Shown one piece after another: positions 1-44,851 of a stretch of DNA of 44,851 bases. Made by a program: the position numbers and the translations under genes. The first letter of the stretch is position 1. Each line of letters opens with the position of its first letter. The stretch lies in the IMG/VR virus record IMGVR_UViG_2974654489_000001, positions 1 through 44,851 of that record. One strand, written 5' to 3'. Source of the stretch: a virus. Taxonomy: Duplodnaviria > Heunggongvirae > Uroviricota > Caudoviricetes. Under the pieces are notes generated by a model. It saw only the letters and a list, made by a program, of their open reading frames with translations, did not search any database and was not told the origin of the DNA.

Positions 1-7671: not shown

Positions 7672-8721
7672 ATGGCAATTACCACTATCGGCGATATCGT
7701 AACTGGCAACATCCCGGTCCTGGCGTCTTATATGACCGAGGACCCGGTAGAGAAAACCGCGTTCTTCCAGTCCGGTATTCTGACCCCAACTCCGTACGCC
7801 GCTGAGATTGCCCGCGGCCCGTCCAACATCGCCAACATTCCTTTCTGGAAAGCGATTGATACATCTATCGAGCCAAACTACTCGAACGATGTGTATCAGG
7901 ACATCGCTACCCCGCGTAACGTGCAAACCGGTGAGATGATGGCCCGTGTTGCCTACCTGAACGAAGGTTTTGGCCAGGCTGACCTGACTGTCGAACTGAC
8001 CAGCCAGAACCCGCTGCAATCCGTAGCGTCCCGTCTGGATAACTTCTGGCAGCGTCAGGCACAGCGCCGTCTGATTGCTACTGCGCTCGGTCTGTACAAC
8101 GACAACGTAGCCGCTACCGATGAATACCATACGCAGAACGATATGGTTATCGACGTGTCTGCTTCTAAAGGCTTCGACGCCGCCGCATTCATCGACGCTA
8201 CCCAGACTATGGGCGATGCTCTGATGGGCAACGGCGGTGAAGTGCTGGGCGCTATCGCGATGCACAGCTTCGTTTATGCGCAGGCGCGTAAGCAGCAGCT
8301 TATCGACTTCATCAAAGACGCCGACAACGACACCTTGTTTGCCACCTACCAGGGCTACCGTGTGATTGTTGATGACAGCATGACCGTAGTCGGCACCGAC
8401 ACGAACCGCAAGTTCATCTCTATCATCTTCGGCAACGGTGCTATCGGTTACGGTGAAGGTAATCCGTCCAACCCGCTGGAATACGAACGCGAAGCGTCCC
8501 GCGGCAACGGCGGCGGCGTTGAAACCCTGTGGACCCGTAAGACCTGGCTGTTGCATCCGTTTGGTTACAGCTTCACCAGCGCGGTAATCACCGGCAACGG
8601 CACCGAGACTGTCGCTCGCTCTGCTTCCTGGCAGGACCTGGCGAACGCCTCCAACTGGAACCGCGTTGTTGACCGTAAGCATGTACCGATTGCCTTCCTG
8701 GTAACTGGTGTCGGGGCTTAA
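7672..8721 (+). CDS. Major capsid protein
   Basis: 349 aa, strongly biased codon usage, follows scaffold and is followed by a strong terminator. Confidence 0.8.
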   Translation: MAITTIGDIVTGNIPVLASYMTEDPVEKTAFFQSGILTPTPYAAEIARGPSNIANIPFWKAIDTSIEPNYSNDVYQDIATPRNVQTGEMMARVAYLNEGFGQADLTVELTSQNPLQSVASRLDNFWQRQAQRRLIATALGLYNDNVAATDEYHTQNDMVIDVSASKGFDAAAFIDATQTMGDALMGNGGEVLGAIAMHSFVYAQARKQQLIDFIKDADNDTLFATYQGYRVIVDDSMTVVGTDTNRKFISIIFGNGAIGYGEGNPSNPLEYEREASRGNGGGVETLWTRKTWLLHPFGYSFTSAVITGNGTETVARSASWQDLANASNWNRVVDRKHVPIAFLVTGVGA

Positions 8722-8736
8722 GGTTAAGATATAATC

Positions 8737-8762
8737 GAGAGGGACTTCGGTCCCTCTTTTCA
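8737..8762 (+). terminator. Intrinsic terminator (AGAGGGAC-TTCG-GTCCCTCT + TTTT)
   Basis: 8-bp stem, UUCG loop, T tract after capsid gene. Confidence 0.7.
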
Positions 8763-8782
8763 TTTACTAAGAGGATTCCTCA

Positions 8783-9127
8783 ATGGCAGACGTACTGAAA
8801 CGACGCATCACTGGCGTCTCTGCAGACACCGTAGGAGCTAAGATTGACATGGCGACTATTTCTCCTGCGTCTTTTTCTACCCCACTTAACGCCACAACGT
8901 CAGTAAACTCCGGCGAAACCATGACACTGACCGTGGCCGCAACTGGCGGACTAGAGCCATATTCTTACCAGTGGTATAAGAATAACAACGCCATCGCGGG
9001 GGCCACCGATAAGACGTATACCAAAGCCAACGCTGCTAAACCCGCTGACGAAGGTACGTATAAAGTGGTTGTTCACGATGTGTATGGTAATATTATCTCC
9101 AGCAGCACTGTAGCAACTGTGTCTTAA
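8783..9127 (+). CDS. Ig-like domain protein (possible capsid decoration)
   Basis: 114 aa; TLTVAATGGLEPYSYQWYKNNNAI...EGTYKVVVHD typical of Ig I-set fold. Confidence 0.55.
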   Translation: MADVLKRRITGVSADTVGAKIDMATISPASFSTPLNATTSVNSGETMTLTVAATGGLEPYSYQWYKNNNAIAGATDKTYTKANAAKPADEGTYKVVVHDVYGNIISSSTVATVS

Positions 9128-9131
9128 TACA

Positions 9132-9149
9132 ACGGCCCTTCGGGGCCGT
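9132..9149 (+). other. Stable stem-loop (ACGGCCC-TTCG-GGGCCGT) without U tract
   Basis: Perfect 7-bp stem with UUCG loop after gene; no T run, so possibly an RNA stability or processing element rather than a terminator. Confidence 0.4.
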
Positions 9150-9169
9150 AATAAGGAAAGGTAATAATT

Positions 9170-9559
9170 ATGAACGACCAGCAAATCGAAAAAGAAATCC
9201 AAGATAAAGGATTAACAGCGCCACGCATCACTCCGCAGCACATTCAGTCACTCATTTCTGGTGAGTATTATTTTACGGCAGAAGATGGCGTACAGCAGGC
9301 GATGCACAAGCAGGATGAGCTAACCAGACTCGTTGGCCCACACAGAGAAATTGAATTTCTTACCTTTTGTGTCTTGGTATTGAAAAATGGATTCACAGTC
9401 ACAGGTGAAAGCGCATGTGCCAGCCCTGAAAATTTCGATGCTGAAATTGGTCGGAAGATTGCCCGGCAGAATGCCGTAAACAAAATCTGGATGCTCGAAG
9501 GCTACTTGCTGAAGCAGAAGTTGCTGGAGCAAAACAGCGAGGCCAATCATGGCAGATAA
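9170..9559 (+). CDS. Hypothetical protein
   Basis: 129 aa, RBS AAGGAAAGG. Confidence 0.6.
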   Translation: MNDQQIEKEIQDKGLTAPRITPQHIQSLISGEYYFTAEDGVQQAMHKQDELTRLVGPHREIEFLTFCVLVLKNGFTVTGESACASPENFDAEIGRKIARQNAVNKIWMLEGYLLKQKLLEQNSEANHGR

Positions 9560-9728
9560 TTACGTAATCCGCGAAAAGTACACACACGTCGACGTTGTTG
9601 GCGGTCAGGTGATGCCGGTTCGCGGTGTTGTAGGAGCGGATGAACTGGTAGCGGTCCAACCGGACAACGAAGAAGCGCACAACAACGGCGGTGGTACTAA
9701 GCGTCGTCGCCGTAAGTCAGAGGAATAG
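9549..9728 (+). CDS. Hypothetical small protein with basic C-terminus (59 aa)
   Basis: ATG overlapping upstream gene end; ends ...GGGTKRRRRKSEE; below the ORF track size cutoff. Confidence 0.4.
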   Translation: MADNYVIREKYTHVDVVGGQVMPVRGVVGADELVAVQPDNEEAHNNGGGTKRRRRKSEE

Positions 9729-9731
9729 TTT

Positions 9732-10244
9732 ATGCCGCTAATCGTGGAAACGGGAGAAATCGTCCCTAATGCCGACAGTTACATTAGCCTGGCGGACGCC
9801 CGTGCGTTAGCGGCTAATTACGGTCTTGAGCTACCGGTGGACGATACCGCCGCAGAGGTGGCCTTGCGCAACGGCGCTACTTATGTCGGGCTTGCAGAAC
9901 CGCAGATGTGCGGACGTCGGGTGTCGGCGGAACAGTCTCTTGCATATCCCCGCACCGGTGTTACGCTAAATGGGTTCCCTGTAGCGAACAATGTCATCCC
10001 TAAGCAGGTAATTCTTGCGCAGGTAATCGCTGCCGTTACGTATGGTGGGGGTACTGAGGTGCGGGCCAACTCCGATGGACGTTCGGTACAGACCGAGCGC
10101 GTAGAGGGTGCAGTAACCGTCACCTACTTCAACAACGGCAGCTCTGGCGCTACTACATCAATCACCGCAGCCGATGACGCCTTGCGCCCGTTACTGTGCG
10201 GCGGTCTTAACAACGGCTTCTCCTTTAACGTGTACCGGGGTTAA
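9732..10244 (+). CDS. Putative head-tail connector or structural protein
   Basis: 170 aa, in structural operon between head and tail genes; assignment by position. Confidence 0.45.
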   Translation: MPLIVETGEIVPNADSYISLADARALAANYGLELPVDDTAAEVALRNGATYVGLAEPQMCGRRVSAEQSLAYPRTGVTLNGFPVANNVIPKQVILAQVIAAVTYGGGTEVRANSDGRSVQTERVEGAVTVTYFNNGSSGATTSITAADDALRPLLCGGLNNGFSFNVYRG

Positions 10245-10246
10245 AA

Positions 10247-10861
10247 ATGGCGAAGACTAAAACAGAGATGTTTACCCTTATCGGTGCAAATCTTCCCGAT
10301 AACACTACCGGTCTTATTACCCCCGCGAAGCTACGCGAAGTAATGACCCAGATGGCGGATTCGCCTATTTACGCCACTCCCGGTGTTAAAGAGGTTGAAG
10401 TTCTCCGTGCCGCGTCGACCGTGGCACAAGCGCCTTCCGCAGTAGATACGGCATTGCAGGTATCGTTCGGCTCTGCTCAGGGAAGCGCATCTGACCCGGT
10501 AATGATTAATGCTGCAGGTCTTGTTACGTTCAACACCGCGGGTAACTACGCCGTTCGCATCAAGTTGCAGGCAGGTCGCACAGGGGCCAGCGGAACGTCA
10601 ATCCTTTTATCGCGCATTCTTCTGAACGGTTCTCAGTACGGGTCACCCGCAGCTACTAAACTGGTAAGCGCCGATATTACAATCCCGATTGAGTCTCGCG
10701 TAGTTATTAACCCGACCGCAGGCCAGACGTTTGCCGTTCAGATTATGCGAGATAGCGCCGGAACAAACTTCGGCGGCGTATACCCGCAAGCGGCTACTGT
10801 AACTGCATGGGGTACGGCACCGTCAGCGCTACTGGTTATTTCGAGACTGGAGGCCGCCTGA
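10247..10861 (+). CDS. Hypothetical structural protein
   Basis: 204 aa, tightly packed in structural operon. Confidence 0.5.
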   Translation: MAKTKTEMFTLIGANLPDNTTGLITPAKLREVMTQMADSPIYATPGVKEVEVLRAASTVAQAPSAVDTALQVSFGSAQGSASDPVMINAAGLVTFNTAGNYAVRIKLQAGRTGASGTSILLSRILLNGSQYGSPAATKLVSADITIPIESRVVINPTAGQTFAVQIMRDSAGTNFGGVYPQAATVTAWGTAPSALLVISRLEAA

Positions 10862-11202
10862 TGAGCTTATTTCAGTGTGATAATTGCGGGTGTGTAGAAA
10901 ACACTGCGCTCGCTTCACAAGGGTTCATTGGAATTTTCGAGAAGTTCTATGACTGGGGGTACGCCCCTGAAAGGAGAGGTAAGAGGTTATGTAGCGCTTG
11001 CGGCCCAGTGAAATACCGCGACGGCTCCGCTACAGAGTACGGGAAGTGGCACAATGTGTTCACCCGCGACTACTTACCTATAGGAGAGTTTGAGACAAAT
11101 GACGTCGGTAACCTCGTGCATAAGAAAACTAAAAGCGAGGATTATCGTCAGTATATTATTAGGTCAGATAAGGATATACCTAATACGGGGTTTGACTTAT
11201 GA
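10861..11202 (+). CDS. Small Cys-rich (zinc-ribbon-like) protein
   Basis: ATG 10861 overlapping upstream stop (TGATG); CDNCGC...CSAC motifs. Confidence 0.5.
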   Translation: MSLFQCDNCGCVENTALASQGFIGIFEKFYDWGYAPERRGKRLCSACGPVKYRDGSATEYGKWHNVFTRDYLPIGEFETNDVGNLVHKKTKSEDYRQYIIRSDKDIPNTGFDL

Positions 11203-11558
11203 GCACAGCTTTCAGTAAACGTATGCAAGGCGTTGGTACACGCCTGCTAACCAAATTCGGCAGCACAGTATCTCTGATCCGTACTGGCTCGAAAGTGTGG
11301 GATGAAGTTCTCGGTGAGTACGTCTGGTCTGCGGATGAAGTGTTGCCGTTGAAGGCTGTTCCTGTTCCGGTAAACGCGGGACTGGTAAACGGTACGACGA
11401 TTCAGGCAAGCGACATGATTGTTAAAGCCGATTACAGTGTCGTTCCGAAGATGGAAGACAAGGTGCAATTCGGTGGCGAGCAATGGTCTGTTGTAGCCAT
11501 TGAGAAGAAGATGGTTAACGATGATGTCGTGGCCTACTTTATTCAGGTGAGAAAATGA
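11199..11558 (+). CDS. Hypothetical structural protein (head-tail joining region)
   Basis: 119 aa, overlapping start and stop with neighbours. Confidence 0.5.
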   Translation: MSTAFSKRMQGVGTRLLTKFGSTVSLIRTGSKVWDEVLGEYVWSADEVLPLKAVPVPVNAGLVNGTTIQASDMIVKADYSVVPKMEDKVQFGGEQWSVVAIEKKMVNDDVVAYFIQVRK

Positions 11559-11950
11559 GTTTCGCGCTTGATGTATCTAAGTTCGTAGAAAAGGCGAAGA
11601 AGAACCCTGAGAAGGTGATGCGTCAGGTGTCTATTAAGCTGTTTTCCGCTATTATAAAGACAAGCCCGGTAGACACAGGCCGCTTTCGTATGAACTGGAT
11701 GGCATCTGGTGGCACTCCTGCTTTCGGAACTACAGACGCTACGGATAAATCAGGAAACACGGCAACAGGAAACGCTACAAGTTTCGTACTGAAAGCCACC
11801 GACTGGCGCGAGTTCACGCTGACTAATAACCTGCCGTATGCGCAACGGCTGGAGTACGGTTGGTCGCAACAGGCTCCACAAGGCATGGTCAGGACTAATG
11901 TGTCACGCTTCCAGCAACTAATTAACGAAGAAGCCAACAAGGTGAAATAA
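11555..11950 (+). CDS. Tail completion / neck protein (HK97 gp10-like)
   Basis: Motif SPVDTGRFRMNW resembles the HK97 gp10 family signature. Confidence 0.55.
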   Translation: MSFALDVSKFVEKAKKNPEKVMRQVSIKLFSAIIKTSPVDTGRFRMNWMASGGTPAFGTTDATDKSGNTATGNATSFVLKATDWREFTLTNNLPYAQRLEYGWSQQAPQGMVRTNVSRFQQLINEEANKVK

Positions 11951-12363
11951 TGGGCTACTTTGAGGACTTAACCAAAGCGTTCGATGTGCCGCTGGTAGCC
12001 TTCGGAACCACCAACGGCATCAGGGTAGCGCTTGAGAACATCGACGCGCCGACGTCAACCGATACGCCGTATCTGGCAAGTTACATGTTGCTGGCGGATA
12101 CGGAGCAGGCGGATTTGTTCTTTACGGAACAACGCTCCGGCATCTATCAGGTCGACATTAACTACGCATCGGTGAAAGGTAGCGCGCCAATCAATAAAAT
12201 GGCAGACTTACTTAACACGGCATTCAAAGCAGGTAAGTCATTTTCACGTAACGACATCTGCGCCGAGGTTCAATCGGTTAGCCTGGGGCCGCTGATTGTA
12301 GAAAACGGATGGGCCAAACGGCCATTGTCAATTAACTTTATCGCATTCACCAAGAGGCTGTGA
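11950..12363 (+). CDS. Putative tail terminator protein
   Basis: 137 aa immediately upstream of major tail protein; positional. Confidence 0.45.
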   Translation: MGYFEDLTKAFDVPLVAFGTTNGIRVALENIDAPTSTDTPYLASYMLLADTEQADLFFTEQRSGIYQVDINYASVKGSAPINKMADLLNTAFKAGKSFSRNDICAEVQSVSLGPLIVENGWAKRPLSINFIAFTKRL

Positions 12364-12365
12364 AT

Positions 12366-13532
12366 ATGGCTACAACTCCTTTTAAGGGCGCGAATACCGC
12401 GCAATTCTATGTGGCGGAAGTTACCCCGGGCGTGACCCCAGACAACCCTGTCTGGTCGCCGTTGCGTAACACTGGCGGTGTTCCAGCTATTACCCGAGAC
12501 ACGCTGACCTCCAACGAACTGGACGGCAGCCGTGAAACTACATCCATCCGCACCGGCAACAAGCAGGTTAGCGGAGAATACGCTATTGAGCTTAGTTCGA
12601 AAAGCCAGGACGACTGGCTGGCGGGTGCTTTAGGCTCCACGTGGCAATCCGGTAGTTCTCTGACAGGGCTATCAATTACCGTCGCGCCCGCCGGCAAGAC
12701 GTTCACACGCGCCGAAGGTAGCTTTATTACCGACGGCGTTGAAGTGGGCGACCTGATTGCGTTTACCGACTTAACGGGTGATAACGCAAAACCGTTTATT
12801 GTTACCGCAGTAGATGCTCTGGCAGTAACCGGTGCTGGTATCCAGCACACTCTGACCGCAGAGACTGCCACTACCGCTGCTAAGACCGGCGACAAACTGG
12901 AAACCGGCAGTCAGTGTAAGACGTTCTCTATTCTCACCTGGTACAAAGGCCAGTGCGGCGGGGCCAGTGTATATACGCTGACCAAAGGCGTAGAAGTTTC
13001 CGGTTTTACCATCGAACAGGCGGTTAATGCAATGGTAACTGGCAGCTTCCCGTTCATCGGTCGCACTCAGGAGATTCTCACCGAGCAGCCGTCCGGTTCC
13101 GATTTCTCATCTGTTACGTTTGGCGATGAGCCTTTCTCTTCGGTTGACGTTTCCGTGTTCGATGGCTCTACGCCGTTGCGCTGCGACAGTCTGACCATCA
13201 CCAACGACAACAGCGCGTCCGCACAGTTCGAACTTGGCAACACTAACGTTGCGTTTGTGGAGCGTAGTCGCGCGGCTAACACCTTCTCCATCTCTGGTAA
13301 GCTGTACGACATGGCGATGATTCAGAAGTTTATCAACGAGCAGCAGGTGGAGATTAACTCTATTCTGGCGGGGGTAAACGGGGCTATGTCTTTCAGCCTG
13401 AAACGCGCAGAGCTTACGGCTGTTACACCAGAGATTGGGGGGCCAGAGTCAATCACCCAGTCCATTGAAGGGCAGGCTACTGGCAACCAGTACCAGTCGT
13501 CTATTGTCATCCAGCGTATCACCTACGCATAA
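12366..13532 (+). CDS. Major tail protein
   Basis: ATG 12366 after AAGAGG RBS; T/S/G-rich beta-type protein followed by strong terminator; positional. Confidence 0.6.
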   Translation: MATTPFKGANTAQFYVAEVTPGVTPDNPVWSPLRNTGGVPAITRDTLTSNELDGSRETTSIRTGNKQVSGEYAIELSSKSQDDWLAGALGSTWQSGSSLTGLSITVAPAGKTFTRAEGSFITDGVEVGDLIAFTDLTGDNAKPFIVTAVDALAVTGAGIQHTLTAETATTAAKTGDKLETGSQCKTFSILTWYKGQCGGASVYTLTKGVEVSGFTIEQAVNAMVTGSFPFIGRTQEILTEQPSGSDFSSVTFGDEPFSSVDVSVFDGSTPLRCDSLTITNDNSASAQFELGNTNVAFVERSRAANTFSISGKLYDMAMIQKFINEQQVEINSILAGVNGAMSFSLKRAELTAVTPEIGGPESITQSIEGQATGNQYQSSIVIQRITYA

Positions 13533-13535
13533 AAC

Positions 13536-13561
13536 TAAGGCCCCTTTCGGGGCCTTTTTCT
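13536..13561. terminator. Bidirectional intrinsic terminator (AAGGCCCC-TTTC-GGGGCCTT)
   Basis: 8-bp GC stem with A tract upstream and T tract downstream between convergent genes. Confidence 0.7.
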
Positions 13562-14115
13562 TACAAACCTAATTTTAAAGCAATGTCTATAACGTTCGAT
13601 TTAACGTCACCCGGTATGATATAGGTGTCGTAATCTTTTACACCACTAACATCATACAGGTAGCCACGGCTATCCCCGTCAAACGTGTAGCCGTCTCGGT
13701 GCAAGCGAACAATTCGCACGTCATGCCCAGCGGCGACGATAGGGGCCACTTCACTGGCGAATCCACCGTCGGAAACTACAAAAACTTCGTTGCCGCCGGG
13801 CAAGTTTTCAGCAAGATACTTACCGAAATAATCACTACCAAGTACCGGTTTAATGAATTGTTCAGAGATAGCAATCATGAACTGACGTCGCGACAAACCA
13901 TTAAGGAAGCCTTCCGGCTTTTCTTTCCGCGCTCGGTCGTCGTAGCCGTCGAGAAATTCGTGGTAAGCATCAGGGCCTAACGCCGCCAGGGCAATATTGA
14001 ACATTGGATTCTTGAAACTGGCAGTTCCTTTTGCAAAGCCCATTTCTACCAGCGCCATAGCAAGAGTGTCTTTCCCGCAACCAGCAGGACCATTAAGAAT
14101 AATTACCTTAGCCAT
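13561..14115 (-). CDS. P-loop nucleotide or nucleoside-monophosphate kinase
   Basis: Walker A ILNGPAGCGKDT at N-terminus; overall layout resembles phage dNMP kinases. Confidence 0.6.
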   Translation of the reverse strand: MAKVIILNGPAGCGKDTLAMALVEMGFAKGTASFKNPMFNIALAALGPDAYHEFLDGYDDRARKEKPEGFLNGLSRRQFMIAISEQFIKPVLGSDYFGKYLAENLPGGNEVFVVSDGGFASEVAPIVAAGHDVRIVRLHRDGYTFDGDSRGYLYDVSGVKDYDTYIIPGDVKSNVIDIALKLGL

Positions 14116-14600
14116 TATTTATCACTCCCGTGCGATTTTAAGTGTGTAGAGTTCCCGTTACAGTCGTATTCAGTAACCGCGTGAGTGGTTATACCGAGGC
14201 CGCGGAAATGCTTTATTACCGCTGGCGAGTCGTCGAACGCACACAAGATTCTTTCTAGCCCGATCGCACGCAACACTTCTTCTTTAATTACGATGTCTTT
14301 TCTGTTGTCGTGTTTGCTGCGCATGATTAGCTGATAAAATTCGACGCGGTGGCGCTGCAACCACATTCTGGTTTCTTTTTCTGCGTCATCACTACGGCCC
14401 GTTAAGATAATAACGGCATAGCGACGATTAAGGGCGTTACACAGTTCGATGTTATCCCTAATGGGTTCATCATCTTTGCACGCCATGTTAAATGGCTTCC
14501 ACGCCCATGTTTCGTTGTAGTTATCTTTCGGCAGCAGGTGTAAACGATGCGTACCATCCGCCAATGTTCCATCTAAATCGAAAATTACAATGTCTTTCAT
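14115..14600 (-). CDS. HAD-superfamily phosphatase (polynucleotide 3-prime phosphatase or nucleotidase-like)
   Basis: HAD motif I FDLDGTL at residues 7-13; further motifs (ILTGR, RKDIVIKEE, FDDSP) resemble the phosphatase domain of T4 polynucleotide kinase as recalled from memory. Confidence 0.6.
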   Translation of the reverse strand: MKDIVIFDLDGTLADGTHRLHLLPKDNYNETWAWKPFNMACKDDEPIRDNIELCNALNRRYAVIILTGRSDDAEKETRMWLQRHRVEFYQLIMRSKHDNRKDIVIKEEVLRAIGLERILCAFDDSPAVIKHFRGLGITTHAVTEYDCNGNSTHLKSHGSDK

Positions 14601-15727
14601 CCCAGCATCTCCGGTGAAATAGTTAAACGTGCGACCTCGCCATATTCGGCGCTATAAGTAATTACATTTGCACTACGGCCTGACATCCATCCGCCGCGGG
14701 AAGCGTAGGCATCTTTCGCCGCCAGGGTGCGGTGTTGCTCAACAATCATGTTACGGCTTTCTACGATCTTCTGGTGATGCAGGTGGCCTACGTGGGCGTA
14801 GCTATAGACACTCTCACCGAACGCTTTGCGGAACTTAGCGATCATAACCGGTTCAATAGCGTCGAATCGTGCTTTATGTCCGTGGTGGAAGAACAGGGTC
14901 GTTTTGCCGTGCTGCACCATCTTATAAACATCCGGCGACGTATCGACGAACACACGCGGCTCATTGTCGTACAGCGTACTGAACATCTCAGCTAACCAAA
15001 TCATCCCACTTTCGTCGTGGTTCCCCTGCACGATAAGCAAGCGAACATTTTTATGTTTAACGAGAGCCATATCAACAACACGGCGGACCATACGGATCAT
15101 GTAGCGGACCAGTTTCTGGTAGCGCGTGTCAGCGTCAAGAACATTACCGCTTGCCGGGGTAACGGCAACCAGACTGTCGAAGTGCGCAAGGTCGCCTAGC
15201 AGGTTAATAACACCCGTACCCGCGTCTGGTGCTTTCTGGAATGCCGCGTCGAACCAGCGGGAGAACAGGTCTTCCGCGATTTTCATGTCCCAGTCGTCTC
15301 CGCTCTCGTCGCCCCAGGCCAGCATACCGAGATGGAAATCAGATATCGTGTAAAGATTGAGTAGCTTGTCGTCGCGTTTAGCTCGAGTCGCTTTAACAGG
15401 CGCAACTGGGGTAATCTCTGACTTCATCCCCTCAATTACGGCTTTCATCAACTCGACCTGACGCTCGACATCGGTGTCAGTCTTAACCCATTGCAATTTA
15501 GTGTTGCCAAACTCGTCCACCAGGGACGACGTCCCTTTAATCTTGTAGCCGTCCGGTACAAGGTGACTAACGTCACGCCCGTGGCCCACGCCTTTCTTTG
15601 CCAGTTTCGCTTTGCGGATACGAATAACGCGGTCTGAGATGCCGTATTTACGGGCGATATCGATATTCTTCATACCGGCGTTCAATTCTTCCTGCAACTG
15701 TTCGTCGGTTATTTTCTTCCGGGCCAT
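14597..15727 (-). CDS. Calcineurin-like metallophosphoesterase with N-terminal HTH domain
   Basis: Motifs DFHLG, GDLAHFD, QGNHDE, HHGH, GHLHH; N-terminal IDIARKYGISDRVIRIRKAKL helix-turn-helix. Confidence 0.7.
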   Translation of the reverse strand: MARKKITDEQLQEELNAGMKNIDIARKYGISDRVIRIRKAKLAKKGVGHGRDVSHLVPDGYKIKGTSSLVDEFGNTKLQWVKTDTDVERQVELMKAVIEGMKSEITPVAPVKATRAKRDDKLLNLYTISDFHLGMLAWGDESGDDWDMKIAEDLFSRWFDAAFQKAPDAGTGVINLLGDLAHFDSLVAVTPASGNVLDADTRYQKLVRYMIRMVRRVVDMALVKHKNVRLLIVQGNHDESGMIWLAEMFSTLYDNEPRVFVDTSPDVYKMVQHGKTTLFFHHGHKARFDAIEPVMIAKFRKAFGESVYSYAHVGHLHHQKIVESRNMIVEQHRTLAAKDAYASRGGWMSGRSANVITYSAEYGEVARLTISPEMLG

Positions 15728-15764
15728 GCTTATTCCTCGTGCTTAGGATTTGTCCTATACTAGC

Positions 15765-15971
15765 TTACTTCTCGTTAACATTCGAGTTGCACGCCCAGAT
15801 TAAAATAAAGACCCACGGCAGCAGAACCCAACCAAGAAACAGATTGGCCATGAATATCGCCAACTTCGCTTTATGGTCGCGGAAATACGCAACCAGGAAA
15901 GGTGCGAAATAGGCGAGCAGTGCAAACAGAATTAAGGAAACCGGTAAACTTGACATTTTAAACCCCTTCAT
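15765..15971 (-). CDS. Small two-TM membrane protein resembling superinfection immunity (Imm) proteins
   Basis: LLAYFAPFLVAYFRDHKAKLAIFMANLFLGWVLLPWVFILIWA matches the Imm-type family pattern as recalled; RBS GAAGGGG. Confidence 0.55.
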   Translation of the reverse strand: MKGFKMSSLPVSLILFALLAYFAPFLVAYFRDHKAKLAIFMANLFLGWVLLPWVFILIWACNSNVNEK

Positions 15972-15979
15972 TGTTGGTG

Positions 15980-16016
15980 TAAGTGAATAGTACCCTATTA
16001 TATTGGGGTGTGCAAG
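15980..16016 (-). promoter_or_regulatory. Leftward promoter cassette CTTGCAC-N7-TATAAT-AGGGTACTATTCAC with inverted repeat AATAG-N4-CTATT (15986-15999)
   Basis: Near-identical to cassettes at 6036-6076 and 38348-38387. Confidence 0.5.
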
Positions 16017-16123
16017 TAGTGTGCTAGAATAAGTTTGCGCCTAGTGTCGCACACGAAAAGCGGGTGGTTCCCGTCTGGCGCATTTACCGTTAACCAGTAA
16101 CCTCTTAACCAAAGGATTAAAGA

Positions 16124-16540
16124 ATGAAACTTTCTGATTTTTATTTCGAAGAGAAAGCACTGGTGGGCAAGAAGATGCCGATTCTGCTACCAAACGGCGA
16201 AGACTCTGGTGAGTGGCTTAACGTCGTAAGTCCCGATGCAGATGCCGCCGTTAAAGCAGGGCGTGCTTTCATTATCGCGTACCGACGCGGGCTGGCGCGT
16301 TTCGAAGAACTGGAAAAATCCGCCAAAGAATCCGGCGACTATACTGAATATAACCTGGCGATTAACGAACTGGCGGAAGACCTCAACCGACAACTCGCGG
16401 CAGAAGTCGTAAACGGCTGGAGCTTTGATGAGCCTTTCTCTAAAGAAGCATTTAACAAATTGCTGGACCAGTTCAAGGCATTAGGTACACAGGTGGCGGC
16501 GTTCCATAACGCCGAGCGCAAAGCATTACAGGGAAAGTAG
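16124..16540 (+). CDS. Tail assembly chaperone (G-like)
   Basis: 138 aa acidic protein directly upstream of tape measure; slippery site near its 3-prime end. Confidence 0.65.
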   Translation: MKLSDFYFEEKALVGKKMPILLPNGEDSGEWLNVVSPDADAAVKAGRAFIIAYRRGLARFEELEKSAKESGDYTEYNLAINELAEDLNRQLAAEVVNGWSFDEPFSKEAFNKLLDQFKALGTQVAAFHNAERKALQGK

Positions 16541-16905
16541 ACGCGCTGTACAGGTTCGCCACCTACGAGTTTGTGGATAAGCATAAAATCAGAGAGTTTG
16601 ATTCTATAGCCGACGGACACGAACAGGCGCTTATCGCGATGGGTGTAATCGATAAGAAAAAACGTGCAGCGCGACGGGGTGGGCCAGAATGCCCGCCCCT
16701 TTTTATATCCACCTTTGAGACGTACTGCGACATTAAGTTTACGCGACACGTGCGCGAGGACGCTGTAGTATTGTTTGCAAGAGAATCCGTTACGTGGCAA
16801 GACCTGAAAGCCTATCTCGATGTTACGCAAAAACAGCTTAGCCTGTTCGAGATAGACATTATCATGGGCTTAGAAGCAATCTTTGAAGGTAGAAATCATG
16901 GCTGA
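16124..16905 (+). CDS. Tail assembly chaperone GT-like fusion produced by programmed -1 frameshift
   Basis: The -1 frame is open from 16510 to 16905 and joins the G frame at heptamer G GGA AAG. Confidence 0.55.
16531..16537 (+). other. Programmed -1 ribosomal frameshift slippery heptamer GGGAAAG
   Basis: X XXY YYZ heptamer in the zero frame of G, 1 codon before its stop; the same heptamer is used at lambda G/T. Confidence 0.6.
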
Positions 16906-19168
16906 TACCGCTAGTTTGATAGTACGAGTATCATCGACCGGCGTCGATAAAACCACATCACAACTGAACGGGCTTACGAAGGCGGCTGGGGCCGCTGCTG
17001 CTGCCGTCGTCAGTCTGGAAACCGCTAAGCAGGTGTTCAGCGCGCTGGTGGACTCTCAGCGCAACTTCGATAAGCTGAATTCCGGCCTCATCACAATGAC
17101 CGGAAGTGCTGAGAACGCGGCTAAGGCTTTCAGCGTCCTGCAACAGTTCGCGAAAGAAACCCCATACGGGCTTAACCAGGCGGTGGAAGGCTTTACTAAG
17201 CTGGTGGCTCTGGGTCTGAATCCCAGCAAAGAAGCGTTAATCTCCTATGGCAACACCGCCGCCGCGATGGGTAAAGACCTTAATCAGATGATTGAGGCCG
17301 TGGCAGACGCCAGTACCTTTGAGTTTGAGCGACTGAAAGAGTTTGGCATCAAGTCGTCACAGCAGGCAGATACAGTGTCGTTCACGTTCCGCGGTGTTAC
17401 CACCACGGTTAAGAAGAACTCCGAAGAGATTCAGAAATACCTGCTAAACATCGGTAACACTGATTTCGCCGGGGCGATGGAAACGCGTTCGAAAACCCTT
17501 GACGGGCAGTTATCGAGCCTCGCGGACTCCTTCGATGGCCTTGTACTTGCGGTAGCGCAATCCGGTTTCGGCGACGCCGTAGGTGAGCAAGCCGCGAAGG
17601 CAGAAGACGCTATTTCGGCACTCACCGACGCCATCGCATCTAATGAGATAGCAGCGACGCTCCAGGATTGGGCGACACTGTTCAATGAATCGTTCAAGTT
17701 TATTTCTGATGCCCTGAATGACCTGGCATTCGATACCGAGGACAAATCCGCGGATATGTCAGACTCGCTGGGGGCTATACCTGATGCAATCCGTGAATGG
17801 TTGCCCGACATTCAGCAGACATTCCATGAGGTTATTGCATGGTTCCAGCGCATTGACGATTATGCGGTAGCGCTTGGCCGGACCCTCGCCGACGTGTTTG
17901 ACCCAAGCAAAACAGCGGCGCTCACATTTAAAAACCTGACCGCAGAGGCAGATGCCGCATACGACGCCAGCATAAAACGCGCAGAGGCAGAATCACAGGC
18001 CATTACCAACAGGTCTAAGCAGCGTAAGAAAGAAATTGAGGAACAGCGCAAGCAGTATAATGAGCGCAAGAAACAAGAAATTGACTTAGCCAGCCTTGTT
18101 AATAACAAGGGTGAAAATGGTGGGACCGGAAACACCAACGACAAAGACGCGAAAGCCGCCGCTAAGAAAGCGGAGCAATTGCGCAAACAGGCACAGGATT
18201 ATCTCGACACTTTGGCCCGTCAGAACAACGACGAGATAAAGGCTATTGACGCGCAGGAACAGCAGAAACTGGCTAAGGCAAAAGAGTTCTACAGCCAGGG
18301 CGCACTGTCACTGAAAGAATACGAGCAAGCAAAAACCGCTATTGTCCTAGAAGCAGGGCAAAAACGACAAGATGAACTGGATAAACGCCAGAAAGAAGCC
18401 CAGGAAAAGCAACAGAAAGGTGACGACTTCATGGCCCAGATTATGGGGCAGAACGCGACTGAGCTTGAGCTTCTCGACATCCAGGAACAGCAGAAGCTGG
18501 CGGTAGCTGATAAGTACCGCGAACAAGGGCTGATTAAAGAGGAACAGTATCAGGCGGCACTTAACGCCATCAACGAGCAGTATGCTACGAAGCGTGCTGA
18601 CGCAACGGCAACCGCCTTTGGTAATATGGCTTCAAACATCGGGGCCGCGTTGGGCGAGGCTTCTGGTGCGTACAAGGCATTCGCTATCGTGCAGGCCACT
18701 ATCGCCACATACACCGCGGCTATTGAGGCGTATAAGTCAACGGCTGCCATCCCTGTAGTCGGCCCGTTCCTGGCTCCTGTAGCTGCCGCCGCTGCCGTTG
18801 GGGCGGGTATGGCGCAGGTTTCCGCTATCAGGTCTGCGCGTGAACAGGGCGGTCAGTTATCTGCAGGGCAGGCTTCCACCATCGCGGAACGCGGTAAACC
18901 GGAAGTTATCATGCCCGCTGGTGCATCGCGCGTACGAACTGCGCAGCAGATGAAAGAAATTATGGGGCAAAACGGGTCTTCTTCCGGCGGTGATAATGTC
19001 ACCATAGTCAACAACACCACAGGGCGTGTGGATTCCGCCGTAACAGAACGTGATGACGAAGGGCGTTTACGTATTATAATCAGTGAAACAGTAGCGTCGC
19101 AGTTACAGGATAACAACTCACCGATTTCTAAAGCTCGCCGCTCTACTCGCGGTCAGCCGGGGTATTAA
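16898..19168 (+). CDS. Tail tape measure protein
   Basis: About 756 aa, alanine- and coiled-coil-rich, hydrophobic segment near C-terminus, follows G/GT; ATG 16898 after GAAGG RBS (track starts TTG 16883). Confidence 0.8.
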   Translation: MADTASLIVRVSSTGVDKTTSQLNGLTKAAGAAAAAVVSLETAKQVFSALVDSQRNFDKLNSGLITMTGSAENAAKAFSVLQQFAKETPYGLNQAVEGFTKLVALGLNPSKEALISYGNTAAAMGKDLNQMIEAVADASTFEFERLKEFGIKSSQQADTVSFTFRGVTTTVKKNSEEIQKYLLNIGNTDFAGAMETRSKTLDGQLSSLADSFDGLVLAVAQSGFGDAVGEQAAKAEDAISALTDAIASNEIAATLQDWATLFNESFKFISDALNDLAFDTEDKSADMSDSLGAIPDAIREWLPDIQQTFHEVIAWFQRIDDYAVALGRTLADVFDPSKTAALTFKNLTAEADAAYDASIKRAEAESQAITNRSKQRKKEIEEQRKQYNERKKQEIDLASLVNNKGENGGTGNTNDKDAKAAAKKAEQLRKQAQDYLDTLARQNNDEIKAIDAQEQQKLAKAKEFYSQGALSLKEYEQAKTAIVLEAGQKRQDELDKRQKEAQEKQQKGDDFMAQIMGQNATELELLDIQEQQKLAVADKYREQGLIKEEQYQAALNAINEQYATKRADATATAFGNMASNIGAALGEASGAYKAFAIVQATIATYTAAIEAYKSTAAIPVVGPFLAPVAAAAAVGAGMAQVSAIRSAREQGGQLSAGQASTIAERGKPEVIMPAGASRVRTAQQMKEIMGQNGSSSGGDNVTIVNNTTGRVDSAVTERDDEGRLRIIISETVASQLQDNNSPISKARRSTRGQPGY

Positions 19169-19171
19169 TTA

Positions 19172-19666
19172 ATGAGCGATTTGAGATTCCCTATGTCCCT
19201 TCGACCTATAGTGTCGAAGGGGTACTCCCAGACCAGGGGGAGTAATATCTGGCGCACTGAGGTTCAGGGCGGCTTACCTCGCCAGGGGCGAGACACGTAC
19301 TTTGAGCCAGTGCCGATTAGCGTTACGCTTGTCGTGTCTTCTCTTGGTCGTCAGGCTTTCTATAGCTTCCTGAACAACATCGACGGCGGGGCGTCCTCGT
19401 TTATCATGCCGCATGATACAGGTATGGGCATCGAGGACCACCAGGTACTCATTACATCGGCGATTAGCGATAGCACCGACGATGGCAAGAACTGGGTAAT
19501 CACGTTCACTGCTACGGCAGAGAGAACCGCGATTCAGGAAGATACATGTCTTACGAAGAATCTGCCTGATTTGTTCGGTTGTTATGGTGATTGCTTAGGC
19601 GGTTTCCTTAAGGCATACGGAGCCGCACAATCAACGTTTCCACGAATTTGGGATCCAATGCAATGA
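19172..19666 (+). CDS. Minor or distal tail protein
   Basis: 164 aa directly after tape measure; positional. Confidence 0.5.
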   Translation: MSDLRFPMSLRPIVSKGYSQTRGSNIWRTEVQGGLPRQGRDTYFEPVPISVTLVVSSLGRQAFYSFLNNIDGGASSFIMPHDTGMGIEDHQVLITSAISDSTDDGKNWVITFTATAERTAIQEDTCLTKNLPDLFGCYGDCLGGFLKAYGAAQSTFPRIWDPMQ

Positions 19667-20178
19667 GCCAGGAATCAGTAGAAGCCGCCTATCGTCGTAA
19701 ACTGGCATCTAACCCAGACGGCGAGATGGATTACATTACTCTTGAAATAACACACCCGCTTCTCTCGAAGCGGTGGTTGCTTGTGCGCGGGACGTCTGAC
19801 CTTACTGCTACGCTTGAGACCGGCGAAACTGTTACGTTCGAGGCCACGCCTATGGACGCCAAGAACGCCGCAAACAATAATGACATGGACCAGACGGCCT
19901 CGTTCTCGCTGCCGGATGTTCTTAACATTCTCGATGAAGAGATGGACCGCATCCCCTACAGCAATACGGAGTTACCTAAATTCATATTCCGCCGTTACGT
20001 AAGCACCGACCTGTCGTACCCGTGCGACGGCCCTGTAGTGTACGAGTTGCAGACGTTGACGCAAGAAAAAGGCGTGTTCACCGCAGAGACCGGAACGCCT
20101 ATGCTCAACCAACGGCAGACCGGAATCCTGATGGCACCAGAAGAAATACCGCTGTTGCGTGGGGTACTTTTGACATGA
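19648..20178 (+). CDS. Minor tail protein
   Basis: 176 aa; alternative ATG 19663 overlaps the upstream stop (ATGA). Confidence 0.45.
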   Translation: MGSNAMSQESVEAAYRRKLASNPDGEMDYITLEITHPLLSKRWLLVRGTSDLTATLETGETVTFEATPMDAKNAANNNDMDQTASFSLPDVLNILDEEMDRIPYSNTELPKFIFRRYVSTDLSYPCDGPVVYELQTLTQEKGVFTAETGTPMLNQRQTGILMAPEEIPLLRGVLLT

Positions 20179-20540
20179 GTATCACTGCCTATACTGGCCT
20201 CCCTTATGACTTCCGTCGTTACAATTGTTGGCATCACGTGCGCAGGGTGCGCGGTGATGTTGGGCTATCTACGCCAGCTTTCGATGTAACCTCCCCGACG
20301 GCTATAGACGCGGCGTTTGACGCAGGCCACTCCAACCCTAAAGGTCTGGAACGCGCCGCCAGTCCGCAGAACTATGACGCTGTGTTGCTTGGCAGCTACC
20401 ACAGAGGACGTGTAGTGTGGCACGCAGGCGTGTATTATGACGGTATGGTAAGCCACTGTGAGTTAGCGTCCAGACAAGTTCGCCTCGACCGCCTGGACGA
20501 TTTACGCGACACATATCAGGAGATTGAATTTTGGCGATAG
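20175..20540 (+). CDS. Putative tail assembly protein with Cys/His peptidase-like motifs
   Basis: 121 aa from ATG 20175 (ATGA overlap); YNCWHHV ... GMVSHCE resembles NlpC/P60-type tail assembly proteins; weak. Confidence 0.4.
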   Translation: MSITAYTGLPYDFRRYNCWHHVRRVRGDVGLSTPAFDVTSPTAIDAAFDAGHSNPKGLERAASPQNYDAVLLGSYHRGRVVWHAGVYYDGMVSHCELASRQVRLDRLDDLRDTYQEIEFWR

Positions 20541-23080
20541 TTATCCACTACACCCGCAACGAAGACGGGACGTTCACACAAAAACGGCATAACGACTCGC
20601 CGCTGAATTTCGTCGTAAACCATATCCCTGATGGTGTGCCGTTTCGCGTTTTCCTCGAAGAGATAGGAGAGGATAACGACGTAACAGAAAATTTCGACGC
20701 GTTAAAACAGGATGCCGTTTTCCACATCCTCGAGGGCGCTGGTGGCGGTGCTATCAAGGGTGTGATGAAAGTGTTCAGCATAATCCTTAAACCGCTGGCT
20801 AAATTACTCACACCCTCAACAAAGGGCGCGTCTAACAATCTCGCTAACCAGCAAGCAGACTCTCCGAACAACAGCCTGACAGACCGGAATAACAAGGCCC
20901 GCCCATACGAGCGAACTTATGACATCTGCGGCCGGGTGCAGACGATACCTAATAACCTTATGACCACCTATAAGGTTTTCGATAATACAGGCCGTATCAT
21001 CGAGTACGGCTACTATGACGCTGGGCGCGGGCATCTCGACGTTAAAGCAGAAGACATCACTGACGGCGACACCAAAGTCCAGGAGATAACCGGAACTTCT
21101 GTCGCCGTGTATGCCCCGTACACATCCCCCAATAACACAAGCTCCCCACAACTTCTTGTCGGCGAACCTATCGACCAAAAGTTGTATATCACTATTGCAT
21201 CTAATGAAGTAGACGGTGCGGTACTGAAAGCTCAAAACGGCATCAGGGTTAACCCCAGCGATACCGGTGAGATTTCATTACAAGGAACAACTGGTGTAGT
21301 TCGGGATGCCACCGGCGACTCCGCTTTCTCTGAGATTCTATCAGTGGGAGACATAGCTATTTTTAACGTTATTCAGGTAAAAGACGTAGCTAACGTAAGC
21401 GGTAACTATACTGTTACCTACGTGGACGACTTTGAGGTGAGAGTAGCCGTCGGAGGGATGTTATCAGAATGGCAGAAATTGCCGTCTGGGTTTACACGTT
21501 TAACACAAGGGACCGACGTATGGATTTCACCATCTAACACCTACGATAAGTCGTTAACAGACTGGACGACGCTTAGCAGACTGCCAGTAGAGCGCATCGT
21601 CGCAAATATCGCCGCCGCTAACGGCATGTATAGAGACAATGGCAGTAAACTAAGGGCCTCTGTCACCGTCGAATTGCAGTACCAGTTACTCGATGACACA
21701 GGAGCGCCCTACGGTCCTGTATACAGTAAACAAGGAACTATATCTGGGCGGTCATCGGATTATACCGGTGTGACAATCTACGCGGACCTGCCGTCGGCGT
21801 CTAATGTTCGTGTACGGGCACGCAGGGTGACAAACCTGGACCTTGATTTTGAGGGTACAGTAGTTGATGAAGTGGCCTATATAAATCTTTACGGGCAATT
21901 AGTTGACCGAACCCCACACTACGGCAACCGTACAACGGTGCATTCTGCGCGTAAGCAGACACCACGGGCCGCAGAGGTTAAACAGCCCCAACTGCGAATG
22001 GTAGTAACTGAGACGGTGTACAAGTACCTAGGCAATGGCGTGTTTGACACAGTTCGCACGCCAAACACGCAAGCGGTACAGTCGCTGATTCGTCTTGCCC
22101 GGGACCCGGAAGTTGGCGCGCTGAACCTGACAACGGCAAACATGGATAGACTGCTGGCCGTGCAGAACGAAATTGAAGGTTATTTCGGGAATGTCGAGGC
22201 GGGGCAATTCTGCTACACATTCGATGACTATAAAACTACTATGCAGGACATAGTAACTACGATAGCGGAAGCAATTTTCTGCACTCCATATCGGAGAGGT
22301 GCCGACATCCTTCTTGACTTTGAACGCCCGCGGATTGGCCCTGAGATGGTATTCACACACCGTAGTAAAACAACAGCTTCAGAAAAGTGGACCAGGACCT
22401 TCAATGACGCCCAGGTATACGACAGTCTCAAGTTCTCTTACATCGACCCTGATACCAATGTGAAAGAGACTATTAGCATTCCAGCCGAAGGTGGTGTTAA
22501 CACTGAAACGTATGACTCTAAAGGTATCCGTAATTATCGACAGGCGTACTGGGCCGCGTACCGCCGTTACCAGAAAAACCTGTTGAAAAAAGTCACGGTG
22601 TCCTTCACCGCTACAGAAGAAGGGATTTTTGCAATGCCTGGGCGTGCGGTAAGTGTGGTGAAAGGTTCTCGCATGGCTCCCCAGGATGGCTATATAATCG
22701 CTGTTAACGGGCTTACGCTTACTCTTTCTCAGCCAGTTACATTTACCCCCGGTGACGACCATTCACTCATCCTTAAGAAGCGTGATGGCGGAGTTCAGAG
22801 TGTTGCAGTTGTGCCGGGAAGTCACGACCGTGAAGTGATTATGTTATCTGCGCCTCAAGAAGCGATTTACACGGGGAATAGCGCACTAAAAACTGAGTTT
22901 TCATTCGGCAACGAAGCAAGGCATAATGCTCAGATGATTCTTGTTTCTACAGTTGACCCCGGGGATGACAGAACAGTTAAGATTACCGGGATTAACTACG
23001 AAGCGGATTTCTATAAATACGACGGCGTCGCGCCTTTCGGCAGCGGTTTCTCCGACGGATTCAGCAACGGTTTTAGTTAA
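20531..23080 (+). CDS. Tail tip / central fibre protein (J-like)
   Basis: 849 aa large tail protein after the distal tail genes; TTG start after AGGAGA RBS; positional. Confidence 0.5.
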   Translation: MAIVIHYTRNEDGTFTQKRHNDSPLNFVVNHIPDGVPFRVFLEEIGEDNDVTENFDALKQDAVFHILEGAGGGAIKGVMKVFSIILKPLAKLLTPSTKGASNNLANQQADSPNNSLTDRNNKARPYERTYDICGRVQTIPNNLMTTYKVFDNTGRIIEYGYYDAGRGHLDVKAEDITDGDTKVQEITGTSVAVYAPYTSPNNTSSPQLLVGEPIDQKLYITIASNEVDGAVLKAQNGIRVNPSDTGEISLQGTTGVVRDATGDSAFSEILSVGDIAIFNVIQVKDVANVSGNYTVTYVDDFEVRVAVGGMLSEWQKLPSGFTRLTQGTDVWISPSNTYDKSLTDWTTLSRLPVERIVANIAAANGMYRDNGSKLRASVTVELQYQLLDDTGAPYGPVYSKQGTISGRSSDYTGVTIYADLPSASNVRVRARRVTNLDLDFEGTVVDEVAYINLYGQLVDRTPHYGNRTTVHSARKQTPRAAEVKQPQLRMVVTETVYKYLGNGVFDTVRTPNTQAVQSLIRLARDPEVGALNLTTANMDRLLAVQNEIEGYFGNVEAGQFCYTFDDYKTTMQDIVTTIAEAIFCTPYRRGADILLDFERPRIGPEMVFTHRSKTTASEKWTRTFNDAQVYDSLKFSYIDPDTNVKETISIPAEGGVNTETYDSKGIRNYRQAYWAAYRRYQKNLLKKVTVSFTATEEGIFAMPGRAVSVVKGSRMAPQDGYIIAVNGLTLTLSQPVTFTPGDDHSLILKKRDGGVQSVAVVPGSHDREVIMLSAPQEAIYTGNSALKTEFSFGNEARHNAQMILVSTVDPGDDRTVKITGINYEADFYKYDGVAPFGSGFSDGFSNGFS

Positions 23081-23092
23081 AGAGGACTCTAT

Positions 23093-25468
23093 ATGTCAAT
23101 CGGATGTGGTGACGTTTTAAGCCTGGTGGATTTGCAAACCGCCAAGAAGCACCAGATTTTCGAAGCCGAGGTTATCACCGGAAAATCCGGTGGTGCTGCA
23201 GGTGGTGCGGATATCGATTACGCGACAAACGCCGTTACGGGGCAGACACAGAAGACGTTACCCGCTGTGTTGCGTGATATGGGCTTCTCCCCCGCATCAT
23301 TTGATTTTACTACAGGAGGTACAGTTACGCAGCGCGACACAGTGGTGTATAACCCCGCTGACAATAACTGGTACTCCTGGTCTGGAACGCTGCCGCGGGT
23401 TGTAGCCGCAGGGACTGACCCCACTACAGACAGTAACTGGAAACCTCGCACAGACCAGTTATTACGGCAAGAATTGGCGTCGGAACAAGCTGGTGTTTCC
23501 GGGGGGACATTGGTCCGTGTAGAGCCTGGAGTGGCTCCTGTGGTATGGGGTGAAAGGTCAGTAAAGAATTTGATATTAGATGGCAAAGCTGGGTTACGTA
23601 AAAACTTTGGCGCACTTGGGGACGGGGGTGCGACTGATGGCGGAGAGAAAGACACCAAAGCGATAGAAGACGCTCATCACGCCATGATGGATGTTCTTTA
23701 TCGCCGCCGCCCGGCTGAGACGGATGAAAGCACAATCAGTTTTATGCTACAAAAAGGCCCAGGCATTCTCTATGAGAATGGTGTGTATAAATATAACGGC
23801 ACCGGTTTAAATATATCGGCAGGGGATACCTTTATTTTAAATGTCAGGGGCGAAAGCGCTTTGGGAACTAAAATACTGTTGCCGGATGGTGTATATCTTT
23901 TCGATTTTGATAACAACCCCGTATACTCTCATTTATCAAACATGACAATTCATGGTGGTCTTGGTGCGGTTAGGTATAAGGCAAAAACGCGAATCACTGG
24001 TGATTTTCACGTATTTAGCGACCTTCGGCTTTCTCGTTTTACCGAGTGCGGAATTAGTAATAATGCAATTGATATGCCTTGCTTTCGGGTGGAGCGTAGT
24101 CGGTTCTACGGTGCTACCGCGTCTCAGCCAATCGGCGTATGCGTCAGCGGTCTTTCAGCCGGTGGGTACATTCGGGATTGCCTTTTTAGCGATTTCAGGT
24201 ACGCCATTAAGTTAGCTGTCGGGGATAACGGTACAGAACGCAACGGCCCCGCCACTCCGTTCAACATCGAAGACAACGACTTCTACCGCACAGGCGCACG
24301 CAGCCCTTCAGCATCTTATGATGTGTGGATCGAGCCTGGGGCAACCACTAACAACGCAGGTCGCGCCATCCGGTTTGCGGGTAATAAGTTCGGGCAAGAA
24401 AACCTGATTACACCCGATGCACATGTGCTCATTGCTGATAGCACTACCGGCAGCGGATTAAACTTAAACGGGGACCGGGCGCATGTCGAAACGCAATCCA
24501 CGGGTTTCGTATCGGGATTGAGATTTGAAGGTAATAACGTTAACTCCAGTAATGCGGGGTATATTGCACCGTTCTTGAGAAGTTTTACACCTAATCTAGG
24601 AAACTGCTATTTTTCTGATATTTATGACAACGATATGCCGTCGCGCATTATTGAGTTTGCAGGCGGGATTACGCAATCACAGGTAACGAATCTTACCCGT
24701 AGTAATGTGTTTAATGCAGGGCAATGCCTGGCATTACAGGAAGGCGGGGAGCCTAAACTCCTTAGCAATTTAAATGGCGTCTTTGGTATCGAAGACCCAT
24801 TGCATTACTATTCTGGGCATCCTCAGTCAACATATTATCCAGTTGGTACTGCTAAGATAGATTTTGTATCACTGTTTTCTGCGGAAACTTCAACGCTAAC
24901 GGTCGCTGACGGCAGTAAAACCGCTGTTCCTTGTTCGTATGGCGCACCTTCCGAAGCAGTGGAGATTACTATGTCTGCGTCAACGGGGCGGTTAATTCAA
25001 ACAGTATCAGGTCTTATCGCCAATAGAAAGGCTTGGTTGGATGTTGAGGTTAAGCGCGGGTCGGCAAATTCAGTGCAAAGCGTAAAAATAGAAATATTAG
25101 ATTCTACAGGCTCGATTATATGGCTTCGTAGAATAATTTTGCTCGACTCCCTGTCAAGGTGGCAAAAAGTAACACTACCGTTTGTGCCATCGGCAGCAGG
25201 TAATTGTATAGTTAGATTCAGCGCAGCAGCTACGTACTCCGCTGGTTCTTCCACTAATTTCATAGTTGGTAATCTTAATGTGTATCATAACGATACGCCT
25301 ATTTCTACAGGACTTAATAGTGGACTAAGTTCTAACTGGGCACGGCAGCACAATATCATGGGTACTATGCACGAATGGTATGATGCTTCTGGTAATAAGA
25401 GAGCTAAGTCAGGTCAACCTCTATCCGATACGGATGGGGTTATAATTAGCGCAAACGTGACACCGTAA
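23093..25468 (+). CDS. Tailspike / receptor-binding protein with beta-helix (pectate-lyase-like) domain
   Basis: 791 aa; FGALGDGGATDG...DTKAIEDA motif typical of right-handed beta-helix depolymerases; last tail gene; AT-rich C-terminal third. Confidence 0.6.
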   Translation: MSIGCGDVLSLVDLQTAKKHQIFEAEVITGKSGGAAGGADIDYATNAVTGQTQKTLPAVLRDMGFSPASFDFTTGGTVTQRDTVVYNPADNNWYSWSGTLPRVVAAGTDPTTDSNWKPRTDQLLRQELASEQAGVSGGTLVRVEPGVAPVVWGERSVKNLILDGKAGLRKNFGALGDGGATDGGEKDTKAIEDAHHAMMDVLYRRRPAETDESTISFMLQKGPGILYENGVYKYNGTGLNISAGDTFILNVRGESALGTKILLPDGVYLFDFDNNPVYSHLSNMTIHGGLGAVRYKAKTRITGDFHVFSDLRLSRFTECGISNNAIDMPCFRVERSRFYGATASQPIGVCVSGLSAGGYIRDCLFSDFRYAIKLAVGDNGTERNGPATPFNIEDNDFYRTGARSPSASYDVWIEPGATTNNAGRAIRFAGNKFGQENLITPDAHVLIADSTTGSGLNLNGDRAHVETQSTGFVSGLRFEGNNVNSSNAGYIAPFLRSFTPNLGNCYFSDIYDNDMPSRIIEFAGGITQSQVTNLTRSNVFNAGQCLALQEGGEPKLLSNLNGVFGIEDPLHYYSGHPQSTYYPVGTAKIDFVSLFSAETSTLTVADGSKTAVPCSYGAPSEAVEITMSASTGRLIQTVSGLIANRKAWLDVEVKRGSANSVQSVKIEILDSTGSIIWLRRIILLDSLSRWQKVTLPFVPSAAGNCIVRFSAAATYSAGSSTNFIVGNLNVYHNDTPISTGLNSGLSSNWARQHNIMGTMHEWYDASGNKRAKSGQPLSDTDGVIISANVTP

Positions 25469-25485
25469 GGTGGGTTAAATAAAAC

Positions 25486-25511
25486 TAAGGCCCCGTTCGG
25501 GGCCTTTTCTC
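25486..25511. terminator. Bidirectional intrinsic terminator (AAGGCCCC-GTTC-GGGGCCTT)
   Basis: GC stem, A tract upstream, T tract downstream, between convergent operons. Confidence 0.7.
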
Positions 25512-25648
25512 TACTCTTCTGGTAGCTTCTCCAGCACAAACGCCAGTTGCGCATTAGCGGCATCTCTCTGTTGTCGTAGTCGTAGAACCTCCTCTTCGAG
25601 TTCCTTGATACGTTTTTGTAATGCCGGAATGGGGGCTATGATGTTCAT
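25511..25648 (-). CDS. Small coiled-coil protein (45 aa)
   Basis: ATGA overlap with upstream gene, GAGGA RBS; below ORF track cutoff. Confidence 0.35.
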   Translation of the reverse strand: MNIIAPIPALQKRIKELEEEVLRLRQQRDAANAQLAFVLEKLPEE

Positions 25649-26160
25649 CTGGTAAATTTCCTCGCAAGATACGTTATTTCTTCTTCACAAAGTTCATCAA
25701 GGTCGTTAGATACAAATCCTCTGGTGAATGTTTTGCTGAACTTTAATCCAGCTTTATCATTGTCGCCCGCGCACACCCAGTCATATGGCAAAAGTGACAT
25801 TTGCTGCCGTAGGTCGGTTGATAAATTCGACCCCAGTGCGCTTACGGCATTGAACCCGCAATTCATCAAGGCTACGGCTTTGAATATGCTTTCGGTAACA
25901 AATACCACCCCGCGCTCCGGCAAATACTCAAGCCCCCATAAACACGGCCTTGTTGTTCGGGTAAAGTACCTCGCGTCTTTAGGGTTTTTACAGTTCTTTT
26001 CCGCATGTGGTTTGTAGTGCTGGTATCCGCGAAGCCTACCGTCAAACCCCCACAGGTAAAACGTAGCTACTCCAGAGCCTAAGACTACACGTAAACGGTC
26101 CGCGTCAAAACCTCGTGACAGCAGATGCGCCTTAAGTAGTAACTCCTCGCAATCCATCAT
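25645..26160 (-). CDS. Toprim-domain protein
   Basis: VVFVTES (Toprim Glu) and CAGDNDKAG (DxD) motifs. Confidence 0.55.
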   Translation of the reverse strand: MMDCEELLLKAHLLSRGFDADRLRVVLGSGVATFYLWGFDGRLRGYQHYKPHAEKNCKNPKDARYFTRTTRPCLWGLEYLPERGVVFVTESIFKAVALMNCGFNAVSALGSNLSTDLRQQMSLLPYDWVCAGDNDKAGLKFSKTFTRGFVSNDLDELCEEEITYLARKFTR

Positions 26161-27593
26161 TTCTTACTCCTTCTCTTCATGTAATTAAGCAATTCTTCCT
26201 GCACCGATCTCTTCTCGTCTGTACGCGCGGCAACAACCTCGTCCAGTGTGTCTTTAGCAACGATGTGATAGAGGAACACTGGTCGCTCGTGGCCCGCCTG
26301 TTTCTGACGGACCGGGCCTATACGCTCCACGACCTGTAAATAGTGCTCAAGGTTCCAGCCTTGCGAGATGAATGCCAGATGATGCCCGCCGTCCTGTAAA
26401 TTCAAACCATGCCCGGCTGACGCAGGGTGCACGCATAGGATTTCGATTTCGCCACGGTTCCACGCTTCCATCTGCTTATTGCCCTTAGCGCCTTTGGCAA
26501 ACGCCCGGGCCTGCGGGAATCGTTTAAGGATGCGCTCCAGTTCGTGCTTAAACTGATAGGCCACCAGTAACGGCGCGCCCTGCAACTCCTCCACAATTGA
26601 CTCAAGCGCATCCAGTTTCGTGTCGTGCACTTTCTCCCAGTCTTTCGTCGCTTCGCCGTCGTCGCCCGTCACATACACGGCACCAGATGCAATCTGCAAA
26701 CACTTCGACGTCTTCGCTGCCGCGTTAGCCGCTTCAACTTCCCCGCTCTCCAGTTCCGCGAATAACTTTTCCTCCATATCGATGTACGCCTGACGTGCTT
26801 TCTTCGGCAGGTCGATTTCAACCGGCACAATAATCGGCGCTTCACAACCAAACCACTCGGCGGCGTCAATCGTCAGGCTGATGTCCTTCATCTTCTGGTG
26901 AATTTCATTATCCGCACCAGGGCGCGCATGATACTCACGTGCCATCGCGGATTTGCCTTTCTGTACCGAGTTAAACCAGCGGTCGGTGAACGCTGTGTAC
27001 GAGGAACCCAGGCGCTCGCCCGCGTCGATAAACCAGTTCTGACCCCACAAGTCTTTGAGGCCGTTCGGCGACGGTGTACCCGTCAGGTTAATGAAACGCT
27101 TAACCTTACCGAATGCCACTTTGCTAAGCGCCTTTGCCCGCTTGCTACCCCCAGAACGGCTGCGGAATGATTTCAGCTTCGTGCTCTCGTCGGCAACGAT
27201 AACGGTAAAAGGCCAGTCGTCTTTGCCGTAGTAGTCGATAAGCCATTCGATAACTTCGTAGTTCGTGCACACCACGTTAGCGTCTGATTCCAGTGCCGCG
27301 ATGCGTCGCTTCTCTGAACCAGTCGCATCTACGACGCTCAGACATGGGAATTGCCATTTCTCTTGTTCTGCGGGCCACGTACCCGACGCAACGCGCAGCG
27401 GGGCGAGGATTAACACTCGGTCGTCATCATTAAGTTGGCCGTTGCGGAACAGTCGGTTTAACACCCACATTGTCGACGAGGTCTTGCCGCCGCCCATACC
27501 GCACCAGATATTGCAACGTGGGTGCTGTAGCATGAACGAAGTCATGAGTTTCTGGTACTCGCGCCTTTTAAACTTAGACATGATTGGCCTCAT
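26157..27593 (-). CDS. SNF2/DEAD-like ATP-dependent helicase
   Basis: Walker A CGMGGGKTSS, motif II VIVADEST, C-terminal helicase domain. Confidence 0.8.
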   Translation of the reverse strand: MRPIMSKFKRREYQKLMTSFMLQHPRCNIWCGMGGGKTSSTMWVLNRLFRNGQLNDDDRVLILAPLRVASGTWPAEQEKWQFPCLSVVDATGSEKRRIAALESDANVVCTNYEVIEWLIDYYGKDDWPFTVIVADESTKLKSFRSRSGGSKRAKALSKVAFGKVKRFINLTGTPSPNGLKDLWGQNWFIDAGERLGSSYTAFTDRWFNSVQKGKSAMAREYHARPGADNEIHQKMKDISLTIDAAEWFGCEAPIIVPVEIDLPKKARQAYIDMEEKLFAELESGEVEAANAAAKTSKCLQIASGAVYVTGDDGEATKDWEKVHDTKLDALESIVEELQGAPLLVAYQFKHELERILKRFPQARAFAKGAKGNKQMEAWNRGEIEILCVHPASAGHGLNLQDGGHHLAFISQGWNLEHYLQVVERIGPVRQKQAGHERPVFLYHIVAKDTLDEVVAARTDEKRSVQEELLNYMKRRSKK

Positions 27594-28257
27594 AAACTGC
27601 TTTTGCGAAACCCCGCGGGGTAAGGCTGCGGATTGTTTTTGTCCTCACCGATTTACCGCCTAATTTATTGTGTTGGTCAGAGTAACCGCCAACCACGGCG
27701 ACACATGATTTAACGGGCATCACAAAACCGTTACCCGCCCAAATACATGTCTTCTTAGGGTACGCGTCCCGCGGTTTTATGTATTCAGGGAACATTGGGT
27801 GCGTGTCGTCTTCGGGTAAATAGCCGCCGTATTCGTATGGATTGAACGAGTAGTCAGGCTTACGCCATAAAGACGAAAGAACGCTAACAGGGTTCTCAAT
27901 CATATAAGGTACGTTGTACTTTTTAGCCAGACGCGCAGCCACTTTGCATGTAACCACGGCCTCTACCTGAAAAGTTGGGTTCTTCTTCCGCTTCGTTTCG
28001 AAATGAGCCGCGCCGCTAACGGCTAAATCTGTACACGGAGGGAACGCAAAAATAATATCTGGCGCAACCTCGAAGTCAAACTTATTATCAATCCACGCGT
28101 TTATATAGTGGATGTTCTCGTGTTCAACTTTTGCGCCCAATCGCGCATAGTTGCCGTGGTCTGCGCCGTCGTAGTTGAAACAATAGCAAGTATGGCCCGC
28201 TTCCGCCCACGGTTGGGCCATGAGGCCCGAACCGTCGAACAATGACCAGATAATCAT
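27574..28257 (-). CDS. C5-cytosine methyltransferase-like protein (truncated architecture)
   Basis: Motif I LFDGSGL, motif IV FPPC, motif VI-like IENPV; only 227 aa, no obvious target recognition domain. Confidence 0.45.
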   Translation of the reverse strand: MIIWSLFDGSGLMAQPWAEAGHTCYCFNYDGADHGNYARLGAKVEHENIHYINAWIDNKFDFEVAPDIIFAFPPCTDLAVSGAAHFETKRKKNPTFQVEAVVTCKVAARLAKKYNVPYMIENPVSVLSSLWRKPDYSFNPYEYGGYLPEDDTHPMFPEYIKPRDAYPKKTCIWAGNGFVMPVKSCVAVVGGYSDQHNKLGGKSVRTKTIRSLTPRGFAKAVYEANHV

Positions 28258-28445
28258 TTCGCCACCAGAACTAACTCTTTACGCCCAAACGCTGTAACGT
28301 TACCGGTTACGTCTTCAATAACCAGTTTACCGTTCGACTCGACGAACACCGTATCAACGGCAACAGGCTGGCGTGTCTTAACGTTGAAAATCATGTCGCC
28401 TGGTACGATGTCACGTGCTGGTTTGCGGTCGTATTCGTGTTTCAT
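28254..28445 (-). CDS. Hypothetical protein
   Basis: 63 aa, AAGGA RBS, overlapping stop with downstream gene. Confidence 0.5.
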   Translation of the reverse strand: MKHEYDRKPARDIVPGDMIFNVKTRQPVAVDTVFVESNGKLVIEDVTGNVTAFGRKELVLVAK

Positions 28446-28475
28446 TTCTCAATTCCTTATATTGTTGGTGTAGGA

Positions 28476-28763
28476 CTAACTATAATAGTTCGCTATTAGG
28501 TCGTCAACCTGTTTAAACGAACCGACGACAAAAACATTTGCACCTCTTTTACGCATCCGCTCGTGCTCGCGTAACTGGTGGGGGTCGGGCTTCGTGTTTT
28601 CGTCTTTCTTAACCTCAACGAACCAGACGATGCCGCCGGGGAGAATTACCAGCAGGTCAGGAGCGCCGGAACGTCCTTCGTAGGAAAGTTTACGAACGAG
28701 GCCACCAAGGGCCTCGAATCGCTCTTTTGCGTATTTCTGTATTTTGCCCTCAGGCGTACTCAT
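28476..28763 (-). CDS. VRR-NUC domain nuclease
   Basis: GAPDLLVILPGGIVWFVEVKKDE matches the VRR-NUC / PD-(D/E)XK signature. Confidence 0.7.
   Translation of the reverse strand: MSTPEGKIQKYAKERFEALGGLVRKLSYEGRSGAPDLLVILPGGIVWFVEVKKDENTKPDPHQLREHERMRKRGANVFVVGSFKQVDDLIANYYS
28479..28507 (-). promoter_or_regulatory. Leftward sigma70-like promoter TTGACG-17 bp-TATAGT with AATAG-TTCG-CTATT in spacer (28484-28497)
   Basis: Embedded in the 3-prime end of the VRR-NUC gene; same architecture as promoters at 32077-32105 and 34776-34805. Confidence 0.45.
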
Positions 28764-28848
28764 CTACACACCCCTCACGTTTCGTATGCTCAACCCCATA
28801 GCGCGGACAGATTCGACAGTCTTCTTCGTAGAACCAGTAAATTTTCAT
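28750..28848 (-). CDS. Micro-ORF, Cys-rich (32 aa)
   Basis: MKIYWFYEEDCRICPRY...; ATGA overlap with upstream micro-ORF and overlap with VRR-NUC start. Confidence 0.25.
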   Translation of the reverse strand: MKIYWFYEEDCRICPRYGVEHTKREGCVDEYA

Positions 28849-28976
28849 TCCAGCACCCACAGATAAATTGCTACTAACATACCCAATACAGCGACCATCA
28901 TGCCATATTGACCCTCGTGACAGTAGACACCGGCGGCAAATCCCGCCAGTACCGCGATAATCAGTTTACTTGGCAT
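28845..28976 (-). CDS. Micro-ORF, hydrophobic membrane peptide (43 aa)
   Basis: MPSKLIIAVLAGFAAGVYCHEGQYGMMVAVLGMLVAIYLWVLE; start overlaps the DNA polymerase stop region. Confidence 0.3.
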   Translation of the reverse strand: MPSKLIIAVLAGFAAGVYCHEGQYGMMVAVLGMLVAIYLWVLE

Positions 28977-31167
28977 AACGTTTTAACTCCTGACCTTCCG
29001 CTACAAGAGGGAACCCCTCGGCCCATTCTGGTAATTCGCACATTAATTTTTCCAGTTCGGCCACCGTGTACTCGGGGGTATCTGGAGTTTCACATACCAA
29101 TTCATCGTGTACCGAAAGCACGATGGGATACCCGCCGCGGTCAACGTTAATCATCGCATACGCAAGTAAATCACGGCACAGCGCCTGAACAATGTTTTCA
29201 CAGGCTTTGCCGCCGTGTGTGTACAGGGTGGTCCATTGGCGGGTTAACTGATTTTCGCCCTGATACTTGATTCGGACATTCGTGTTTACCCGTCCGTCTT
29301 CGTCTGTTTCCTTTGTCACACTAACGCCGATTCCCGGATACGAGAGGATGCGACCTGACGGCAACTCCATACATAACCACCAACCAGGAACCTTCCTACC
29401 GGATGAATCAAATTCTACAGTACGCCATATGCGGATAGCCCTTTCACCATTCCTGCGCAAGTGTGCCCCCGCCCAAAATTCACGACCAGGATTACGAACA
29501 GCAGCTAAAATTCCGTCTTTAAGGTCGCGCCAGAAAGCTACTGTTTCAGGGTGGGACTCCCGCCACATACGCTTGATAGCGTCGCAGGTACGCCACACTT
29601 TCTTATCAAGAATATACGATGGCCGGTCATCCTTTTCACCCGGATGTGGTGGCCGCTTGGCTTCCTGAATACGCGCCCACTCATACCCACGTGCGGTAGC
29701 GGCCCAGATGTGGTCAGGGAATGTACCGTCCATTGTTTTTGCCATCTCGATAAGGTCAAGACCTAAGTTTTTAGCGAACGTAACGAACGCTCCGACGCCC
29801 CCCTCATAGCCGAGGCCCAGTTCGCATGCCTTACCTATCTGTCTGATTTCCTTGAAGTTTTTCTTAATATCGTCAGGGTCCATGCCGAACATCTTACCCG
29901 CGGTTACACAGTAAATATCCAGTCCAGCGCGGAAAGTATCGAGCGCGGTTTCTTCACCAGCCAGCCACGCAAGCCCCCGGCCTTCAACGTTCGAGTAATC
30001 GGCGACGACAAACTTATGCCCTGCTTCCGGAATGATGCAGCTACGAACCGTCGATGCCGTTAGCTTGGCTACATCAAAACGGCGATGAGCTCGACCCTTA
30101 AGTAACGCTGAAATGCCTTTATCCAGTTCATCATCGTGATAGTAACCGCGCGCCAGGTTCTGCGGCTGAAAGCCTTTACCCGCCCATCGCAGAGTGCGTT
30201 TTGCCCCGCCGTACTGCAAGCAACCACGACGGCGGTCGTCAGACGAGCGGCCCAACAGAAGCGGGTTATATTTCGTTGACGCTGTGGACGCGGCCCCGAG
30301 GCGCATTTCGATAATTGTGCGTGCGTCGTCCGGTAAATCATCGTCAGCCAGCAGGTCGTTAAGCGTCGACTTCTGTGCGTTATGGATGCGGTGCGCGGGG
30401 GCCAGTTCACGCAGAATCGGCAGAAAGTCCTTACCCGTAAGCGAGCCGCCGTATTTGCGTTGGGCTTCTTCCTGTAACTGTGTCTTGTGCTTCTCTACGG
30501 CTTCAATCGCGGCTTCCGCCAGTGCGACGTCAACCTTAAACCCTCGGTCGTTGATTAACTGGTCCAGTTCCAGTACCCGGTCCTCGAACTCGGAGTTACC
30601 CCAACGTGGTAGCTTATGGAAGACTTCACGCATTGCGGTGATGTCGCTGACGGCGTACTTGATGAACAGCGCCCACTCGTCCGGGTGCGTTTCGGCGGTA
30701 TAGCGGCGAATTTTGTAGTTCTTCGGTGTCGGTTTAGAAAAACGCTGAATCAGCGCCTTGCCGCGTTTATCTTTTGCATTGTCCGCAGATACACCCAGCA
30801 CTTCGCACAATGCATCAAGTGAACCCGGCAGCGCGTGGCGAAACGCCCAAATCATCGTATCAATGGTGTTGCTTACCGGGATGTCAAAACCCCAGCAGTG
30901 CTTCATGATTAACCTATCGAACATTGAGCCGTTGTGCCATACCATCTTGATGCGGCTGTTCGGTTTAACCAGACGGCGTAGCGCGCGGTGTAAATCACCT
31001 GGCATGTCGCTGCCGTCGGTGCAATCCCATACCCGCACAGGCTCGTCGTCAAAAGCATATGTGCAGATAAGCACTTCGGTTGACGGGTGTTCGGCGTAAG
31101 CGTAGGAGCCGACTTTCTTTAAATAGGCTTCGGAGAATGTTTCAAAGTCCAGGTATAAGTAGCTCAT
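28966..31167 (-). CDS. Family A DNA polymerase with 3-prime to 5-prime exonuclease domain
   Basis: Exo I motif LDFETFS; polymerase motifs DYSNVEGR (A), KACELGLGYEGG (B), VHDELV (C); ATG 31167 after AAGGA RBS (track ORF starts at TTG 31221). Confidence 0.85.
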   Translation of the reverse strand: MSYLYLDFETFSEAYLKKVGSYAYAEHPSTEVLICTYAFDDEPVRVWDCTDGSDMPGDLHRALRRLVKPNSRIKMVWHNGSMFDRLIMKHCWGFDIPVSNTIDTMIWAFRHALPGSLDALCEVLGVSADNAKDKRGKALIQRFSKPTPKNYKIRRYTAETHPDEWALFIKYAVSDITAMREVFHKLPRWGNSEFEDRVLELDQLINDRGFKVDVALAEAAIEAVEKHKTQLQEEAQRKYGGSLTGKDFLPILRELAPAHRIHNAQKSTLNDLLADDDLPDDARTIIEMRLGAASTASTKYNPLLLGRSSDDRRRGCLQYGGAKRTLRWAGKGFQPQNLARGYYHDDELDKGISALLKGRAHRRFDVAKLTASTVRSCIIPEAGHKFVVADYSNVEGRGLAWLAGEETALDTFRAGLDIYCVTAGKMFGMDPDDIKKNFKEIRQIGKACELGLGYEGGVGAFVTFAKNLGLDLIEMAKTMDGTFPDHIWAATARGYEWARIQEAKRPPHPGEKDDRPSYILDKKVWRTCDAIKRMWRESHPETVAFWRDLKDGILAAVRNPGREFWAGAHLRRNGERAIRIWRTVEFDSSGRKVPGWWLCMELPSGRILSYPGIGVSVTKETDEDGRVNTNVRIKYQGENQLTRQWTTLYTHGGKACENIVQALCRDLLAYAMINVDRGGYPIVLSVHDELVCETPDTPEYTVAELEKLMCELPEWAEGFPLVAEGQELKRYAK

Positions 31168-31319
31168 TTCTTTTTCCTTAAATCCAGTTCCTTCGTTTCG
31201 CTTAATCTTATTTTCATACAATCACGGCAAATCCACACATGCCTGTACCCAGCCCGGTACTCATCTGCATACCACGGAAGCGGTTTCATATAGCGGTAAA
31301 CGTGCTTACAGAAAAACAT
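31164..31319 (-). CDS. Small Cys-containing protein (51 aa)
   Basis: ATG 31319 after AAGGGG RBS; ATGA overlap with polymerase start; CKH...CRDC. Confidence 0.4.
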   Translation of the reverse strand: MFFCKHVYRYMKPLPWYADEYRAGYRHVWICRDCMKIRLSETKELDLRKKK

Positions 31320-31337
31320 TATTTTCGACCCCTTAGT

Positions 31338-31365
31338 AAAAAGGCCCAATAAAGGGCCTAGTTAA
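31338..31365 (-). terminator. Terminator-like hairpin (GGCCC...GGGCC) followed by T run on the minus strand
   Basis: Hairpin directly downstream of gene 31379-32008. Confidence 0.4.
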
Positions 31366-31378
31366 ATTGATTCAGATA

Positions 31379-32008
31379 TTAGCGGCGACGACGTTCGCGG
31401 CGTGGTGCAGCATCTTCTTCGTCGTCTTCCAGGTCGTCAGTGCTCGCTACTACACTGGAGCCGCCGAAGCGTTTACCTTCACCCATATACTTGATGCCGA
31501 GGATGGTAGCGCACAGGTTTTTCCAATCTTTGTGCCACCATAACTCTACAGATACGTTTGCGACACATCCGCTATATACCTGCTCGCCTTCTATTTCCTT
31601 CCCGTCGATGTTGAAATCAGGCTCGGTTTGTTTTTCGCCTTTAGCCGATGTCATAATCACAGGTTGTCGGTTGTTAGTAGCGCGGAAATACAGACCTTCT
31701 TCAAAATCTTCAATCGGATTGTCGCGCATTGCCAGGTCACGGACGCAGCATTTATCAGCATGGTGGTCTTCGCCGTAGTTCGCCTTCATCCATTTCTCAG
31801 CAGCAGCTGCCCCGATCGCCTCTGTTACAACTTCCAACGCGGTATCATAAAGCGCATCAATTTGAGGATGGTCAGGCTGCATAAGAACCGTAACCTGATA
31901 TTTGCCCTTAATCAGTTTACCGGTTTTCTTGTCCTCAGAATCAGCAGCGCGTTCGAATACGTTAACCCATGCAGTGTTTACTTTACGCAGATTCAGTTTA
32001 ATACCCAT
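31379..32008 (-). CDS. Putative ssDNA-binding protein (T7 gp2.5-like) with acidic C-terminal tail
   Basis: Ends ...GGSSVVASTDDLEDDEEDAAP; located in replication module. Confidence 0.45.
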   Translation of the reverse strand: MGIKLNLRKVNTAWVNVFERAADSEDKKTGKLIKGKYQVTVLMQPDHPQIDALYDTALEVVTEAIGAAAAEKWMKANYGEDHHADKCCVRDLAMRDNPIEDFEEGLYFRATNNRQPVIMTSAKGEKQTEPDFNIDGKEIEGEQVYSGCVANVSVELWWHKDWKNLCATILGIKYMGEGKRFGGSSVVASTDDLEDDEEDAAPRRERRRR

Positions 32009-32076
32009 CGTGATTTCTCGCTTTTCAGTTTATATTTCAAAGTTTACTCCGGGAAGCTGCCCGGCCAGTGATTAAA

Positions 32077-32105
32077 ACTATAATAGCTAACTATTCAGGT
32101 GTCAA
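32077..32105 (-). promoter_or_regulatory. Leftward sigma70-like promoter TTGACA-17 bp-TATAGT with AATAG-CTAA-CTATT in spacer (32082-32095)
   Basis: Read directly; upstream of gene 31379-32008. Confidence 0.5.
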
Positions 32106-32109
32106 CACT

Positions 32110-32283
32110 TTATTTAAGTTTCTTCGGAACTACCTTATAAATATAAGGCTGCACCGCCTCATGCTTTGAGTTCTTCTCTTCTGCAATTTTGTCGGCGTCG
32201 GCGCGTTTAGCGTGAACAGAAACAATATCAAGTTCTTGAATAGAATATCGGCGGTGATACCGCGTGAGAATATAAACCATCAT
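32110..32283 (-). CDS. Hypothetical protein
   Basis: 57 aa from ATG 32283 (ATGA overlap with exonuclease stop). Confidence 0.45.
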   Translation of the reverse strand: MMVYILTRYHRRYSIQELDIVSVHAKRADADKIAEEKNSKHEAVQPYIYKVVPKKLK

Positions 32284-33554
32284 TCTAAATCCTCCTCTGT
32301 TACCTGAATCCACTCAGGACGTTTGTCATCTGCCGTTGCGACGCATGGCGCGCCTGGCTTACGGGTCACGAGTTTAGCCAATTCTTCCCACAGTTCTGGG
32401 TCAATTTTACCTATGGTTTTTTCTGCTTCTGTTGGGGTAACTGGCACTAGTTTATCTAATAAGTAGCCGTTTACATGGTTTTCTCTGAATTTATTTACGG
32501 CGTCTTCATCTTTCCACGCACGATTGCCTGGGCGTCCTTCTACCAACTTGTACCCCGGCACTTTCTTACCGGAATGCAACGCGGCAGCCATAGCTTTCTC
32601 GACCTTATCAATGTGCTGTCGCAGCAACGGCAACTTCTCATACTCAGCTACGAGTTGCTCAGGCGTCAGTTCCAGCGCAAAGTCGTCTTCCAGTTCTTCC
32701 GCCAGTACCGAGTTAACGGTTTTTGTACGCGCAGCGCATTGTTCAGCGAACCGACACCACTGACAACCATCTACCGACGGCCTGAAGTCAGATGCTTTCA
32801 GATTCTTCTTGCCACGGAAATAAGCATCAAGCGCTAACAGCGCACGTTTCTGTGCGAACTTAGCGAACAGTTCCAGACCTTCAACCGAGATGTCCCACTC
32901 CGACGCACCTCCAGCATACGGCTGGAAGATAACCAGACGCACAACTGTGATGTTGTAACGTCTCTTGAGTCGGCGATAAACACCGAGAGCGTAAAGCATA
33001 AGCTGCTTGTTTTCTTTTGCTTCAACACGATGTCGCCCTGTTTTCAGGTCACCGATAATTAACATGTGCTCGTCGGTGTTCGCCAGTTCCTGTACGGCAA
33101 CAAGGTCAGCGGTCCCGAACGTCTCAACGCCTTCGTAACCAGGATGCAATACCTCAGTAAGATTGACGCGCATTTCCAGCTTGGCGTAAGTCGCTACATC
33201 GATAATCGCTTTGCAGTAGTCGGTGTACTTGCGAACCTGTTCAATCATGTCAGCCGTAATCAGTACCGCGCCTTTCATCGGGCTGATTAGCGCCTTAATC
33301 TGGCCTCTACCCTCATCCAGAACATAAGCACCAACTTCACGCTCTAACGGCAACGCAGTGCCTTTGATGTACTGGTTAAGGTGCATCTCAGCTATGGTGT
33401 GCATAGCCGTGCCTAATACCGCAGCTTTACCGGATGTGTTAGGAATATCTTTCTCACAGGCCAGTGATGCGGCGCAGCTTAGCCACTTTTTAGCGCCAGA
33501 CGGCGACAGTAAGGCGTGCACATCGTTATTGCCACCGCGTTCTTTTAGAATCAT
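32280..33554 (-). CDS. PD-(D/E)XK exonuclease with C-terminal Cys cluster (Cas4/RecB-like)
   Basis: IIGDLKTG motif and CQWCRFAEQC cluster. Confidence 0.7.
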   Translation of the reverse strand: MILKERGGNNDVHALLSPSGAKKWLSCAASLACEKDIPNTSGKAAVLGTAMHTIAEMHLNQYIKGTALPLEREVGAYVLDEGRGQIKALISPMKGAVLITADMIEQVRKYTDYCKAIIDVATYAKLEMRVNLTEVLHPGYEGVETFGTADLVAVQELANTDEHMLIIGDLKTGRHRVEAKENKQLMLYALGVYRRLKRRYNITVVRLVIFQPYAGGASEWDISVEGLELFAKFAQKRALLALDAYFRGKKNLKASDFRPSVDGCQWCRFAEQCAARTKTVNSVLAEELEDDFALELTPEQLVAEYEKLPLLRQHIDKVEKAMAAALHSGKKVPGYKLVEGRPGNRAWKDEDAVNKFRENHVNGYLLDKLVPVTPTEAEKTIGKIDPELWEELAKLVTRKPGAPCVATADDKRPEWIQVTEEDLE

Positions 33555-33898
33555 CCTAAACTCTCCAAATACAAGTTTAATGCCTGTAGCTGTTCTTCTG
33601 TGGGGATGAAAGAATCATCGCGGTGTAAGTCGCTTAACTGTTGCAGCATTCCTGCGAACTTACGTCTTGCGTCAACAGCGACCATGTGATGCTTTTCACT
33701 TTTGTATATTAATGTTTTCGGGTAATCATCAAGCCTGCCAGACGATTTATTCACGCGGAGCGCGCGGGCTTCATGTGCAATGTGGATGTACTTTTTGCCG
33801 TTCTGTATCACGGTAGCCGTGCCGCTGTTCTTTCTGCGGTCGCCGACGGTGTAAACTTTGTCGCCACTACGCAGATTAAGCCACCATTTATCAGTCAT
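33551..33898 (-). CDS. Hypothetical protein
   Basis: ATG 33898 after GGGAGA RBS (track starts GTG 33913); overlapping stops. Confidence 0.5.
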   Translation of the reverse strand: MTDKWWLNLRSGDKVYTVGDRRKNSGTATVIQNGKKYIHIAHEARALRVNKSSGRLDDYPKTLIYKSEKHHMVAVDARRKFAGMLQQLSDLHRDDSFIPTEEQLQALNLYLESLG

Positions 33899-34167
33899 AC
33901 CCTGTTCTCCCACTGGTCAATTAAGTGTCGTGTTTTGTGGTCGCAATGCATCGCCCACCCATACATCGACTCGAAGACATAAAAGTCAGGTTTTGCGAAA
34001 GTCGTGCGCTTAATCTGTGACACGTGACGACCTATATCTTTAGGCTTCGGTACTTTGCCTAAGTACGCCATCTCTTCCATCTGGTGTGCACCGGACGGCG
34101 CACGCAACAGCCATAGCGCCTCTGTGTTATCCCGCCTGTCCACGGCGCGGTAGAGTTGGTAAACCAT
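33895..34167 (-). CDS. Hypothetical protein
   Basis: 90 aa; GAGGG RBS. Confidence 0.5.
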   Translation of the reverse strand: MVYQLYRAVDRRDNTEALWLLRAPSGAHQMEEMAYLGKVPKPKDIGRHVSQIKRTTFAKPDFYVFESMYGWAMHCDHKTRHLIDQWENRV

Positions 34168-34186
34168 TTATCTGACCCTCAGTTAA

Positions 34187-34202
34187 AGCGGCCCGAAGGC
34201 CG
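34187..34202 (-). other. Stem-loop GCGGCC-NNNN-GGCCGC downstream of the acidic-protein gene (possible attenuator)
   Basis: Perfect 6-bp GC stem; weak T tract. Confidence 0.3.
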
Positions 34203-34210
34203 CCGGATAA

Positions 34211-34744
34211 TTATTCTTCTTCGAAATACTTGTTCTTGATTGCCGTCAGGCGTTCCAGGTATTCAACCAGGTCTTCATCTTTAATCGCGGCAATCTTCAT
34301 CTTCTTACCGGTGAACTCCTCCAGCAGTTCATCGGAATCGTCGCACGCGGCATCGCTGGGGCCTTCGTTAATCGCATCGTCAATAGCCTGAATCTGGTCA
34401 CGCAGAGACTGGTAGTCGACTTCTTCTTCTTCTTCCGGCTCTGGCGTAGGATCCTCTACTTTAGCTTTACGCGGCTTGCGTTTCGGCTTCTCTTCTTCGG
34501 CGGGTTTAGTGTCGACGATGTCTTCACCTTCAACCGGGATTTCTTTCTCTATAGCCTTTCTCACAGCGAGTCCCGCTTGAAATTCGTCCTCCATGATGTC
34601 ATCAAGTTCTTTTGTTGCTTCTTTTGCAACAGTAGGCTCGATTGTTGCGGTTTCAGCAACGACAACTTGTTTCGCGCTGTTCGCAGCAATAAGTTCATGC
34701 GCAACTACGAAACGTTCCAGTAATACTAAGAATTTCTCTAACAT
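34211..34744 (-). CDS. Highly acidic early protein (hypothetical)
   Basis: 177 aa with long Glu/Asp-rich stretches (EPEEEEEVDY, DDSDELLEEF); first gene after a strong leftward promoter. Confidence 0.6.
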   Translation of the reverse strand: MLEKFLVLLERFVVAHELIAANSAKQVVVAETATIEPTVAKEATKELDDIMEDEFQAGLAVRKAIEKEIPVEGEDIVDTKPAEEEKPKRKPRKAKVEDPTPEPEEEEEVDYQSLRDQIQAIDDAINEGPSDAACDDSDELLEEFTGKKMKIAAIKDEDLVEYLERLTAIKNKYFEEE

Positions 34745-34775
34745 TTGTTTCTCTCCTCTCGTTTGGTATGTGCTA

Positions 34776-34805
34776 ACTATAATAGCGAACTATTCATGAT
34801 GTCAA
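34776..34805 (-). promoter_or_regulatory. Early leftward promoter TTGACA-18 bp-TATAGT with AATAG-CGAA-CTATT in spacer (34781-34794)
   Basis: Read directly; divergent from the regulator promoter. Confidence 0.55.
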
Positions 34806-34812
34806 TGGGCTT

Positions 34813-34845
34813 TTCTAAAATAATTAATATGGTACTATTCACATA
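34813..34845 (+). promoter_or_regulatory. Rightward promoter-like cassette with AATAT-GGTA-CTATT imperfect inverted repeat (34826-34839)
   Basis: Shares TACTATTCAC core and conserved leader with cassettes at 38348-38387 and 39821-39860; upstream of HTH regulator. Confidence 0.45.
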
Positions 34846-34869
34846 TCAACTGACTAAGGAGTAATTGAC

Positions 34870-35085
34870 ATGCAACCATCCGAACTAGGCATCCGTGTAG
34901 AACAACGCCGTAAAGAACTCGGCATCTCCCAGCGCCGTCTGGCTGTTCTGGCTGGCGTTTCCCAGGGTGCAATTAACCAGCTGGCACTTGGAGTAACTCA
35001 GGACGTCCGCCCGGCAACGCTGTTTAAACTAGCTGAAGTGCTGCAAGTAGACGCCAAGTGGCTGGCGTTCGGTGAAGGGGCTTAA
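34870..35085 (+). CDS. XRE-family (Cro/CI-type) HTH transcriptional regulator
   Basis: LGISQRRLAVLAGVSQGAINQLALG helix-turn-helix; RBS AAGGAG. Confidence 0.8.
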   Translation: MQPSELGIRVEQRRKELGISQRRLAVLAGVSQGAINQLALGVTQDVRPATLFKLAEVLQVDAKWLAFGEGA

Positions 35086-35100
35086 CGCCCCTTTCTTTTT
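35075..35100. terminator. Bidirectional intrinsic terminator (AAGGGGC-TTAAC-GCCCCTT + T tract)
   Basis: Hairpin spans the regulator stop codon; T run follows; primase gene ends just beyond. Confidence 0.6.
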
Positions 35101-35102
35101 CC

Positions 35103-37364
35103 CTACTCCAAATCCTCCTCTGTCACTGTCAGCATTTCATTCGGTTCGTATATTGTCTTCGGAATCTTGTTATCGTTTATCCCCCACGGCAACCGGTACT
35201 GCTTAGGTATAGGCCTGTTGTTGTTATCCAGCCCCGAGACGATAACTCCCGCCTCGTGCATCTCTTCCAGTTTCTTTCGAAGGTCGTTATTAGCATTAAT
35301 CGGTACACCATAACTATCTTCTTTCGCCGCTTTGACGATAGCGGACATAGAAAACCCTCGCTTGTCGTCGCCCTGCTCCTGCAATTTACCCAATGCGTAA
35401 ATAACCGTAGCCTCTTTGGTGTCCAGTTTCTCGAACTGACCCACCTTTTCTTTAACGGCTTCCTTCTGTTCGTCGGTCATACCTTCTACTTTCTTCACGA
35501 AGACAGAGAAGGCGTTAAAGTTAACAAAGACATCAATATGTGGATTTCCTGTGTCAAAATCGCGTACATCGTCACTGCTGTACCCTTCCGGAAGGCCCAT
35601 GAAGTTGTGAGTTGGTTCTTTCTTTTCTGGTGGCTCTGCTATCTGAATCTTCTGTATTACGAATCCTCGGGCTTTCTGCCGTTCTCCGTTTCGGTTCTTT
35701 ATGTGATACAGGTTTATCTCTAAGTTATTGTCGTTGTCCGGCTTATGCAGGAACATCCCGTTATCGATGGAGTTGTGAAAATCACTACCACCCTTCGGCA
35801 TCATGCCGTTTTCAGACGGTACTGTTTCGTCTACGTTTTTAGTCGGGTGCACCATAGCGCCTACCGCTGCGTTAAGCATCGACGCTATTTCGTTAAGCGC
35901 CTGCGCAGCTTCTTTCATCGACCTGTTGTCGTTCTCGTCGAAGCCCGGTATGCAAGTTTGCAGGGTATCAAACGTAACCTTTACAATTTTCTCTTCACCG
36001 GCAACACGGCGCATCATTCTCACCGCCTGGCGGCGCCACGCCTCATCGAGTAAGTTACACCCATCCGCGACACAATCGATAATATGTAAGCGGTCGAGGC
36101 TATCGCCAAGTGCAATCTGTAGAGATTTTTTATGTCGCTCGAACGACTGTGCGCCTTCACCGGCGAAAATGAACGCATGTCCTTCTGCGACCTCTGCCCC
36201 GCCGAACGCATATCTTTTTTCGGCGGCTATAGCGGCGTCAATCGCCATACTAAATGTCGACTTACCGGTGTGCGACTTTGCACAAATGTAGAATGATTCG
36301 TTAGTCTGCATAAGGCCATCTACGACGGAGTACGCAGGTTCTTTTTCTACTTCCGGCTCGTCTTCAAGGTCTTCAAGCGTGCAAGTTACAGGCTCCTCGT
36401 TCTCTGTGCGGTGCAGTTCTTCAATCTCTTCATCCGGTAAATCAGGCAGAGCCGCACGAATGCTGTTAATACTAATAGGTTGTTTGTCTACGTTAAGCTC
36501 GTCAGGAAGGCCGCACATACGCAAGGCCAAATGTTGCCGACGGTTTAGCTCAGTGCAAGCGCCGTTGTTTGTGTGCTGACAGACAAAGCGCACTTCTTTA
36601 CCGTCAAGCATGATGCTGGTGGAGCCTTTACCAGTGTGCAGGTGCTCGTTAGGGCAGGGCACTTCGTACCCGCGCCCGGAAGATAAAGCGTCAAGGCCAA
36701 GCTCAGCTTCGCAGAAATGCGCTATATCTGCATTAAGCCCATGCTCATCGGCGGCAAGTGTCTTAGCTTCACGTTTACGCAACCCCATCTCTTCGGCTTT
36801 CTCGATGTACCGCTCGGCGCGGATAACACGCCCTTCTGTAACAGTTATCTTCGACTCTCTATGCGGCAGGTAGATAAGGCGGTTGCCGTCTTCTGTGCAG
36901 TGGTCGCGCAGCGATTCATCTATTTCTAACTCGGCACAAATAGCACGTTGCACCATCCACGCGTCGTTAGAGTTAAACGGCGTGCGGGCCGGTACGAGAA
37001 CGCGGAAAGCGTAGTCACCGTTTTTACACGCGTGCTGGTGCGACGCCGTTGTGTGTAGAATATTGAAGAACGGCGCGTTCTTGAATTTGCGTGTCAGGTC
37101 GCGGTACTGAGTACGGTTGAGATGGTCAAAGTCGAACTTAACCACACTGTCTTCCAGAATCGCGTTTTTACGGCGACCGCCAACAGGTGCGATAGCCTTC
37201 TGCTTAATCTTGGCGGCGTCGTACTCTTCCTTAGTCCATGACGGGTCTACTGACAGGCGCTTCGATGTATCGCAGACATACTCGACAAACTGCTCCAGCG
37301 GCATTTCACGAGCTACAGGGTTTTTATCGAATGTGTTACGCAGTGTTGCAAAAACAATATTCAT
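35103..37364 (-). CDS. DNA primase / primase-helicase with P-loop NTPase domain
   Basis: 753 aa; Walker A SHTGKST; Cys/His cluster CPNEHLHTGKGS...C; large replication protein next to helicase and polymerase. Confidence 0.65.
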   Translation of the reverse strand: MNIVFATLRNTFDKNPVAREMPLEQFVEYVCDTSKRLSVDPSWTKEEYDAAKIKQKAIAPVGGRRKNAILEDSVVKFDFDHLNRTQYRDLTRKFKNAPFFNILHTTASHQHACKNGDYAFRVLVPARTPFNSNDAWMVQRAICAELEIDESLRDHCTEDGNRLIYLPHRESKITVTEGRVIRAERYIEKAEEMGLRKREAKTLAADEHGLNADIAHFCEAELGLDALSSGRGYEVPCPNEHLHTGKGSTSIMLDGKEVRFVCQHTNNGACTELNRRQHLALRMCGLPDELNVDKQPISINSIRAALPDLPDEEIEELHRTENEEPVTCTLEDLEDEPEVEKEPAYSVVDGLMQTNESFYICAKSHTGKSTFSMAIDAAIAAEKRYAFGGAEVAEGHAFIFAGEGAQSFERHKKSLQIALGDSLDRLHIIDCVADGCNLLDEAWRRQAVRMMRRVAGEEKIVKVTFDTLQTCIPGFDENDNRSMKEAAQALNEIASMLNAAVGAMVHPTKNVDETVPSENGMMPKGGSDFHNSIDNGMFLHKPDNDNNLEINLYHIKNRNGERQKARGFVIQKIQIAEPPEKKEPTHNFMGLPEGYSSDDVRDFDTGNPHIDVFVNFNAFSVFVKKVEGMTDEQKEAVKEKVGQFEKLDTKEATVIYALGKLQEQGDDKRGFSMSAIVKAAKEDSYGVPINANNDLRKKLEEMHEAGVIVSGLDNNNRPIPKQYRLPWGINDNKIPKTIYEPNEMLTVTEEDLE

Positions 37365-37489
37365 TTCTTTTTCTCCGCACGTTCTAAGGCTTCCTGCATA
37401 CGGCGCATTGCGCGGTTCATCTTTACCGGTGCGAAGAAATCAGCGCCGTGTTTCTGGCGGCGCAGCTGTGGAACTATTAACTTCGTCAT
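37361..37489 (-). CDS. Small basic protein (42 aa)
   Basis: ATGA overlap with primase start; AAGGA RBS. Confidence 0.3.
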   Translation of the reverse strand: MTKLIVPQLRRQKHGADFFAPVKMNRAMRRMQEALERAEKKK

Positions 37490-37518
37490 TGTATAATCCT
37501 TGTGCTTACTTTGATGGT

Positions 37519-37556
37519 TTGTACTTTAGCCCCGACGTTCTGGCGTTGGGGTTTCT
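37519..37556 (+). other. Hairpin followed by T-rich tract on the plus strand within a minus-strand operon
   Basis: CCCCGACG...CGTTGGGG stem then TTTCTTTTATTT; may terminate antisense transcription. Confidence 0.3.
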
Positions 37557-37557
37557 T

Positions 37558-37770
37558 TTATTTACAGCCGGAAAACCACGCGTGCACGGAATCATAGAAA
37601 CGACATTTACTTAACACCTCGATTGGCATCTTAATAATGCGCGTCGGTTCCGACAAATGATTAGGCTTACATATTTCTGCATAGAATCCGCTGTCAGTAA
37701 TTTCCGATGCAAACTTAAACCAGTATTTAACTTTACCGTTTTCAAAGTAACAACCCATACGCCCAATCAT
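37558..37770 (-). CDS. Hypothetical protein
   Basis: 70 aa; AGGAGA RBS. Confidence 0.5.
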   Translation of the reverse strand: MIGRMGCYFENGKVKYWFKFASEITDSGFYAEICKPNHLSEPTRIIKMPIEVLSKCRFYDSVHAWFSGCK

Positions 37771-37949
37771 TTCACGTTCTCCTTAATCCACGCTTCAACT
37801 TTATTACGGTCAAATGTTCCCGGTAAACGTCGACCCATAACCTTAATACAACAATCCGGGAATTTACCACTGCGTAACCAGTTATTAATTGTCTGACGTG
37901 TCACCCCGATACGTTCAGCTACTTCATTCTGTGTCATGTAATGCGGCAT
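37767..37949 (-). CDS. HTH DNA-binding protein (AlpA/excisionase-like fold)
   Basis: 60 aa from ATG 37949 with AGGAGA RBS (track ORF extends to 38018); MTQNEVAERIGVTRQTINNWLRSGKFP. Confidence 0.55.
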   Translation of the reverse strand: MPHYMTQNEVAERIGVTRQTINNWLRSGKFPDCCIKVMGRRLPGTFDRNKVEAWIKENVK

Positions 37950-37971
37950 TTTTATATCTCCTGTTTGTTTA

Positions 37972-38000
37972 GTGAAAGCGAGTATAGGATAGCGGGAATG
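37972..38000 (-). promoter_or_regulatory. Leftward sigma70-like promoter (TTGCTT-17 bp-TATACT)
   Basis: Read on minus strand upstream of the HTH gene; coordinates approximate. Confidence 0.4.
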
Positions 38001-38055
38001 TAAAAGCAACCAAAACACTACACAAAGTTACTAAGATACAAAAGATGCTACTGGT

Positions 38056-38084
38056 GTTGACTTTTACTAAGAAATATGGTAAGC
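38056..38084 (+). promoter_or_regulatory. Sigma70-like promoter (TTGACT-17 bp-TAAGCT), paralog of the promoter at 6136-6164
   Basis: Identical hexamers and spacing. Confidence 0.5.
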
Positions 38085-38305
38085 TCAGCCTGAGCTTGTG
38101 AAGTATGAACAAGCGACCGCGGCGCGCGGCAGGCGAAACGAGCACGTGTAGCGTGTGGAGTGAGGCTCGCTAGCGCGTTTGGGAGGCCCAAAGTCTATTG
38201 TAATTCCCGCCTAAATATCTAAGTTACTGATTTGCCGTAGGATAGAACCGCAAGCTCACTCACTCACTCTTGGTGCCTTCGGCACCACGTTCGTTTCGTT
38301 TCGCT
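38085..38305 (+). ncRNA. Candidate leader RNA or small RNA (copy 2 of paralogous element)
   Basis: First 70 nt near-identical to 6165-6235; contains CACT x3 and CGTTT x2 repeats and GGTGCC-TTCG-GCACC hairpin followed by U-rich run. Confidence 0.4.
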
Positions 38306-38347
38306 CGCCACCCCCATTAAACGAAAGAATCACAACGGCAACGTAAC

Positions 38348-38387
38348 TAATCTCTTGCACACCCCGACATAATAGGATACTATTCAC
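38348..38387 (+). promoter_or_regulatory. Promoter cassette CTTGCAC-N7-CATAAT-AGGATACTATTCAC with AATAG-GATA-CTATT (38371-38384)
   Basis: Near-identical to the cassette at 15980-16016 in opposite orientation. Confidence 0.5.
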
Positions 38388-38417
38388 TTATCGCAACGAG
38401 ACAGAGGAGTGAGGGTT

Positions 38418-38606
38418 ATGTTTAAGAAGGGTCAGTTGGTGAAATCGGTAAATAGCAATTATTTCATTATTGAAAGCGAGTCTGCAGTTTTTCCGGGGGC
38501 TTATAGAGTAAGTTTTATCGGGGAAAAATTAGGCCGAGTAACTTGGTTCCGAGAAGACGAGCTAACACTCATCGGCAACAATTTTAAATTCAAAGGGGCG
38601 AAGTGA
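38418..38606 (+). CDS. Hypothetical protein
   Basis: ATG 38418 after GAGGAGTGAGGG RBS. Confidence 0.55.
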   Translation: MFKKGQLVKSVNSNYFIIESESAVFPGAYRVSFIGEKLGRVTWFREDELTLIGNNFKFKGAK

Positions 38607-38845
38607 TGGAAGAATTAATTTGCGTGAAAAGTAAATTATCGGAGTTTAAGCCAGGGGGTTTATATAGCAGTTATTCAACATCTGATTACGATTATGTTAT
38701 TGATGAAACAGGAGGCGAATGGGTAGTTGACCAGTTCGGAGATGATGAGTTCGGTATATTCGATGGTGGATTGAAAGCCTCATTCACAACGGCATCGAAT
38801 CATGATGCCCGTGCCGACGACTCTGAGGGAGGTTGCCGTGGATAA
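38603..38845 (+). CDS. Hypothetical acidic protein
   Basis: 80 aa, overlapping start and stop. Confidence 0.5.
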   Translation: MMEELICVKSKLSEFKPGGLYSSYSTSDYDYVIDETGGEWVVDQFGDDEFGIFDGGLKASFTTASNHDARADDSEGGCRG

Positions 38846-38905
38846 TTACCCGTTTATTTTGTTCGTCAGCGCCGTTTATGTGGTGCACGCGTTATGGGGG
38901 TTGGT

Positions 38906-39097
38906 ATGAGGATTCGAATAATCGACGTTGATTATGTTCTTCCGCCGGGTTATGGCGACCATTCACTGCGCTACTTTGGTGTCTCCGTCGGAGATGAGTT
39001 CGAGGCTATAACTTATAACGATTACGGGTGTGCCGTTGAGCATTGCGGGGAAGAACTGTACGTGCGTCGACGTGAATATGTGATTCTGGAGGACTGA
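38906..39097 (+). CDS. Hypothetical protein
   Basis: ATG 38906 after GGGGG RBS (track starts 38894). Confidence 0.45.
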   Translation: MRIRIIDVDYVLPPGYGDHSLRYFGVSVGDEFEAITYNDYGCAVEHCGEELYVRRREYVILED

Positions 39098-39100
39098 GTT

Positions 39101-39244
39101 ATGAGAGAAGCATTTGAACGCTGGGCCGTCGTCGAGGGTCTGCCGATTAACAAGGGTTCGAAGAAAGAGTACCTGAACGTTAAGACGCGTCTTGCGTGGC
39201 GGGCGTGGAAAGCGGGTGCGCAAGCTGTGATGAATAAGGGGTGA
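39101..39244 (+). CDS. Hypothetical small protein (47 aa)
   Basis: GGAGG RBS; below ORF track cutoff. Confidence 0.4.
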   Translation: MREAFERWAVVEGLPINKGSKKEYLNVKTRLAWRAWKAGAQAVMNKG

Positions 39245-39247
39245 TTT

Positions 39248-39445
39248 ATGGGCCAGTGGATTAAGTGTAGTGAGCGGATGCCAGGTGATTTTGAAGATGT
39301 GCTGGTTTCAGATGGGGTTAACGTTGAGGTGATGTGGCGGGACTGCGACGGTTTCTGGGATTCTTGGGCGCCACGTAACTCAAACATCGATACCGACGAT
39401 GTAACCCATTGGGCGCCGTTACCCGAGCCGCCATCGCTGGTGTAA
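39248..39445 (+). CDS. Hypothetical protein
   Basis: 65 aa, RBS AAGGGG. Confidence 0.5.
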   Translation: MGQWIKCSERMPGDFEDVLVSDGVNVEVMWRDCDGFWDSWAPRNSNIDTDDVTHWAPLPEPPSLV

Positions 39446-39477
39446 CAGGTGGTGTAACAGGTCAATAGGTTACTATT
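39437..39477 (+). repeat. Tandem direct repeat (GGTGTAACAG x2) followed by inverted repeat AATAG-GTTA-CTATT
   Basis: Read directly; overlaps the stop codon of the upstream gene. Confidence 0.5.
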
Positions 39478-39490
39478 TGGCTTTGTGACT

Positions 39491-39529
39491 TACGCTGCTA
39501 CACAGCAGCGTATCATTTTTCTCATTTTT
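39491..39529 (+). terminator. Intrinsic terminator (TACGCTGCT-ACAC-AGCAGCGTA + T tracts)
   Basis: Perfect 9-bp stem followed by TCATTTTTCTCATTTTT. Confidence 0.7.
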
Positions 39530-39582
39530 GTTCTATTTCACCAAACGCAACAATCGAAGCGACTATTGCAGGAGATGCAACA

Positions 39583-39813
39583 ATGAAACTAACGAAACGA
39601 CAGGCAGAGACCCTACAGGAAATAGCAAACGGCAGAACTATGCTCAGGGGCAGGTTCGACCGTTACTGGTGGCAAGATTCTGATGAGCTATGCACTATGG
39701 TCGCCAGACGCCTCCGTAGCAAAGGGCTTATTAGAACTGTGTATCTCAGCGCCACTCGTGATGTGGTTCAGATAACTGTAGCGGGTGAAAGCGAGTTACT
39801 AAAACACCAATAA
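39583..39813 (+). CDS. Hypothetical protein
   Basis: 76 aa; RBS GCAGGAG. Confidence 0.55.
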   Translation: MKLTKRQAETLQEIANGRTMLRGRFDRYWWQDSDELCTMVARRLRSKGLIRTVYLSATRDVVQITVAGESELLKHQ

Positions 39814-39820
39814 AATTTAC

Positions 39821-39860
39821 TTGCACACTGGTATAGAATAGGCTACTATTCATTTACACA
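39821..39860 (+). promoter_or_regulatory. Promoter cassette CTTGCAC-N7-TAGAAT-AGGCTACTATTCAT with AATAG-GCTA-CTATT (39837-39850)
   Basis: Same architecture and conserved leader CAAACGAGAGGAGAGA as other cassettes. Confidence 0.5.
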
Positions 39861-39880
39861 AACGAGAGGAGAGACAGAAG

Positions 39881-40057
39881 ATGTTTTATTACAAAGACGC
39901 TACCGTGGAAGAGATGAAAAATGCGCATGAAGCCCTGGGTTTTCCGTTAGTGTGTGACGGGGATGCAAAAATCGTTTGGGTAGACGATTCTATCTGGCTA
40001 GGACCTATTTTAGACAGAGCATCTAATGCTTATTCTAAGGAGTTAGAAGATGAGTAA
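39881..40057 (+). CDS. Hypothetical small protein (58 aa)
   Basis: Strong RBS GAGAGGAGAGA; below ORF track cutoff. Confidence 0.45.
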   Translation: MFYYKDATVEEMKNAHEALGFPLVCDGDAKIVWVDDSIWLGPILDRASNAYSKELEDE

Positions 40058-40601
40058 CAAACACGAAGTATTCGAGTACCTGATTGACCAACTACGGCAG
40101 CAGGTAAATAACAACCAGTGCGAAGACCTGGCGCATGAGGTGCTGTCACTCAAGAATCAGTTACGTGACGCGTCGGCGCTGGTGGCTGAGTTACAGGGCG
40201 ACAACATTAAGAAATCTGAGCACATATCGCACCTGACAGGGCGAGTTAAGGAGTTACATATGGCATTGGCTGCCGCTGCCGGTGACGTGGAGGCGTACAA
40301 ACTTATCCGCGGACAGGAGCAATCTGGTTGTCGCAAAGAAGACGCTCAGGAATGCAAACACGATTGGTACTTTTACGATAAAGGTGCGTCGATGGCGTGC
40401 AAGAAATGCGGGTTAAAGAGCCCTGGCCGTCAAAAAGAAGATGCGCAGGAATGCTACCATAACTGGCAATTCGTTAATGGTAAGGCTCCTGCCGTATGTG
40501 TTAATTGCGGCGTGACTAAATCAAGCGAGTGTGAGCACGATTGGGAATATTATTACCCCAACGGGAGGCGTTGTACCAAATGCGGGCTGGTAAACTTATG
40601 A
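40050..40601 (+). CDS. Coiled-coil protein with three tandem zinc-ribbon-like repeats
   Basis: Three repeats of (E/Q)EC-x-H-x-W...C-x-x-CG (QECKHDW..CKKCG; QECYHNW..CVNCG; SECEHDW..CTKCG), also visible as nucleotide repeats. Confidence 0.6.
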   Translation: MSNKHEVFEYLIDQLRQQVNNNQCEDLAHEVLSLKNQLRDASALVAELQGDNIKKSEHISHLTGRVKELHMALAAAAGDVEAYKLIRGQEQSGCRKEDAQECKHDWYFYDKGASMACKKCGLKSPGRQKEDAQECYHNWQFVNGKAPAVCVNCGVTKSSECEHDWEYYYPNGRRCTKCGLVNL

Positions 40602-40801
40602 CCAGCATCTTATTCATCTGGGTACTGTCCGCGGGCCATATGCACCTGACGGCAACAGAAACGTTTTACTCGATGGAGGCGTGCCAGTCCGCAGCACGCG
40701 CCGCAGAGAACGCACACTTCTTGTTCCATGGCGACAAGCCCAACGATTCAGAGGTACGTGCTATCTGCTCACCCAAGCGACTTGGTAAACAGGAGAGATA
40801 A
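40598..40801 (+). CDS. Small membrane protein
   Basis: ATGA overlap; N-terminal hydrophobic segment SILFIWVLSAG. Confidence 0.45.
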   Translation: MTSILFIWVLSAGHMHLTATETFYSMEACQSAARAAENAHFLFHGDKPNDSEVRAICSPKRLGKQER

Positions 40802-40803
40802 TT

Positions 40804-40983
40804 ATGGTACAGAGATACGAAAACGACCACGGGGATATGTTTCAGGTCACGGAAGGGCGCTGGGTGCTATACGAAGATTACGCGAAACTTGAAGCAGAGT
40901 TACAGAAATACAAAGACCAGTTCCATGATTACGTCGAGTGCGCGAACTGCGGGTCAGTTACACATGTGGAGGGGGTGGAGTGA
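40804..40983 (+). CDS. Hypothetical protein (59 aa)
   Basis: RBS AGGAGA; C-terminal CANCG. Confidence 0.45.
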   Translation: MVQRYENDHGDMFQVTEGRWVLYEDYAKLEAELQKYKDQFHDYVECANCGSVTHVEGVE

Positions 40984-41045
40984 TGGGTTTGATAATTGTG
41001 CTATCCGTACTGAGCGTATGTATGTTTCTTATGGCATGTATGTAA

Positions 41046-41339
41046 ATGAGCCTGGCAACTGACATCCTGAAGCGAAGCGGCCTTGCGCCGCTGTCACCGA
41101 GAGCGAACACCCAGATATACAAGCGACGCCGTAATGCGCTGTACCCAGAGATTCAGGCCAGACGCAAAGCTGTCCGCGCCTGTGGATTCCAGAACGGGAA
41201 GGCCGTGAATCTCGGTGAGTTTAAAACACATGAACGCGCGGCTATCGCTAATCGGTTATTTAATTACTGGAAATCGCTGGGATACGAGGATATTCCGACG
41301 AAACCGCAGAGGCGACAATACATCTGGAGGCACAAATGA
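41046..41339 (+). CDS. Hypothetical basic protein
   Basis: 97 aa. Confidence 0.5.
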   Translation: MSLATDILKRSGLAPLSPRANTQIYKRRRNALYPEIQARRKAVRACGFQNGKAVNLGEFKTHERAAIANRLFNYWKSLGYEDIPTKPQRRQYIWRHK

Positions 41340-41776
41340 CGACTATCGCGTTTGACGGAAAGACAATGGCTTGTGACACGCGTGTTGTGTGTGGGAGTAA
41401 CTGCTACAACACTGACACAAAGATATACGAGAACGAATTTGTTGTTATTGGGGTGGCTGGTGACGCTGGGGTTGGAATCCTTTTAGTGAAGGACGATAGT
41501 ATTTTAGTGCCTAAGCATTATGATTTTGATTTCTCTGCCCTGGTGTGGGTTAAAGACATAGAAACGCTGTGTAAGGTGGAGTTCTATAAATCGTGGGATT
41601 GTGCGCTAAGTTCAGTTATTCCGATTGCGGACAGCTTTGCCGCCGTTGGTTCCGGTGCGCCTTATGCCCTAGCGGCTATGGAATGTGAGTATTCGGCACA
41701 TGGTGGCGTAGCCGTCGCTTCAAAGTTTGACCCTAACACCGGCGGCAAGATTATTACCAAACAACTATTAGGATAA
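41336..41776 (+). CDS. HslV / proteasome beta-subunit-like Ntn hydrolase
   Basis: N-terminal MTTIAF (Thr nucleophile after Met), VIGVAGDAGVG and AAVGSGAPYALAAM motifs parallel HslV. Confidence 0.55.
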   Translation: MTTIAFDGKTMACDTRVVCGSNCYNTDTKIYENEFVVIGVAGDAGVGILLVKDDSILVPKHYDFDFSALVWVKDIETLCKVEFYKSWDCALSSVIPIADSFAAVGSGAPYALAAMECEYSAHGGVAVASKFDPNTGGKIITKQLLG

Positions 41777-41790
41777 TTCCTACCCGTGCT

Positions 41791-41830
41791 ATCCTCCAGT
41801 TACTGCATACTTAATACGCACCTGGAGGAT
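41791..41830 (+). promoter_or_regulatory. Hairpin (ATCCTCCAG ... CTGGAGGAT) pairing the holin RBS
   Basis: 9-bp inverted repeat with about 22-nt loop; 3-prime arm contains the GGAGGA RBS of the TTG-start holin gene. Confidence 0.4.
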
Positions 41831-41835
41831 TAATC

Positions 41836-42144
41836 TTGGATAAATTTACTGAAACAGTGACAGGCTGGCTTCTGGCTGCCGCGCTAGCCGGAGGGGTAAT
41901 CGGACTGCGGCAACATAAGTCCGCTATTTCCGGCCCTATCGACGGATTCTGCTTTATCGCAACTGGCTTCACTTGCGCTGTATTTGGCGCACCTCTTGCC
42001 GCTCAATGGTTTGGAATCACGGGCGACCGTGAAATCGCTGGCCTGGGCTTCATCATCGCCGTCCTCTGGATGCCCATCTATTCCCGCCTCTCCGGTATCG
42101 TCGCCGGAGAATACATCTCACGTCGAGGAGGCCCGGATGAATGA
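41836..42144 (+). CDS. Putative holin
   Basis: 102 aa with 2-3 predicted TM helices, directly upstream of endolysin; TTG start. Confidence 0.55.
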   Translation: MDKFTETVTGWLLAAALAGGVIGLRQHKSAISGPIDGFCFIATGFTCAVFGAPLAAQWFGITGDREIAGLGFIIAVLWMPIYSRLSGIVAGEYISRRGGPDE

Positions 42145-42409
42145 GCTATTCTGGTTCGGCGGTATGCTGGCAATCGGAGGCACATCGCTGTTTAATGTGT
42201 ATCATCCCAGCGTGGATGACGGGCTATTTGGCAGGGTGCTCTATATCCTGACTGCTATCGTCTGCGCCGCCGGGTGTATCCACCTGTTACAGGGCAGCAT
42301 GTCACCAACGCTGCCAGAAACATTAATCACATTAGTTGCGCTGCGTCAGATTCGTCAGGCGTGGCTGTCATACGGAGGACATAAGCGTGTCTCGAAATAT
42401 TTCAGATAA
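42137..42409 (+). CDS. Second small membrane protein (holin or antiholin partner)
   Basis: 90 aa from ATG 42137 overlapping holin end; two hydrophobic segments. Confidence 0.45.
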   Translation: MNELFWFGGMLAIGGTSLFNVYHPSVDDGLFGRVLYILTAIVCAAGCIHLLQGSMSPTLPETLITLVALRQIRQAWLSYGGHKRVSKYFR

Positions 42410-42875
42410 TGGATTGCATTTTACCGCCGCGTGGGAGACTTTCTGCGGAACTGCGTATCGTGCTACATCGAACGAGAAGTACCTTACCATAGGCTACGGC
42501 CATTACGGGCCGGACGTAACCCCGGGTAAGACCATCACACCGGGTCAAGGCCTCCTGTTACTGAACCGCGACATGGCTAAGGCCGTAGCCGCGGTTGACG
42601 CAGCAGCACACCACTCCCTGACACAGGCACAGTTCGACGCTGTGTGTGACCTGGTTTATAACGCAGGTGCTGGTGTGATTGCGGCTACTACTGGCACAGG
42701 TAAGGCGCTGCGTTCCGGTGATATTGCGACGCTGCGGGCTAAGCTGGCGCTGTTCATTAACCAGAACGGCAAACCGTTACTCGGCCTTCGTCGCCGTACC
42801 GCAGGACGTCTGGCGCTGTTCGACGGTAAGCCGTGGCAGGAGGCGGAGGCTATTGGGCGCGCGGTGAAAGGTTGA
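42387..42875 (+). CDS. Endolysin, phage lysozyme (GH24, T4 lysozyme-like)
   Basis: E...D...T region with KYLTIGYGH matching the T4-lysozyme YTIGIGH signature; GTG 42387 after GGAGG RBS. Confidence 0.75.
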   Translation: MSRNISDNGLHFTAAWETFCGTAYRATSNEKYLTIGYGHYGPDVTPGKTITPGQGLLLLNRDMAKAVAAVDAAAHHSLTQAQFDAVCDLVYNAGAGVIAATTGTGKALRSGDIATLRAKLALFINQNGKPLLGLRRRTAGRLALFDGKPWQEAEAIGRAVKG

Positions 42876-42939
42876 CACCTGAGACCAATCCTACGATACT
42901 TAAATCACTCCTTGCTTCATCCCTCTGCTCTCCAGTTTC

Positions 42940-42972
42940 ATCCCGGCCCTGACCCAGCCGGGATTTTTTTTA
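42940..42972 (+). terminator. Strong intrinsic terminator (TCCCGGC-loop-GCCGGGA + T8)
   Basis: 7-bp GC stem followed by TTTTTTTT after endolysin. Confidence 0.8.
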
Positions 42973-42993
42973 TCTATTTTCTGCCATGACTAG

Positions 42994-43025
42994 TTGACTA
43001 TTACCTACGACCCTATTATATTTAC
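42994..43025 (+). promoter_or_regulatory. Sigma70-like promoter (TTGACT-17 bp-TATATT) containing the CCCTATTATATT motif
   Basis: Read directly downstream of the terminator; coordinates approximate. Confidence 0.4.
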
Positions 43026-43055
43026 TCCATCGACAACTAGAACGGAGTAGAGAAG

Positions 43056-43133
43056 ATGAGTAACTTCCATAACGAACATGTGATGCAGTTCTACCGCAAT
43101 AATCTGAAAACTAAAGGGGTGTTTGGAAAATGA
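43056..43133 (+). CDS. Micro-ORF (25 aa)
   Basis: RBS GGAGTAGAGAAG; ATGA-coupled to next ORF. Confidence 0.3.

Positions 43134-44851: not shown

What the first reader, a model, noticed from the sequence alone, without database searches (positions are those of the whole stretch)
41336..41776. Phage-encoded HslV / proteasome beta-subunit-like Ntn hydrolase
The 146-aa protein begins MTTIAF (Thr immediately after the initiator Met, as in HslV where Thr is the nucleophile) and has VIGVAGDAGVG and AAVGSGAPYALAAM segments that parallel HslV (VIAGDGQ..., IAIGSGGPYAQAAA). No HslU-like ATPase partner is visible in the window. A phage proteasome-like peptidase just upstream of the lysis cassette could act with host HslU/ClpX-type unfoldases or cleave a specific host or phage target.
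Basis: partly seen in the sequence, partly recalled or inferred. Interest (0 to 1): 0.6.

Follow-up and report, generated by a model that had tools for sequence, protein, structure and literature searches.

The report
Minimal proteasome-like peptidase of phages (PPH)
This E. coli phage gene encodes a stripped-down, 146-residue relative of the proteasome/HslV protease with a complete catalytic site; the family is already described and annotated, many sister phages lack the gene, and nobody has tested what it does.

The parts
41336..41776 (+). CDS of the 146-aa PPH-family proteasome-like N-terminal-threonine hydrolase (stop codon included)
41326..41330 (+). Shine-Dalgarno GGAGG, 5 nt before the ATG; the ATG overlaps the stop of the upstream ORF (ATGA), suggesting translational coupling
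   Evidence: read directly from the sequence
41339..41341 (+). Codon of Thr2, the predicted nucleophile once Met1 is removed (equivalent to proteasome/HslV Thr1)
   Evidence: T in 123 of 124 family members, S in 1; aligns with HslV Thr
41375..41377 (+). Codon of Asp14 (equivalent to Asp17)
   Evidence: D in 122 of 124, E in 2; hhalign
41420..41422 (+). Codon of Lys29 (equivalent to Lys33)
   Evidence: invariant in 124 of 124
41459..41461 (+). Codon of Gly42 (equivalent to the Gly45/Gly47 oxyanion hole)
   Evidence: G in 123 of 124
41648..41656 (+). Codons of Gly105-Ser106-Gly107 (GSG motif; Ser equivalent to Ser129 of 20S beta and Ser124/125 of HslV)
   Evidence: G105 and G107 invariant, S106 in 115 of 124; the only segment that pairwise BLASTP aligns with E. 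coli HslV
41729..41740 (+). Codons of Asp132..Thr135 (D-x-x-T/S, equivalent to Asp166/Ser169 of 20S beta)
   Evidence: D132 in 118 of 124; T/S135 in 109 of 124. The equivalence to Asp166/Ser169 is inferred from position in the alignment, not measured on coordinates
41046..41339 (+). Context: upstream 97-aa ORF of unknown function (phrog_9632/4947), also present in phages that lack the PPH gene
   Evidence: no Pfam hit
41791..41830 (+). Context: intergenic hairpin (9-bp stem AUCCUCCAG/CUGGAGGAU) that includes the holin Shine-Dalgarno; holin start TTG at 41836
   Evidence: RNA fold dG -21.9 kcal/mol, z -3.6; identical in Bas71 and Bas73
41836..42875 (+). Context: lysis cassette. Holin (41836..42144), holin (42137..42409), endolysin (ORF 42336..42875; true start probably near 42387)
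   Evidence: PHROG holin 2e-29 and 4e-34, endolysin 2e-48; Bas73 annotation

Best explanation
The gene encodes a cytoplasmic, minimal proteasome-type N-terminal-threonine hydrolase of the PPH family. Host methionine aminopeptidase is expected to remove Met1 because Thr is a small penultimate residue, as happens for E. coli HslV, which also starts MTTI. That exposes Thr2 as nucleophile. Thr2 would work with Asp14 and Lys29, with Gly42 forming the oxyanion hole and Ser106, Asp132 and Thr135 supporting the site. By analogy with every characterised relative (HslV, BPH, 20S beta), it probably assembles into a ring-shaped homo-oligomer and cleaves peptide bonds of unfolded or short substrates. It would do so without a phage-encoded unfoldase and probably without canonical HslU docking. 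In Kagunavirus it is a dispensable accessory cassette, inserted between a small conserved ORF and the holin leader, so it modulates infection rather than serving a core step. Shown here: homology, fold, conservation of the catalytic residues, purifying selection, absence of a partner ATPase, accessory status. Inferred: Met removal, activity, oligomeric state, peptide substrates, independence from HslU. Unknown: the substrate and the benefit to the phage.
Against: No biochemical or genetic data exist for any PPH member. The single protein falls below the Pfam PF00227 gathering score (17.9 versus 22.4 bits). The oligomeric state could not be predicted; Fuchs et al. warn that some divergent homologues may not form classical rings. 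The window protein departs from two nearly invariant family positions (Glu118 instead of Gly, Gly124 instead of Ala) and its clade has its own insertions (62-64, 81-83, 87-91). Conserved catalytic residues would also fit a ligase or transpeptidase such as connectase.
Confidence: 0.75

Rival explanations
1. HslV surrogate: the phage protein forms HslV-like rings that dock onto the host's HslU (or another host AAA+ unfoldase), making a hybrid ATP-dependent protease that redirects host proteolysis.
For: It belongs to the same superfamily and has the same MTTI N-terminus as E. coli HslV. There is no phage unfoldase, so any energy-dependent unfolding would have to come from the host. The hosts of this clade have HslU.
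Against: Pairwise similarity to host HslV is confined to the GSG motif. NCBIfam HslV models score 12 bits against cut-offs of 137-158. About 20 residues corresponding to HslV helix H2 are deleted; from established structures, that face of the ring meets HslU, so this point is an inference. The protein is no closer to HslV than to BPH, which has no unfoldase.
Confidence: 0.12
2. Not a general peptidase: the Ntn active site carries out a different reaction. It could be a specific ligation or transpeptidation (like connectase), or hydrolysis of a non-protein amide such as a cell-wall peptide stem or the Lpp-peptidoglycan link, acting as an auxiliary lysis factor released through holin lesions.
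Against: An endolysin lies within two genes in only 2 of 45 independent lineages, and the neighbours are otherwise heterogeneous. Kagunaviruses without the gene keep the same lysis cassette. The model lacks the S3/S4 two-helix insertion that defines connectase. The best matches are true proteases.
Confidence: 0.1
3. A catalytically irrelevant protein: a decoy that poisons host HslV rings, or the phage's prohead maturation protease or a structural protein.
For: No prohead protease is annotated in the relative's genome although a scaffolding protein is present. Mixed rings with HslV are conceivable within one superfamily.
Against: The full catalytic set is nearly invariant across relatives at 30-40% identity, which a decoy would not need. 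The gene is absent from most Kagunaviruses that share the same head genes, so it cannot be an essential maturation protease. It lies outside the structural module. The head-morphogenesis protein itself hits a 'head maturation protease' PHROG.
Confidence: 0.03

Closest known systems
[quoted passage not shown]
   Same: About 140 residues; encoded by tailed phages and prophages of Proteobacteria and a few other phyla; Thr1 directly after Met with no propeptide; Asp/Lys/Gly catalytic set; helix H2 missing; no C-terminal S12/H5 elements. PHROG 1040 E 6e-35. Near-identical GenBank proteins are already annotated this way.
   Different: Nothing substantive. The Kagunavirus/Jerseyvirus clade has small lineage-specific insertions (res 62-64, 81-83, 87-91), Asp53 where the family mostly has Trp, and Glu118/Gly124 at two otherwise conserved positions. 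Direct clustering with the published PPH reference sequence could not be done.
BPH, bacterial (Betaproteobacteria) proteasome homologue (PDB 5ovs, 5ovu; Fuchs et al. JBC 2018, PMC5777263)
   Different: BPH is ~185-200 residues, keeps both H1 and H2, has an elongated acidic pore loop and is a chromosomal bacterial gene that forms tetradecamers. The phage protein is 146 residues, lacks H2, and its oligomeric state is unknown.
HslV (ClpQ), peptidase of the HslUV ATP-dependent protease (e.g. PDB 1m4y, 1e94; E. coli b3932)
   Different: HslV is 171-183 residues with H2 and is encoded in an operon with hslU, on which its activity depends. The phage protein scores 12 bits against NCBIfam HslV cut-offs of 137-158, has no hslU partner, and aligns pairwise with host HslV over only 21 residues.
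20S proteasome beta subunits (Pfam PF00227, MEROPS family T1)
   Different: Beta subunits are ~200 residues or more, usually with a propeptide, H2 and C-terminal elements, and they work inside an alpha/beta four-ring particle. The window protein is below the PF00227 gathering score on its own.

Membership tests
Proteasome-like Ntn hydrolase superfamily (Pfam PF00227 / MEROPS T1 fold) | Alpha-beta-beta-alpha Ntn sandwich superposable on proteasome beta/HslV | tested here: met
Proteasome-like Ntn hydrolase superfamily (Pfam PF00227 / MEROPS T1 fold) | N-terminal Thr/Ser nucleophile plus Asp17, Lys33 and the Gly47 oxyanion hole | tested here: met
   Thr2, Asp14, Lys29 and Gly42 are present in the window protein and 98-100% conserved in 124 relatives; positions are equivalent in hhalign against HslV. 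Three-dimensional geometry was not measured because no coordinates were exposed.
Proteasome-like Ntn hydrolase superfamily (Pfam PF00227 / MEROPS T1 fold) | Score above the Pfam gathering threshold for PF00227 | tested here: not met
   17.9 bits against a cut-off of 22.4, E 0.0025. However, 72 of 124 family members hit PF00227 at E<=0.01, best 3e-11, and the family profile hits PDB proteasome/HslV chains at E 1e-12. The single-sequence miss reflects divergence, not non-homology.
Proteasome-like Ntn hydrolase superfamily (Pfam PF00227 / MEROPS T1 fold) | Peptidase activity that depends on the N-terminal Thr | not testable with these tools
   Needs biochemistry; no published assay for any PPH member was found
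HslV (NCBIfam TIGR03692 / NF003964) | Score above the curated equivalog cut-off | tested here: not met
   12.2 bits against 157.75, and 11.7 against 137
HslV (NCBIfam TIGR03692 / NF003964) | Full H1-H2 helix pair and a length of ~171-183 residues | tested here: not met
   146 residues; a single helix (46-52) at the H1/H2 position in the AF2 model; a ~20-residue gap opposite HslV H2 in hhalign
HslV (NCBIfam TIGR03692 / NF003964) | Cognate HslU ATPase encoded alongside | tested here: not met
   tblastn of E. coli HslU against the window gives best E 5.3; none in the Bas73 annotation; none among neighbours in 45 lineages
HslV (NCBIfam TIGR03692 / NF003964) | Dodecamer that is activated by HslU docking | not testable with these tools
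   No multimer prediction or biochemistry was available
PPH (Fuchs, Alva and Lupas 2021) | About 140 residues, compact, no propeptide, no C-terminal S12/H5 | tested here: met
   146 aa; Thr directly after Met1; the model ends with strand 139-143; definition
PPH (Fuchs, Alva and Lupas 2021) | Lacks helix H2 (shared only with RPC) | tested here: met
   AF2 secondary structure shows only H46-52 before strand 66-72; hhalign gap
PPH (Fuchs, Alva and Lupas 2021) | Encoded by tailed phages and prophages, mainly of Proteobacteria | tested here: met
   The window is a Kagunavirus-type siphophage; 296 phage records; 313 or more viral contigs; bacterial hits in Proteobacteria plus a planctomycete and an acidobacterial MAG
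PPH (Fuchs, Alva and Lupas 2021) | Clusters by sequence with the published PPH set (reference WP_042125023.1) | not tested
   The reference sequence and cluster files are not in the tools' reach; the supplement held as text is a short docx
PHROG 1040 'peptidase HslV family' | Significant match to the family HMM | tested here: met
   E 6.2e-35, 122 bits, residues 1-143 on profile positions 14-155 of 277
Connectase | Two-helix insertion between S3 and S4 covering the active site; first helix pair absent | tested here: not met
BPH | About 185-200 residues with H1 and H2 and an elongated acidic pore loop | tested here: not met
   146 residues, no H2; description of BPH

The most novel reading that the evidence does not exclude
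PPH is an unfoldase-independent accessory protease that phages swap in and out as a cassette. It would destroy one specific host protein, for example an immunity or stress-response factor. In Guernseyvirinae it could instead tune lysis timing by processing a holin/antiholin or another late protein. Either way it would be a new class of phage counter-defence or host-takeover effector built on the proteasome fold.
Probability: 0.15. Interest if true: 0.7.

Novelty: already known. Interest (0 to 1): 0.3.

Why it matters
[quoted passage not shown] A 146-residue proteasome-like enzyme lacking one of the four canonical helices and any dedicated unfoldase raises two questions: how small a self-compartmentalising protease can be, and what a virus gains from carrying one. 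This window adds no new kind of protein. The analysis does show that the gene is a cleanly bounded accessory cassette in Kagunavirus. Natural plus and minus phages, such as the BASEL isolates Bas73 and Bas71, grow on E. coli K-12 with restored O-antigen, so the function can be tested by simple genetics.

Tried and rejected
1. Structure prediction with a shallow alignment (35 sequences at >=80% identity) gave pLDDT 47 and was discarded. Only the alignment of distant relatives gave a usable model.
2. Single-sequence searches against Pfam, NCBIfam and the PDB were sub-threshold or weak. Profiles were needed.
3. Search for a conserved genomic partner: BLAST clustering of +/-5 genes in 79 viral loci (45 lineages) and a PHROG census of +/-2 genes found nothing recurrent. 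Terminase large subunit, in 6 members, was the most frequent.
4. Bacterial loci (43, many in Acetobacteraceae) showed no conserved synteny. My ORF calling in high-GC DNA is crude, so this is weak evidence.
5. PADLOC gave no hit for the protein or the upstream ORF.
6. Literature: no experimental work on PPH or phage 'HslV family' proteins. The JSS1_004 paper mentions only host hslVU.
7. BASEL phenotype data: no phenotype linked to this gene is reported, and only one of seven BASEL Kagunaviruses carries it, so no correlation can be drawn.
8. The first genome-contig scan, with the broad alignment, failed for lack of a conserved stretch. It worked with a narrower alignment.
9. A 14-nt perfect inverted repeat between the upstream ORF and the PPH gene is not maintained in relatives and is probably chance.
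10. Promoter and terminator scans were at chance level and support no claim about transcription units.

Full report
OBSERVATION. The ORF at 41336..41776 (+ strand, ATG, 146 aa) exists and reads exactly as the first-stage reader wrote: MTTIAFDGKTMACD..., VIGVAGDAGVG, AAVGSGAPYALAAM. A GGAGG lies 5 nt upstream, and the ATG overlaps the stop codon of a 97-aa upstream ORF (ATGA). The window is nearly a whole Kagunavirus-type siphophage genome (Guernseyvirinae), about 88-91% identical in this region to E. coli phages vB_Eco_K-01, Bas73, 590B and others. The gene is followed after 59 nt by two holins and an endolysin. It is a genuine, constrained gene: dN/dS against clade relatives is 0.07-0.17.

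IS IT PROTEASOME/HslV-LIKE? On its own the sequence is borderline. Pfam PF00227 scores 17.9 bits against a cut-off of 22.4. The NCBIfam HslV and 20S-beta models score 12-20 bits against cut-offs of 137-224. Matches to PDB sequences have E 0.04-1.6. PHROG 1040, 'peptidase HslV family', matches at E 6e-35. An exhaustive profile search found 3,993 clusters at 50% identity (224 at E<=1e-10). Almost all are 135-155 residues, match from residue 1, and start MTT (119 of 150), MTV or MTI.

ACTIVE SITE. These positions are at least 90% conserved across the 124 relatives: Met1, Thr2 (123 T, 1 S), Ala5, Ala12, Asp14, Lys29 (invariant), Gly42, Ala103, Gly105-Ser106-Gly107, Ala111, Ala114, Met115, Gly118, Ala124, Ala128 and Asp132. 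Position 135 is Thr or Ser in 88%. By alignment these are Thr1, Asp17, Lys33, Gly45/47, Ser124/129 and, by inference, Asp166/Ser169 of HslV and the proteasome (residue roles as summarised in PMC8665760).

VIGVAGDAGVG corresponds to the oxyanion-hole segment of HslV (VIAGFAGG), and the Asp17 segment of HslV (VIAGDGQ) corresponds to KTMACDTR. E. coli HslV also begins MTTI. Exposure of Thr by methionine aminopeptidase is the established route for HslV, and I infer the same here. I could not measure the Thr/Lys/Gly geometry because model coordinates are not exposed.

WHAT IT IS NOT. It is not an HslV orthologue. The NCBIfam cut-offs are missed by an order of magnitude. Pairwise BLASTP against host HslV aligns only 21 residues around GSG. 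The model has one short helix (46-52) where HslV and the proteasome have the H1/H2 pair, matching a ~20-residue gap in the HslV alignment. The protein is as close to BPH and beta5 as it is to HslV. No HslU-like gene is in the window or in the annotated genome of Bas73. It is not in the PADLOC defence library.

WHAT IT IS. [quoted passage not shown] PPH has about 140 residues, is found in Caudovirales and prophages, and belongs to group I with HslV, BPH, AAH and CPH. It has no propeptide, no S12/H5 elements and, with its relative RPC, is unique in lacking helix H2. [quoted passage not shown] Every feature I could test is met. The one test I could not run is direct clustering with their reference sequence. 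Near-identical proteins in GenBank are already annotated 'peptidase HslV family', 'ATP-dependent protease' or 'protease', and at least 35 other viral proteins in BFVD share the fold. I found no experimental study of any member.

CONTEXT AND DISPENSABILITY (new here). About 114 non-Salmonella records match the 2.1-kb region, but only about 35 encode the protein. In Bas71, K1G, K1ind3, Golestan, fBC-Eco01 and many others, the part of the record that matches the flanks is ~420-460 bp shorter than the query. A three-way alignment shows that in Bas71 the 97-aa ORF runs almost directly into the holin leader. The ~420-bp gene is precisely absent, and the last ~20 nt before the stop and the whole intergenic hairpin are retained.

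The gene is therefore an accessory cassette. That excludes an essential role such as prohead maturation or core lysis. Only Bas73 among the seven BASEL Kagunaviruses carries it, and the BASEL paper reports that these isolates behave very similarly. Two records carry it in two BLAST pieces, possibly frameshifted.

Across 79 viral loci falling into 45 independent lineages, no neighbour is shared by more than 7 lineages. A PHROG census of the four nearest genes gives terminase large subunit (6 members), connector proteins (3 each) and endolysin (2), with no unfoldase among the 25 families listed. The lysis adjacency is thus particular to Guernseyvirinae. Bacterial homologues occur in many Acetobacteraceae, in Yersinia, Morganella and Pantoea, and in a few MAGs of other phyla. 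They show no conserved synteny, although my gene calling there is crude.

MECHANISM. The best-supported reading (confidence ~0.75) is an active N-terminal-threonine peptidase of the PPH family. It is probably a ring-shaped homo-oligomer like all characterised relatives, and it acts without a phage unfoldase. BPH, the closest solved structure, also lacks a known unfoldase yet binds epoxomicin through a classical proteasomal mechanism.

Use of host HslU (confidence ~0.12) is not excluded. It is disfavoured by the loss of H2, which in known structures lies on the ring face that meets the regulator (an inference from established structures, not tested here), and by the lack of any special similarity to HslV. 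A non-peptidase reaction or an auxiliary lysis role (~0.10) is suggested only by the clade-specific gene order. A decoy or morphogenetic role (~0.03) conflicts with the conserved active site and with dispensability. The substrate and the selective benefit remain unknown.

VERDICT. The kind is already known and annotated, so novelty is low. Interest is modest: a specialist would not be surprised, but the open question of what phages do with a minimal proteasome can be tested directly with the natural plus and minus Kagunaviruses identified here.

Noticed in passing
window 3405..5198 (+), especially 4605..5195: The 597-aa SPP1-gp7/MuF-like head-morphogenesis protein (phrog_241, E 1e-155) carries a C-terminal ADP-ribosyltransferase exoenzyme domain (Pfam PF03496, 53.9 bits against a cut-off of 23.4, E 1.9e-14). 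In relative Bas73 the head-morphogenesis CDS is only 359 aa. This may be a capsid-packaged MuF-fused ART toxin or effector.
   Followed up: partly
window 41791..41830 (+): The intergenic hairpin between the PPH stop and the holin has a 9-bp stem, AUCCUCCAG/CUGGAGGAU, whose 3' arm contains the holin Shine-Dalgarno. The holin starts with TTG at 41836. dG is -21.9 kcal/mol and z is -3.6; the sequence is identical in Bas71 and Bas73. It may act as a translational brake on holin synthesis.
   Followed up: partly
window 41164..41177 and 41627..41640: A perfect 14-nt inverted repeat (GCAAAGCTGTCCGC / GCGGACAGCTTTGC) links the upstream ORF and the PPH gene; about 0.003 such pairs are expected by chance in 1.2 kb. 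Relatives do not keep the complementarity and show no compensatory changes, so it is probably fortuitous.
   Followed up: yes
window 40050..40601 (+): A 183-aa ORF (phrog_6094, unknown function) has an N-terminal coiled-coil-like part and three tandem Cys-rich repeats (C-x-HDW/HNW...C-x2-CG), which look like zinc ribbons.
   Followed up: no
window 40804..40983 (+): A 59-aa ORF gives a weak hit to Lar-like restriction alleviation protein (phrog_3592, E 1.5e-4) besides its own family of unknown function.
   Followed up: no
window ~6390..6776 (+); Bas73_0008/0009 in L004 5509..6004: In the relative's annotation, the Rz-like spanin genes sit inside the head module, about 35 kb from holin and endolysin, so the lysis cassette of these phages is split. 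The equivalent 128-aa ORF in the window was not checked.
   Followed up: no
phage records OR061069.1 (M01) and PQ474795.1 (vB_Eco_AMO_3701M): The PPH homologue matches in two tblastn pieces covering 83-84% of the protein. This may be a frameshift or pseudogene and would fit the gene being dispensable.
   Followed up: no
L089-L112 (Acetobacteraceae genomes: Roseomonas, Falsiroseomonas, Muricoccus and others): About 20 species of one bacterial family carry a ~134-139-aa PPH homologue (33-41% identity) on large chromosomal contigs, with no shared neighbours detectable by my crude ORF calling. Prophage origin was not checked.
   Followed up: partly
BFVD hits A0A1W6DWU9 (263 aa, 60% identity), A0A5B9NBU4, A0A6G5YGZ5, A0A2I7R6C7 (275-279 aa); PHROG 1040 profile length 277: Some viral relatives are about twice as long as the PPH core. 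They may be fusions, members of the C-terminally extended 'RPC' relatives of PPH, or start-codon mis-annotations.
   Followed up: no

Follow-up and report, generated by a model that had tools for sequence, protein, structure and literature searches.

Lysis timing determines phage fitness and burst size, and, lambda, P22 and T4 apart, very little is known of what governs holin synthesis. The question is raised here by a perfect inverted repeat directly before the first lysis gene in a 44,851-nt stretch of viral DNA (IMGVR_UViG_2974654489_000001, hereafter the window). A preliminary description of this sequence had proposed that the repeat may fold into a stem occluding the ribosome-binding site of a holin gene, and that this stem, together with a weak start codon, could plausibly control lysis timing, by analogy with lambda S. 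Does the hairpin exist as an RNA structure, what would it do, and is lambda S the right model? The window is the genome of an Escherichia coli phage of the genus Kagunavirus (Guernseyvirinae; K1G/K1H-like siphophages). Positions 41300-42900 are 80-91% identical to more than 100 Escherichia phages of this genus, with Bas73 as the top match (91%).

The repeat lies on the plus strand in a 59-nt spacer between an HslV-like peptidase gene (41336-41776, stop codon 41774-41776) and the first lysis gene (41836-42144). The latter encodes a 102-amino-acid membrane protein of the phrog_2359 'holin' family (E = 2e-29) with a TTG start; relatives carry it as holin or antiholin, and it is on the basis of annotation that we call the product a putative holin. 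A second holin-like gene (phrog_2508, 42137-42409, plus strand, 90 amino acids) overlaps it by 8 nt and has an ATG start and a strong Shine-Dalgarno (SD) sequence of its own, GAGGAGG. The endolysin gene (Phage_lysozyme PF00959, 42387-42875, plus strand) begins with GTG behind its own exposed SD, GGAGGA. Both the cassette and the rightward transcription unit end 3′ of the endolysin gene at a strong intrinsic terminator on the plus strand (42939-42973, CATCCCGGC...GCCGGGAT followed by U8), with an approximate d-score of +29.9, computed with the formula of d'Aubenton-Carafa 1990; phage Sciku has an annotated terminator at the equivalent place. About 20 nt past this terminator, at 42994-43022, lies TTGACT-17-TATATT, the top sigma-70-like site of the plus strand (15.3 bits), and positions 42939-43022 clearly divide two transcription units, the lysis cassette and the small genes leading to the terminase region. 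Plus-strand genes begin near 38.1-38.4 kb, so the lysis cassette comes last in a rightward unit of small ORFs. The genes upstream share the strand of the holin gene, and no terminator was predicted from 39.5 kb to the hairpin.

The geometry of the repeat proved correct to the base as the preliminary description had given it. The 5′ arm (41791-41799, ATCCTCCAG, with a CUCC core at 41794-41797) is the exact reverse complement of the 3′ arm (41822-41830, CTGGAGGAT), 9 nt at 100% complementarity by both sequence reading and a repeat finder. The A/U-rich loop between them (41800-41821, 22 nt, TTACTGCATACTTAATACGCAC) occurs once in the window. The 3′ arm holds the SD sequence GGAGGA at 41824-41829, 6 nt before the TTG at 41836, also as claimed; with a spacing of 5-6 nt, it is calculated to form an SD:anti-SD duplex of −9.3 kcal/mol. 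The holin frame opens after an in-frame TAA at 41812-41814, so that the TTG, the first possible start, is the only usable one, and holin homologues have an M-D-K N-terminus at the matching position.

The folding-energy calculation that had been suggested as a check came out in favour of a stable structure. The 84-nt region folds at −20 kcal/mol, compared with −12.4 ± 3.0 kcal/mol for shuffled sequences (z = −2.53), and 3 of 200 shuffles were as stable. The stem by itself accounts for −12.0 kcal/mol, or −14.2 kcal/mol with the 3-bp inner helix of the minimum-energy fold, a helix which is not conserved and is broken in several relatives' variants; a downstream 6-bp hairpin in the same fold was dropped, as it too is broken in relatives. 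The predicted probability that the holin SD is paired was 0.99-1.00 in every context containing the 5′ arm (85- to 400-nt), the highest among approximately 75 crude gene starts (runner-up 0.88). In read-through contexts of 140-400 nt it held at 1.00. Opening positions −15 to +5 of the holin start would cost 10.2 kcal/mol, which ranks fifth of 67 starts (median 6.9). An RNA thermometer was ruled out, as the stem retains −12.7 kcal/mol even at 42 °C. The window has seven exact inverted repeats of at least 9 bp with loops of 3-40 nt and Markov simulations give 7.4 ± 3.1, so the 9-bp repeat alone is what chance would supply. What goes beyond chance is its placement on the SD together with its conservation and covariation. 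Rfam 15 gave no relevant matches in 41500-42200 at E values up to 10 and none at gathering score over the whole window, and no tRNA or tmRNA genes were found.

We compared 70 Kagunavirus loci from IMG/VR, metagenomes and GenBank. The 59-nt spacer had a mean pairwise identity of 97.3% and just 14 variants, compared with 87% identity for the holin coding sequence, in which 83% of third codon positions vary. An 89-nt segment was present in 119 GenBank phages (95-99% identity in 110 of the 119), and the 1.6 kb around the hairpin is mostly 80-90% identical in relatives. The TTG start was found in 70 of 70 loci. The sole change in the 5′ arm was A-to-G at 41798, seen in 3 of 71 relatives and giving a G.U pair. 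Across the stem, the genus has two variants, both single-sided and at one pair (A-U to G.U and A-U to A.C), and no double-sided compensatory change was present among the loci compared. In TU03, which of the Kagunavirus-type phages is the most divergent, the stem has one G.U pair and is better kept than the loop, which carries five substitutions. In close Kagunavirus relatives the loop and flanks are also nearly invariant, so the conservation there is not specific to the structure.

Coupling to a leader reading frame and coupling to the peptidase gene were both considered and rejected. The leader frame crosses the hairpin in 15 codons, from GTG 41786 to a TAA at 41831-41833 that ends 2 nt before the TTG. 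It has no SD, and its stop is found in the window alone, through a C-to-A change at 41832 (TTAATC, where 69 of 69 other Kagunavirus loci have TTCATC). The frame continues to a TGA inside the holin gene in relatives lacking the change, and its Dhillonvirus counterpart stops after two codons; it is probably meaningless. The peptidase stop codon lies 15 nt before the stem, and many relatives have no peptidase gene. Presence of this gene is polymorphic in Kagunaviruses, with K1H, fBC-Eco01 and many IMG/VR contigs missing it. It is flanked by a 9-nt direct repeat, ACAACTATT, at 41338-41346 and 41759-41767, and phages without it still carry the final 16 nt or so of the gene (AACTATTAGGATAA), pointing to its loss by deletion between the repeats.

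In Jerseyvirus (Jersey, SE2 and others) and Cornellvirus (Shemara and IMG/VR relatives) the first lysis gene is also phrog_2359, and homologous hairpins lie 5′ of the homologous holin. The arms read TGnTATCCTCCAG...CTGGAGGAT in Kagunavirus, TGyTAATCTCCGAA...TTTCGGAGATT in Jerseyvirus and TGnTAAyCTCCGTA...TACGGAG in Cornellvirus. The CUCC/GGAG core is invariant in all three genera, and in Shemara the 3′-arm GGAG is labelled as the RBS by the CPT annotators. Four of the five pairs flanking the core differ on both sides between Kagunavirus and Jerseyvirus, with pairing kept. Counted from the core, pair −1 is C-G in Kagunavirus and U-A in Jerseyvirus, and pair −2 is U-A and A-U, respectively; neither is paired in Cornellvirus. 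Pair +1 is A-U, G-C and G-C in Kagunavirus, Jerseyvirus and Cornellvirus, and pair +2 is G-C, A-U and U-A. Pairs +4 to +6 fall outside the Kagunavirus stem; +4 and +5 are paired and +6 is variable in Jerseyvirus, and in Cornellvirus these positions vary and still pair. Further pairs on the loop side also covary inside Cornellvirus.

These pairs were tabulated from the CUCC/GGAG anchor, with a stem registration of our own. MAFFT cross-genus alignments put the arms out of register and were excluded from pair counting. A covariance model built from Jerseyvirus alone recovered the window hairpin in register, with nine pairs (10.1 bits, E = 0.023 locally); over the whole window the match was not significant (E about 7). 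The covariance-model alignment contained minus-strand and spurious matches and was left out of the counts. We regard the between-genus covariation as the decisive evidence for the predicted hairpin, and on this comparative evidence we take the hairpin at the head of the Guernseyvirinae lysis cassette to be real and kept by evolution.

Further afield, the Dhillonvirus and KW1E holins also belong to phrog_2359, and in both lineages unrelated stems bury a G-rich SD directly before the start. The Dhillonvirus stem (AGTCCCAGTGAG/CTTACTGGGACT) has 12 bp, a 6-nt loop and U6-7, and in Dhillonvirus Ioannina it carries a compensated indel; the KW1E stem is TCCCCGGA/TTCGGGGA. Three more distant homologues (Erwinia RF1, Pantoea MED16 and Pectobacterium Wc4-1) are without such a hairpin, and a metagenome scan for related loci returned Kagunavirus and Dhillonvirus only. 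Across the lineages that have one, the loop ranges from 6 to 22 nt and stem stability from −11 to −21 kcal/mol, and what they have in common is an SD paired to an upstream anti-SD directly before the first lysis gene. The start codon is TTG in Kagunavirus, GTG in Jerseyvirus and ATG in Cornellvirus, Dhillonvirus and KW1E. Of the occluding stem and weak start codon that had been put forward together, the stem is supported in silico, being predicted to be stable and almost fully paired at the SD, and being kept by compensatory changes in three genera, as expected if it works by sequestering the RBS; the weak start codon, which differs by lineage, drops out as a conserved element.

From the folding models and the comparison of lineages, we think it fairly probable that the leader hairpin sequesters the holin SD and strongly represses phrog_2359 translation. 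The anti-SD AUCCUCCAG would pair with the SD region CUGGAGGAU in the 5′ leader of every transcript that has both arms, including any that reads in from the operon of small genes upstream. The 30S subunit would then be barred from the SD and holin translation strongly repressed, and the second holin-like gene and the endolysin gene, with exposed SDs of their own, should be unaffected. By the relation of de Smit and van Duin, a helix of −12 kcal/mol should cut initiation by orders of magnitude. Stems as stable as those modelled across the lineages suggest an off-switch more than a device for fine tuning. At −12 kcal/mol the stem by itself would nearly silence the holin gene, so some bypass should exist. 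We infer that the hairpin forms in vivo, lowers holin translation and is relevant to lysis; it is probably a real but conventional brake on lysis-protein translation. Such a brake would explain why an operon of small genes that look early can end in a lysis cassette and not kill the cell too soon.

A promoter embedded in the hairpin could provide the bypass, in a two-transcript switch of the T4 gene e type, and we put this forward tentatively. The hairpin would silence read-through only, and a weak host-RNAP promoter would initiate at approximately 41802, in the loop, yielding an mRNA without the 5′ arm in which the SD is accessible. The embedded promoter would set lysis-gene expression and keep it independent of upstream transcription, and in Dhillonvirus, KW1E and Jerseyvirus the hairpin would additionally terminate upstream transcription. 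Such a switch, itself doubtful, would extend the SD-sequestration explanation and would not compete with it. The candidate promoter is an extended −10-like motif on the plus strand at 41787-41795, TGCTATCCT (TGnTAnnnT), which overlaps the first bases of the 5′ arm. A weak −35-like hexamer on the same strand, TTAGGA at 41768-41773, lies 16 nt upstream of TATCCT; it doubles as the last two codons of the peptidase gene and is TTAAGA in many relatives. On an approximate sigma-70 matrix, the motif scores 6.7 bits (rank 195 of 44,815 plus-strand positions), and Kagunavirus relatives with TTAAGA at −35 score 9.5 bits.

Several observations favour this switch. TGnTAnnnT recurs at or over the start of the 5′ arm, as TGnTATCCT in Kagunavirus, TGyTAATCT in Jerseyvirus, TGnTAAyCT in Cornellvirus and TGATATAGT in Dhillonvirus, and KW1E has TTGACC-17-TACTAT at the same position. 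The n position is among the few freely variable spacer columns, and in Cornellvirus the motif bases lie outside the stem and are still conserved. On the approximate matrix, Dhillonvirus sites score 11.0-11.3 bits, the KW1E site 12.7, Kagunavirus sites 6.7-9.5 and Jerseyvirus sites 7.2-7.4. A start 7 nt past the hexamer lands beyond CUCC in every lineage, and for a window transcript from approximately 41802 the predicted SD pairing falls to 0.61 from 1.00. Every stem is far more stable than tuning requires, and the T4 genes e, soc, 49 and I-TevI give a precedent (PMC3014915). However, the site in the window is weak, matching the −10 consensus at 4 of 6 and the −35 consensus at 3 of 6 positions; 195 plus-strand positions score as well, and a promoter scan of the window does not call it. 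As a phage-specific promoter consensus, neither CGTGNTATNNT nor TGNTAWYCT is enriched in the genome (for the latter, 5 found versus 4.3 expected). Since the motif coincides in part with the anti-SD arm, pairing already accounts for some of its conservation, and a sigma-70 promoter offers no obvious temporal control.

The evidence for such a promoter is better in Dhillonvirus and KW1E. In Dhillonvirus (HK578, locus L034 at 1399-1440, and the further loci L036-L049 and L092-L105) a canonical intrinsic terminator ends at the first holin ATG, and TGATATAGT, an extended −10 close to consensus, overlaps the 5′ side of that terminator. The TTGACC-17-TACTAT of KW1E is arranged in the same way (locus L053, 543-582), and both look like overlapping terminator/promoter pairs. 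As the canonical terminator abuts the ATG in these two lineages, their cassettes need either a hairpin-overlapping promoter or antitermination. Conceivably, although we would not expect it, a compound module of occluder/terminator plus embedded promoter heads the phrog_2359-type cassettes of Guernseyvirinae, Dhillonvirus and relatives. If true, small siphophages would have arrived anew at the logic of T4 gene e by means of host sigma-70, and the anti-SD arm would double as the −10 region of a lysis promoter.

The terminator-like counterparts also suggest that the hairpin could be an intrinsic terminator or attenuator whose overlap with the SD is incidental genome compaction, a reading that we consider improbable. 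Approximate d-scores are +19 in Dhillonvirus, +28 in KW1E and +7 in Jerseyvirus SE2, each with a U-run, and a terminator-like hairpin at 3376-3398 in the window, its G-rich arm just before ATG 3405, indicates that such a layout can arise by compaction. The Kagunavirus hairpin, however, has a 22-nt loop and a tail of UUAAUCUU or UUCAUCUU, with no U-run, and its approximate d-score is −55, compared with +30 for the terminator at 42939. A terminator scan of the window did not call the 41791-41830 hairpin. The Cornellvirus hairpin has no U-run either (UCCUCNCACCG), and the invariant element across genera is the CUCC/GGAG pairing, not terminator features. As these features vary among lineages, termination is not the common function; SD sequestration can be.

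It is very improbable that the hairpin has no function, as a chance match in a spacer that is a recombination junction spreading between phages. Inverted repeats of 9 bp do occur in the window at the chance rate, and the spacer adjoins the peptidase presence/absence polymorphism and could be a mosaic junction homogenised by recombination; yet a chance repeat would not be expected to show compensatory changes in three genera, or to have analogues in two more lineages, placed alike before the same gene family, and it is the holin SD that has the highest pairing probability of about 75 starts. Extremely improbable is a DNA-level site, with the inverted repeat as operator of a dimeric phage or host regulator of the lysis cassette: the repeat is a perfect 9-bp one in a spacer strongly conserved as a whole, and the centres of its arms are separated by 31 bp, or about 3 helical turns, but half-sites elsewhere are not beyond chance (9 found with up to 1 mismatch versus 6.0 expected), the distance between the arms varies widely among genera (6- to 22-nt loops) with pairing kept by compensatory changes, G.U pairs kept in the stem are meaningful only in RNA, and no candidate regulator was identified. 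An operator array was likewise rejected, with half-sites not enriched and the loop single in the window.

Other signals in the window were recorded alongside this analysis. The hairpin at 3376-3398 (AAAAGGCCCC GATA GGGGCTTTCTT) lies directly before a 597-amino-acid ORF (3405-5198), and its G-rich 3′ arm is the only SD-like sequence of that ORF. No other gene start costs as much to open as ATG 3405 (18.3 kcal/mol), and the layout matches that of the Dhillonvirus and Jerseyvirus holin hairpins. A 71-nt direct repeat (6136-6206 and 38056-38126, 87% identity) opens with a sigma-70-like promoter, TTGACT-17-TGnTAAGCT, which scores 13.3 bits in both copies and is followed by an approximately 40-nt shared transcribed segment; it could be a repeated promoter plus leader, or a small RNA. 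Positions 38056-38400 contain no convincing ORF, a hairpin at 38271-38287 and no Rfam match. At 40050-40601, a 183-amino-acid ORF has three tandem Cys-rich repeats (E-C-x-H-D/N-W...C-x2-C-G) in its C-terminal half, which look like zinc ribbons. Three minus-strand promoters (28478-28499, 32076-32097 and 34775-34796; TTGACA-17/18-TATAGT, 10-11 of 12 matches) have in common a 22-nt repeated −10 region, AACTATAATAGC.AACTATT, and are probably the main early promoters of the phage. Two 30-nt terminator-like hairpins at 13529-13558 and 25479-25508 (ATAAAACTAAGGCCCC.TTCGGGGCCTTTT, 97% identical to each other) are situated at the two boundaries at which gene orientation switches.

Among E. coli and Salmonella phages, Kagunaviruses and Jerseyviruses rank with those isolated most frequently for therapy and biocontrol, and a conserved cis element at the cassette head would be a simple handle for engineering lysis time. 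We found no description of the hairpin in the literature searched, nor transcription start site, transcriptome or RNA-structure data for these phages (Kagunavirus and Dhillonvirus). The hairpin is apparently undescribed so far, and the class of mechanism is well known; the gain is a well-supported further example, possibly with an embedded promoter, and not a new principle.

Four known kinds of element invite comparison. Like terminators that abut the next start, the Dhillonvirus, KW1E and Jerseyvirus counterparts are terminator-shaped and have a G-rich 3′ arm serving as SD; the Kagunavirus hairpin differs in its 22-nt loop and the missing U-run. In the MS2 coat-gene model of de Smit and van Duin, translation falls steeply with helix stability. 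The Kagunavirus hairpin resembles RBS-sequestering hairpins of this type in that its SD lies inside a stable local helix, and by analogy its long single-stranded loop could act as a ribosome standby site. Unlike in some such systems, no ligand, temperature or protein trigger is apparent here.

In lambda S and P22 gene 13, an SD-including stem-loop (sdi) directly upstream of the holin gene affects holin translation and hence lysis timing, and the lambda sdi stem sets the ratio of initiation at Met1 (antiholin S107) to that at Met3 (holin S105) (bioRxiv 10.1101/2025.05.14.654169). The analogy with lambda S drawn in the preliminary description is apt for an SD-occluding stem at a holin gene and fails for the dual start. 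In that system two in-frame starts 1-3 codons apart yield a holin and an antiholin distinguished by a positive charge at the N-terminus. The holin in the window has a single start, its N-terminus (M-D-K-F-T-E-T-V) has no dual-start motif, and the next in-frame GTG is codon 8 and has no SD. The lambda stem is also shorter and weaker, and we found no sequence or protein homology to the lambda S system. The window hairpin is not a member of the lambda S dual-start system.

T4 genes e, soc, 49 and I-TevI have an inhibitory hairpin at the translation initiation region (McPheeters et al. 1986, as reviewed in PMC3014915). The resemblance to gene e is that of a phage lysis gene with its SD buried in a leader hairpin on read-through transcripts. 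In T4 the internal promoters are mapped late promoters (TATAAATA, gp55-dependent) with a clear temporal logic, whereas the candidate here is a predicted weak host sigma-70 extended −10, and the gene concerned encodes a holin-family membrane protein, not a lysozyme. By analogy, the logic of T4 gene e appears to be at least as good a model for this locus as lambda S.
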